A stretch of DNA of 60,028 nucleotides, filler included, from Dirinaria sp. TL-2023a (lineage: Eukaryota), in the NCBI GenBank assembly GCA_051941275.1. It is 9 parts of 9 records of this genome, joined end to end, with 100 filler letters (N's around TTAATTAATTAA, not from the genome) between each part and the next. Parts side by side here need not be neighbours in the genome. Positions count along the whole stretch, not along the records: positions 1 to 6,610 come from JAVEBF010001453.1; 8 more parts are not named here. One strand, written 5' to 3'. A model generated the notes under the pieces. It saw nothing but the letters and a program-made list of their open reading frames with translations, was not told where the DNA came from and searched no databases. Made by a program: the position numbers and the translations under genes. Positions 1-60,028 of the stretch are shown here, piece after piece. The stretch's first letter is position 1; every line of letters begins with the position of its first letter.

Positions 1-2279
1 AGTGACCGGTAGCACGCACCTTGTAGGGGGCTTTTTGGAGGTTTTAGAGACAGGCAAAGTATGAACGAGGATCGCGGCGTCAGTGCCTCAACGCACGAAA
101 GTATCATTATTTGAGTTTGTACACCTTCGTACAATCTACAATAAATCAAAGCAGAAATCCACTGTGAACGGATATCTGCTACGATATGTCTAGCATCATC
201 AGATAGGACAGAAGGTATATTACGGAAGGCCTCGCTGATTTTGGGGTTCATCCTAGATACTTCTCTGTGCGTGAGCAACCCCTACCACGTACCATCGTCT
301 TCTTGACTCTTGATCGCAACTGCTGTAGGTAGGTGAGTAGGGATTGATCCTTTCCTGCCTCCCACAAACGGTCTAAATAATAATACTGTAATGATCTGTG
401 TCAGGGGCTCTGGACCAGTTTTTCTTGGCTAGAAAAAATGAAATGAAACTTTTCGGTCACTACGTAGATACTAACCCAAACAGTACCTCCTCCTCCTGAC
501 CTACCATACTTGACCTTACCGAGAACAGCTCTGGGTTGAGACAGGGCCAGGCAATCATTATTATTGTGACATTTTTCACTCCTTTTCCGAGGCATACTAC
601 GTACATGAGCTATTCAAACTGAGGTCATTATTCCCTCGTCTTGCATTCAGTGGCTGAAGTTGAGCATCTGATCTTTTGGAAAAGATCGTCATGCCATGGG
701 AGGCATCGCAGCTTGCATACAGATGTAGAGATTTGCGAGCGTTCAAAGCGCTGACTAAGAGATGTACGAGTACTTTTTTTTTTGCCTTAATGTAAGATTT
801 GACCTGGGGAAGGTTTAGGGCCACGAAGCAGCTGCACGTCAGCCAAAGCTTAAAAGGTTTCTGCTTTTTTCCCCCTCACAGAATTCACCTATTACCTTCT
901 ACCTTACTGTACCTTATTACTCCTCTTCAACCTCCACCCTGAATCCCTACCTTGCCAACCCCAATCATGTGTCCGACCACCGACCAATGCAATGCCAGAT
1001 ACACTTTGTACCAAAGATCGAAATCGCCAAGCAAAGCACAGGGAGATGGTGATCGGATTCGCTACCAAATTACTCCTACACTTGGACCCCAAAAAGCAGC
1101 TACAAAGCCACAAGATTCCTGACATCCATGGTTCGCGATGCTTGATGATGTGCATAGCGCAGACTTGGTATTGACACCCACGGACGTCTTAGGCTGGAAA
1201 TAGCGTCGTCTCTCAGCTACCTCACAGTACAAGTAAGGTACATTACTTACCATCAGAAAGCGCGGCTACCCCGCCTCTCGGCGTTACCAATCAGAGATTT
1301 CCATCTCAAATTCAGCCTGCAATTTTCCCGGGAAAAGTCCCTCTGACGGTAAGCAGCTTGCGCATTCGTATTCTTAACCGGTCCTCTCACCTTTTGTGGG
1401 CCTCACCGATGGGGTACGCAACCGAGATCTCAATTTGAAAGGGCTGTAAAATTTCCGGTCAGAACCTCTGCGCGTCAGAACTGCATCAGCACGCCAACAC
1501 GATAACCGTTGCAGCAATCGCCCCTTACATTGCTAGCGGCGCAGAAACGTACCAAGGATGGCGCGCATATCCAGATTTCCGAGATATGGGGCCCTAGTTT
1601 GGATCTGAATTTTACACGATTCGGTCGCTTGAAGCGACCGGTGCAACGGTTTTCCCCAATTACCGCGCCGTTTGAGGCACGGACCTACCAGATCCGACAT
1701 CGCATTGGATCGATGGGGACAGAAATGCCCATTTCAGGACCGATGCTAGTCCTTAGCGCCAGACATGGTCGAGCTGCTAGCAAGGTGTGCAAAATCCGCA
1801 GGAGGTGGGTTAGCTCTGCTCTACTAGATTAGCTCTCTGTGATATTGCCGTCGGTCTGGACCTCGCAAAGGTGGACCGCTCTCTTACCGCTTCTCATGTT
1901 CAATCCTCGTGGATTATGCACCGAGCAAGGCTATCTTGGATCTCCCGAGACGGAGCTTTACGACATGAGGTAATAGCTTTCGACTGTTTGGTGGTTCGAC
2001 CTGATGTTTCATTTGGCTTTTCCCCATTTATACCCAGGCCTGCCTGCTTTTTGATGTAATGTCCTCGCGTAGAAATTATTATCTAGATCGTGGATTAGAA
2101 GATTAACATTGTATCATTTGCCTCACAATCCCATTTTTAGACTGTATTCACCTTCATAAAACTAGGGCACAATCCATTTGTTATTTCACTTTGGTACAAG
2201 GCACCCTAGGTGCGTTCTCCTTCTAGATCAGACGAGTCCTTGTACGCCTGTTAGCGACGGGCTTAAGGCGGAGGAAATC

Positions 2280-5200
2280 ATGGGTGACCATGCGCCGTGG
2301 ACACACTGGAATAAAGCCCCACTCGTCACAGTGGAGGAATTCTCACCCTCCAATGCAGCGTTGCGTAAATGGCAGAAGAAGATCTCCAAAGCTCGTCGCT
2401 TATCTCGATATTCATCCACCGCGTGTCGGATGCTGCCTCCATTATGGACTCCTGGTATCCGCGAAGAAAGTCTAGAGCTCGCTGTGAAGTCCCCGATGAA
2501 TCCATCACCAGGTGAATTGGCCCTTGCTATCAGCGACGAAATTCTGGAGCCTACTAAGGAGACTCCAATGAATGCGGAACACGAAAAGTTGGCCCCTCTT
2601 GTTCTTGAAGAAAGCTCAAAGCCAGTCCCAAAAGCTTCAATGACTGCAGACCCTTATGTAATGGCCTCTGTTGCTCCTGAAGAGGGCCCCAAACCGGACC
2701 AGAAGCCTTCAATGGATTTAGAGACCAAAGGATTGGGCCGGTGTCCAGTAGCTAAAGAGTTCCAGAAAGTGCAAGATCACCACAGCATTCTAGCATCGAC
2801 AGGCTGCACCCGGCAATTCTGTCAAGCCGGCAGAGCTGTCCACACTGATGAACCTCGAATTGGTGAGAATCGTGCCGTCAACGTGGTGAAACAGGAAGCA
2901 GAAGCCTTCCTTCGAGATTATTATCGAGAAAATCACTTCGATGATGAGAAAGAGCTTCTTTGTCGGCTTCAGCAAGTCCTTGAGGAGATCGAAGGTGGCG
3001 CTTGCGATGGCGTTGTAAGGGAAACCAAGAAACCTGGGAAAATCGGTGGCAACTGGGACCAGACTTCGGCAGAGTTGGAATTTGGCATTCGCCGCGCATG
3101 GAGAAACTCGCGGAAATGTATCATGAGATCACATTGTGAGGAATTGAGGTGAGCTCTATAGCAATGAGACTAGTGATCAATAGACTGACACAGAAACGGC
3201 GCAGGCTGTGTGATCTTCGAAGCACAACTTCTAGCGCTGCGATGGCTAGCGCACTCATAGAGAATGCTTTCGAGGCTTTCAACGCTGGCAACATCAATCC
3301 TACAGGTAGGCCTGCATCTTGAAGTCTAATTGGCAGTCGCTAATCTAATTCACAGTCTTTGTCTTCCCGCCACGCAAGATAAACAGCAGAGGGCCTCTTA
3401 TCTGGAATCATCAGCTGCTCGAATTTGCAGGCTACGAACAAGAAGACGGCTCGATTCTTGGCGATCCAGCAAGTGTAACGCTTACTAAAGCCATAATGGA
3501 GCTGGGGTGGAAGCCTCCGAATCCACGAAGCCGGTGGGATCTTTTGCCGCTCGTGGTTATGGCTGACGGCGACGTTCCGGTCATTGCAGAACTCCCGACA
3601 AGCCTTTCGAAATTAGTTAGTATCCGCCATCCGCGGTATGAACGAGAGTTCGAGAAGCTGGACCTAAAATGGGTGGCTTTTCCCGCATTAGCCAGGTTAG
3701 GGTTCGACATCGGTGGCGTACAATACACAGCTGCACCATTCATCGGTTGGTTCATGGACGCCGAGATAGGTGTCCGAGACCTTGCAGATTCTTTCCGCTA
3801 CGACGCCTTGCCAGACGTAGTGAAGGCTTTAGGCCTCCTTGCGGATAAGGCCGAGGAAGGTATTGATGATCTGGATGATCTAGCCGAGTTTGAACAACAA
3901 TCAATGTTGGCGCGAGCTCAGACAGAGCTTACTTACGCTGTGTGCTGGTCCTTCCTCCAAGCAAAAGTCAGCATGACAGATACACTGACCGCTTCGATGA
4001 AGTGGTGTCGTTACGATGATGAATTCAAGGCGAAGACTGGTTTCAGACTGCCTGCGGACCCCTACTGGCTGGCACCTCCCCAAGGTTCCATTATTCCCTT
4101 ATGGCACCGCGGCGGTGCCCCGAATTACCAGCCAAAGCCGATGATAAGTAAGCATGTTCAGGACCCTCTCAAAGCTTGGGAAAGAGAAAAGCAAGATTGG
4201 TTTGTAGCGGCAAAGCCCATGCCTGTTATCGCCAATCTGAGCCCAAACCGATCACATTTGGGCTCGAGAAGTAAGAGTTACAGTAAGCCTATCCCAGCTT
4301 GGGACACAGCAGGCACGCAGAAAGCCGCTCCGAGACACATCCAGGAACTTCTTCAAGGTGAGATCCCAGCGAGTCCAAAGCAACTCGAGAGCGCTCAAAT
4401 ATCCGTATCGATATATTTTTGTAGCGCGGGAACACTGGCGGAAAAGATCGCGAAGAAATTGCATGACCGGCTCAAAGACTTTAGGGATTCTCTGGAGATA
4501 AGTCTGTGCTTGACCACTCAACCAGTGGACGCTCTCGAGATGTCAGATCTTAGCGCTGGGAGGATCCTGCTCTTTGTAGTCAGCTCTACTGGCAACGGTG
4601 AAGTCCCAGCAAATGGACGCAAATTCATCCAGATGTGCGATAGTGGGGTCTTGAGTAGCGATACGGTGAAAAAGACAGGCTTCAATTACGCTATTTACGG
4701 TAACGGAGATAGTCGGTATGCAGCCACATACAATGGCGCTGCGCTGAAGGTTGAAGAAACCCTCAAAAAGGCTGGGGGCCTGCCAATAGCATGTGGACTC
4801 TTCCAGGGAGACACGGCTATCTCAGCAAATGCTCTCAAAGCATTAAATCCCTGGTGGCAAATATTGCAACCGAGCATCCGCGATCTCAAAGGAGCTTCCC
4901 CAAAGCTGAGACGAGCGAACAGCGAAGTTGGCGCGGGCCAGATATCCGTCAACGAAGCTATTCATCTTGCAACCGAATCCAAGAAGAGGTTCCAGACATG
5001 CGCAAGCCTGCTCGACAAACAATTCCGGGAATCGAAAGTATTGATCACTAATCCTCCAGTGCAGCAAGGCCATAAAGGCTCGTATCTCATTGCTTTGGAT
5101 GTCGATGAGCATACTTACGAAGATATGGGTTGTGTTCAAATCCTTCCGCTTAACGCACCGTCAATGGTACGAGAGGCACTTCGGATATTGGGCGTCAATG

Positions 5201-6102
5201 GCTCTGCATCTTTGCCGCTAGATCTGCCAGGCGTTGTAAATCCGACCTATTCCAAATTTCTCAGGGAACTGGTTGATCTCGAAGCTCCATTCCCGAATTC
5301 GGATAACCTCAAACGTATCATGTCTGTTTCCGGTACGACAAGCTACGACAAAAAAATAGGCCAGATTTCATCTCTGGAGTTGCTCCGACGTCTTCACGCC
5401 GATGGGGTACTTCCAACCAAGAGCGCTATTAGCAACTCCATTTGCTTTGCGCTCCCACTCCTCCACCCTCGCACCTACTCCACCGCCTCCTCGCTAGCTT
5501 ATGCCCGTCGATGCGCGAAATTGAACGAAAAGTCCTCCAAAAACCAGCTCGACCTCCTAGTGAAACCCTTACCTAAGGGCCGCTTTAGCGAGACCTTCCT
5601 TTCATCGGCGTCGTCCGCTCTCCGCTACCGCATGCTCCCCTCATCAGGCGCCTCACTGCTTGATATGGCGCCCAGCACACCCCTGATCATGATCGCTACC
5701 GGTGCTGGCTTTGCACCTGTTCGCTGCCTGCTCCAGCGTCGCATCGCTGCCTCTCGGAACGCATCTGCAGATACGGAACGCAGCATCTCACTCTTTCTGG
5801 GTTTCAAACCTGCAGACATACCGCTGCATTCGGCGATCCTGAACGAAGCGGCCGCGGCAGGGATATTGGAGAGCTTGGCGATCGTGGGCAGTAATGAGGG
5901 GAAAGTCAGGATCTATGACAGATTGCTGGAGGATAGTACGCGGGAACGCGTGAGAGAAACCTTGATGGTGAAGAAAGGGTGGATGTTTATGTGCACTAAT
6001 CCGGAAGCTGCAAAAGCGATTAGAAAGGTCTTTGATGAAGATATCCTTGGCCAAGGCGGTATCGACGGCTTGGGGACGAGGTGGGTTGAGGATGTTTTTT
6101 GA
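2280..6102 (+). CDS. NOS: Full-length nitric oxide synthase-like protein (oxygenase + flavodoxin/FMN + FAD/NADPH reductase), ~1238 aa; exons 2280-3148, 3205-3305, 3356-6102
   Basis: Two GT-AG introns (3149-3204, 3306-3355) with branch sites join the ORFs into one frame. Oxygenase motifs: GCTRQFC (CX4C), EAEAFLRDYY, AWRNSRKC (heme Cys), IWNHQLLEFAGYEQEDGSILGDPAS, ELGWKPP..RWDLLPLVV, PFIGWFMDAEIGVRDL, PADPYWLAPP. Reductase motifs: VVSSTGNGEVPANG, YAIYGNGDSRY, LHPRTYSTASS, MIATGAGFAPVR, terminal RWVEDVF. The start ATG is inferred, and an upstream exon is possible. Confidence 0.93.
2463..2717 (+). repeat. Degenerate 72-bp (24-aa) tandem repeat, ~3.5 copies, inside the NOS N-terminal extension
   Basis: Units start at 2463, 2535, 2607 and 2679: EESLELAVKSPMNPSPGELALAIS / DEILEPTKETPMNAEHEKLAPLVL / EESSKPVPKASMTADPYVMASVAP / EEGPKPDQKPSMD. 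Confidence 0.75.
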
Positions 6103-6610
6103 TGGGATTGAAGTGAGGAGTAGCTTCACCGGGCGAAACAGGTGAACTTTCTAAGAACAGCACAGGTTCAAGTACCTTGCATTTGTGCGAACATAAGACG
6201 ACCATGCTCAGGCAACCCTGGAAAGGTTGATCATATGGGTCAACCCCTCAACTGGATTCCTCCTGGGAATGTCTTGCACACTGTGCTTTATCTCATACAT
6301 GAGTAGTTCTAGATTCTAGCGGCCTGACTGCTGCATTCTGAGCCTGTAAGGTCACTTATACAGAATCACCAATTTTTTTGATCGAGATTCGAGGAGTCCA
6401 AACTTCTTGTCCAAGATATCACTCGAAGATTCTTATACTACGTTGTCTTTACGTCTCACATATACTTTATAAATCCATTATCTCAGTGATTACAAGCAAA
6501 GTCGAGACTTTAGTGCTAATTGAAATCACGATGATTACTTCATGAGGTCTCATGTTATTTGGCCGCCGGCAAGCAGCTCTCAACTTTACACAGCTCAGGC
6601 ACACTATTCC

Positions 6611-6710
6611 NNNNNNNNNNNNNNNNNNNNNNNNNNNNNNNNNNNNNNNNNNNNTTAATTAATTAANNNNNNNNNNNNNNNNNNNNNNNNNNNNNNNNNN
6701 NNNNNNNNNN
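6611..6710. other. Artificial contig spacer
   Basis: N44-TTAATTAATTAA-N44; the core has stops in all six frames. Confidence 0.99.
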
Positions 6711-8518
6711 CCTACATTTGAAAAACTATTGAGAATGAATTGGATGTTCCTAGATTGCTCTACATCACGATGTATCATCCTTAGAGCTGTGAGGTCAGAA
6801 TTGAACGCTCTAATCAAATAGTTGGAAATTGCTCTGCGATTCCACTATACAGGCCTCTCTGACTCTCCTCAGTGATCAATCGGTTTACCGCATGTCCAAC
6901 GCGATATTAAATAACGATGGTCGGCCCGCAAATACTGAGCTCATGTCTAACGAGGTGCTACCTACGGGCTTTACATCTCTGCAAGAAAGAACAAAGGGCT
7001 ACGATCTCCGTATTGATTGCGGGCTCGTTGAAACGCGATATAACGTACAATAAAATAGTTCAAGGTCTTCGGAAGCACACGCTCCGACGAAAAGATCTTT
7101 ATGATAGAGCATGGATTTAAATTCTAGGACGGTTTGAGTGACAACGTCCTAGTAAAGTGCTTCTTCTCGAACTAGCACGCGCTCGGACTCATGAATGGCG
7201 GTACCCCAAAAAGGGGGGAGGAAGGGGGGGAGAAAAATGTAATAACTAAGGCTCATTGAACTATTCCTCATACCCAGATCCAACCAACGAGCGCTAGCTC
7301 CTACTAAGACCCAGAACATCCCCCCATCCAACTCTACAATCCCAACTAAATTAAAACCGTGAACCAAAAGGTATACCTCGCATATTCAACCCCCCACATT
7401 CAATCCCCATCGAAAATTGAAGACAACAGAGTTGTGAATGAGTATATCTATCCAGTTCTCTACGAAAACCATATATTTTATTTGATATCCGGGAAGAAAA
7501 GACGAGTCAGGAAGATCTCCACACACGCAAGAGGAGTCGAAATTATTTCTACCTCAGCTTAAAGGTATAGCGACATGACTTTCCGAGAATCAGGGCCCCA
7601 ATCATCGGACAAGCGACGAATGGATTTTTCGTCCATAGGGTTTCGATCTGCATTCCCTCCTTTCACGCCGAAAAAAATAAAAAACAAAATTTGAAGTTCA
7701 CGCACAAGATATAACCGACTTTCGGATCCAGTTCGTCGGTTAAAGTCATATGTCTGACCACGGAATTCTCTGTGATCTTTCAAAAGAGAGAAATCCGTGA
7801 AACTGCACCGATATCATGATTAATGCCGGGACTACTCAAAAACTTACTTCGCCATTCCCCGTATAAAAGTCCGCGCGGTATAGAGATATAATTCGCAAAA
7901 CATAATTTCAAAGATGGATCAAGGGATAAAGAATCTGTGAAAGGAAGACATACACGCCAAACTCAATGGAATTTTCTTGAACGATCGAGACATTTTTTTG
8001 ATTTCGATGGATGGTGTTGTTTCATGAGGGGCATTAATGAATATCCACAAACGATGTTTTATGTTCAAGAACTAGCTAACAATGTTCTCCATAATTAGGG
8101 AAATATTGAGCCATTTACTATGAAGTAATTTGACCGATAGAAGCGAAAAGTTGGATAGGACCATAAAACTCCAATGCTGAACCTTACCTACATGGTTAAG
8201 TTTCAGGTTTTGTCTAATGATCAAGAACATGTCAGTGTTTTGAATTCATTAATGGTATAGTGAGTTGCTCTGCACTCGTACGTAAAGAATCTCTGTTGTC
8301 CTGCGTTTTCTTGTGCCTTGCATGTCGCGAGTGGCTCTGCTCGTTCTGCGCTAAAGCCTTGTGTTCGAGTACATTGGTACTGTCTATAGTCACCATAGCA
8401 TGGATACCATAGTGGCCTCGAATCGCGGGAAAGGTGCGTAGTATAGGCTAGGAACTCCGTGTCATTGGCGGATCAAACCCAGTCTTCACAGTTTGCTCAG
8501 TCAGAGCCAGCTCTACTT

Positions 8519-10802
8519 CTAATTAGTTATGTATTTAATCGCGAACGCCTTGACTATCCGGACTCGGTCGATGTAGAGTGTAATATAGCAACAGCCAAAT
8601 CTGTTTTTAAAGTCGAGAAGGTCATTGATAGATAGGAGACAGCGCGCCGTTGCAGCGGGTATACCTAAAACGATGGAAAGGTTACGGCGCAGAGCATGAT
8701 GGATGGAGAAATAAGGCGGAAACGGGTAACACCGTTGGAATTGGTGCATGATTGTGAGAATGCTATGAAGGACTCGACCTTCATCCAAGGACTGTTATAG
8801 CAGATTGAGGTCATCGTTACATAACTTCATCGTTCAATTGATTGTCCATCTCCATCTCTTCGAGCCAAGGATTTCCTCTGCAAATGCCGTACATGTCTTG
8901 TAATAATCGAATTTCAAATAAATAAACGCATGATTTTCAGTAGTAACGATTCGCAAAGTCAAAGGCCCCTAGAACATGAAAAGCGAATGTTTTCGCGAAA
9001 TTGATATTTGTTTTTGAAAGGAGGTGGTGAGAGCAGATATCATGTGTCGAGATTCAACTTTTCTTTTCCGCTCTTTATTATGATTTGGAAGGGACTTCTT
9101 AATTGTAGCTGGGATTGTTTCTGTTCCTTTTTCCCCCTTCTTTAATTCCATGTATCTAGTAACAGAGGTACTGTTTCTTTGAGCGTTCTCCAAGCATAAT
9201 ATTGCTCTTAATTCCTAGGAGGACCATAGACTCGCTTTCCCAAGGCTGCAGGAACTGGGATGGGCCGTTACTGTCCTGAAAGAAGTACGCGTTTCTTATA
9301 CTTAATTCAAATCCTTCTCTGTAGGAATTCTTATCTCGACCGAACTTGAGTACTGTCCACCTCCGTTGGCTAAGTTTGAGGGATTGCACCTTAAGCGATA
9401 GCCGCTTAGCCGTTCCTCCGTTTTCACGCAATGAAGAGCCAGTACCACCCAGATCGTCTTAATCGTCTGAGCTTTTTCATCGATTTTGGCTTCGAATCTG
9501 CGACTGAGTGTAGAAATTGAAATGATGACTAGATATAGAATGGAAGTGAAAGGTAGCTATTCTTCGCATAAATCTGCAAGACCAATATTGATGACGCTGT
9601 TTGTTCGCAAATTACTTCGATGGACCACGGTTTCTCCATCGAAATTCAGTCACATTCATTACCGTTCGTAATCCAAAACACAAGAACCCGTGCACGATGG
9701 TCCAAAATGTTCTGTTCCCGAGACTTTTTATGGCTGTGCTCGTCAGGCGCAAAATATTGACAAAGCGCCCGCCTCTGAAAATAGTCGTGTTTCGCGCAAC
9801 TAACCGCAGGCCGCGTTCCGCTTTTGGCGGAAATAATAACTGAGTATATCTTTGCAGGGTGTACTTGGCCCTTTTGCAGTTGGTTTCTGTTGACCTGGTG
9901 TTTTTAAGATGAAGTCATTCATTGAACTGTTCCTCACTCTTCTTGCCATTACCCGATTCTGTGCCTTGGTCTGGGCAGAGACGCTGATCGCCAATTCTTC
10001 GTAGGCTTCAGTCCAGTACCTAGTCCTCGCGATCGAACGCACTAATACAGGCTATGCAGTTTTGCCAATGATCTCCACGATCCTTTTCAAATGCGAGTCT
10101 ATCAAACATCGACCAGCCTAGTGTTCTCAGGCTTCAGCAGACCGTATGTCCATTTCGAAGCTAATAAGTTGTTGGCGATCGGCCACAGAGCGCAGTACGA
10201 GATTGTGAAAGCCGTCGTACAAAACCATGGGGACGGACCCATTGCACAGCCCAATTTCGAATGGTGTTTTGCACTTGTGTGTCTCCGGATCAATCATCAA
10301 ATCGATGATAAAATGACGTGAGTAATGCTTTTCAAACTGCCCACTTCCACCTGAGACCCATTGCATAAGCTTGGCTTCCTCGATACTGCTCCTCAGGTCT
10401 GATCCCTACGCTTCAAAAATAGTTCTGACCATCATGATGATGAATAGGTGGCTGATGCTGTCGGCCGCGATCAATGGCATCATGCAGTTCGGGTGGGAGT
10501 CCAATTTTAGTACTTGCCAGAGAATCTCAATTCTGGACGATGAAGCAGGCGTAGTAGGGAATGGAGAATTGATATTGAGAAGGGGAGATAGTTCAACGAA
10601 TGGGGGAACATCGACATCGTAAGGAATTCGATTCCTCTGAAGTAGATGTACTTGTACCTGAGAAGATTTGCCAATGGAAAAAAATTAAAATGGCCAAGGC
10701 CGGGAATTCAGATGCATTTAGCAGCGCTATCAGCTTCTCCAAAGCGTACACTTCATCGAAACCCAACCATAGATATGAAAGTGACTCGGAAGCCGAACCC
10801 AC
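8519..10802 (-). pseudogene. Possible degenerate coding relic of unknown family
   Basis: ORF fragments 10127-10366, 9800-10042, 8969-9193 and 8519-8788 share one minus-strand frame. From about 10618 to 9800 this frame reads through isolated TAG/TGA stops as protein-like sequence. Confidence 0.35.
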
Positions 10803-11574
10803 TAGAGCTCAAAGAATCGCACGAGACTTCACAAGAAGAGAACCCTAATGTTTTACCTGCGACTACTCTATTAGCGCTCAGCTGCAGGTCCTAGACTTGC
10901 TTCCAGGTGATGGTGGTTGACGGGAACTGCCCCAAACGAACGTAGCAGCTGGCGTCCATGATCAGGTAAATCGTAGTCGCTGGACGGAGCATACGGTAGG
11001 TAGTGAAGACTCGAACAGCGCAATAGTAAGCAGTAATAAGAATGGCTGGAGGAAGTCGAAATGAACCTCACAAGCCACGCGACACGCGCCACGATGTCCG
11101 GATCACGGTTCGTCGATCTTCCGTCTTCCTCCCCTTGCATACATAGTAATCATACGAACTCTGCATTTCTAAGATACGCCGAAAAGAGAATGCGAATTAA
11201 TAATACGCGACTGCTGTACTACCCATGGCTTCAATACCGAAAAAGCCACCAACACAAGCTGACCAAGCACTGCGCAAAGTCAGGCAAGCGAACAGCTTGT
11301 GCTTCCTCGAACTGGACACAACAGCAACGCCCGTCAAATGATCGCAGCTGATACGTGATTACCCGATCATGGGTCAGATAGCTCATAATGGGAACCCAAT
11401 GAATTGAAGTCAACAAACAACACTTAATGATGAAGCCGGGTAAAGAGTACAAAGAGCGCCATTCGCACGCCATCGTACCTTACCTGACTCTCTTTCCATT
11501 TCCCACCCTCGATCTCCATTCATATTCCAGCTGTCGACTCTCCTTAGCATCACCAACCGAACACACTGTCAAAC

Positions 11575-12845
11575 ATGGCAGTCCATGACATAGTGGTCGT
11601 TGGAGGCAGCTTCGCCGGCTTGAGCACCGCCCACTACCTCCTCCGTCACACGATCCCCAAACTCGAAGCGCACAACCGAAGCAACAGCTCCAGCCAAAGC
11701 TACAAGGTAACGCTGATCTCGACCACGGACCACTTCTTCTTCAAAGTCGGCTCCCCTCGGACAGTCGCCAGTCCCGACCTGATCCCCGTGGACAAGGTCC
11801 TGCTGCCCATCGCCGATGGCTTCAAGGATTACGCCGCAGACCACTTCAAGCTCGTGATTGGGACCGCAACGTCCGTGGATGAGGGAACGAAGACGATTTC
11901 CGTCAGCACCCACGATGGAGCAGGTGGACAGACAAACATACCGTATGCGACATTGGTCATCGCGACGGGCTCACGATCCTCCTCTCCGCTGTGGACGCTC
12001 CAAGATACCGCCCAGCAAACCGACGCCGAGCTCAAGCGAGTTCATGCGGCCCTGCAAAAGGCAAGCAGCAGCAGCGTCCTCATCGCGGGCGGCGGGCCCG
12101 CGGGCGTCGAAACAGCAGGTACGTAATGTCAGTCCACTTACCATCCCAGACTGATTCCCCCTCTACCACAGGAGAAATAGCATACGCATACCCCAAGCAC
12201 GAAACCACGATCCTCAGCGGCAGCACACGGCTCCTAACCCGTCTCCGTCCAGCCATCGGCCAAGCGGCCGAAGCGCAACTATCCAAACTCGGCGTGCGCA
12301 CCATCCACAATCTCCGCGTTATCTCCACCGCCACGGACCCCCAAAACAACAACAACAAGACAACCGTAACGCTATCCGACAACAGCACCCAAACAGTAGA
12401 CATCTACATCGACGCCACCGGTCCGCGCCCCAACACCTCCTGGCTCCCCTCATCCCTCCTATCCCCACAAACCTCGCGCGTCGAAACCGATCCCACGACG
12501 CTCCGCACCGGAAGCCCAAATATCTACGCCATCGGCGACGCGGCCTCGTATTCGAAACTGGTCCTCTTCGACGTCAACGACGCCGTGCGCCCGCTGTGCT
12601 CGTCGATCCTGCACGATCTGTGGCCCTCCTCCTCCTCGGGGGGAAAAGAAGGGAAACCGAAAGAGGTGCCGTACAAGCAGATGCAGAAGGAGATGCAGGT
12701 GGTGCCCGTGGGGCAGAAGGCGGGCGTCGGGGTGGTCATGGGGTGGAAGGTGCCGAGCTGGTTCGTGTGGATGGTCAAAGGCCGGACGTATTTCATCGAG
12801 AAGGCGCGGGGCACGGTGAGCGGGGCGGAGTTTGTCAAGGCTTGA
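11575..12845 (+). CDS. AIF/AMID-like pyridine nucleotide-disulfide oxidoreductase; exons 11575-12118, 12172-12845
   Basis: FAD-binding VVVGGSFAG, LVIATGS, NAD-binding IAGGGPAGVETAGEI (spans intron 12119-12171), DATG.RPNT and IYAIGD motifs. Confidence 0.9.
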
Positions 12846-13307
12846 TTTTGAGGAGTTGGAGTGTTACCCTCCATCCTCCATACTACAGCTGAACGCCAAG
12901 AAAGTAATTAATCGTGTTCCGTACCTCCCCCCTTTTCCTTTTTTGCTCTCCTCGATACTTTACCTCCAAACCCACCTTTTTTTCTACCTCGGTATCGAAT
13001 GAGTTTGCAATTCAATTCAATTGTGATCCATTTCCTGCACTCACTCTCACAGAAAATGGAAATTAAACACATCTTTTCAAGGGGGGGGACAAAGCGCAAC
13101 AAAAAGAAAAAAAAGAAAGAAAAGTAAAAGAAGTCGGGTCGAATGGAAAATAAGTTTGATAGATGGGATGGATTTGAGTGCTGATCCCCACTCCCGTCAT
13201 CGAAATAAAATGAAAAAAGAAAATGAAACCCGACCTTTTGCACCGAAAAAATAGTCTTACCTTTAATCGTTCAGCATTGAAGGGGGGAAAAATCATTGGT
13301 TTAAGAG

Positions 13308-13407
13308 NNNNNNNNNNNNNNNNNNNNNNNNNNNNNNNNNNNNNNNNNNNNTTAATTAATTAANNNNNNNNNNNNNNNNNNNNNNNNNNNNNNNNNNNNN
13401 NNNNNNN
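13308..13407. other. Artificial contig spacer
   Basis: N44-TTAATTAATTAA-N44. Confidence 0.99.
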
Positions 13408-13967
13408 GAGTTGACGGGGGGCAAAGGGGTGAAGGCTAGTTTCGATGGCGTGGGCAAAGCGACGTTTGAGCGGAGTTTGCAGGTTACGGCTAGGAAGGGG
13501 ACGGTGGTGAGTTTTGGCAATGCGAGTGGTGCCGTAGAGCCTTTTAGTCTTACGTGAGTTTTACTCTTTTCTTTTTTTCCTTTTTTTTTTGGGAAGCGGT
13601 GTTCGTCTCTACAAGAAAAAGAGGTGAACAATTGAAGGAAGTTACTTTAGGGATCAGATTTGCTAATGCCTATCACGCTCCAGGAAACTAAGTGCAAAGA
13701 ACCTCAAGCTCGTACGGCCGTCGCTGCCCAACTATATCGTTACTCGAGAGGAGTACGAGAAGTATGCCGAGGAGCTGTGGCGCTTGATGATCAAGGAGAA
13801 GTTCGATGTGCGCGTGCATAAAACATATCCGTTGAAAGATGCTGCGCAGGCACAGACTGTAAGTACCATTATTCCTCCATCACGAAGAAAAAATGGCACT
13901 TCTAAATCTCGAAAAATAGGACCTGGAAAGTCGGAAGACCATGGGCAAGCTGCTTATGACGCCTTGA
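13408..13967 (+). CDS. NADPH:quinone oxidoreductase (zeta-crystallin/Zta1-like), 3' part only; exons <13408-13553, 13684-13858, 13920-13967
   Basis: Spliced translation ELTGGKGVKASFDGVGKATFERSLQVTARKGTVVSFGNASGAVEPF..KLSAKNLKLVRPSL..HKTYPLKDAAQAQTDLESRKTMGKLLMTP*. Truncated at the contig start. Confidence 0.9.
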
Positions 13968-14107
13968 TGGAAGCCTAGATACACTGAATTCCGTCTCTGT
14001 CCCGAGTTAACGATTTTTGCTTCACTGGCACACGTCACAGTGGTTTTTTTTCCCCCCCCTTAGTTTTCCCATTGACGAGTCAGCTAATGGGGTCATCCAC
14101 CGACATA

Positions 14108-15933
14108 TCAGTCCTTCGCTTCATCCTGTGCAGTAATGTCCGTCACCTCATCATCGACTCCATTCCCCTCCCCGTCTTCGGGCTCATCCGCTTCTTCATT
14201 CTGCACTGCCTTCTCGCGCATCGGCAGCCAAGTCTTCTCGATCTTCCGCCAACCGATCATGAGATCGTTCGGCAGCATCTGATAGAAGGATGCGTAAATG
14301 CCCCGCATCTGATCGAAGTAAAGAACTCCAAAACTGAGCTCCTTGATAGTCGTGATGAATTTCATCCCAACGAAGCACAGACTGAGCACGTTATCCTCCA
14401 CCCACAGTTCGTACTCCTTGACCTCCTTCGGCGCAGTGGCCGCAGCAGCTTCTTCCTCCTCTGTCAGGTCTTCAGGCGGAGCACCAGGGTAGTGCCACGT
14501 CTTCACCTTCAGGCGGCCGAGCGGCTTCAACCCTTTTCCGACCGAGGTTTGGTAGAGCTCGAGGATTTCTTGTTCCGCCGGCAGTAATTCCGTCACTTCG
14601 AGCCCTGTCGCTGTCTCCTTTACCACCTTAATCTTATGGGCGTCACTTTGCTTCTTATAAGCTTGGATGACGTCTTGCTCGCCTCGCGCAATAAGTCCGG
14701 CTTTGAAAGTATGCTTCGCCATCTCTGGGCTGATACCGCTGCTCGCTACGGCAGCAAACTCCTTAGTCCATTCTTGATCAGCTAGGTCGGTGAAGTGGAG
14801 GCCCTGCAATTGGCCGCCGAAAAGCTCGGAACATGCCGTGTTGAAGCGACCCGGGAGTAGTCCGCTTGCTTGGGTAATCATCCAGAGCTCCCTCTCAGCT
14901 TGGTTGACAATATCCCTAGTGGCGTAGATTTGCCCTTTAAATTCTGGACAGACATCGTGGTGTAAAAGGTAGTTGAGGAAGTTGCGGATGACGTTCGTTT
15001 TCGATTTGATAGCCTCCTCAGAGTAGAGATCGAAATGGATAGGCAAGTGGTATGACCTGGAGACGGTAAGCATACCGATGCAGTACTTAGAAGATAGCTA
15101 GGCGCTGTTGACACTTACAGAAAACCTTTGGCAACTCCCTCGAAATCCACCACGAACTCAGGTTCGCCAACGTCCCCCTTGTCTTGGCCAACCGCGTGTG
15201 TGGCCGTGAGGGTCCGTATCTCCGCCGCCGTCTTGTCGGATATGGTGTTTGGGTCGAGACCACCTGAGAACATCTTTGGGCCCGTGTCCACCCCGCCATA
15301 CGCCATCCATTTGTCAAAGACGTTTTTACGCGCGGAATCCATGTTGCGTTTGGCTGAGTAGCGTTGTATAGCAACTTCAATGCGTCTATTCAAGCGTTAG
15401 GTCATCGTGCTGCCAGAGAACAGGACATGCATACTCGCGGAATGGAAGCGACCTTATATAGAGTCAGAATAGCTAGAGCATAGAAATAAGTCGCGACACT
15501 CACTCATGATACAAGCTTTGCTCCTCCTCGGCCTCAGCTGAGGTAAGAGGAGGGTCTACATAGTATTCTTCAAACCCAGAGATAGCGTTCTACATGGTCA
15601 ATCACCAATGCTGTTATGATCGATGCAGAACCTTACCACGCCTCTCTTGCTCTTCGGCTTCTTTTTCTTGCTCTTCTTTTTGGCTTTGCCTGTTCCGCCC
15701 ACTGTCACTCGAGCCTCCTGGCCAATGCTCGCTTCATCGTGCTCTTCGTCGTCCGCGACCTCATCCTCGGGCGCTACGTAGTTGTTTTTGAAATTTGCTT
15801 CTTGTGCTTCATCATTCACATGGACGACTGGTGGGGATTCCGTCTGAGTCAGCTTTTGTCCGTTAGCTAAGATATGAGAATGTATTCCACAGCCATCTGA
15901 TATCACCTCTTCGGACGGCTGGTGGTTCGGCAT
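14108..15933 (-). CDS. arb1: Argonaute siRNA chaperone complex subunit Arb1-like protein (multi-exon)
   Basis: KKKKPKSKRG, GFEEYYVDPPLT.AEAEEEQSLY, IEVAIQRYSAKR, FDKWMAYGGV..GPKMFSG and NFLNYLLHHDVCPE are characteristic of fungal Arb1. Several short introns lie between 15060 and 15640. Confidence 0.85.
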
Positions 15934-17168
15934 TATGCGAGCTTGGACTGAAGACTGAAGAAGAATCTTGAATGGAAAAGGTGAGACATAAAGCTGGATC
16001 TGGCTTTTTAGAAGTACATCTTGTGACGTGCTGTTGAGTGTTGAGCTCGTCACTTCACGGCAAAGATGAGAGGTGAGCTTTAGAAGTCGATGTGGGAGCA
16101 ATCTTCAGGGAGCGGATTGGTTACTCCAGAAAGAGAGCAAGTGAAGGGAAGTTAAACAGAAATTAGACGTGTTCCTTGAGAGACTGGCCGAGGATGAATG
16201 TTTTGGAGACGTTCGCTCACAGTCAGGTAAGGCTTGATGAATCAAGGTATCTCCAATGATACCTTAGTGTTGCAAGACGTATCAAGTAATCAGTTGACTA
16301 CATTCAAGGCACCATTGAGCGGTCGCTCAATGGCTCAAGTTGGGAGAACAACAGGGAAGACCAATCTACGAGTTCGCGGTTTCACGTGGTCTTCAATTGC
16401 GAAAGTGTTTGCTGGAGGCAATTGCTATGCCGAGACCTGCCAGCTGCCGCCTCCATACAAACCATACAAATGTCGATAACAGAAGGTACGGTTCCATGTA
16501 GCCAGTGCACGAACGAAGGCTAGCAGTTACATATTAAGGTACCTCGCAACCGAACAAATTCACCTTTGTCTTGATATTGGATCAGGTGGTCGTTGAATCC
16601 GCCTCCGATAACCTATCAGGATGAGCGGGAGACAATCGGGGTTGGCACTTGATCGAACCATCACGGCCATGCAAAGGATTCAGCAGCTGACGTCCTTCAC
16701 CGATAGAATCGCCGAGAGTAATACCTAAGGTAGTGAGAGAGCTGAAAGGGACCGAGATGCGTTCTCTGGATCGAGTCTTTTCTAGTCCTTGGTAGATTGC
16801 TGTCTAGATGAGGTGGGCAGGGCTGGCTCAAAGAGGCAATGATTGCGAGCGTTGAGGATGATACAACCCTAACCCTGAATAAAGCTGGGCTGGCTTTGCT
16901 TGGGCTCTCCCCTTCTTCGTGGCTGACGTCATTGGCAAGGATGTACCCGGCAGCCGCGATTAGATTTGCGCTTTCTCGGCAACCGGCTGCTTTTATTCCT
17001 GGCAGCGCCGATCTTTGCTGCTGTTTCATACCGGAGCAAACTGCTTGCTTCCGTTACAAGGCTGTGAAAGCGTGAATCATGTTCCGAGAATCCGACTGCT
17101 CGATCTCCTCTTCACCTCCTCATACCATGTGCGAAAACCACTGCGGCTAGCTAAGACACATTCCATCA

Positions 17169-18461
17169 ATGGCGCAGAAGTCCTTCCGCAAGTCACAGCT
17201 GATTGAGTTCAAGAACACCGCTGCCGGCCAGTGAGTCCACCCCCCTGCAAAAAGAGTGCCGGTCGAAGGATGCAATTGCTAACCATCGCATTGCAGTGAT
17301 GGTGTTCTCTCCGATCCGTCGGGCTCGCTGATCATCAAACCTTGCAAACCGGCCGAGATACGGTTCTATGAGTCCTGCGCAGCGCACGAAGAGTTTGCCG
17401 AGTACATCCCAACATTCATGGGCACCTTGTCTTTGTCGTCAGATACCGATCCGGCGCAGGCCGCCGCAGCTCTAATGCAATCAAAGGAGGCTCAAGTTCA
17501 AGTCCAGGGACCTAGCGGTGTCTCAGAAGCGATTGTGGTTGACAATGTATGGACGCCGTCGAACGGTGGTAAGATCAGCACCAATTGCGCGCTTGTCATG
17601 GAAAATGTTGCCGATGGGTACAAAAAGCCGAACATCCTCGATGTCAAATTGGGTGCCAGATTATGGGCTGATGACGCGCCGCCTGCAAAGCGAGCAAAGC
17701 TAGACAAGGTCGCGGGAGAGACCACAAGCAAACCCTTGGGTTTCCGAATTGCCGGCATGAGAATATGGAAGGGACTCGATAGCGCCGGTCAAGACGGCGT
17801 CAACGCTGATGGGTACCACTTCTACGACAAAGACTATGGACGAGCCCTTAAAGCAGACAACGTCGTTGAAGGCTTCGAGGATTACTTTCGAATGGCGAGA
17901 GGGGCAAAGCCTACCCGCCGGCTGACCAAGGTAATTAAGCGCTTCATCGAGGACCTCCAAGAATTGCAGACTGTTCTTGAGAAAGAAGAAAGCAGGATGT
18001 ACTCTGCCAGCCTTCTGTTTGTTTACGAAGGGGACTCATCGGCACTGCAGGAGGCCTTTCGTAGAGAATCACAAATGCTCGACTCCATGGAAGCCGAGAC
18101 AGATCTGCCATTAGAAGGTGACAGCGGGCCTAAGTCGGATGAAGTCGCAATCAATCAGGTGACTTCGAAGTCCAGCGGCGGCACTGGTGTCCCGCCATCA
18201 GTCAACGGTGACGGACACGTTGCACATGACGTCAAACCCGAGAGCATTGCAGCGGATAAAGCGGCAGAGCACCAGCCAATAACAGCTGCAGTACCAGCTA
18301 ATGGAGATGATGCTGAAGGCGAAGTCGCCTTGCCCCGAACACAAGCGCTGAAGCTGATCGACTTTGCACATGCGGAATGGACTCCGGGCCAAGGCCGAGA
18401 CGAAAATCTTCTGCACGGCATCAGGAATGTCATCGATACACTCGGTGGGCTCTTGATGTAG
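17169..18461 (+). CDS. IPK2: Inositol polyphosphate multikinase (Ipk2/Arg82 family); exons 17169-17230, 17297-18461
   Basis: AAGH/DGVL, IIKPCKPAEIRFYE, PNILDVKLG (PxxxDxKxG), LGFRIAGM, SASLLFVYEGD and LIDFAH motifs. Confidence 0.92.
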
Positions 18462-19991
18462 AACCAATTGACTCATGCCCTCGACTATCACGATTGAAAA
18501 ATAGCCCAGGCTGGCCCTCTCGATGTAGAATTTGACGAGGAAATGATGCTAGGCACGCGAAATGAGCACTGTCGCTATCTCTTACTTTTGCAGTGAGGAA
18601 AAAGTATCCAGGAAAAAGGCACTATTTTCTGTTATCAAGGAACTCTGGGCGTTGTAGATACTTTCTGTTGGTCCTGTGGACTGACAATCATGTTTCCTAC
18701 CAAAATCACATTTTGCGCTCCCATGACTACAAGTATCCTTTCATGGTTGAGAAGTTGCGCTGCTGCTACTCGATTCTCTGCGAGGCATGAAATCATTCGA
18801 GCTTTTCCTTGCCCTATGTTGTTGGTAGCTCAAAATTGCCATCTAGGAGTAGCAGGACCACGTAGCTAGCTAATGAAATATCACACCAAGTTGATGATTT
18901 GGGACCTTTACACCTATTTTCCCACGTTCATAAAACTCCAGCAGATTTTTGACTCGAAAGATCACGTCCAGCTTCTGACGGATTTGCCGAGTTACATGTA
19001 CCCAAGGCACATCTCGAATTTCACGCCGGAGCGCAGTCCACGGAACGATCTTCAGCAAATGCTGCATGAGTATCTTCCGCTCTGCTACGCAGTCAATGTC
19101 TTGCCTCTTATCTTATATAATAAGTCCAAGACGCTTCTTTCCCAACCTTTCCTAGGTAGTCTGGCTCTTTAGCTCTGCAACCCTCTCCAGGCTACCACGG
19201 TGCCTTGGTGAGCTTCCCAGGATTGCACAGAAGCCAGCACAGAGCGACATCCATTCACTCACCTGTAACCAGAAAATCCCCTTACCTCCCCCAGACAAAT
19301 CCACCACAGCTACTCAAGAAAGATATTAGGAGAGCAGCAGATCATACCTGATGTACCTTACCATACATGTATATGGCAGCATTGCAAACCCCTTCTAAAC
19401 CATAACCGGTATCAGTACAACTACAAATCGTAAGCCCGGCACGATGAAACCTTGCAATCCTCAAATAACCAAACTCGGCAGCCTAAAAACCCAATAAGGA
19501 AACCATAAAGCTGCTCGAACCAGTATCCAAGCTCCTTCCCTGTCCTGCTCCAATGGAAATTCTTCTTAACTCACCAAAAGCATCGGTCCATGCTCTCTTT
19601 TCCCCCGCAACCTCTCGATCGTCGAGTATCCCGCTGCCTTGAGCTTGAAAACTTCGCTAGGCGGATTCATGGTTCATGTTTGTCGGCACATTATACATAT
19701 ACTCATTCAAAGTTTTTCAACTCTACACAAAGAGATGGAAAAATTAAACGGCCGCATTAATTCCTCCCCAGCCTCTCCAAGATATGTAGACTTAAACGGG
19801 AAAAGAACAAAGTATCAAACACCAAAAAGAAAAGGATCCTCACTTAATACAATCCTCAACTTTTCTTTTCCTGTGAAACCCACTAAACGCGCCATCTCAA
19901 GTTCCCTCGCACGTAAACCGTTCTTGAATATTCCGAGCAAAAGCAATCATAAGGTAGGTAGAATTAAGGTAAAGTAAGATAAGTATACTTT

Positions 19992-20091
19992 NNNNNNNNN
20001 NNNNNNNNNNNNNNNNNNNNNNNNNNNNNNNNNNNTTAATTAATTAANNNNNNNNNNNNNNNNNNNNNNNNNNNNNNNNNNNNNNNNNNNN
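19992..20091. other. Artificial contig spacer
   Basis: N44-TTAATTAATTAA-N44. Confidence 0.99.
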
Positions 20092-21680
20092 AGATGACAC
20101 GCTTGCATTGACTTGGCCCCGATGCCAGGTCAGACCCTAATAACCTTTAGGTACCGCATACCGATTCGATACGCGGCTGGGAGCGTTGGCGAGTAGTGGA
20201 TCCCTCACCTCCAGTCTTCTTCCCACCCCCCTTCTTATTCTCCTCATACAGTAGTAGTAGCGTCGGCTTACGCTACCGCTCTCGCAAGACCACCGTGTCG
20301 GATCCTCATTGCTCGGGATTCACCCACTCGGGTACGCATTCTGGCTCGTGCTTACAAGCCTCCCGCAGCGATGAGGCTCATGGGGAATTGAGCATGAGGA
20401 CAGGCATCCTACTTTCGGATTCGTGTCGAACCTAGAAGGGAGTAACTCGCGAAAGGTGACTAGCAGATAGAGCCATTTGTAGTCCTATCAACGCGATGCC
20501 TCCGAGATGAGACACGAGGCTCTGGGCTCCTAGTCCTAGGTCAGATCTCCGGTTGCGATACGTAGTCAGTTTAGATTAATAACCGTCGACTGTCATCTCG
20601 AAAGGGGGCTTCCCGATCTCGATTCAGCAATGCCGGGGAAGTTTAGGCGTTTGACTGGCGTCTGGGTGGCTTGGGACCACCTGGGACTGGGGCGACGGGC
20701 GTTATCGAGTGTGGCCATCTGGGTGGGTTGTGACCATTTAGGCCCAACGAGTCCGGCATTTGTGGCCCAGCAAGCCTCTAAAAATTCTCCTTAAGGCTGC
20801 TCTGCATGGTCCGTCAACCTACTTCTAGCATGCCACGTTTTTTTTTACGGTGTTTTGCTGCCGCCGATCCCAATTCCACGCTTGCCAGAAGAAACAAGTC
20901 CATGATGAAACCACACTGATCTTCGGCGCGTAAGCGATTGTAGGAGCCTAATCGACAGCGATACCTTCCTGACTTTGCACGCAAAGCTTCCAACTCCCTT
21001 CAGAAGGATCCAAGGAAATTAAATCGGGGTTCTCCACGGTGGATGAGTGAATGGGGCATGGCACACCCAGAAGGGAACTCCAATAATGACGCAAGCTGCG
21101 CGAGATTAAAGCTCCATTCGCGTGGGATGAGGGTCCTCGGAAGGTTTTTGAGGATGATGTATGATTAATTTCATGATTATGGTAACTTTTGTCAAGCAGA
21201 TAACGGGACGCGTAGAATCTGGCACAATTGGTGGTTGCCAGGTTGGCCATTGGACGACTAGCCGAGTTCTGTTTCCGGTTTAAGGCGAAGCCCGAGCGAG
21301 TGCAAATATGACCCTTTCCATTTACGACCAGGAAATTCTATAAACGTTCACAGTCGTGGGATGATGAGGGCCCGAGGGGGAGAATTAAGTTGGCACCTCT
21401 TCTGCAAGTTCTAGTCTTTATGTTACGTTTCCATTCGGGAGATCGACACCAGCTTGAAACGTCGAGCTGCTCGAAATTATCCGGCAGTCGAATGGTCGTA
21501 AGATACTCTAATATTCCTCTTATTATTGTTGTTGTTGTTATTATGCTCCTCGAGGGGCAGTTTCGCGAAGCCCTTTTTCTTCCCTTGAGCCAAGACTTGT
21601 CCCATGCGCGCCAATCGCCAAGGCTCCGGAGACTGAAGTAGACTCACAGCAGCATTGTTATTACTATTGTGAGCTACCTC

Positions 21681-21725
21681 CTGGACCAACTAGACCAACT
21701 GGACCAACTGGACCAACTGAACCAA
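21681..21725. repeat. 9-bp minisatellite (CTGGACCAA)x5 with two variant units
   Basis: ctggaccaa ctagaccaa ctggaccaa ctggaccaa ctgaaccaa. Confidence 0.9.
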
Positions 21726-22930
21726 GCGCTGTGCGATCATCAGTTCACTGAATCTTATACAAAGTTTTCGTAGGATGTTGGGTCTCGGACGTTAATGCCC
21801 GCAGCTTCTAACTTTGATAGGTGTCTTGCAGGGGGACCCTGTGTAGGGGGACCCTGGCCTTGGGGTCATGCCATGTCTACATACTGTAACTCAGAGCAAC
21901 ACTGCTCATCATGGTTCAAGAGAAGGTACTTTACTGTACCTTGCTCGACGACAAATGCGTAGGGACTACTGCGTACCTGAGAGACTACTGCGTGTGTGGC
22001 AGCTTCGGCAGCTTTGTGGCTCGTGCTTACACTAGTCGCCGTTCCCGACTTTCGGTGGAGAGCACAGTAGCCTCATGCGTCTTTTCACTCCTCGCAGCTC
22101 GTGGGTTCGTACTAGAGTACGAAAGACACTCAATTTCCCTTCTTGGGTGGCAGGGGCTGAAGGGGCAGGATCCGTATTCACTGCCAGCACAGAGGTACAT
22201 GCGTAACATTGATGTAAGGTATACTTTACTTTCCACTACCACGAGCTACGCAGGAGAACCGCTCGGTCAGATCCCTCTCGGACCTTTCCTGGGGAACGGA
22301 GCTCAGGCCTGGATTCTCGTTCTGCAACACGGTACGCGCCTGTCATCAGCCTTATTGCCAGTTCAGCGAGGGCATGCTTGTTTCCTAGGCTGGCTGCAAA
22401 GCCAGCGACATACGGGTTGCGAGCACTACAGTAGTGAACAGGTACCGTGTCATGGGGCAAATAAGCATTTGACCAAGCAATGAGTTGACCGGTAAAGCAA
22501 AATAGGCCTCCATAGCGCTGCATTGTGAGAAGGCTTGTATCTGCCGGCTAGTTCATTGAGCGTTTCCAAAAATCTGCGCTCAGTGTAAGCCCTCATGGCA
22601 TAGATTGGGGGAAAGCTGAGCGCGCCGCCGTACTTGGATTACCCGTCGATGCGAATCCTTCCAACAAGGAAGCGCTGCAGACATTCTCAGTATCCAGGAC
22701 GTTCAAGCATTGAAACCGTATTAGTCATGACGACTAACCCCGGAGCGCGTCAGCCTCCACCACCTAGGGAAGCTATATCCCACAATATCAGGGCAAAACA
22801 GTTTCAAAGCTCAGTCAAACAAGCAGTAATCTGCGATGAACAAATCACCAAGCCTTGCTATCACCTGACGTGGTCTATGCGTGCCCTGGCACCACCAGGT
22901 TACTTCATTACGACTCCGATCATCCAATGG

Positions 22931-24068
22931 TCATTTTGATGGTTTAAATTTGTGTAACGGCAGACCCGATACTCCAACGCTGACTCGAAAGAGACTGCCG
23001 GCAAATTTCACAGAATCGGGGAATTTCTCCGGGTCTTCTTCCTCGGCGGAAGTCATGAAGAGGTCTTCACCAACAAACCCTGGGCATGTTATCATACGCG
23101 TTGGTAGCATGATCTCGCCCACGATCTTGGCTTCTCTCGATACCCTTATCACCTTACCTGCTCCGCACAGAGCTATCCAAAAGCAGCCTTCGACATCCAT
23201 CGCGAATCCGTCGGGCACCGCATTCTCTTCGTCCACGTGGAAAAATACCCTTCTGTTCGACAGGTTCCCAGTCGATGATTCGTAATCAAACATGAAGATG
23301 TTGCCTGTAGGAGTGTCTGTGAAATAAAACGTTTTGTCGTCTGCACTCCAGCCCATGCCATTTGGGATGCTAGCTTGCTCAATCATTCGGTGCAGCTTCA
23401 AATCCGGATCAAGGCGAAACAGCACGCCTTCATTTGATGGTGCTTGGATTTTAGGATCATTCATAGAACCCACCCAATACCGTCCTTGGGTATCTACAGC
23501 CCCGTCGTTCATCCGCATTCTATTAGGCAAAGTCAATAATAGTAGATAAGAATCGGACCGAGCGCATGAACGATACCGCTTGTCTTTCCCAGGGCCATCG
23601 CGCTCATCCCAAACCTTTTTGATATACTCAAGCCGGCCAGTGCTGCGTTTCATCGAGGCATAGCCGTACTTGGCGCCGACAATGATCTCGTTGTCACGAC
23701 CATCAATATCAGCTGTGGTACTGACCCTTGATCAGCCAAGCCTACAAGAGAGCATGGAACGAGCATGCCTACCTTACAGCCTCTACATCAAACGACTGGA
23801 GAGAGGAAGGACCCTTGTTTAGATCTACCACGTGCACCTTATCCTTAACGATATCTACGAAACGGAGAGTGTGCGAAGAGCGCTCGTAGAACGGCGCTTC
23901 TCCAAGCCCGCAATCGAGGCGGAGATAGGGCTACCAACGCTGTTAGATGAGCAATGATACCTACTTCAGTGAGATGGGTCCCCATGAACTTCGATCGCCA
24001 TTCGATGGCAGCCATTCGTGTTCCCAGTCACTCACCTCGGTCACCACCCAGCGCTTGATCTCGGCCAT
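22931..24068 (-). CDS. SMP-30/gluconolactonase/regucalcin family protein (4 exons)
   Basis: MAEIKRWVVTE / PYLRLDCGLGEAPFY..FVDI / ..GAKYGYA / RMNDGAVDTQGRYWVGSM, IPNGMGWS, PDGFAMDVEG and TCPGF motifs. Introns are GT-AG. Confidence 0.9.
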
Positions 24069-26671
24069 TATTGATAAGATAGCGGGGAAACTCACAGAGA
24101 GGCTATCTCAATCAGTAACCGGGCGCAACGCTCTGGAACCATGCGTGTGACTGCACTTTTCACCTAATAATGAGCGAGCATGGGGTCAATGATTCCTCAG
24201 GCATCACACATGTACGGAGTAAGGTAAGTACGTACCTGACATGACATAAGGTTTTTAGTAGTACGGGATACTGTAACGAGATCTTGGCAAATGAGCGGGC
24301 ATGTTATGACGCACGCCACACATTATTATTCGGTAGACACCGCCTCGACCGCTCTCCAAAGACGGAAGACGGTCCCGACCAGCGACCTGGAACCTGGAGG
24401 AGGGGGAAGGGGGCAACACTAACACTACCTTAGGTACCTTAGTAGTACGAGTACCTTACCTTAAGGTACTACGGTACTACCTTACTGTACCGTACTCTAC
24501 CTCCATCAACTAAAGGACGGTGTGCCACAGATCCAGTAAAACCTCCGCGCTTCTATACACCACACCCATTATTCCAGCCGTGTTCCACATTTCCTTCCCA
24601 AAAGATGCCTGCAAGAAACTCCTCCCAAGTTCATTGTTACAAGGAGACTGGCCTCTAACTGTTCCGGCTTGATCACCAGGAGAACGTCCACGACAGGCAA
24701 CGTCCTCTATTGAATCATACGCGAAATGTCGCACTTGCCTTCTATAGATCGTGAGGTAGCAGCAGACCGTTCTTTAGCGCGAGACTGCACGTGGCTGCCA
24801 AACTCTCACTCTGGTAGTTGCTTTTTGCTAGGTATGTCTTGCATGACCCCTTGCCTCCCTGGACACGAACCGGTCGAAAGTATGCGGATTGCGGGAAGTG
24901 TGGTGATTACCTTAGGATAATGTCGTATGCGACACTAAAGTAGTCGAATTAGCTCTGCAGAAACTTTCGCGGGATCCGGGACACGAGAATTAGGGCCCTG
25001 CTCGTGAGACGCCGGTCACGGTTTGACAGCACAACAGGAAGCTACTATGTGATGCTGATGCATTAATTAATTCACCCACCACAGAACTTACCACCCCTAT
25101 CTCCTGCTCGTGATTCGGAAGGCAAGGAAAGTCAAGTCTGGATCACGATGACGTACGGCCTGTTGAAGCTGACCTCGACAATGGTGATCACATCTTTCGC
25201 TCCGCAACAGCCCGCAAGCAGTGAAGCACCGAGAGTTGCATTCAGAACCCAGGTGGTGCATTTCTGTTGTCGCTCGCTTTCTCTTCAGTTTGAGCGGCAT
25301 CTACTGATCGCTCTAAGGATATGCATTAAGTCTCTTACTCTACCGCTTTGGATCTCGACTTCTCACAAGTTCCGATCAGTGGTACTCGGTCCAAGTCTAC
25401 CTTACGTCGGGATGGATATAGATGACAGATGAAAGCTCTGTTCAGCTTTAAAAAGGACTGATTTCTTGCTATCGCCTTCATCTCTCGATACAGGCGAGTC
25501 AAATTGATCAATGAACAATTTGTTTTCCCTTTTTTCTTTTTCCTTTTTTCTTTGCAACACCAATATCGTTAGCAATCTACAACGCCCCCAACATTCTGAC
25601 AAGTCTTGCGCAGCCCTTTCCCCCTTCGCCTTCAAACCTTGGCTCATGTCAATGAGCAGTCACTGCTATCTCAAACTCCACCCTCAGACCTCCTTAGTCC
25701 GTTTGAGGCAGGTAAGATTTTGGATGAAGATTGCCGTTACTGGCCGCTCTTTTTGCCCTCTAGATGCTTCATTGAGTGCATATATTTTCGAGCCCGTGGA
25801 TCGCAGGGAAAACAAAAGAAGAAGAAGAAAAAAAAAGGAAAAGTCTAATCCAAAACAATGACGGTCCTCAAAGAAGTCCAATACTCTCTCACTTTCCTCT
25901 GCGCTCTCTGGGAAAGAGAAGAAAGGGACACAGCAGACTTCAAGACGGGGTTTGTTTGATCAATACCAGTGCCACAGCACTTGATCAACGTCTGAAAAAT
26001 AAATGAAAGTGTGAGAGAGAAAGAATGCGAACAAGAGAGCGCCAGTACATTGAGCATGAATGATACCGCAAGCCTTCCATTTCTCCTCAAAACCCTAAGT
26101 ATATTCCCTCCGCACAAAAAAGGGGGAGGGGGGGGGAAAAAAAAGAAAAAAGAAAATAGTAGCGAATCAATAATCTCAAAAAAAAAAAAACTCCTATCCA
26201 ATCTGTAGTCACCCCAATAACATCTCAAGAACCACCCTCTAATACCTTACAGTTTGCCCCCGGAGTACAGAGCGACACTTTTACAATTCCTTCTTTTCGT
26301 TCCTCTAAATGCTGACCGCAAAATCTAATCTTCTTTCCCCAAATTTTTCTTAGAGTTCAATTTCAAAAGAGACGAAGAGAAAAACCCCCTCCGCAAAAAA
26401 TTCCTCATTCTTCTTCCAAGAGTAAGGTGAAAAAGCGTAGCAGCAGTCAGGTATGTCTCTTAAGATACCTAGGCATCTAGGTACCTAAGCACCTAGTAAA
26501 GTATCAACTCCTCCAAATTACGCGGTACAAAAAAGAAATGTTCTCTTTTCTTTTTTTTTTTTTTTTTCCCTTTTTTTTCTTCAGATCCCCAAAAGTCTTT
26601 GCCATGTGTGAGCGATCAAGTTTGCTTTTCCAACAGCAATCGTTGCATTCGTTATTGGCTCTTCGCAAATT

Positions 26672-26771
26672 NNNNNNNNNNNNNNNNNNNNNNNNNNNNN
26701 NNNNNNNNNNNNNNNTTAATTAATTAANNNNNNNNNNNNNNNNNNNNNNNNNNNNNNNNNNNNNNNNNNNN
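26672..26771. other. Artificial contig spacer
   Basis: N44-TTAATTAATTAA-N44. Confidence 0.99.
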
Positions 26772-26870
26772 GGATCTGTCCGTGAGAGTGATGAGTAGAA
26801 TGCTCTGTGTGTCGATTGCCAATGCAGTGATAATAATGGAGACGATATTGTGTGATAACGTATTTTCTAG

Positions 26871-28216
26871 ATTGCTACCATTATTCAGACGGAGGAGCCA
26901 AAGAAGATGCGCAAATTACAGTACTTGCTTGAATCCAAAGAGCTCCCAGCGAAGCTAGTCAAACGCCTATTCAATGATTGGGCCGTAACCTTGCGTGTTC
27001 ATCCTTGGGCACTTGGGGTCCATACCCAAGACGGTGGCAACGTTTCGGTGCCGCAAGGGATCAAGATCACTTGCAATGTTGCTACGAATGTGTTCCGCAG
27101 TATGCGATGAGCCAGAATTCTTCAGGCGATGACGCTGATAGAGAATAGATGAGTCCAGGAACCACGGCCTCACTGGTCGAGAGGTTATGATTCCAGCGCT
27201 GATCAACTCCATAGCCATCAAATTCAGACAGGGTTTCCGCCTACGGGCCGTTGTAGTCACGGAACACCGTAATATTGATTTTGCGACAGCAGAAGTCGCA
27301 CAGCATATAGAGGACGTAGTCTTCGTCCAGACCGGGGGGTACCCAACACGGAACGTGAAGGAGTTTTTGAATTTGTTGTGCAGTCATCGGATGCTGAAGA
27401 AAACTGCTTTCCTCTACTTCTCGGACCACGACCCCCATGGTCACCACATCTTCGCTGGGCTGAAGTACGGATCTAAAGCCAGTGCCTGGTGTTCCCAAAG
27501 TCAAATATGTCCAAGGCTCGAATGGGCCGGTAAGTTTTCTTCTGACCTCAAATCCCTAGCACGACTATCAGTTAGCATCCCGTATGCATGAGATTAATTG
27601 AAGATTCATTTCGTAGGACCCAGCTGGCTCCATCTTCACCAGTCGATTGAGGACTACGCTCCGGTAAGAAACGCAGAGAGGAGCAAGTCGAATCCAACCA
27701 TGAGCGAGTTTGATCTCCTCCAAGATGAAAACCAGTGGAAATTACGCCTGCACGCTAAACTCGATAACAAAATGGCTAACAAGGGTATCTCCAAAGACGA
27801 CCGGGAAATTATGGAAGGGTCGGTGTGAGATTCTTGCATGCGATCGCGTGCTAACCCTTGAGTAGAATGATGAAGTCCGGAGTACTAGATACAGAACCGG
27901 CACTCCGCGCGGAGAGTCAAGAGATGATGGAGAAAAACAGAGTATGACTTTCCAGATCGTGACTGACCTTGCTGACCTATCCTAGAAATTCAGCGTGAGT
28001 GCGTTCTCTGCTGTTCGCCCAAGAGGCACGGAAATGTATATTGTGGAGCGCTTGACAGTTCTGGCGCCGGCTGCGAATCCCGTTCCCATTGTGAATCCTG
28101 CAGTTCAAGTGCCCCAGACGACCGCCGCCTTCGATGCAGCGGAGAGTCAGTCAAGCGCTGACATTTCGCCCCGCCGAGCCGCCGCGGCGAGGGCTGCCAT
28201 CATTGGTATGGATTGA
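26871..28216 (+). CDS. Divergent Spo11/topoisomerase VI subunit A-like protein, 5'-truncated; exons 26871-27099, 27149-27529, 27617-~27818, 27866-27941, 27986-28216
   Basis: Winged-helix-like MRKLQY..LFNDWAVTLRVHPWALGV (compare RDIYY..IDDIA.TLGV.R..LNI). TOPRIM-like VVVTEH, QTGGYPTRNVKEFL, FSDHDPHGHHIFAGLKYGS and PRLEWAG. C-terminal ISKDDREIM..LRAESQEMME. Intron phases are consistent. Confidence 0.75.
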
Positions 28217-28706
28217 ACGGCGGATATGGGACGGCTGTTTTTGTTTGCTCGCTTGCTTTGGCTGCACTATGAATGATGCTTGATTGAGCCGGGAGCTGGA
28301 ATGTTGTGTCGCATGTTTGATAGTAGATGAGGGAGTGCTTTGAGATAGAACATGGAGGTCGCAATTCCTTGACCAAGGACAGTTCGCATAGGCTTGAAAT
28401 TTAAATATAAACCGCTGTGGGCTTCCTTCACAGTGTGAACAGACTTTGACAGTAGCTGCGATGAAGGCTGGCGTATTATTGTTCACGCTTCGATGAATCA
28501 GAGCTGGTGAATCGAAGCTCTGAAAGTTTATTGTAACATCGATATATCTTCCGCAGTTTCCTCGTAATGCCCCGCGATATATCTCCTTAGTTGACAGGAC
28601 ATCGTTTGGAGCATCTTAGTGATTCGTTCAAGCGACATTAAGAGCTCAAAGCATCCAAACTCCAAACCGCCTGTCCAAGCTTCATTAGAAAGCAACGTCC
28701 TAAGAG

Positions 28707-29684
28707 ATGCCCAAATCACGAAAGAGTCTGGCGCAGAAGGTACACTGTCCAGCGTCTGCTCGAGCCGATGAGGTGCTAATCGCTTGCCAGTACCATGAGG
28801 TAGTACAACTGGCTGGGGAGCTCCATGGAGCTCTGCAGGTCGTGCTAGGAACCGACGTGGAGGATTCTCCAGGTGTGGCAAAATTGGCACGTACCGTTGC
28901 AGTCAAGAGCTTCAAATCAAGTCTCCAGAAAACCAAATATTGTCATAGGATGTTGCACGCGCATTCGCAGGGAAATCGAGAACAAATGTCGGGGATGGCC
29001 ATCTCTGCTGGAGATAGATCCGAAGCTGACCACTCGTGTAGCATGAACAAGCTCGAGCGCAAGAAGACGCAACGCAACAAGTCTGCGCAGGAGAAGAGAG
29101 AAGTCGCCGACAGAGATGCGCAAACGCCACATCATGGCCCAGAGACCGTTACCTCTTCGACCACGCTCATCGGCGACGATCATGGCATGGCGAATGAATC
29201 AACGACCCTGCTCGGTGACAGCCACGAAGTCGCGGAGACCGACGGCGATCTAAAGGTAATCGACATGTTCATTAGTGAGAGCGCGCCCAATTGTCTCCCC
29301 ACGGACTTCAACCGGGAAATCCAGAGTCCCATAAATGATTCGTTCGACAGTCAGCTTCAGACCTTAGAGCCCAACATCAGCCCGAGTCCTCATTCTCCCG
29401 CCAAGGAGACAGACTCCACGAAGGAAGGTGCGAAGGAAATCCCGGAATCGGACACAAACGACGAGCTGGGCAATATCATTACGACGTTGCAAGCCGCATC
29501 GAGAGCGCCCGCAATCCTCCGAGCAAGGCAAAAGAAAGGTATGGGAAAAGGTATGGGAAAATATGGCGCTCGATTCCTTCGATCAAGTGTAGCCACTATC
29601 AAATCCAAGGCTAAATCCAAGGCCAAATCTCAAGAGCGCGAGAGAGTGAAAACTGCGGATGGGCAGAAGCGCAAGCGCATCTAG
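28707..29684 (+). CDS. Hypothetical protein with a low-complexity acidic middle and basic C-terminus; possible in-frame intron 28740-28790
   Basis: 325-codon ORF with a GTACAC..GCTAAT..CAG candidate intron and an NLS-like KRKRI terminus. No family recognised. Confidence 0.55.
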   Translation: MPKSRKSLAQKVHCPASARADEVLIACQYHEVVQLAGELHGALQVVLGTDVEDSPGVAKLARTVAVKSFKSSLQKTKYCHRMLHAHSQGNREQMSGMAISAGDRSEADHSCSMNKLERKKTQRNKSAQEKREVADRDAQTPHHGPETVTSSTTLIGDDHGMANESTTLLGDSHEVAETDGDLKVIDMFISESAPNCLPTDFNREIQSPINDSFDSQLQTLEPNISPSPHSPAKETDSTKEGAKEIPESDTNDELGNIITTLQAASRAPAILRARQKKGMGKGMGKYGARFLRSSVATIKSKAKSKAKSQERERVKTADGQKRKRI

Positions 29685-31212
29685 TTTATCGTATTACCTG
29701 TTGTTGAGAGAGAAAAGGTTTGCACTCAAGTCTCGACTCTGTGAATATACAACCGTCGATTGCGCTAAAGCGGTGAGTGTCCGCACAAATTATTGTACCA
29801 TCTTTTCTTCCCCACGGGAGTTGCTTTGTAGTCTGAGGGTTGATTTAGGTGGTCGGCCGAGAAAACGTCAAGAAGCATTTCAGTCACTACGAAAGACCGC
29901 GTCTTGTTCGAATACTTGTCAACGAGGGTCAGGCGTATCACGTGAGGCAAGAGGAGCGAGCGGAGACAAGAGTTCTCTTCGCTCGAGACGAAAAGAAGGT
30001 ACGCAACGATTCGTCTCGACATCACGCCGAAGGCAAGCTCAATGATGGTATCGTGGAGGCCGATAGCTCTGGTTTCTATAATGACGAGCAGTCAGTTTCA
30101 AGGCTTGAGAATCGGCTTCAGAATGGTCAAGTAGGAGGATCCACTCTGCAGAGATGATGGGGGCATTTTCGAACCATAAATTTGAGCCTAATATCGGTGC
30201 TACGCGATCTCCGTCCTCTCTTGACATTTTTTGTCATTTGATTTGCTCATTGCCGGCAAATGGGCTCATCTCCTCGAACTGAAGAGATCCAACGATGCCT
30301 GTTAGGGGTAATTTGACCATGTCGCAGGAGTTAGTATCACAATGCGACCCCAAAATTGATGACGCTGCTTCAAAGTTGCAGCTTCAAAAGCGATACTCAC
30401 GACAGGAACAAAGATTAAGAACAGACGGCTAGTCGGTGTTGGAGAGAATTAAAAGTCATCATGGATAACGAGGCTTCCCCGGGCGTCTATATATCTTAAA
30501 TCCTGCAACAGATCGTCTAATCATCTGAGCGCTTACCTTGACTACCTTACTGCTAATATTTGCTGGCAGCGGAATGCTACTCAGTCGAGGGATGTCGAGG
30601 GAGTATCATAAGCTCGCTAGAAGATATCGAGTGACGCATGTCATTACCTTAAGCAGCTAAATTCCGAAGAAATTCCGATTAGTGCCCCTCGGCCGCGACT
30701 TCGTCTAACGCAGGTTCCCGAGATGAAATGACAGATGTTCTTAGTGGCGCGAAGATCTTGTTCCCATTCTACAGCGATTACCTCGTTTGGGCGACGCCTC
30801 TACCCTTAGCTCTATCCTTCATGTCCTGAAAAGGGTCAACATCATGGCCAAGCAAATCGGGCCATGCCTTAGATCATCGGTTTAGGTCTGTCAATTGGTT
30901 CACATCGTAAGTGCAGCGCAATGTTTTGCGTTTATTGGGCTCTCGATCGACACTCATATCCTCTGCTGATGTTCTAGTCACAATCGAGTCCAGATGTCGA
31001 CGCGGAAAGTGGGTCTTTCGGCGCCCTTACTCCTATATCATCATCATGGCCCGCCCTTGCCAGCAAACTATGCAAGCCCCCGGAATTTTGGCAGGGCATA
31101 GATATATATACTCACGCTTTTCCTGTCACCTATTTTATGCTTGGATAAGCCCAACACAAATCACAAGCGGTAGCATCTCTATTGCGACTTGACTGAAAAG
31201 TGACCACCTCCA

Positions 31213-33351
31213 ATGGCTGGTCGAAAGCGCGCAAACAGTGCCGATCAAGCTCGTACTCTTAAGCGGCCTAAAGCCGATCATGAAGCTACGAAGGTCAATG
31301 GGAACAAAGCCTCACGTCAAACACCACGCAACAGGAGAAATCGCGATACTAGCGTGAGTGCACAAGTTTCGCAGAAGAAGCCAAAGGTGGACAAGCATGA
31401 TGTATGTGTCAGTTGACTCTGATTGCCCAGCAGTTCTGACTGTGAATAAGGCCTCGAACGAAAAATCGAAAGAGAGCGGCGGCGAACCGAGTTTCGTCCC
31501 ACCCAAGGAAGCGAGGCCGGAGCTAGGAACAGTAAAACTTGTACAGGCTGTACCTGCATCGGCAGAGGCCGCTGACAACAGGAAAGGTAAGACAGGCCAG
31601 GGAAAAGTAGACAGCTGGCAAGCTTTCAAAGCTGCTGCTCTCAAACTTAGAGAAGCTGGGCACACTTCGGTGAAGATCGAGATTGATGAAAATACACCAC
31701 TGTTCAAATTCTTTCCCCTTCTTCCACGCAGGGTTTTCGACACTCTCCCATTCAAGAATTGTGCACTAGAATATCGCTTCGAATCTGAAGGTGGCAAGCC
31801 TGCCGGTGCATCCTTGATCGCCGAGGTTGAGCTAAGTGGGCCGCTGGGGAGACTATCAGACGTATTCACTTCGGTGCTGGGTCAAGAAGAGTCAGTCTTT
31901 CGAGTGACAGCCTTCTTGGGTGTAGTTTTGGATTACGACAAGGATATAGCGATTGAGTCATTGACACTGGCCGGGTGCTTCGTTGGCTGCAACATACAAT
32001 ATCCGGCGGCCTCTAAGCTTCTCCGCATCACATCACTGGGTGCGAGCATTTCCATCGCAAAGAACGGTGAGGCTGGGCTACTCGATGCTGCAAAAGCAGC
32101 TATCCTCCCAAATCCTGTCGAAGAGAATGTAGCCGGAAAAATTACAGCGCAAGAGCAATTGGCGATTGAGACCGCAACTACTCAACCAACTAGCATCGAA
32201 GACACGAAGCCGATCGCGACTCATGACATAACCCGCCCGGAAGTAATTGAGGACGTTATCATGAAAATTAAAGATGAAATAGAAGCCGAGGAGGAAGATG
32301 GCGAAGTTGAGGAAGTTGAAGAGTCCACAGACGCCGAGGCCGATGATGAGGATGATGGAGATGAAGACGAGGAGAAGGTGTCTCATTACATCAATTACTC
32401 AATCTTTGGTACAGTAGAGCTTCCGGTGCCCGGTCAGCCTCTGGCTCTGGCCTTGGATTTGGACGTCTCCGTCGTAAAAGACATGATGGTACTTACAATG
32501 TCGCCCAAAGGCGAAAAGAAGGCGTGGGACAATGTATTCGGCTTCGATAATTTTGATGTAAGTACCCCTTTGTCAAGACATTCACAATGCCCCGCAATAC
32601 TAAGTCAGAGCAGCTTGTGAATGTCCTGTTCAAGGTGGGCTATCCTCTTGGAACGAAGGATGGCGAGAGTAAGGGAGACGACGAAGATGAAAGCAAGAAA
32701 ATTAAGGACGAAAAGCAAGAGTCAAAGAAAAAGACAGCAAGCGTCGGCCGTGAAAAGAGCAGGATCGAGAAAGGAGAGGAAGATGCCAAGAAAGAAAAGG
32801 AGTTCGCCGATCTGATGCACCGTTTTGAAATGGAGCGTGGAGCCAAGAATGATACGCAGCCCTTCGTCGCTCTTCAAGCGGGTTGGGAAAGCTCTGTTGG
32901 AGAGGTCACGATCTATGGGAAGATAACAAAGGATTTTGGTACACAAATCTAGAAACTCTTGGTTAGATCGTCCTACTAACCCATTTTCAGTGTCTTCAAG
33001 CATCAAAGGCACATTACACAACGTCACCTTTGCAAAAATCAAAAAGCTCTTTGAAACGACTCATAACGTCTCGCTTGGTGATACAGACATCGATATTCAA
33101 GCGAAGAAGCTCACCGTCGAACTCTCCAAGGAAGGAGTGCGCCTTGAAGGAGATCTTACCATATACGGAAAAGAAGTCACTGCCAAGCTTCTACTCTCAA
33201 CAGAAGGTGTCTCGCTGTCGGCTGGGACGCCAAAGTGGGAAGTCGACGATGAAAAGACCTTGACGATCGAAGATGCCGAAGTCAGTTTCTTCGTTGGCTG
33301 CGTCGGTAAGAACGCGGGAAAAGACGACACAGCGGCAAAGGCAATTCAGAA
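31213..33351 (+). CDS. Large hypothetical acidic, beta-rich protein, 3'-truncated; exons 31213-31401, 31451-32557, 32614-32938, 32991->33351
   Basis: Four ORF segments are joined in phase by short GT-AG introns. It has a basic N-terminus, an E/D-rich tract and alternating hydrophobic beta-strand patterns. Confidence 0.7.
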
Positions 33352-33451
33352 NNNNNNNNNNNNNNNNNNNNNNNNNNNNNNNNNNNNNNNNNNNNTTAAT
33401 TAATTAANNNNNNNNNNNNNNNNNNNNNNNNNNNNNNNNNNNNNNNNNNNN
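33352..33451. other. Artificial contig spacer
   Basis: N44-TTAATTAATTAA-N44. Confidence 0.99.
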
Positions 33452-35583
33452 TAGGAGGCCAAAAAGAATCGACTGGGATAATTGAGAAAGTAAGTACTAT
33501 TGATGTTTTTTAACTGAGATTGAGAGGAAGCTGAGCAAGACATAGATAAGTCTTGCCGACGTGTAGATATGTAACATAGCATCGGTATCACGGGAAATGC
33601 AGCGTAAAGCTGATCGAACTGGGAGATCAGAGACTTTTCTAGCCGATTCGATCTTCAAAAATTTTGTAGGCGTACTCGGTCAAAGAATACCACATTTGTA
33701 CCGTTGTCGATACGGCTGCAGATGAGTCCTCGTACGATTTGTACATCTTCCGAGGCAAGAACGAGACTCATGTTATGGCGGAATTTGGGGTTCTTGCGAT
33801 GTCAAGTATGAAGACACCAAGACAGCTGTCTGATCGGAACCATGCTTGTTGGGAAAAATTTGTCTTGCATTTGATGACACTTGATGCCACTAAGGAATGA
33901 AAATTTATCTATGGGTATAACCTAAAAACATGTTAGCACCGGATGTTTGCTCACATAATTGCCGAAGCCAGCATCATGCAGGAATTCAAAGAGATCTAGG
34001 AAGGGCAAAACACTACTAGAAAGGTGACCAAAACCGCAAAGACAACAGGTTCGATTTCCAGGTTTTGTCAGTGCCTGATTCATATGCTGTTGAGAGACTG
34101 CCCAACGAGAAGTTTGGGCTGTCGGTGAAACAGCAGTCACGCAGACGACATCACACACGCGGCAGAACCAATCAGCAGGACAACTTGTGGATGTATTTCT
34201 GGGCTTCTCATGTTGTAGATTCTCTCCTCCACCCTTCTCTGTCTCCCGTTGTACATTGAGCAAATGCTCACGTTGAGGTTGAGGTTGAGGTGAGGCTGTG
34301 AAGCCTGTCGATGTTCACTCGATTCATGAACAATTGGCAGGGGTAGATGGCGATAACTTCTTGGCCTCACTCTCTCTCGCGCGCACTTGCGTACGGGGGA
34401 CCATTTGAGGGAAAGAATCACGACGTTTCTGATTGTTGCGAGGTAGGTAGCTAGAGTATGAAGCATGCCGATAAGGTAGATTGGACGCTAGCCCTAATTT
34501 TGCAAAAGCTCCACAGGCAGGCACGGTCCGAAGGGTCGAAAGGGTCGCAATGTACATACTGTAAGTAAATACTTCCGTTCAACCGCGTCAAGCGATCACA
34601 TCTTTCAACTTTCTACTCTACTAACACGTCAGTTTTCTGACTACTCGTTTTTCATCTAGCAATGTAACCGACTTCTTTGATGTCTCGAATTCGACTGCGT
34701 TACCTTAAATGCATGACATTATGAGCCCACGCACTCCTTCCTAATCGGATAATATGTAGAGTAAGCGCTCGGAGAAAGCAAGCGCGTTTCAACGTGATGA
34801 TCCTGCAGACGTGCAATCGTGTCTTCTCCCGGGATTGACGCGAAGGCATTACCGTGGGCTCCCAACTACATACTCGCTTCGACAATTTCTTAAAGATTAT
34901 ACGCGAGAGCGACAAGGCGATCACGGAATGCCGTTGTGATGTTGGGTGCGTCCCGCTCACTTGTCTAGAGTGCAAGATTTAATGCGATGGAAAGCGAGGG
35001 ACAAGCGGCCCGTTATTGGAGAAGCTCCGGGAGGTGTGGTTACACAAATAAGCCACCTAATGCATCTTCCCGTACCAGACACACGGCAGTGACGGCACAT
35101 CCACACTTCAAACCACACACGACAATTCTGCTACCGCTTCCCATGGATTGGATGAGGAGAGATATATCAAGCATGATCCGCCGAGTAGCCTCGAGAAATG
35201 ACTGCTATGTTGGAAGACTTTGGCACATTCGTTGGGATGGGCTCGAAGCTGTAAAGCCGGGCATGGTAAGGCTATGGCGAGGCTGAAACCGTACTGCAGG
35301 TGCAGATCTCTCATAAACATAATGCGTGAAAAGCGTGATAGGCTGTAAGAACAGCGTCAAACAGCGTTTATCTCTGCCTAATTCCGACCAGGAAGTTGGC
35401 GCGGGAAACCACCCAAGCACCGATCAAATCAGATCGTTGGTATTTTTGACCAGTCTTGCCCACCCCGGCAGAACATATTGGCTGCGCCGTGACAGCGGGA
35501 TTTGCCAAACTCCACTATGGATAGCCTGCTTCCGCAAACAATTGCTCAACCTATATTTCCAGCTACCATCGAAATTACTTACC

Positions 35584-36957
35584 ATGAGTGAGAATCTGGT
35601 TGGCTGGACGTCAGGCTCGAATCAACGAGGCACAATCGATATCGTTTGGTCTTGTGTCTTTGTCGTTTTCCTCTCCACATGGACAACACTGCACAGTAAT
35701 GTACCGCCCGTCAAGCAAGGCCCTTTATGGCGACTGCGGAACAAGATTCTGCTCATGGGCGTCGGTCTTGTTGCGCCGGAGTATGTGGCGACGATTGCGT
35801 TTACTGAACTCCGGACGGCGCTCACAGTTCGGAGCCATATGAAAGATCTTGGATACAAAGAATGGGCGCTGACTCAAAGCTTTTTCGTTGCCATGGGAGG
35901 CTACATGGCCGATGTCAATGGGACTTACAAACCAATTTCGGCGGAGCAATTTATTAATTGGCAACGAAGTGGATCTATCCGAGTTATGAGAGCCACGGAA
36001 TCGGTCCTGAGCAGACCGAAAGTGAATTCCGTGGAAAGTGACTCGATGGAATTGACATCGGCACCAAGACTGCTCAAGGCTCCACGTCTGAGCAGCTGCG
36101 AATCAGCGGTAGAATTTCCTTGGGTTTCGAGAGAGGACATAGCTCAGCGAGGCAAGGCGGACGTCTTCCTCAAGGGCATTGCCTGCGCACAGATCGGGTG
36201 GCTGCTGGTGCAGTACGCCGCACGTCGCGCCCAATCACTGCCGACTTGCTCACTTGAAGCACTGACGCTAGCCTATGTCGTTTGTGCATTATTCTCCTAC
36301 GCTGCATGGTGGAAGAAGCCTTACGACTTAGAATCGCCCACAATAGTCACAGTCTCCCCAGAGCATGAGATATCTTTTCTGCTCAAGGACGCACCCCTCA
36401 CAATCCCGATGAATGACGACCCGGACTTGCCGCTCCTTCACGACGTACTGTGGACATATGTTGTGCCTTGCACTGCAGCAGTGCTCTCCTTTAGCACTTT
36501 GCACTTTTTAGCATGGTACGACCACTTCGGTACGCTAGCTGAACAATGGATATGGAGATCAACATCGATTTTATTCGTCTGGTTCCATTTGGTCTTCCTG
36601 GGTTTTGCTGCCCATATGGAGAAAAACATGGGTGTATCGCCCACGGCAGCTGGCATCGCCATGATAGGAAATTGTGCGGAGATGAAAGCAGTGTGGTATA
36701 TATTCCACAGTCTTAGAGTGTTGATATTTAGGGACAAGAATGCAACACTGAACCGGATGGATTCGATTTTGCTAAGCAAGTGTCATCCAGAATATACGCC
36801 GAACGGACCTCTTATCATATTTTTCGTTGGCCATACCTTCTGCTATTTTTTGGGGCGTTTCTTCGTCCTGATCGAGGCATTTGCGTCGTTGAGACGCGCT
36901 CCAGTTGGCCTGTATGAGAATGTTGATTGGACCGGGTTCATAATGCACGTCCATTGA
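35584..36957 (+). CDS. Uncharacterised fungal multi-pass membrane protein (GW..RGT.DI.WSC family), ~457 aa
   Basis: GWTSGSNQRGTIDIVWSCV..TWTTLHSNVP, APE, FFVAMGG, KAD.F.K.IAC.Q, WWKKP.D and EAFASLR..P.GLY..VDW match a common ascomycete hypothetical family. Several hydrophobic segments are present. Confidence 0.8.
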   Translation: MSENLVGWTSGSNQRGTIDIVWSCVFVVFLSTWTTLHSNVPPVKQGPLWRLRNKILLMGVGLVAPEYVATIAFTELRTALTVRSHMKDLGYKEWALTQSFFVAMGGYMADVNGTYKPISAEQFINWQRSGSIRVMRATESVLSRPKVNSVESDSMELTSAPRLLKAPRLSSCESAVEFPWVSREDIAQRGKADVFLKGIACAQIGWLLVQYAARRAQSLPTCSLEALTLAYVVCALFSYAAWWKKPYDLESPTIVTVSPEHEISFLLKDAPLTIPMNDDPDLPLLHDVLWTYVVPCTAAVLSFSTLHFLAWYDHFGTLAEQWIWRSTSILFVWFHLVFLGFAAHMEKNMGVSPTAAGIAMIGNCAEMKAVWYIFHSLRVLIFRDKNATLNRMDSILLSKCHPEYTPNGPLIIFFVGHTFCYFLGRFFVLIEAFASLRRAPVGLYENVDWTGFIMHVH

Positions 36958-37066
36958 CTCACCGCGGAAGGAGAGCATCCACGTCGACCCATTACTGGCA
37001 TATGATAATGAGGTACTGTGATATTGGTTTCTTCGATGTTCGCGACGCAGGCATCTGACATTTTCT

Positions 37067-38752
37067 TCAGAACTGGGACTTAGCTTCCTCGCTCATCTTC
37101 ACGCGCATCACCATCCCATCAACCGGTACACTCGTTACTGCGTGATTACTCCACACTTCCCTTTCTTTCTCACCTCCACCTACCGGCTCCTGTCCTGTCA
37201 AACCAACCTTCTCGAAGACAAATCCACGTGCAATAGAGAGGAGCACTATCCTACTTTCCAGCATCGCAAGCTCTTGCCCGATACAGTTCCGCGGTCCGCG
37301 CTCGAATGGGCGATATGCACCCACCGGTAAGCCCGCGAGGTAAGCATTGTCAAGCCAGCGATCAGGGTTGAAGAGGTGGGCATCGGGACCCCACACATTG
37401 GGATTCCGCTGGATCAGGTAGATTGAGGGATAAATCTGCAGACCAGCAATGGAGACAGGATGAGAAGGAAGAGGAAGTGAGAGGGAAGTCGCTTCCCATG
37501 GAACTGCGCGCACAGTGGCCGCAGGAGGATGGAGACGCAGAGTTTCCTTTATGAAAGCTGTTGTGTATGGTAACTTAGAGGTCAAGATCGCTTCTGATTC
37601 GGCTGCAGCTGATGTAGAAAGAGTTGGCAAGGCGGAGAATGGATGGGAACCAAAGACCGCATCGTGCTCGTGGCGCAAACGGGCGAGGATTGCAGCATGC
37701 TGTGAAGAGTGGCTGGCTTTGCTCATCTCGTAGCAGATCCACTGAATGAGGGTGGCGGTCGTATCCTGCCCAGCGAAGAGGAAGCTTTTAATCTGATCGA
37801 CACAGCTGCGTATTAGGGCTTTATTGGGAGGAAGACCAGACGTGGCGAGCTGCGTGATTGACTTAGATTCGGAGGTGGCATCTGTGGAGCTGATGCGAGC
37901 TTTGACTATAGCCGTGAGTTTGTGGTTGAAGATGCTTTCGTAGAAAATTGACTTAAGTGGCCGAATGGGATCGATCATGTGTAGACCGACGCCCTGGCCC
38001 ACATCGTATACCATGCCGCTCAGGCGTCGGCTAGCTGTGAGGAGGCCCATGAACGACTTCTCCCCATAGCCCTCCGGTGTAGACTGCGCATTTAGGTCTT
38101 CTGCAATGGTGAGTTGCGTAATGATGTCAGTGGTAAGGTCCTGCGCGTAGTCGGCCATTTTGAAGCTTGTCGAGTCGCTTTCCGCAAGATATTTTAGACG
38201 ACGCACAAAAATTTCTACCCTCGAGACAATCGAACCAGTAAGAGAGTGGATATGCCTAGGCTGAAAGCTTGGATTGAAGCGCTTGCGTAGAGCCTTCCAA
38301 GCTGGCCCCTCCTTTGTGATTATGGATTCAGCGCCGATGACTGGTTTCAGAGGGTGGTAATTGCTACTTTTAGGAATGGAGTATTTGAACTCCTCCGTCG
38401 GATTGACTATGGCCTCCACATACTGCGGCTCCGCTATGATTAAGAACCCGCGGTCCTCAACGGGTGCGAGGTCGACCAAGAAGCAGCCTGGCTCACCCAA
38501 TTCTTGCCAAATCTCCTCGAAGCCGTAATCTGGGTGACGCTTCAATGATGGTTTGAGCCGTTCCCCTGCGTTCACCAGGTTACCCCATATTGGATGTCTT
38601 GGAAGAGACGGAATGTCGTGAAATCGAGTGCGGACACGGTGAGCTTTGTATATCCAACGCGATATACGAAGGGAGATGTATAACACAAGAACGATGAGTA
38701 ATGTATTTCGAACTTGATAGAGGCTTAAATTCAGACCTGCCAATCTTTCCAT
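37067..38752 (-). CDS. Cytochrome P450 monooxygenase (intronless, 561 aa)
   Basis: N-terminal transmembrane anchor, I-helix FLFAGQDTT, ExxR (KETLRLHPP), FNPDRW and heme motif FERGPRNCIGQELA. Confidence 0.95.
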   Translation of the reverse strand: MERLAGLNLSLYQVRNTLLIVLVLYISLRISRWIYKAHRVRTRFHDIPSLPRHPIWGNLVNAGERLKPSLKRHPDYGFEEIWQELGEPGCFLVDLAPVEDRGFLIIAEPQYVEAIVNPTEEFKYSIPKSSNYHPLKPVIGAESIITKEGPAWKALRKRFNPSFQPRHIHSLTGSIVSRVEIFVRRLKYLAESDSTSFKMADYAQDLTTDIITQLTIAEDLNAQSTPEGYGEKSFMGLLTASRRLSGMVYDVGQGVGLHMIDPIRPLKSIFYESIFNHKLTAIVKARISSTDATSESKSITQLATSGLPPNKALIRSCVDQIKSFLFAGQDTTATLIQWICYEMSKASHSSQHAAILARLRHEHDAVFGSHPFSALPTLSTSAAAESEAILTSKLPYTTAFIKETLRLHPPAATVRAVPWEATSLSLPLPSHPVSIAGLQIYPSIYLIQRNPNVWGPDAHLFNPDRWLDNAYLAGLPVGAYRPFERGPRNCIGQELAMLESRIVLLSIARGFVFEKVGLTGQEPVGGGEKEREVWSNHAVTSVPVDGMVMRVKMSEEAKSQF

Positions 38753-40028
38753 ATTTTCTATGCTCTAGAAAGGTGTATCGGGAGCGCTCAAGTAGCAGAA
38801 TAAAGCATGTGTACTTTGTATAGGCTATAGCCTCGATAATGTGTAATAGATAATCGCGTATGTAACAAATCGGCGGCAGGGCGTGCGTAACCTGAATTTC
38901 CAAAAACAAATGAGTTCTTTTTACAATAATGCGCAAAGATTGAGATCTTCAGGTGTGCAGAGAGATTCTGAACAAGATAAAGATCAAGAATCGTCGAACC
39001 GGCGTTAGGCCAGATCGGGTCTAGTTCAACTTCATGTACCGACAACGAGCACTCTCCAGTACATTACCTTGCTCCATCTATAACTCTATAATCAGACGAT
39101 ATTTGAAAGAGCTTGGAACCTGAAATCATGGGAGAAATCGCACAACAAAGGAGTCACTCCTTGTAGGAGCTTTTCGTGCTTCGGCAAAACAACATGTCGT
39201 GATCATTCGTAAACCTGGTTTGCGTGGAAATTACGCAGGCTGAGGCAAACCGCATTCGAGAATCAAAGTCTTCCCTGAATAAGATGATACAGATTTGATG
39301 GTTTACCAGCTGTGGCTAGAAGAAAGCGTCATTTGCTGGTATAAAGATCTCATGCTCTCGAGCACAAGTTAATTCACCTTAGAACACTGGACTTGAGTTA
39401 GTACTCACTTCGGTAGACTTGAAAATTTAGGGTTGTCGCATCATTGTATCTACCTAGGGTTAAAAAATCACCCCCCCCCCCCTCGGTTCTAGTATTAAAC
39501 TTTTACTCCGAGTGCTTCGGCACACACAAACCTACTTAATGAAAGAACTTTCGAACACCAGACTTCTATAAGGTCTGAGACCTGGGGTAAATCCGAAGTC
39601 GAGAAGAAAAAAGCTCGGGGAACAACCAGGGAATTTGTTCACCGACCCTGATCATTATTTTGGTCGTCCTCTGATCTCATCCAAATAGCGGGTTTTCCTG
39701 CTATGGAAGTGGGTTTCTCAACTACCAAATGGGTGAATTTTAATCAGCATGTAATATTTGCTATATCTTCTCCTGTTATTCTATAGTTGGGTGATCGTTT
39801 GAATCTTCGGTCCTCATGCAATTGAGGCAACTGGCACGAGAAAGCAGAACTCAAATGAGTCCAATAGCTTTGTGCCCAAGACCTTTTCAACAGAGGATTA
39901 CTCATGACACTATGCGAGATCTTAGCTTTTTTTAGGGAATGGGCTCATATTTCACATTTCACAGCTTCGCGTCTCGCATTCCGAGCCGAGCATTGATATT
40001 GAGCTATACCTCGAGACTGATGGTCTTG

Positions 40029-40128
40029 NNNNNNNNNNNNNNNNNNNNNNNNNNNNNNNNNNNNNNNNNNNNTTAATTAATTAANNNNNNNNNNNNNNNN
40101 NNNNNNNNNNNNNNNNNNNNNNNNNNNN
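40029..40128. other. Artificial contig spacer
   Basis: N44-TTAATTAATTAA-N44. Confidence 0.99.
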
Positions 40129-40711
40129 GACGTACATCCACCACCCTTGGTTTCGCCATTGATGAGTTGGTTGTCACACATCTGAAAGAGACCCTGCTCG
40201 CACGGGTCGCAGGTACCTGCGATGTATAACGCGGTTAGTCCTGTTCTCTGATTCTGCTCAGAACTTCGAAAACGCAACCAGACTTACCATCGTGACCACC
40301 ATGCCATCCTCCACCGATCCGATCACCAACCTTCCACTTCGACACACCGTCTCCAACAGCTGCGACCTCTCCGATGATCTCATGGCCAGGCACAATGGGA
40401 CTATGATGGAGGAAAAAAATCAGCGCTGATACTCATTACGGGTACAATGAAACCGCCATCATTTCGGATCGGTACTTGCGCTTTGACTGCACTATCTGCT
40501 TGAGAGGGGTCGAGGAAGGGAAGAAAGAAACCTACAATCCGCCTCCCATCATGTTCTGCTGAGCAAACACGTCCGAGTGGCACACGCCACATGCCTCAAC
40601 CTTTACCAACACTTCGCCTTTACCCGGTAAAGTCAAGTCCGTTGATTCGAGCGTCAAAGGAGCTCCAGCGCTTTTGAAAACCGCCTGCGTGAAAGTCTTG
40701 GGAAGAACCAT
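40129..40711 (-). CDS. Zinc-dependent alcohol dehydrogenase, 5' part only (multi-exon)
   Basis: VKVEACGVCHSD, PIVPGHEIIGEV, GDRIGGGWHGGHD and TCDPCEQG..QMC motifs. Truncated at the contig edge. Confidence 0.92.
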
Positions 40712-41991
40712 CTTTGCGTTTGCTGGTGCTTGACACGTATTGTTTGTGATTTGATGCGTATTGGTTGTTGCTTGATAAGTGTGCTGTCTGTTCTGCTTCC
40801 ATTTTGGAATGCTAAGGAGCACTTATATATATTATTTCAAAGAAAAGAATTGCTCATAGACTATTCTGAAAGGAGCATTGGGGTTCTCAAGGATCAAGGA
40901 GATCCGGAGTTGGTAATACAAGGCCAGAAGCTGGAGATTGATATGCTTTACTAAGCCTCGATCAGGTTGCGGTAGCGACGAAAAAGAAATGATTAGGACG
41001 CCTGAGTCTATGATATCCTGTGCATGCATGGTGGGAAAATCGGAGTGTAGCATTCTTAAATCCGGGGCTTGATCCTACTGTAGGATATCTCTACAGTAGG
41101 GTCAAGCTGGGAGCACATTATGGAAGCTGAAAGTTGGGTGAATGCGAGAGGTGCTAGTGCGGCTGTGTATCATTCATACTACTACCGTACTTGAGGTACG
41201 TAAGGATAGGTTAAAGAACATCCTTTAGCTGAGATACTTTAGTCACACACCAGTTCAAACCCTCGTGATGCTTACCATGTCGCTTGAAATCTTACTTATT
41301 ATTGTGTATTGATAGAATGGACTTTACCGGCGCTCCAGCGATCGACCATTGTCCCCCCTTGTCGCTTCGCCTCATGGAAAAATGGGCTTGCTCTCGGAGC
41401 TCCTCGGAGTATCTCCTTCGGGTTAGTCTCCGTGACCCCTTTTGGCTAGTGTATCAAAGGTCCGAACCTCCTACATTTTTTTCGAGGGTTTTTCAGATGT
41501 TCTACGGAGCTGTGTGCGCTCAGATGGTATTAGAAATCGTGGTAGGATCCGGTCTACGCACCAAATACAGTTGATCGAGAGCAGGATCAGACAACAAAAT
41601 ATTTATTCTTGAAAAGCCCACTTAATCTGATCATACATTGAGCGCTGATAAGGGGGTTATCATTAGAAGTCTTTAAAAGTACAGGACCAGCTTGTGAAGG
41701 AACCATAGAAAAAGAAGGATCAGCTGTCTATCTTCCTTTCAGCTTGGGAAGATTTGAGGTGGAACTCTAATACAACTCTCGATGAGGTCTGAGAATCCTA
41801 CCTCCGTACCTCGGGGCTCTGAGGTATTGAAGGGTGTAACTTCGCATTATGTGAAAAGTGATTGTGCAACAATCACAGAAAGGGCAACTTTGCAAGAATC
41901 TGCCTCTTTGTTCAACGATCCAAGTCTGCAGAACACCGTTACCTGCCAAGTACAAGTGCAGGAATACCACTCTTGTTGCTGAGTGGCTCCT

Positions 41992-43995
41992 TTACCCTTT
42001 GCCCTGGAAAGTCGATCGACGATGCAGCAGGTAGCGTCGTATGAAATGAGAATGTCTATCGGTCTTGTTCGTCACCGCGGTCGTGCTTGCACTCTTTGCC
42101 CTTGCTCGTATGGTTTTCTCAATCCACAAGAATTTCACGAGCATATTTCTCACATCCCCAAAATGCCTTATCCCAACACATAGACACGTCGTGCAGAGAT
42201 GACCCGCGAAAAACATGTCCTTGTCGCGTCTTCTCTCTGCCGCGGTACCTACCAACAGTACCCAAAGCAACAAGCCAGGTGCGTGATTCCATCCGCCGAG
42301 TACACTTCTGCCTACCGTCTTTTGCAAGCGATCTAAGGTACTCATGTGTAGATGGCTATTGAACGGGATGTTATCGACCATCGCACTGAAATAGATAAGG
42401 GAAGCAAGCCGGCAGGACTCCTCCAGATCGGCGTTACTTTCTGCCTGGCCCGATGAGGACAGACGTGTAAAATTGATATTGGTACACATTCCTATTATCG
42501 TCTCCATATCCTTGCATTGCTTTGCGACTTTGCAATTGAGAATTATGGTCTCAGAGCCCTCACTCGCTTCGAAGAGCGCGGTAACGGTGCGCATACACTC
42601 CAGGATGCGCAAGACAGAGGGTGCCAGCTCCCGAATTCGCTTGGAGACATGTTCGTCAAAACCTCCTGGATATGCAAAGAGGGGCGAAAATACGGCTTTT
42701 GGACAAGCTAGCGAGGCAAGAAAGTCTGGCGAGTCAAAGATAAGGCCAGAGCTTGAGTGGTCGAAGAAGAGAGGCAAGCCATAGATGTTAGCGCCTAGAA
42801 AGTCGGCCCTAGAGTTGAGATTCGAATGTCAATCAATGAATTCGAACGATGAAAGAGTCATTAGATTGCCAGGCTCAAACGTACATTACCGCGAGATCGT
42901 AGATGAGGGTGTTGGAACTCAAGGCGGGCAGACCACCACGGATCATTAGCATTCTCTGCAAACCGCTCATGTGGGTAATGTAATCTTCCTTGCTCATATT
43001 CTACCAATGGTTGAGATTAGCAATGGTTTGATGGCACCCAAAGTGTATGCTCACTTCTAAAGTCGCACCATACACCATGCAAAGGACTGCGCCAATATTC
43101 GCTGCATGGACGGCGAAATTAGGATCCTGTAAAGACAGATTGACTCTATGGATGGCTCTTTGCTTCAAGCTCCATATCTCCCTGTCAAAGGTTTCCGGCC
43201 CAAGGAATCGGAAGAAGCCAACAGCACTGTAGGCTTGGGCGTAGCAAAGCAGTTCCTGGCTGCTAATAACTAGTGGCATCCACTGCTGCCAGCGTCCTTC
43301 ATAGGCACCTCCGCAGAGGCGAGATGCCTGTTCACCATGCCCTGTTCCGAACTGAACGTTAGCTCTCGTCGACCAAATGAGCATCGTTCGAAGTAGGCAG
43401 ATATTAAAAATGATGAAGTGTGCACGAAAGTCCTCCTGTCAGGAAGGAGTTGGCTTGGCGCTCGAAAAAGATGGGCAGGCCCATGAAGCCAGAGTTCCTC
43501 TTTAACTATGTGAAACGTTCACTCACAGACGGCAAGATATCGAGAGATGTATTGACCAAGACGTTGTGGGATTAGTGGCGCCTCTAATGCTTTCTGAGGG
43601 CGAGGAGAGGATGAACGGGATGACAGGGGCGTCCACTCATGGTGTTCATTATCATCCGGTTCCTCGATCTCCGAATGTGTTCTTTTTGATACATTGACTC
43701 TCTGCTCTGGAACAAGCGCAGTCCTCGGGGGGGCTTGTTCATCATTCTCGCCTCGACGACTATTCTTACCCGATTTAGTTTCGGGGGCCACGATATGTCT
43801 GCTGCCACTCTTTACTTTCGATTTTGCTGATCTTTTGCGAATTTTACTCGAATCACTTTGAACTCGCGATAACCTGACCGCAGTCCGCATGGCATGACTG
43901 CTAATCGAAGACCTGATCCCGGTACCCTTGATGTCATCAGGTTTGCCTACGTTAATCCATAGTAGGTCCCCCCCGGTGTCGCTTGACATCGCCAT
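41992..43995 (-). CDS. Fungal-specific transcription-factor-domain-like protein (multi-exon)
   Basis: N-terminal LLWINVGKP..IRSSISSHAMR, middle AIHRVNLSLQDP..NIGAVLCM and HMSGLQRMLMIRGGL, and C-terminal ESCRLASLIY..LLLWVLLVG. No Zn2Cys6 cluster is visible. Confidence 0.7.
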
Positions 43996-44789
43996 TTCTC
44001 CTGTGAATGAATGGAAGTTGCCAGTGGGATGATCAATCCGAAACGTTGCCGTCCATATACATGTGCTGAAGTGGGTTACTGCAACCGTCACGTGAGAACT
44101 TTGGGCAGACATAAGGAAACACTGTATTGGGCTAGAAGCCTTGGCGAAAGTCTGAGCGCTTCCATGATCGTAAGGGAAGGTCCAGTAAGGTAGTCAGCCC
44201 AGCAGTGTTGGATGTGTTATTATTATTACCTTGCCTTACCGCAATATTAATGTTACGGATCGCTCGGCTGTGCCAATACGAAAGGAATGGTGGTGTCTTG
44301 GGTTGGATATGCCTCAGAGCCCAAGACTATCGTGTCATGGTGCAATCTCGCATTGATATAAGCTTGGACTTGCGCCTCCGATCTCCCCTTCCAGTCTCTG
44401 AAGTAATTTCTCTGGTGCCCCAATGATGTCACATTACGTAATTCATGCTTTGCTCGCGGCGTAGTCAAGGAAGTCGGAGGCGAGGGGGCAAGGCGGACGA
44501 TACGTGTGGGCCTTGGGAAGAAACTAGAAGTCGTGGAGATAAAGTAAGACTTATCTGGACTATCGGGGCGAGCTGGGCATGACGGCTATGCCAAGCAGAG
44601 AAGTGCCGAGGAGAACCCGAGGGACCGCAAATGGAAATGGCATACATACCTATCTTCAAGATTGGTGTTTAAATTGCCATAATAGAATGTTAGATGCGAA
44701 AATTTTGCCAGATGCTGAGATGAGAACCCTCATCCTCGAGCTTTGATGCTCTCGAGGCTACACGATGCATTCACGACAGCAGTCCGCAG

Positions 44790-45883
44790 ATGGCGTCATT
44801 CGTTCCTCGCCGCGCTTATCCCCGCCTCGACTCACTTCCACGGTCGTATTTCCTAGGCCACCATCATGCTGGCCTTGGGAAGATGAAGTCGATGCTCGCC
44901 GGCGTCGACCTGATCATCGAATGCCGCGATTTTCGTGTCCCTGTGACGTCTCGCAACCCGCTCTTCGAACAGAACCTTGCTGGGAAAGAAAGGGTGATCG
45001 TGTATACCAAGCAAGACCTCGGTCATGAAGGGGACAAATACAAAGATAAACGCAAGATTGACTCTGTATGGATAGCCTATTGAAATCGATTCTAAAATGA
45101 CGCTATTCTAACCATGACTAGATCAAGAGCACTGTCCAGCAATGGCATTATCCTGAAAAAGTCCTGTTTTCAAACTACAGAGATTCCAAATCAGTGCGCC
45201 TCTTACTCAATCACGCTGATAACCGAGCGAAAGCGAAGGTATCGCTCTTGCCTTGTCGACTGATGATTGTCGGAATGCCAAATGTCGGGAAATCGTCGCT
45301 ACTCAATGCCTTGCGGAAGTTGAGCCTCCACCGACCAAAAGCCGCCCAAACCGGTGCACAGCCCGGAGTCACAAGGAAGGTAGCCACCGCAGTCAAGATC
45401 CTGGAAGCGAACACAGAGAGGGAAGGTGTATTCGCCGTCGATACGCCAGGAGTGTTCATACCATACGTACCGAATGCCGAGTCCATGCTTAAGCTCGCGC
45501 TGTGTGGATGTGTCAAGGACACTATTATTCCTCCAACCATTCTCGCCGATTACCTGTTATACCACATTAATCTCTACAAGCCTGATTTGTACGCGCACTA
45601 CGCGCCGCCGACCAACGACATCTCAGAGTTCCTCAACGCCATGGCGCGCAAGACAGGCAGGCTGCAAAAAGGCGGCATCCCAGACCACGAAGCGACAGCT
45701 CTGTGGATGATCCAACGATGGCGTGCCGGGCTCTTGGGGAAGTTCATACTGGACGAAGTGTCTCTGGCCAAATTCGAGGAGGAGCGACAAAGCAGCGAAG
45801 CTACTCTGTATGCAAGCTTTAGTCAAGGCCGTAAGCAGGGCGAAAAGGCCCGAATGAAAACACGGCCCTTGGTCGCCGATTGA
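44790..45883 (+). CDS. MTG1: Mitochondrial ribosome-assembly GTPase (RbgA/YlqF family); exons 44790-45065, 45122-45883
   Basis: YFLGHH, IIECRDFRVP.TSRNP, YTKQDL (G4), VGMPNVGKSSLLN (G1), GAQPGVTR (G2) and DTPGV (G3). Confidence 0.95.
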
Positions 45884-45958
45884 CAAGAAAACCAAGATAT
45901 CACACTTTGATCGCTCATCGTGACTACCTTAATTAACCCATAAACCCCAAACCATAAT

Positions 45959-46690
45959 TCAACCCAATTTATCCAACAACCTCCTCCGCCTCCTATCAAC
46001 AAGCTCTTCCTGCACCTCCTCCAAAGTAGGCAATCTCCACCCGACCCCATCCCCGCCATCCCCAGGCAAAGGCTCCCACTTCCCATCCTCAACCTGCCCC
46101 TGCTCCAACAGCGCGGCGCGAGCCTGGTCTTCCTTCCCCTTCTCATAAGCCAGCAGCGACCCATCCTCCTCATCGAGATTATACCCATAATAAGCAGCAT
46201 CAACCCTCATCCTCAAATCCGCCCTCGTCTCCAGCCCCTTCTCCTCGTCCTTAGGTTTCTTCTTCACCTCAAACAACTCTTTCACACCAGGCAGTTCCCT
46301 CGCGCGCCCAAAATACCGATACCCCTTCCCCCCACCGGGGATCTCATTCCCAGCCTCATCATACACGCGTCCTCCACCACGCATATAGTTCGGTCCACCC
46401 AGTTCCCGCACCTGCACCTCCCACATATGTTTTTCGCGCATGAGTTTGTTGATCTCGTCGTTGAGGTCGCGGATCTGGAAATCGGAGAGTGAGGGTTCTT
46501 GGATCTTGGATACTTTGCGCGAGATCTCTTTCAGGACCTGGCCGCGCCATTTCTCGCACACGGGGATGCTGGTCACGCTTGTTATTAGTTTGGGCCGTCG
46601 CGTGCGTCCTGCGTCGATTATTCCGAGGTCGGCGGCTTGGGAGGCCCGGAAGCGGAAGAGCATCGATTGCGCTTTTTCGCTGTTTCGTGC
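45959..46690 (-). CDS. ISY1: Pre-mRNA splicing factor Isy1; the short first exon is lost at the contig edge
   Basis: ARNSEKAQSMLFRF, CEKWRGQVLKEISRKV, IRDLNDEINKLMREK and GYRYFGRARELPGVKELF. Confidence 0.95.
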   Translation of the reverse strand, partial: ARNSEKAQSMLFRFRASQAADLGIIDAGRTRRPKLITSVTSIPVCEKWRGQVLKEISRKVSKIQEPSLSDFQIRDLNDEINKLMREKHMWEVQVRELGGPNYMRGGGRVYDEAGNEIPGGGKGYRYFGRARELPGVKELFEVKKKPKDEEKGLETRADLRMRVDAAYYGYNLDEEDGSLLAYEKGKEDQARAALLEQGQVEDGKWEPLPGDGGDGVGWRLPTLEEVQEELVDRRRRRLLDKLG

Positions 46691-46700
46691 CTATGGGTTG

Positions 46701-46800
46701 NNNNNNNNNNNNNNNNNNNNNNNNNNNNNNNNNNNNNNNNNNNNTTAATTAATTAANNNNNNNNNNNNNNNNNNNNNNNNNNNNNNNNNNNNNNNNNNNN
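46701..46800. other. Artificial contig spacer
   Basis: N44-TTAATTAATTAA-N44. Confidence 0.99.
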
Positions 46801-46936
46801 GCCTTGTTCGAATCCGAAGGGCAGACGGATATTGGTTCTGTTTGTGGGGTTTTTGGAAAGACAGATGAGGAGAAAGTCTCGCGCCAAAATATGGGCTGAA
46901 TTGTCCTGCTAATTTTGGGGGTATATATATGCACGC

Positions 46937-48157
46937 TCATACATGCGCCCAGCCATTCTCGACCAGGACCTGCATCTCATTGATCAAGCAGTAGCGGCCG
47001 GGCTCGAACCGGCTCTGCTGCGCGGCGCCCCACTGCTTCAGTTTCGCATCCACGGTGTTCCTCCTCCATTTCTCGCTGCTGAAGAAGCGGCCCGCGCGGT
47101 TCCTCCACAGTCCCAGCCACGCACCTCCCACGCCCGGCCAGGGAACACTGCTGTGCACGCTCTCGTACGCCTGGGGGCTGTAGCCGACCCTGACGTTCGG
47201 ATTGATCCACACGCCTTTGCTGGCCGTGAGCGGGTTGTCGGCGTGGACGAGGCAGCATTCGGAGCCCTCGACATGGTAACTGGCGAGGGAATCGTCGATG
47301 CCGCGGAACGACAGGGCGTCGATGCCCGTGAACGGATCGGCGTCGAAGACCGCAATGCCGTTCCAGCAGCTTTGCACGGGGACCGCGTCACCGCGGACCA
47401 GGGCATCTCTGCTCTTCCGACTTCGGAAGAAGGGGAAGGTGTTCGATGCAGCTTCCCAGCCGTCGATGTCCCGCATCGCAAAGGTGTCGTAGTAGGACGG
47501 CGGATGCGCGAAATCGAGACTGCACGCCGCGGCGTAGTCGCCCTCGCGGGTGTTGAGCAGCTCGATGACATCTGCAGGCGTGAAGACGACGTCGTTCAGC
47601 CAGATCACCCGGCTGTATTCCCTTTTACCCTCCTTTTTCGTCCGCTCCTGCTCAAGCGGTTCCATGGCCTTGTTGCGCAGCTTGCTCAGATACGGGATCC
47701 GCCTCAACTCCCGTCGACCTCGCGGCGTCTCGATCCAGCCGGGCCCCATCGGCTGCTCCATCTCGTCCTTGTGCGTGCTTTCGCTCAGTGTGATTGTTTT
47801 CCGCACGCCTAGCTTGTCAAGCTTTGCGTCGAGCTCGCGCAGCACTGCTTTGCTTTCGTCCCACGAGCCGGATTCGAGAATGCTGATGTACACATTTTTG
47901 GGTCCAAGATGCTCGGTCAGGGATAACAGAGAGGTGGTCCAATTCGAAGATAGAATGGCGGCGTTGTTCCAGTGTATAGAGGCGAGGAAGAAGTTTTCTG
48001 AGGCTAGTGACGGGATCACGGATGTAGCGGGCGCTTTCGTAGCAGCGCGGCGGTTGGATGAGAGCGTCAAAAGGTCGATGAGAGCTATGATGGCAAGGAC
48101 GATGTAGAGAGCCCGGACGTAGCGATTTCGAGTGCGCCGCGAGAGGGAGAGATACAT
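46937..48157 (-). CDS. CAP59/Cmt1-like alpha-1,3-mannosyltransferase (GT69), ~406 aa
   Basis: Type II transmembrane anchor, ISILESGSWD, RRIPYLSKLRN, WLNDVVF, AACSLDF, YYDTFAMRD, VQSCWNG and SECCLVHAD. Confidence 0.92.
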   Translation of the reverse strand: MYLSLSRRTRNRYVRALYIVLAIIALIDLLTLSSNRRAATKAPATSVIPSLASENFFLASIHWNNAAILSSNWTTSLLSLTEHLGPKNVYISILESGSWDESKAVLRELDAKLDKLGVRKTITLSESTHKDEMEQPMGPGWIETPRGRRELRRIPYLSKLRNKAMEPLEQERTKKEGKREYSRVIWLNDVVFTPADVIELLNTREGDYAAACSLDFAHPPSYYDTFAMRDIDGWEAASNTFPFFRSRKSRDALVRGDAVPVQSCWNGIAVFDADPFTGIDALSFRGIDDSLASYHVEGSECCLVHADNPLTASKGVWINPNVRVGYSPQAYESVHSSVPWPGVGGAWLGLWRNRAGRFFSSEKWRRNTVDAKLKQWGAAQQSRFEPGRYCLINEMQVLVENGWAHV

Positions 48158-48909
48158 TGCGTCAAACCCCCCAGTAGAGGGTCTCAGGGAGGGAAGGTAG
48201 AAGAGAAAGGCCAAAGCAAGGTATGTCGACGGTTCAGCATCCTTGCTGAGGAGCTTGCAAGGCCTGATCGTCTGACCGAGATTGTAGAGATAACGGTTGG
48301 GTTTCAAAGTCGAACGTCAGCCGCAGCCAGATCGCCTTATATCATTACTAGGGCTCGTCCAGGGCTCTTTATTTTCATACCTAAGGTTGACATGATGGTA
48401 ACGTACTGTACCCTAAATTCCACTACTGTTTGGTGTGAAGTTTGAACTCATGTACAAAAAGCATTATAGGGAACGTCATACATCGACATCAGATACGGAT
48501 CACTTTATGAAAATATAATTCAACGCTTGTTACTGTTACGTCAAGAAAGACCGCTATACTTTTACAATTGCGGGCAGCCCAGTACTACTACTGTCCGCTA
48601 AATTCTACAGATCAACCGGTAAAGTGATGGCCTCCTAGAGCCTTCCACATAGGGACTTCGACGTCCATAATTCCATCCTGCATCTCCTTGGATAGTCCAG
48701 TCTCTGCCTCCCATATGAACTAAATCATATATTGTTACACCCATTATTCCGTCTCCAGACTCCGATGGCACGACAAGAGGACCTGCTCCCAACGCTGATG
48801 TTTCGGTCTAAACCAAGTTATGTAGAAAGTTAACATGACCAGTGATTTTTAAGATTTCGCGTCAGCAGAACGAAAGATATCACGTTTCATTGGACTTCTT
48901 CGAGCCTTC

Positions 48910-51494
48910 CTAGGGAAGAGGATTGCTCTTGGTCCAAGCCTCGTGGAGCTTTTTCTGAGCAGCCCATTCCTTTCTGAGCTTCTTCTCCCTACTTTTCGTG
49001 ATCTCTGCTCCGGCGCGATCTCGTGTCGGCAGCCCCTCTTCGTTCCAGGCACTGTATTCATGAGTCCTGAACATATCCAGATGACTCAAGCGACCTTTAT
49101 CCGCTTTCGCTGCCGCTTGCTTCTCCCGTTCCTCCTTAGCTGCTTGTTTCTGACGCTCGCGCTCCTCCTTTTCTGCTCTTGCAGCGCGAAGCTCTCGAGT
49201 CACCGGTCGTATCAATGCAGGCTGGCCGTCTCGGTCTTCGAGGTAAATGCCTGTACTCCACAGGTCTACATCTCGGACGCGGTCGCAAAGTGCGAGGACC
49301 TGTTTTGAAAGATCTCGAGACTCTGTAAGTGCAGCCATGTCAGACTTGAACTTGCGGAGCGTCTGTTGGTAAAGCGCGGTAGCAGCAGGCTCGTCCGCTT
49401 TTACGTCTGGAAGTTTTGACTCTAGCTCCTTGACTTCTTGAGTTGATAAACCACTGGAAGATCGGGCCTTCAAACGCAGCTCGTCTCTGATCTTCGAGAT
49501 TGCGGTGACGAACGGCTTGGAAATTTCAGGGACATCAACCCCTGACCAGCCGATCAAGGCGCTGTCGGGCGTCGAGTTTTCATTGAGTCCGAAGGTATTG
49601 ACCATTGAAGTGATCCATTTTGCTATCTTAGAAGTTGTGGTGGTGCCAATGGCCGCTTTCTCTGTCGAATTATATTCGGTTACCAGAGTCGAGATTCTCA
49701 CCATCGCCGTTCGGGTATCGAATGAGTCGCACAAGGCATCATAAACAGCAGTTTGTGCAGTCTCTAATGCCTCCTGTAGCTTATGGTTTGCTTGGTCTGA
49801 GCCTGGAACGCTTTTTTCTAACGCGTCTCTGGCGTTGATAAAAAAGTTCTGAAAATAAATTAGCCTCAGATGAATCTCAACATCATTTTCCCAGTGGACA
49901 TTATGTTGGAGCTTACATTAAGTTTGTCTTCCCATGCGGACATTGACTTGACCAAGTCCTCTGTGATCTCAATCGGATCTGCCCAATTGCCAAGTAAAAA
50001 GACTATCCTCAACCCTCTTGGGGTCCAAGTTCCCTTGGCCAAAGCTTCTCGTATCGTGATGAAATTCTTCAAGGATTTCGACATCTTTGACCCCTGTATT
50101 GACAGATGGCCCATATGCATGAAATAATTTACCCATTGATGTGGGTGCTGATGATCATCTTCCAACCAGTATGCTTCGCTTTGTGCTAGCTCATTGTCAT
50201 GATGAGGAAAAGCCAAATCGATGCCGCCGGAATGGATATCGATGTGACTCCCTAGCTTGTCCGAAGCCATTGCTGAGCATTCAATATGCCAGCCTGGCCT
50301 CCCTCCGCCCCAGGGACTCGGCCAGCTAGGTTCACCAGGTTTTGATGATTTCCAAAGTGCGAAGTCTGCTTTCGACCGCTTTTCAGATTTCGACGCTTTG
50401 CCAGACAATGCGCCTTCACCATCGGCTTGCAACTCCTCGTCGTTCCTGTTCCAAGGTTCAAGCCGTGCATAGTTGTTATCAGCACGCTCGAAAGCTTCTA
50501 TGTCAAAATAAACTGATCCGTCTGAGGTAGCATACGCAAAATGATTATCTTGAATTTTTTGGACAAAGTCGACAATTTGTGGGCCATATTCGGTGACACG
50601 CGTGACCTCGTCTGGATCCAAGCAATTGAGTGCGTGCAAGTCCTCCATGAATCGGGTTTCAAACTTTTTGGTGAGCTTCGTAAAGATACTGTGGTCGTTG
50701 GCATCAATCGAGGAGCCAAACAACGAATCCAAGTAGGGTAGCAGAACGTCCTGCACCTGATTTTGGGACACTTCTGACGTCTCTGAAAGTTCTCCTGATT
50801 CTGCTTTTATTATTGCTTCTGAAGCGGCAAGGAGTGTCTTTATATGCATCTTAAGCTTTGCTTCTCGATCGCTGGGATTGGTTTGGCCGTCGAGGCTTTT
50901 CCCTTGCAAAACTCGACCATAGTGATGCTCGACTTCTCGATGTAGATGCTGTATCGGAGTCTTCGAATCTACTAGAGGGAGATTCTTTGTTGTGTAGGCT
51001 TCTAGAGCCGCCTTTTGGAACGACTTCTCTGGAGCCCCTGTTTTTAGTCGTCCAGCAAGGAATTCTCCGAGTAGATATTGTTGGCGGCCCCGAACAATAA
51101 TCTTATCATCCACGTCGGTGATATTCATGACAAATTTCACATCATACTTGAAATAGTCCCGCGCTATGCGTCTAATAATATCCGTACTAACATAATTCCT
51201 GGCGTGGCCCAGATGCGCATCGTCATATACAGTAGGACCGCAGGCGTACCACGTGACTTTTCTATTCTTTGAGTCGATGGGTACAAAAGGCTCAGGCTTC
51301 CTGGTCAGCGAATTATAGATTCTCAAAGGTGGTAACTTGGTGTCTAAAGATGGTTCCGGTGGTGGTAGCCACGGTGGCTGCTGGCGCGCTGTAGCCATCG
51401 CTTTCGAAAAGAGAAACTGATGCGTTGGTGAAGGGAGTTTGAGGAGACGACTGGAGGTCAAATCCGGCAAAGAACGTCGGACGACAAAAAACAT
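48910..51494 (-). CDS. CRS1: Cysteinyl-tRNA synthetase; exons 51494-49917, 49848-48910; second in-frame ATG at 51398
   Basis: [18 protein letters not shown] (HIGH), [39 protein letters not shown] and KMSKSLKN. Intron 49849-49916. Confidence 0.97.
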
Positions 51495-51726
51495 ATGAGA
51501 AACGAAGTAGGTCTATGGAATTATTTGCAGCGTTGACTCACACGGCTTTCCTCCACTCATACTCTCCCTTGAATAGAAACCAAGCTCTGCCCAGAGTATC
51601 AGCACGGAGGCTTGGCACATAATCATCTACCCGAAGTTTCTCCGGCCGAATATCAATTGAGTTTCACTTGTAGGTCCGAGGGGTCTATTTCTATCTCAGC
51701 TACAACCTCTCACCTCTCAAGAAATA

Positions 51727-53364
51727 ATGCCCTCCTCCCCCTCTCCATTTCTTACCCCTAATGCCTCTTCGAACCCCGACTCCCTCGCCATCTTATACCT
51801 CAGACGCGACCACCACCTCCCCATTATCCTGCAAACCCATGACTCCGCTCATGAAGGCTACGCCGAGGGAAAAGTGACCAACACGCGTTTCGGCTCTTTC
51901 CCGCATTCCACGCTCATCGGTGTGCCATGGGGAACTCAGGTCCGTGCAAGTGAGGTGGACACAGGTAGCCGGGGACGCAAAGGGCATGTAGGGGCGGGGA
52001 AGAAGAGGAAGAGGGAAGAGGGGGGAGAATGGGATGGCGGACAGGAGAAGAAGCCGAAGGTGATAGACACAGAAGAGGATCAGGTCCCACATGAGGTCGA
52101 GAGGGAGGAGAAAGAAGGAATCAAGGCTGCGGTGGCGGCGAGGACCGGGTTCGTGCATTTACTGCCACCTACCCCGGAGCTCTGGACGGCCAGCTTGCCG
52201 CATAGGACGCAGGTGGTGTATACACCCGACTATAGCTATATCCTGCAGCAACTAAGAGTGCGGCCGGGAAGCGTGATCATTGAAGCAGGGGCTGGTAGCG
52301 GCAGCTTTACCCACGCAGCTGCGAGGGCAGTGTTTAACGGCTATCCAGCTACCTCGGCGTCCGACGCTGGGACTCAAACGTTGGATTCTGACGGAGGACC
52401 GCAACAACAACAGCAGCAGCAGCAGAAGAGGAATTTTGGCAAGGTTTACAGCTACGAATTCCACCAGTCACGATGGGAGAAGCTCAAAGCCGAGATCTCG
52501 GAGCACGGGCTAGATGGGATAGTAGAGATCAATCAACGCGATGTATGTCAAGACGGATTCATGCTAGGCGACAACAACAACGGTGACGTATCGCCCACTG
52601 CCAACGCCATCTTCTTAGACCTTCCAGCACCATGGCTGGCACTAAAGCATCTCACACGTAGAGTACGAAGGAAACCTCCTGAAGGCGCATCACAAGCCCC
52701 AACGACCGATCCACTCAATGCCCAAACCTCCACGACCACGACCGAGCCAATCTCCCCCAGCGCTCACCTTTCCAACGAAGCTTTGCCCCCCACTACCTCG
52801 CCACTCAACCCTCGCACCGCAATCCACATCTGCACCTTCTCGCCCTGCATCGAGCAAGTGCAGCGCACGGTCTCCGTCCTCCGACAGCACGGCTGGGTAT
52901 CAATCTCGATGGTGGAGCTATCGCACCGACGGATCGAAATCCAGCGGCAGCGCGTCGGTCTGCACGAAGAAGGCCTGCGAGGGGTGAACCCGTCTCCCGC
53001 AGACGTAGACGAGGCGGTGGCCCGGCTGCGCGAAGTCGAAGGCCGCAGCAGACATTTCCACGAGCTGGAAAGGAGGCGCAAGGAACAAGACGCTGCTGCC
53101 GAAGGCTTCAAAGCAGAAAAAGAAGAAACCGCCCCACCACCAACGAAACAACAACGCCTCACCGCCATCAGAACCCAGGAAAAGCAGCGCAAAACATGGC
53201 AGGAAGGGCGCCTCGTGCACCGCGCCGAACCGGACCTGAAGACGCACACGAGCTACCTCGTCTTCGCGGTGCTGCCGAGGGAGTGGTGTGCGGAGGACGA
53301 GCGGGCGGCGCAGGAGCGCTGGGGAGGTAGTAGCAGCAACGGTGGTGGTGGTGGTGGTGGAGGA
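51727..53364 (+). CDS. TRM61: tRNA (adenine58-N1)-methyltransferase catalytic subunit, 3'-truncated
   Basis: PTPELWTASLPHRTQVVY, IEAGAGSGSF, YEFH, IFLDLPAPW, CTFSPCIEQV and THTSYLVFA. Confidence 0.95.
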
Positions 53365-53464
53365 NNNNNNNNNNNNNNNNNNNNNNNNNNNNNNNNNNNN
53401 NNNNNNNNTTAATTAATTAANNNNNNNNNNNNNNNNNNNNNNNNNNNNNNNNNNNNNNNNNNNN
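53365..53464. other. Artificial contig spacer
   Basis: N44-TTAATTAATTAA-N44. Confidence 0.99.
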
Positions 53465-55038
53465 CTCCCAGCCCCATCCGTCGTCGACCTCGCCGTCGTA
53501 AATCGCGTTGATGAGCGGAGGCGGCGGCGCGGGGTGAGTGGGTTTTTTCGGTGGTGCTGGCGGCTGATCAGCACCATCAGCAGTAGCAGCAGCAACGACT
53601 TCGGCGGTGGCAGGAGCAACATCGAAAGATTCCAGCGGCGAGGGAGGTGGCGGGGGTTTGCTCCACCCTTCCAAAACGCCTTCTTCCCACCCGCTGCTCA
53701 TGACGCGCTTGACGATCGCCTTCGACTGCCCGAACCCGAGATCCCCCCTCCCGAGCGCGAAGCGCAGGTCCCCCGCGTTCATCGGCCGGCGCATCCACCT
53801 CTCTCTTTCTTTTCTTTCTTTTTCGCGCTCCGCTTGCGCTTGCGCGTCAATATTGCTGTTGCTGCGGCGGCGCTTCTTGGGCCTGCGTAGGCCCATTCCC
53901 AACGAGTGCGTTTTCACTTCGTTGCCCCCGTTCAACCCGAGGTCGCTTCTGGTTCTGAAGAAGACGGCGCTCATCACGTCTTTGAGGTATTGTTCTGTGG
54001 CGATGGAGAGGTATTCTGGACATGGGGCGGAGAATGCTTGGGGGAGCGATTCTTCGAAGCAGATTGGTTGCATGCGTAAGGAGATTGAGTCTAGGTCTGG
54101 GAACTCGAGGGTTTCGCTGAAGAGGGCTTGCGTGTAGTGTTTCCGGATTTCAGGGTCCCAGTCTAAATAAACGAAAAGGTTTAGGGGGGTTTTGATTAAA
54201 AGGGGAACGGATGGGGGAGTACGTACTGGTTTTGTTTAACCCGCCAGCGCTGGCGGGGACGGTATCCGGGAGTTTGATGGTCTTTGAGGAGAGGTAGTCA
54301 TTGATTGACACGGCGACGGAGTAAGCCAAGGGGTCCATATTCTCCCCCTGCTTCTGATTTGTCTTATTGTTAGCTAGCCCAGCCTTCGTAAATTGAACAC
54401 TGTTCTTATTCGCATATTGGACTGCAAGCTTTGCATAGAGCATCGGACTCACATCATGTACTTCTTTAAGCCGCCGTCGATCCCTTGCCGGCATCTGCAT
54501 GACCTCGGTCTTAAGCCTCTGCTCGGCTGCATCTCCAACGACCGGCTTGGAAAGCACGGTGGGCTTGTCATTCGCAGAAACCCACGGCGCAACACCTTGA
54601 TCTGGGACGTCGCGCGAAACATTGCCGTGAATAGCTGATATCAGCTGATTGTGGACATGCTCTATGGAAGGGTCTGCGTTGAAGAAATGGCCGATTTGTA
54701 CGGAGAGCTCGTTTTGGTTGAGTCGACCTAGACACAGGAGGAGGTCAGGTCAGCTGGGCGACTCTATGATTTTTTGAAAATATGCAATGGCACACAGTGA
54801 ACCTACCAAGAATGAACAAGCTGGTAGCCTCCTTGTACTTTGCCCATTGGTCCCCAATGGCGGCCTTGAGACTCGTGTACAGAGGCTCGAGGTCAATGCG
54901 CTGAACCGCATTTGACGCTTTCTGCGCCTTTGGAGCAGAAGACGTCGGGGCTGTACTTGGCTTGCTGATGGTTAGAGAGGTCGATGGTTGGGATATGGAA
55001 TCCGTGCGGCTCAGAGCCGCAGGATCGATGTCCGGCAT
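53465..55038 (-). CDS. HFI1: SAGA complex subunit Hfi1/Ada1, multi-exon, 3'-truncated
   Basis: [71 protein letters not shown] and ATEQYLKDV. Confidence 0.9.
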
Positions 55039-55941
55039 TGTGGAGGCCAAACTGATCAAATATGTGTGCAGGCAACATGGATGGAATTACCTTAGGGAAA
55101 GAAATCCAGGCTAAGGTCGACTGGATTTAAATACATGCATCTGGGAGCAACACATGTGGCGCCTAACCCGCGTATCGGGATATCGTCGGCCCATGGCTTG
55201 GCTGATCTCGACACAAAGATGTCTCAATAGGATCTGTCTGGGACTTGCTATGCACGCAAAGGTCTTATTTGTGTCTTCATATACAGCCATAGAGGATAGA
55301 AGGCCGCATGATGGAGCAGCTGAACTCAGGATGTCATGGGCCTGGTCATCAATCGATGGGATTTTTTGCAGCTACTCAGAGGTTGGTAGGGCTGCTTTTG
55401 GCTGATGCAGGGGTTTCGCGGAGTTAAGACGCCTTATATATCGGATATAATATGGGGGGCCATGTTGTGCAGGTATGAACATCCAGCATCATTGGAGATG
55501 CCTGGATTTTATAGCCTCTAAGGAATGAAAAATCTATCTACGGGCATGATCCAGATAGAAACCACTTTCTGCTCACATAATTGCCATACTGGCAAGCGTG
55601 ATGAAAGAAATCAATGAAATCTTTGAAAGGAAAACATACTAGGAATGTGACTAGATAAAAGCGCAAACACAACAGGCAACACTGCAAGTCCCATGCCTGG
55701 AATCTATTCTCAGACGAATGGGAGGGGTATCCTTCATCATCCAAGTCATGTTCTATAAATACACCTGTGACCACTACTCCACCGCTCTCTAGCTCGTTTG
55801 CAAAGGCTCCCATGAAACCCACAAAAAGTCAGGCAGGCTGAGCCGGTTCGATTCTCATGACGTAAACAGCATTCCATGACCGAAAGATTGATCATAGAAG
55901 ATGTCGTGATTCAAACCATCGTTCATTCGTCAGGCGTGCAA

Positions 55942-58900
55942 TCATTGCAGCTTCAGCGCGTCCTCGTTGAGAGTGCCGAAGAGCTTCTCTAGTTCGCTGC
56001 CCACTTTCTCGATCTCGTTCGAGAGCTGTCCCGTAACAAGAACATAGGCATACAATAGCGCAAAATCCTTATCCGTGGCCCCTGAGTTTTCCAGCTCTTT
56101 GCGGAAGCGGAAGAGCTTGGCGAGTAATCGGTCCCGCGCGTGTTCCGTGCTTGGAAGGGCCTCATTCAGAGGATACTCAAGTTTCAACGAAGACGCGAGG
56201 ACCGAGAAAAGATGGCTTATCCGCGTACACAGTTGCGCTCGTTCCGCACTTGTGTATCGCAGTATTTCAGCTTCCCCTTTCGACGCTCTCGGGTCCTTCA
56301 TTATGACTACGTTCATCGCATGAAAAGCGTCTAGCATATTATTTGTGCTTGTTAGAATTCTTCCATAGGAAGGATCCGGAAATGGTCCCTGGAGATCCAT
56401 TTCGGAAGTTGCTGCGCTGCGCAGACTTTCCAATCGTGTGAGGAAGCCGCTGAGTTCGAATTCTTCGCCGAGGTCCATGTAAGCGTTGGGCGATTGCCCA
56501 TCGAGCAATACAGCGAGTGGGTCCCGTTTCCAAATGAGCCCCATCCTCAGCCAAAGAAGGCTCAAGCCATCGACGAATTTCCGTCTTGCACTGATCGGCC
56601 ACACCAGTCTTGTCACGATAAGGCCCCAAAGACACCCGACTAGTACTGCAACGACACGGTGAGCGGCTATCTCCGTAATTAGCGGATTTATGCCACCTTC
56701 ATCGTCGTCATCATCCAGGTCCTTGACGGATAGTGAGTATGCGTAAAGTGCTGAAAGGTTGTACGTGAGCATAATGAAGCGACCCATTGGGCCTTTGCCT
56801 TGGACCACGATGATGTATGCTGTCCAGTAAGACATTAACCAGCCAAAGCACGCTAGCGCAATGGCGTTTCCCCGCGATATGATCCACGCGGTGATGGCAC
56901 AGACAGCGCCAATGCAGGTCCCTGCAAATCGAGCGAAACCTGTCGTATTCGATGCGCCAATGGTCATCGAACAAACAAGCATATAGGATAAAAGACCCCA
57001 TTCGCCACGCCAATGCTGGTATATAGGGCGCGTTGAGACGAGGAACGAAGGGAGAGCATACAATGCAGCGCCAGCACCAACTTTGATGGCAAATTTTGTG
57101 TCATCACGGCGGAACACGCTGACAAACTTCCACAGACGATATCTGTATGATCGTTGCTGCCCTACTGGATTGAGGTCGCCGGTAAGAACGGCTTTTCTTT
57201 CCATAGATTTGGAAACATTTGGGAGAGAGCCAGGCCTTCCGTTCTGTTCTACTGGAACTTCAACTTCTATCACCGGGTCAGAATGTTTGAAGAAAAGAGA
57301 GGGCGAAAGGGACCGTACCCAAATCATTGGGGTGGTGGGCTGCCGAGGCACCCCAGGATTGCCAGAACTTTAACCAGGACCAAGTCCTTCCAGCAGGCCG
57401 GTGTTCAGTTTCACTCTTGAGATCTTCCAGAATACGAAGATACGCCTCTGTTTCATGCGCAAAGTCTTGCAATGAAAAGCTGAAGTAGCCGCAGCTCGCT
57501 GCAACTTCTTCGAAGTCGGCTTGAACTTCCACAGGTCGCTTGATACTCAGCTCCTTATCTTTATAAAGCAGTGAGAGTGCCTCGTCTCGCGCTTCAGAGT
57601 ATAATTTTATAGCGTCTGACAAGCTAGAGCTGAATTGAGGGTTATAAGCAACCTCATAGTTAGATTCTGAAGAATACGGAAGCTCGTCAAGGAGTTGTTT
57701 CAAGGTTACGGCCAGGGATTTCTACCATCTGCGTCAACCCCAGAGTGTAAATAAAGATAATATATTCTTTGCTCACCATTGACGGCCCCAGCTGCAAAAT
57801 GAACCTTGTAAAGATCTCGCCAGGAGAATTTGCTGTGGGAAGGTAGTCGTCCTCAACCATTGATTCTCGAAGTATACTCTCTGGCGTTGTGGCTGCCTCA
57901 CCTTCAGTTCCATCCTCCGATATTTCATCAATCGCGGTGAGCACACCATGGCTGCCTGACAGCGACGTCCGGGAGTCGGTGAGGACGGAAAATGACGGGG
58001 CGCGTGAAAGGAAAGTCGAGTTCCCACTCACAGGAGTGTTATTGCCAGCAGCCGTACCTTGAGATAGTAGTAGAAGTTGGGTAGAAGCAGCGCTACGTAA
58101 TCCTCCGATGTCTTGTCCAAGCCTCCGCATGCAATCAACTAACCTACACTCGATACGATACTCCCTTTCCCTTCCCGTGACGTAGTATTCGTATTTAGCC
58201 TCTTTGAGATTTTTAGTCAACGCCTTGAACTGGGCTTTGTACTTGTCTGAAGCCAGTCGGAACTGATCGCTTTCGGCTTCACTGGCGAAACCATTAAGAA
58301 AAGTGGTAGTAATCAGAGACAGAAGCTCGCCAAACGAGTCGGTAGCTTTTATCATACTTTGCCGGAGTTCAGTGCGAGCTGATGTGGGACTTAGTAGAAA
58401 ACAGACAGCAGTTGTAGCCAGGACACCCATTATGATCATCTTCAAGACCATTGTGACTTTGTCGTCTGAGAATTGGGCCGCTTGCACGGCTCCTTCTTTT
58501 GTTAGGACCGTGATGATGGCTAGACTTGTCAAGGAACAAGCAATGTTGACTAATGGATGCGCCAGACGTTGCTTCACCCAGCCTACAAACCCAAGCCCCC
58601 CACCGCAGAACACAATCAACACAATCAAGTGGCCAACGACTAGGAGGTCGAGAGTCTGCCCGAAGAGTATAGACACTCCCATACTGGTGAAACATATGAA
58701 GACGGCATAGAGGAAAGCGGCCGCAGCGAGAATGATGGCCTCAAACATACTTCCTTGTGATCTGGCCGGGTGGAAGTATACCGTAATGGTGGCTACCATA
58801 TGTTTGCCATCTTGCGGACCAAGCAGCGCGGCTATAGCTGGGACAAAGGTCGCTAGGCTGCCCAGGAAATAGGCAATGCTGCATTTCAGCACACCTCGTC

Positions 58901-59259
58901 CCGTGTTGGACTTTGCGAACGTCCACGCCCGGAGTATAAGGGCTTGCCATCTTGCTATGATGCTGCGCAACGTGCTCCGGCCGTTCGACGGCCTGACAAT
59001 TTGTCGGATCGATGATCTGCGGCCGAGCAAGGGCGAATGCTCATCTGGACCATCGTCGCTGCTGCCACCGTCGTGGTTCGAGATGCCTCTGAAGGTTACA
59101 GCTCTCTTGACACGCTCCCCGGTTTTGGGCAGAACAAGAGTCGCTTGGCGAAGCTGTACTCGTCATCGAGATTAGCTGATATCATATGCAGACTAAGGTT
59201 GCCAAGCTCACGATGCGCCTAGGAGGACGAGACTCGGCCCCTTTCGCCGGCGAGTTCAT
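55942..59259 (-). CDS. FUSC/aromatic-acid-exporter (ArAE_2)-like multi-pass membrane protein; exons 59259-59212, 59153-57777, 57721-57319, 57266-55942
   Basis: LKCSIAYFLGSLATFV, HMVATITVYFHPARS, FAIKVGAGA, WRGEWGLLSYMLV and RFAGTCIGA. Three introns restore one frame. Confidence 0.85.
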
Positions 59260-60028
59260 CGCGGCGGCTTCATTGTTGTCCGTGACTACTTCCAGCGGGG
59301 GAAGCCTCTAGATCTTCTTTTCTAAAGAACACGCGTTCAATAGTGAGTGCAAGTCATGAGCTAGATCCTGCCGCATAATCGCACAGGTAGTCTCGTGGTG
59401 GTAGTGAAGCTTGAGGTTCGCCGTGTTGGACAAATAGGCGCGCCATTCCGCAATAGGAATAGCACCTCTCCGTCAGGTCTGAAAGAGCGACCCCGAGGTC
59501 CCCCAAAGCATGCCTTTTAACTCGTAAATCATAAAAGCTCCAATTAACTTGAATCTTCGATATTAGTACACAGAATCTTCCATGAGATATGCAATAGCAC
59601 AGCAAAACGGTTTGCGGGCCGAAGAGACCCGCGGGAACCAACTGACTGCATCAGACATGCTCCAAAGTCTAGGATGCCATGCGGATCTGACACCGACTGG
59701 AACCACTATTCTCACTAATTATCCTATTTTCCGCAACCAGTCGCTCCATGAGCATCATCTACATGATATCTCCCAAGGCCTACATTATTAGTATTAGGTA
59801 GCACGACGATCAAACATACAGGTATGATAAGTCAAGAACTTAAAATCCATGCTTACCAATCCACTAAACTGGACGCTATAAATATCGAAGCTTCTTTTTC
59901 TGTACTCCAGCTGTGATCCTCCCCAGAGCTACATATGAGCAATCACATCTCTCTTCTTCTCCCTCCGTAAACCCCATCCCATCCCCTCTCCTTCCTGCAC
60001 CATAAGACAAAAAAAATGGATACTCCCC

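Follow-up and report, generated by a model that had tools for sequence, protein, structure and literature searches.

Results

Gene structure

Positions 2280-6102 of the window, by which we mean the whole stretch of 60,028 nucleotides analyzed here, taken from a metagenome-assembled genome of the lichen fungus Dirinaria, contain a gene of three exons separated by two short introns of fungal type; all features of the gene described below are on the plus strand. Exon 1 (2280..3148) begins at the first in-frame ATG of the open reading frame (position 2280) and covers residues 1-289 and two bases of the next codon (290); a weakly conserved N-terminal extension, about 150 aa long, precedes the start of the oxygenase domain. 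No Pfam family matched residues 1-167; in the alignment, a PW..K..L..EEF motif is common to the N-termini of the window protein and its Teloschistales homologs, and the open reading frame of a relative (L001) has a likewise long and weakly conserved N-terminus. Intron 1 (3149..3204; 56 nt, GTGAGC...CAG, branch-like GACTGAC) is followed by exon 2 (3205..3305; 101 nt), intron 2 (3306..3355; 50 nt, GTAGGC...CAG, branch-like GCTAATC), and exon 3 (3356..6102), a 917-aa open frame that closes the gene with its stop codon and encodes what remains of the oxygenase domain, followed by linker, FMN domain, and FAD/NADPH module.

When the exons are joined by script, they amount to 3717 nt, that is, 1238 codons plus the stop, with no internal stops. 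The first-pass annotation had described two introns and an intact open reading frame of about 1238 aa, and the product is exactly of that length, with both joints continuous with homologs: removal of intron 1 restores the frame at CEELR/LCDLRS, and removal of intron 2 gives NINPT/VFVFPP, in both cases as in the homologs. In an alignment of 26 homologs, chosen among 120 matches listed, 23 rows are gap-free at the first joint and 23 at the second, the exceptions being two 5'-truncated models, two in which intron 2 is retained as an insert, and two more showing local deletions. A search of sequencing runs for the stretch listed no RNA run, and two DNA runs each containing 0.06 of the sampled words. 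The acceptor of intron 1 was set at the CAG ending at 3204 because the frame is kept and the homologs are matched; an alternative CAG ending at 3193 was rejected, since the reading frame then runs into a stop. The deposited model (P0001), a 936-aa "hypothetical protein", is 100% identical to exon 3 but begins inside exon 2, at M303; it is a truncated protein without the heme ligand, which automated surveys would misjudge. The motifs quoted in the first-pass annotation, namely AWRNSRKC, IWNHQLLEFAGYEQEDGSILGDPA, GWKPPNPRSRWDLLPL, GWFMDAEIGVRD, PADPYWLAPP, and the C-terminal RWVEDVF, are all present.

Oxygenase domain

The nitric oxide synthase (NOS) oxygenase domain (2883..4146; Pfam PF02898, NO_synthase) spans both introns, and is recognized in exon 1 with an E value of 1.4e-8 (34.5 bits, profile positions 4-74) and in exon 3 with an E value of 4.9e-64 (217 bits, profile positions 108-354), both scores lying above the curated cut-off of 22.7 bits. 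Among solved NOS chains, the oxygenase matched the brain (175 bits), inducible (173 bits), endothelial (160 bits), and bacterial oxygenase-only (160 bits) enzymes.

Conservation of individual residues was assessed over 55 full-length family sequences aligned with MAFFT under its faster settings. The segment GCTRQFC (2802..2822) aligns with GCTEHIC of brain NOS, and its two cysteines (C176 and C181), the CxxxxC pair of the NOS zinc-tetrathiolate site, are retained in all of the sequences aligned at this point (52/52), the other three of the 55 being gapped there. AWRNSRKC (3096..3119), which aligns with AWRNASRC of brain NOS, holds the proximal tryptophan W274 and the heme-thiolate cysteine C280, both conserved in 55/55. 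Within GWFMDAEIGVRD, which aligns with GWYMGTEIGVRD of brain NOS, residue E460 (3763..3765), the glutamate that binds the substrate guanidinium, is kept in 54 of the 55 sequences. W561 and W573 are present in every one (55/55), and the pterin-site segment can also be aligned residue by residue with brain NOS. This conservation of catalytic residues over the 55 family sequences is, as far as the alignment indicates, the mark of purifying selection.

Reductase and regulatory regions

The oxygenase and FMN domains are connected by a weakly conserved linker (4141..4413, residues about 587-677), where only 15 of the 90 occupied columns reach a conservation of ≥60%. A heuristic scan for calmodulin-type sequence motifs (proline-free 1-5-8-14, 1-8-14, 1-14, and 1-5-10 patterns of net charge +3 to +6) found none in the linker of the window protein. 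Of the 55 family sequences that were scanned, 45 likewise had none, and neither an autoinhibitory insert in the FMN domain nor a C-terminal tail appeared in any of those 55. As there is no recognizable calmodulin helix, FMN-domain insert, or C-terminal tail, the enzyme is probably calmodulin-independent, and its control would then probably be exerted mainly by expression or substrate supply.

The flavodoxin-like FMN domain (4414..4797), without autoinhibitory insert, is detected by Flavodoxin_1 with an E value of 1.2e-12 (49 bits, 128 residues on 124 profile positions), and its invariant positions in the family alignment include C679, G682, S733, G736, G738, N773, G774, and Y778. The ferredoxin-NADP-reductase-like FAD/NADPH module that follows (5026..6099), ending at the C-terminal F1238, carries the motifs RTYS (5470-5481) and TGAGFAP (5698-5718). 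The four domains named in the first-pass annotation fared unequally in the profile scan: NO_synthase and Flavodoxin_1 were found, whereas NAD_binding_1 (17.6 bits versus a cut-off of 22) and FAD_binding_1 (12.3 versus 32.3) remained below threshold, albeit in the correct order, and the FAD/NADPH module was recovered by its fold. An AlphaFold model of residues 655-1238 (584 aa) reached a mean pLDDT of 85.4 and a pTM of 0.75, and Foldseek matched it to rat and plant cytochrome P450 reductase (CPR) with E values of about 1e-25 and a TM score of about 0.5, as well as to syNOS and the nNOS reductase module (1.7e-22), all of these E values lying within 1e-22 to 1e-25 and the matches covering all sub-domains at only 15-19% identity. 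According to the model, the FAD/NADPH module is very divergent but structurally complete, as in a diflavin reductase of the cytochrome P450 reductase type.

The residues of the motifs for FAD binding (R-x-Y-S), NADPH binding (G-x-G-x-x-P), catalysis (Cys), and the C-terminal aromatic position are conserved in the family alignment: R1029 in 54/55, S1032 in 55/55, G1106 and G1108 in 55/55, P1111 in 52/55, C1203 in 53/53, and a terminal Phe or Tyr in 53/55. Three other positions depart throughout the family from the known motifs, with Pro replacing the first Trp of the ADWxW motif of animal NOS, Thr replacing the aromatic residue that stacks on and shields FMN, and Asn replacing the Arg that binds the 2'-phosphate of NADPH in CPR. 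The specificity for pterin, FMN, and nicotinamide may therefore not be that of those enzymes. Fungal NOS have been scored as having lost the FAD and NAD domains (PMC7400543); as the fold and the cofactor motifs are present here, this reported loss reflects the sensitivity of the profiles.

Phylogeny and genomic context

At E≤1e-5, 359 database proteins match the window protein, including those of dozens of lichen fungi, Dothideomycetes, Neofusicoccum, and Collybia/Lepista (nuda, sordida), and many Colletotrichum entries, together with the Collybia members, are already annotated as "nitric oxide synthase". The first-pass annotation had regarded such genes as noted in only a few ascomycetes, a rarity that does not hold in view of these matches and of the fungal NOS genes listed in print in 2014 (PMC4160249) and 2020 (PMC7400543). 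The family stands apart by score: in a representative library its members reach at least 317 bits and other full-length NOS at most 181 bits, with only partial family-like sequences, 55-77% identical, in between. Trees were built and read without a fixed root, their non-fungal clades being described by Pfam architecture. In the domain tree, the 34 fungal rows all group in a single clade (support 100; stem 0.57) outside the clade of PDZ-bearing, animal-like NOS, and in the full-length tree the family is likewise a single separate clade with full support, the two root-split branches, fungal versus outgroup clades, measuring 1.79 each. The Collybia NOS are nested among lichen-fungus sequences in the full-length tree, and that of Collybia sordida (P0066) shares 46% identity with the window protein.

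By these trees, the window gene belongs to a fungal NOS clade that is discrete and long-branched and that has been in the literature since 2014 or earlier. The term "animal-type" used in the first-pass annotation is thus right for the domain order only. The fungal sequences group by themselves on a long stem, apart from the PDZ-bearing clade; the full-length family scores with PF02898 at about half the level of other NOS (266-308 bits versus 388-604 bits for 37 non-fungal NOS), which by this measure is the greatest divergence among the NOS groups tested; and no calmodulin-type motif was recognized in the window protein or in 45 of the 55 family sequences, nor any regulatory insert or tail in the family.

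The contig carrying the gene extends over positions 1..6610 only, and spacers of the form N44-TTAATTAATTAA-N44 recur about every 6.67 kb along the window; the sequence past 6610 belongs to other contigs and is therefore uninformative on gene-cluster context. A cytochrome P450 at 37070-38764 lies on one of these other contigs. The contig itself (1..6610) has no other recognizable gene, and its flanks share no open reading frame of at least 40 aa with the loci of relatives. Six of 21 such loci fetched were scanned, with neighbors within up to 10 kb. One group has a GST, DNA polymerase eta, a family-2 glycosyltransferase, a tyrosine phosphatase, and an ACT protein nearby, and another an amino-acid permease, a fungal rhodopsin-domain protein, a methyltransferase, and ankyrin proteins, with no PKS, NRPS, or P450 in any of the six. 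Thus, across the scanned loci the neighbors vary by lineage, and there is no conserved or biosynthetic neighborhood.

Discussion

In this study, we have described a gene best read as intact, belonging to a lichen-forming ascomycete, and encoding an NOS of the fungal clade, probably calmodulin-independent and fed by its own reductase, which would convert arginine to citrulline and NO; we give this reading a probability of roughly 0.7. The protein would act as a zinc-bridged dimer, possibly with a pterin, in which the heme-thiolate oxygenase domain oxidizes L-arginine to citrulline and NO, and electrons would travel from NAD(P)H through FAD and FMN to the heme by way of the fused diflavin reductase. 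The suggestion in the first-pass annotation of a candidate self-sufficient, arginine-dependent NO source is well matched by the intact, intron-bearing gene, whose predicted product carries an NOS oxygenase with FMN and FAD/NADPH domains fused behind it. The annotation of Colletotrichum and Collybia members as NOS, and the L. sordida case cited below, speak for this reading as well.

The same chemistry might serve another purpose, NO or reactive nitrogen being a building block for specialized metabolites instead of a means of signaling or stress protection, in parallel with triazine formation in Lepista sordida and with nitration in bacterial thaxtomin-type pathways. NOS enzymes are described as nitrogen donors in natural-product pathways, including that of L. 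sordida (PMC10831120), where a fungal NOS is reported to have been shown to contribute to 2-azahypoxanthine formation (Ito et al. 2022, as cited there). The nesting of the Collybia NOS within the same clade points in this direction, and lichen fungi are, in general, rich in secondary metabolism. Such a role is nevertheless unlikely here, as no PKS, NRPS, or P450 lies near the six scanned loci of relatives, whose neighbors differ between lineages, and no second gene is recognizable on the contig that carries the window gene, the P450 sitting on a different one.

A long stem makes altered chemistry possible, and the gene might encode an NOS-derived enzyme with a different output or substrate (stopping at N-hydroxy-arginine, acting on another guanidine, or turning over largely uncoupled), or one whose reductase no longer binds FAD/NADPH and needs an outside electron donor. 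In addition to the long branch and the low profile scores, the family-wide substitutions at pterin, FMN, and 2'-phosphate positions would fit such a change, as would the sub-threshold FAD_binding_1 and NAD_binding_1 hits, in domains scored as lost in fungal NOS (PMC7400543). However, the substrate glutamate, heme cysteine, and proximal tryptophan remain in 54-55 of the 55 sequences, the R-x-Y-S, G-x-G-x-x-P, catalytic cysteine, and terminal aromatic of the reductase are conserved, and the reductase is predicted with high confidence to fold as a complete diflavin reductase. Such residue conservation and a complete fold are unexpected for a dead module, and we consider this alternative improbable. 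It is hardly credible that the gene is a decaying pseudogene or a bacterial or other contaminant of the metagenome bin: with its 6610 bases the contig is short, it stems from a metagenome-assembled genome, and it has no other gene as an anchor, but the 1238 codons are free of stops. Bacterial contamination is excluded by two spliceosomal introns with fungal signals, the argument already made in the first-pass annotation, and by nearest relatives that are all Lecanoromycetes (Teloschistales and others, as expected for a Caliciales fungus). Bacterial multi-domain NOS are placed in other clades, and the GC content of the contig (0.44-0.56 over positions 1-6500, 0.35 in the last 110 bases) resembles over that range the 0.41-0.57 of the window's other contigs.

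For an NO-forming NOS of the fungal clade, the setting of interest is the lichen. NO released on rehydration comes mostly from the fungal partner, with no gene identified, according to two papers (PMC8073698, PMC6681199); work on lichens still treats NOS-like activity as indirect and gene-less, and a review (PMC10889981) still calls NOS genes rarely found in fungi. In the open-access papers searched, we found physiology and pharmacology studies only, and no description of an NOS gene in lichen-forming fungi. The window gene and its dozens of lichen-fungus orthologs are a concrete, testable candidate for lichen NO. Tentatively, and with considerable doubt, the fungal NOS clade, present in many lecanoromycete orders, may be the missing source gene of rehydration NO, encoding a calmodulin-independent, self-sufficient enzyme whose reductase lies beyond the reach of standard profiles. 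As a side reading, the clade could have passed from an ascomycete resembling lecanoromycetes to the fairy-ring basidiomycete Collybia/Lepista, where it would feed NO to the synthesis of 2-azahypoxanthine. A separate observation concerns the lichen Ramalina farinacea, in which NO was not suppressed by L-NAME (PMC6681199), a result that we count against the NOS reading of the window gene.

Since the family is already in databases, the gene serves as a useful candidate source of lichen NO and does not represent a new kind of enzyme or system. Other members of the fungal NOS clade share its domain order, KCIMRS at the heme cysteine, ADPYW, PxWHRGG, FCSAGT, and the C-terminus (V/I)(E/D)(V/I)(F/Y). 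Among the matches listed, Caliciales/Teloschistales relatives are 53-81% identical to the window protein, and NOS of Colletotrichum, Collybia-Lepista, and Neofusicoccum, as well as proteins from lichen-fungus metagenome-assembled genomes, are 39-46% identical over 917 aa. The window protein differs from them in its longer, less conserved N-terminal extension (1238 aa versus about 1050-1200) and in its public record, the truncated "hypothetical protein".

The metazoan enzymes (nNOS, iNOS, and eNOS) have the same order of oxygenase, FMN, FAD, and NADPH domains, and the zinc CxxxxC, heme cysteine, substrate glutamate, and part of the pterin site in common with the window protein, to which a PDZ-bearing NOS of 1426 aa is 42% identical over the oxygenase core. 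Unlike them, the window protein has no PDZ domain, recognized calmodulin-type linker motif, FMN-domain insert, or tail past the terminal aromatic, falls in a separate clade in both trees, and has a reductase below the Pfam cut-offs that is only 15-19% identical to the fold-matched diflavin reductases (CPR, syNOS, and the nNOS reductase module). The syNOS-type bacterial multi-domain NOS (PDB 9q05/9q0y) resembles it in the fusion of the oxygenase to a diflavin reductase and in the reductase fold, and is its best whole-chain PDB sequence match (183.5 bits, in three stretches including the NADPH domain). However, syNOS bears a globin domain, which the window protein lacks, scores only 143.7 bits over the oxygenase core, compared with about 172-175 against brain NOS, and belongs to a different clade. 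With CPR, residues 655-1238 share the whole FMN/connecting/FAD/NADPH fold and the R-x-Y-S, G-x-G-x-x-P, cysteine, and terminal aromatic motifs, whereas in the window protein this reductase, at the same 15-19% identity, is fused behind an NOS oxygenase and, relative to the CPR motifs, has Asn for the 2'-phosphate Arg and Thr for one FMN-stacking aromatic.

A corrected gene model

An ORF scan of the window showed three open stretches on the plus strand (2166-3152, 3140-3322 and 3349-6102), each in a different frame, separated in the gene by two introns. Intron 1 (3149-3204, +) runs from GTGAGC to CAG and has GACTGAC 15 nt upstream of its acceptor, and intron 2 (3306-3355, +) from GTAGGC to CAG, with GCTAATC ahead of the acceptor. 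An alternative intron 1 acceptor, at the CAG ending at 3193, was rejected because its use shifts the frame into a stop. The scripted join of the nitric oxide synthase (NOS) exons (2280-3148, 3205-3305 and 3356-6102, +) yields 3717 nt, an uninterrupted frame of 1238 codons closed by a stop. The length of about 1238 aa given in the first-pass annotation is therefore exact, and all the motifs quoted there are found in the joined translation. When this protein was aligned with 26 homologs picked from the 120 best-listed matches, joint 1 (CEELR/LCDLRS) and joint 2 (NINPT/VFVFPP) were each continuous in 23 of the 26 homolog rows, which bears out the claim of an intact gene with two introns. The discontinuous rows include P0001 and P0002, models that start downstream; local deletions are found at the splice joints in P0060 and P0071, and the public models P0002 and P0015 retain intron 2 as a 17-residue insert. 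The start codon is backed by an N-terminal motif common to the window protein and its Teloschistales homologs, and the ORF of a relative has a similarly long, poorly conserved N-terminus. The gene model is correct, and the observation is confirmed.

Exon 3 translates to 917 aa that match P0001, a 936-aa "hypothetical protein" deposited from a metagenome-assembled Dirinaria sp. genome, at 100% identity. This public model begins at the internal Met M303 (window 3211) in exon 2, so that the first 302 residues are missing, among them those of the zinc motif and the heme cysteine; the model of the first-pass annotation is the better one.

The NOS gene sits on the first contig (window 1-6610), whose GC content over positions 1-6500 (0.44-0.56) resembles the 0.41-0.57 seen elsewhere in the window, dropping to 0.35 over the last 110 bases. 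Paired 44-N runs flanking TTAATTAATTAA recur every ~6.67 kb (6611-6710, 13308-13407, 19992-20091, 26672-26771, 33352-33451, 40029-40128, 46701-46800 and 53365-53464), so that the window consists of about nine separate contigs of ~6.6 kb each, and genes flanking a spacer are not genomic neighbours. Genes on the remaining contigs are ordinary fungal ones, unlinked to the NOS gene (Arb1, inositol polyphosphate kinase, Isy1, CAP59-type mannosyltransferase, SAGA-Tad1, P450 and cysteinyl-tRNA synthetase). The cytochrome P450 ORF (37070-38764, -; 565 aa, E 3.3e-45) is on another contig of the bin and, being unlinked, gives no evidence for a NOS/P450 pair. In the flanks of the NOS contig we found no ORF of at least 40 aa conserved in the relatives' loci.

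For genomic context in relatives, 21 metagenome loci were fetched and six scanned with a reach of 10 kb. In three of them (L015, L016 and L020) the NOS gene is preceded by GST and DNA polymerase eta, with a family-2 glycosyltransferase, a tyrosine phosphatase and an ACT protein downstream in L016; around the gene in L006 and L007 lie an amino-acid permease, a fungal rhodopsin-domain protein, a methyltransferase and ankyrin proteins. Gene order around NOS thus differs between lineages, and no PKS, NRPS or P450 genes lie near it in the six scanned loci. Within this short 10 kb reach, the neighbourhoods lend no support to a role within a gene cluster. Of the metagenome relatives with a long flank, L001 (1-8775) is the closest; its 8.7 kb upstream of NOS hold no open frame of at least 130 aa on either strand.

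Catalytic architecture

Both exon 1 and exon 3 hit the Pfam NO_synthase profile (E 1.4e-8 and E 4.9e-64, respectively), and among solved structures the oxygenase core scores about 175 bits with brain NOS, 173 with inducible, 160 with endothelial and 160 with the bacterial oxygenase-only enzyme. Residue-level alignment with brain NOS pairs GCTRQFC with GCTEHIC, AWRNSRKC with AWRNASRC, GWFMDAEIGVRD with GWYMGTEIGVRD, and PADPYWLAPP...PLWH with PADWVWIVPP...PVFH; following the NOS literature, we take these to be the zinc motif, the heme thiolate, the substrate Glu and the pterin-site segment, respectively. Conservation was counted over 55 full-length sequences, comprising the window protein and all 54 listed homologs of at least 1000 aa. 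C280, W274, W561 and W573 are each kept in 55/55, E460 in 54/55, and C176 and C181 in the 52/52 aligned, while P559 stands family-wide in place of the first Trp of the animal-NOS motif ADWxW.

The proposed fusion to FMN and FAD/NADPH domains stood only in part at the level of Pfam cut-offs: NO_synthase and Flavodoxin_1 (49.5 bits, the only reductase profile above its cut-off) were recovered, whereas NAD_binding_1 (17.6 bits, cut-off 22) and FAD_binding_1 (12.3, cut-off 32.3) fell below threshold, in the right order. Structure prediction for residues 655-1238 from a 64-sequence alignment gave a model with a mean pLDDT of 85.4 and a pTM of 0.75, in which only the first 13 residues and the loop 186-202 are of low confidence. 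Foldseek against the PDB matched it to plant and rat cytochrome P450 reductase (E ~1e-25, TM ~0.5, alignments of 640-690 columns), and further to cyanobacterial multi-domain NOS (syNOS), sulfite reductase flavoprotein and the rat nNOS reductase module (E 1.7e-22). Across the family sequences, S1032 of the R-x-Y-S motif and G1106 and G1108 of G-x-G-x-x-P are kept in 55/55, the catalytic C1203 in 53/53 and the terminal F/Y in 53/55. A survey describes the FAD and NAD domains as "lost" in fungal NOS (PMC7400543); given the reductase fold and the kept motifs, this stated loss reflects profile sensitivity rather than absence. Compared with animal-NOS and cytochrome P450 reductase motifs, T735 replaces the FMN-shielding aromatic and N1170 the 2'-phosphate Arg family-wide; the departures at P559, T735 and N1170 may bear on the pterin, the FMN environment and the NADPH/NADH preference.

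The oxygenase-FMN linker (91 residues, 587-677) is poorly conserved, with 15 of 90 occupied columns reaching at least 60%. In a heuristic scan, the window linker held no proline-free 1-5-8-14, 1-8-14, 1-14 or 1-5-10 motif with a net charge of +3 to +6, and 45 of the 55 family sequences likewise lacked one. The flavodoxin profile is matched without an insert in the FMN domain, and 45/55 sequences end precisely at the terminal aromatic. From the missing linker motif, insert and tail we infer a calmodulin-independent enzyme, which would be devoid of the animal control elements.

A divergent fungal family

At E<=1e-5 the window protein matches 359 database proteins, the best 120 of which include many proteins from lichen-fungus metagenome-assembled genomes (Teloschistales, Caliciales, Candelariales, Lecanora, Cladonia, Icmadophila, Thelocarpon), together with Dothideomycetes, Collybia (Lepista) nuda and sordida, and many Colletotrichum entries whose record name is already nitric oxide synthase. 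In a representative library of 1.84 billion proteins, a search with the oxygenase core gave 1205 matches at E<=1e-3; family members there score at least 317 bits whereas every other full-length NOS stays at or below 181 bits; only partial, family-like sequences, 55-77% identical, fall in between. A FastTree phylogeny was computed from 128 oxygenase cores, namely that of the window, those of 21 family members that were named or selected (other listed members being left out) and those of all representatives that span query positions 15-243 (62 of 257 proteins dropped for coverage). All 34 fungal rows form one clade (support 100, stem 0.57), and the remaining rows three groups labelled by Pfam architecture only: globin-bearing syNOS-like forms, reversed-order and short bacterial forms, and a group holding PDZ-bearing NOS. 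Read as an unrooted tree, it does not identify the sister group of the fungal clade. With PF02898 (NO_synthase), 37 non-fungal NOS score 388-604 bits against 266-308 bits for eight fungal family members, so that of the NOS groups compared the fungal clade diverges most.

Collybia nuda P0060 and C. sordida P0066 nest among the Lecanoromycetes of the ascomycete family tree, in a 14-row clade with an SH-aLRT of 98. When the ascomycete rows are all constrained to group, 21 log-likelihood units are lost (p-AU 0.006), a result for a group named after tree inspection and with two basidiomycete rows; on these terms the tree suggests transfer of NOS from an ascomycete into Collybia. The family also contains reductase-only models with Flavodoxin_1 alone (P0092-P0099 and P0109, 718-745 aa) and one with NO_synthase alone (P0091, 961 aa), which are either truly split genes or truncated gene calls; split NOS genes are reported for Macrophomina (PMC4160249). 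Unusual fusions occur among the non-fungal matches (P0170, P0238, P0174, P0186, P0193, P0156): NOS joined to a GGDEF diguanylate cyclase, NOS with a Ras/Roc GTPase domain behind it, and a cyclic-nucleotide-binding, BFD [2Fe-2S] and FNR-like chain with C-terminal NOS, also in a version with EF-hands.

Discussion

We consider the window enzyme to be probably a self-sufficient, arginine-dependent NO synthase (a probability of about 0.7 for this predicted chemistry), and are more confident still of its membership in the fungal NOS family. The notion of a rare or animal-derived oddity was not borne out, given the 359 matches, the separate fungal clade and existing annotation. A 2014 table lists fungal NOS genes in Aspergillus oryzae, Glomerella, Colletotrichum, Neofusicoccum and Macrophomina (PMC4160249), the L. 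sordida genome has annotated NO synthase genes, with extra copies in fairy-ring fungi (PMC6458111), a 2024 paper citing Ito et al. 2022 states that a contribution of fungal NOS has been shown for triazine formation in 2-azahypoxanthine (PMC10831120), and a 2024 review regards NOS-like genes as seldom found in fungi (PMC10889981). For lichens, two sources describe rehydration NO as mainly mycobiont-derived, with NOS-like activity indirect and no gene named, and NO in Ramalina as not lowered by L-NAME (PMC6681199, PMC8073698). In the open-access library searched, we found no paper describing a NOS gene in lichen-forming fungi.

The window gene adds a member to a fungal NOS family for which annotation and some study already exist. 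Its value lies in a corrected gene model, in a concrete candidate gene for the NO that lichen fungi make, and in a reductase shown to be complete, which matches cytochrome P450 reductase, syNOS, sulfite reductase flavoprotein and the nNOS module in fold, but with just 15-19% sequence identity.
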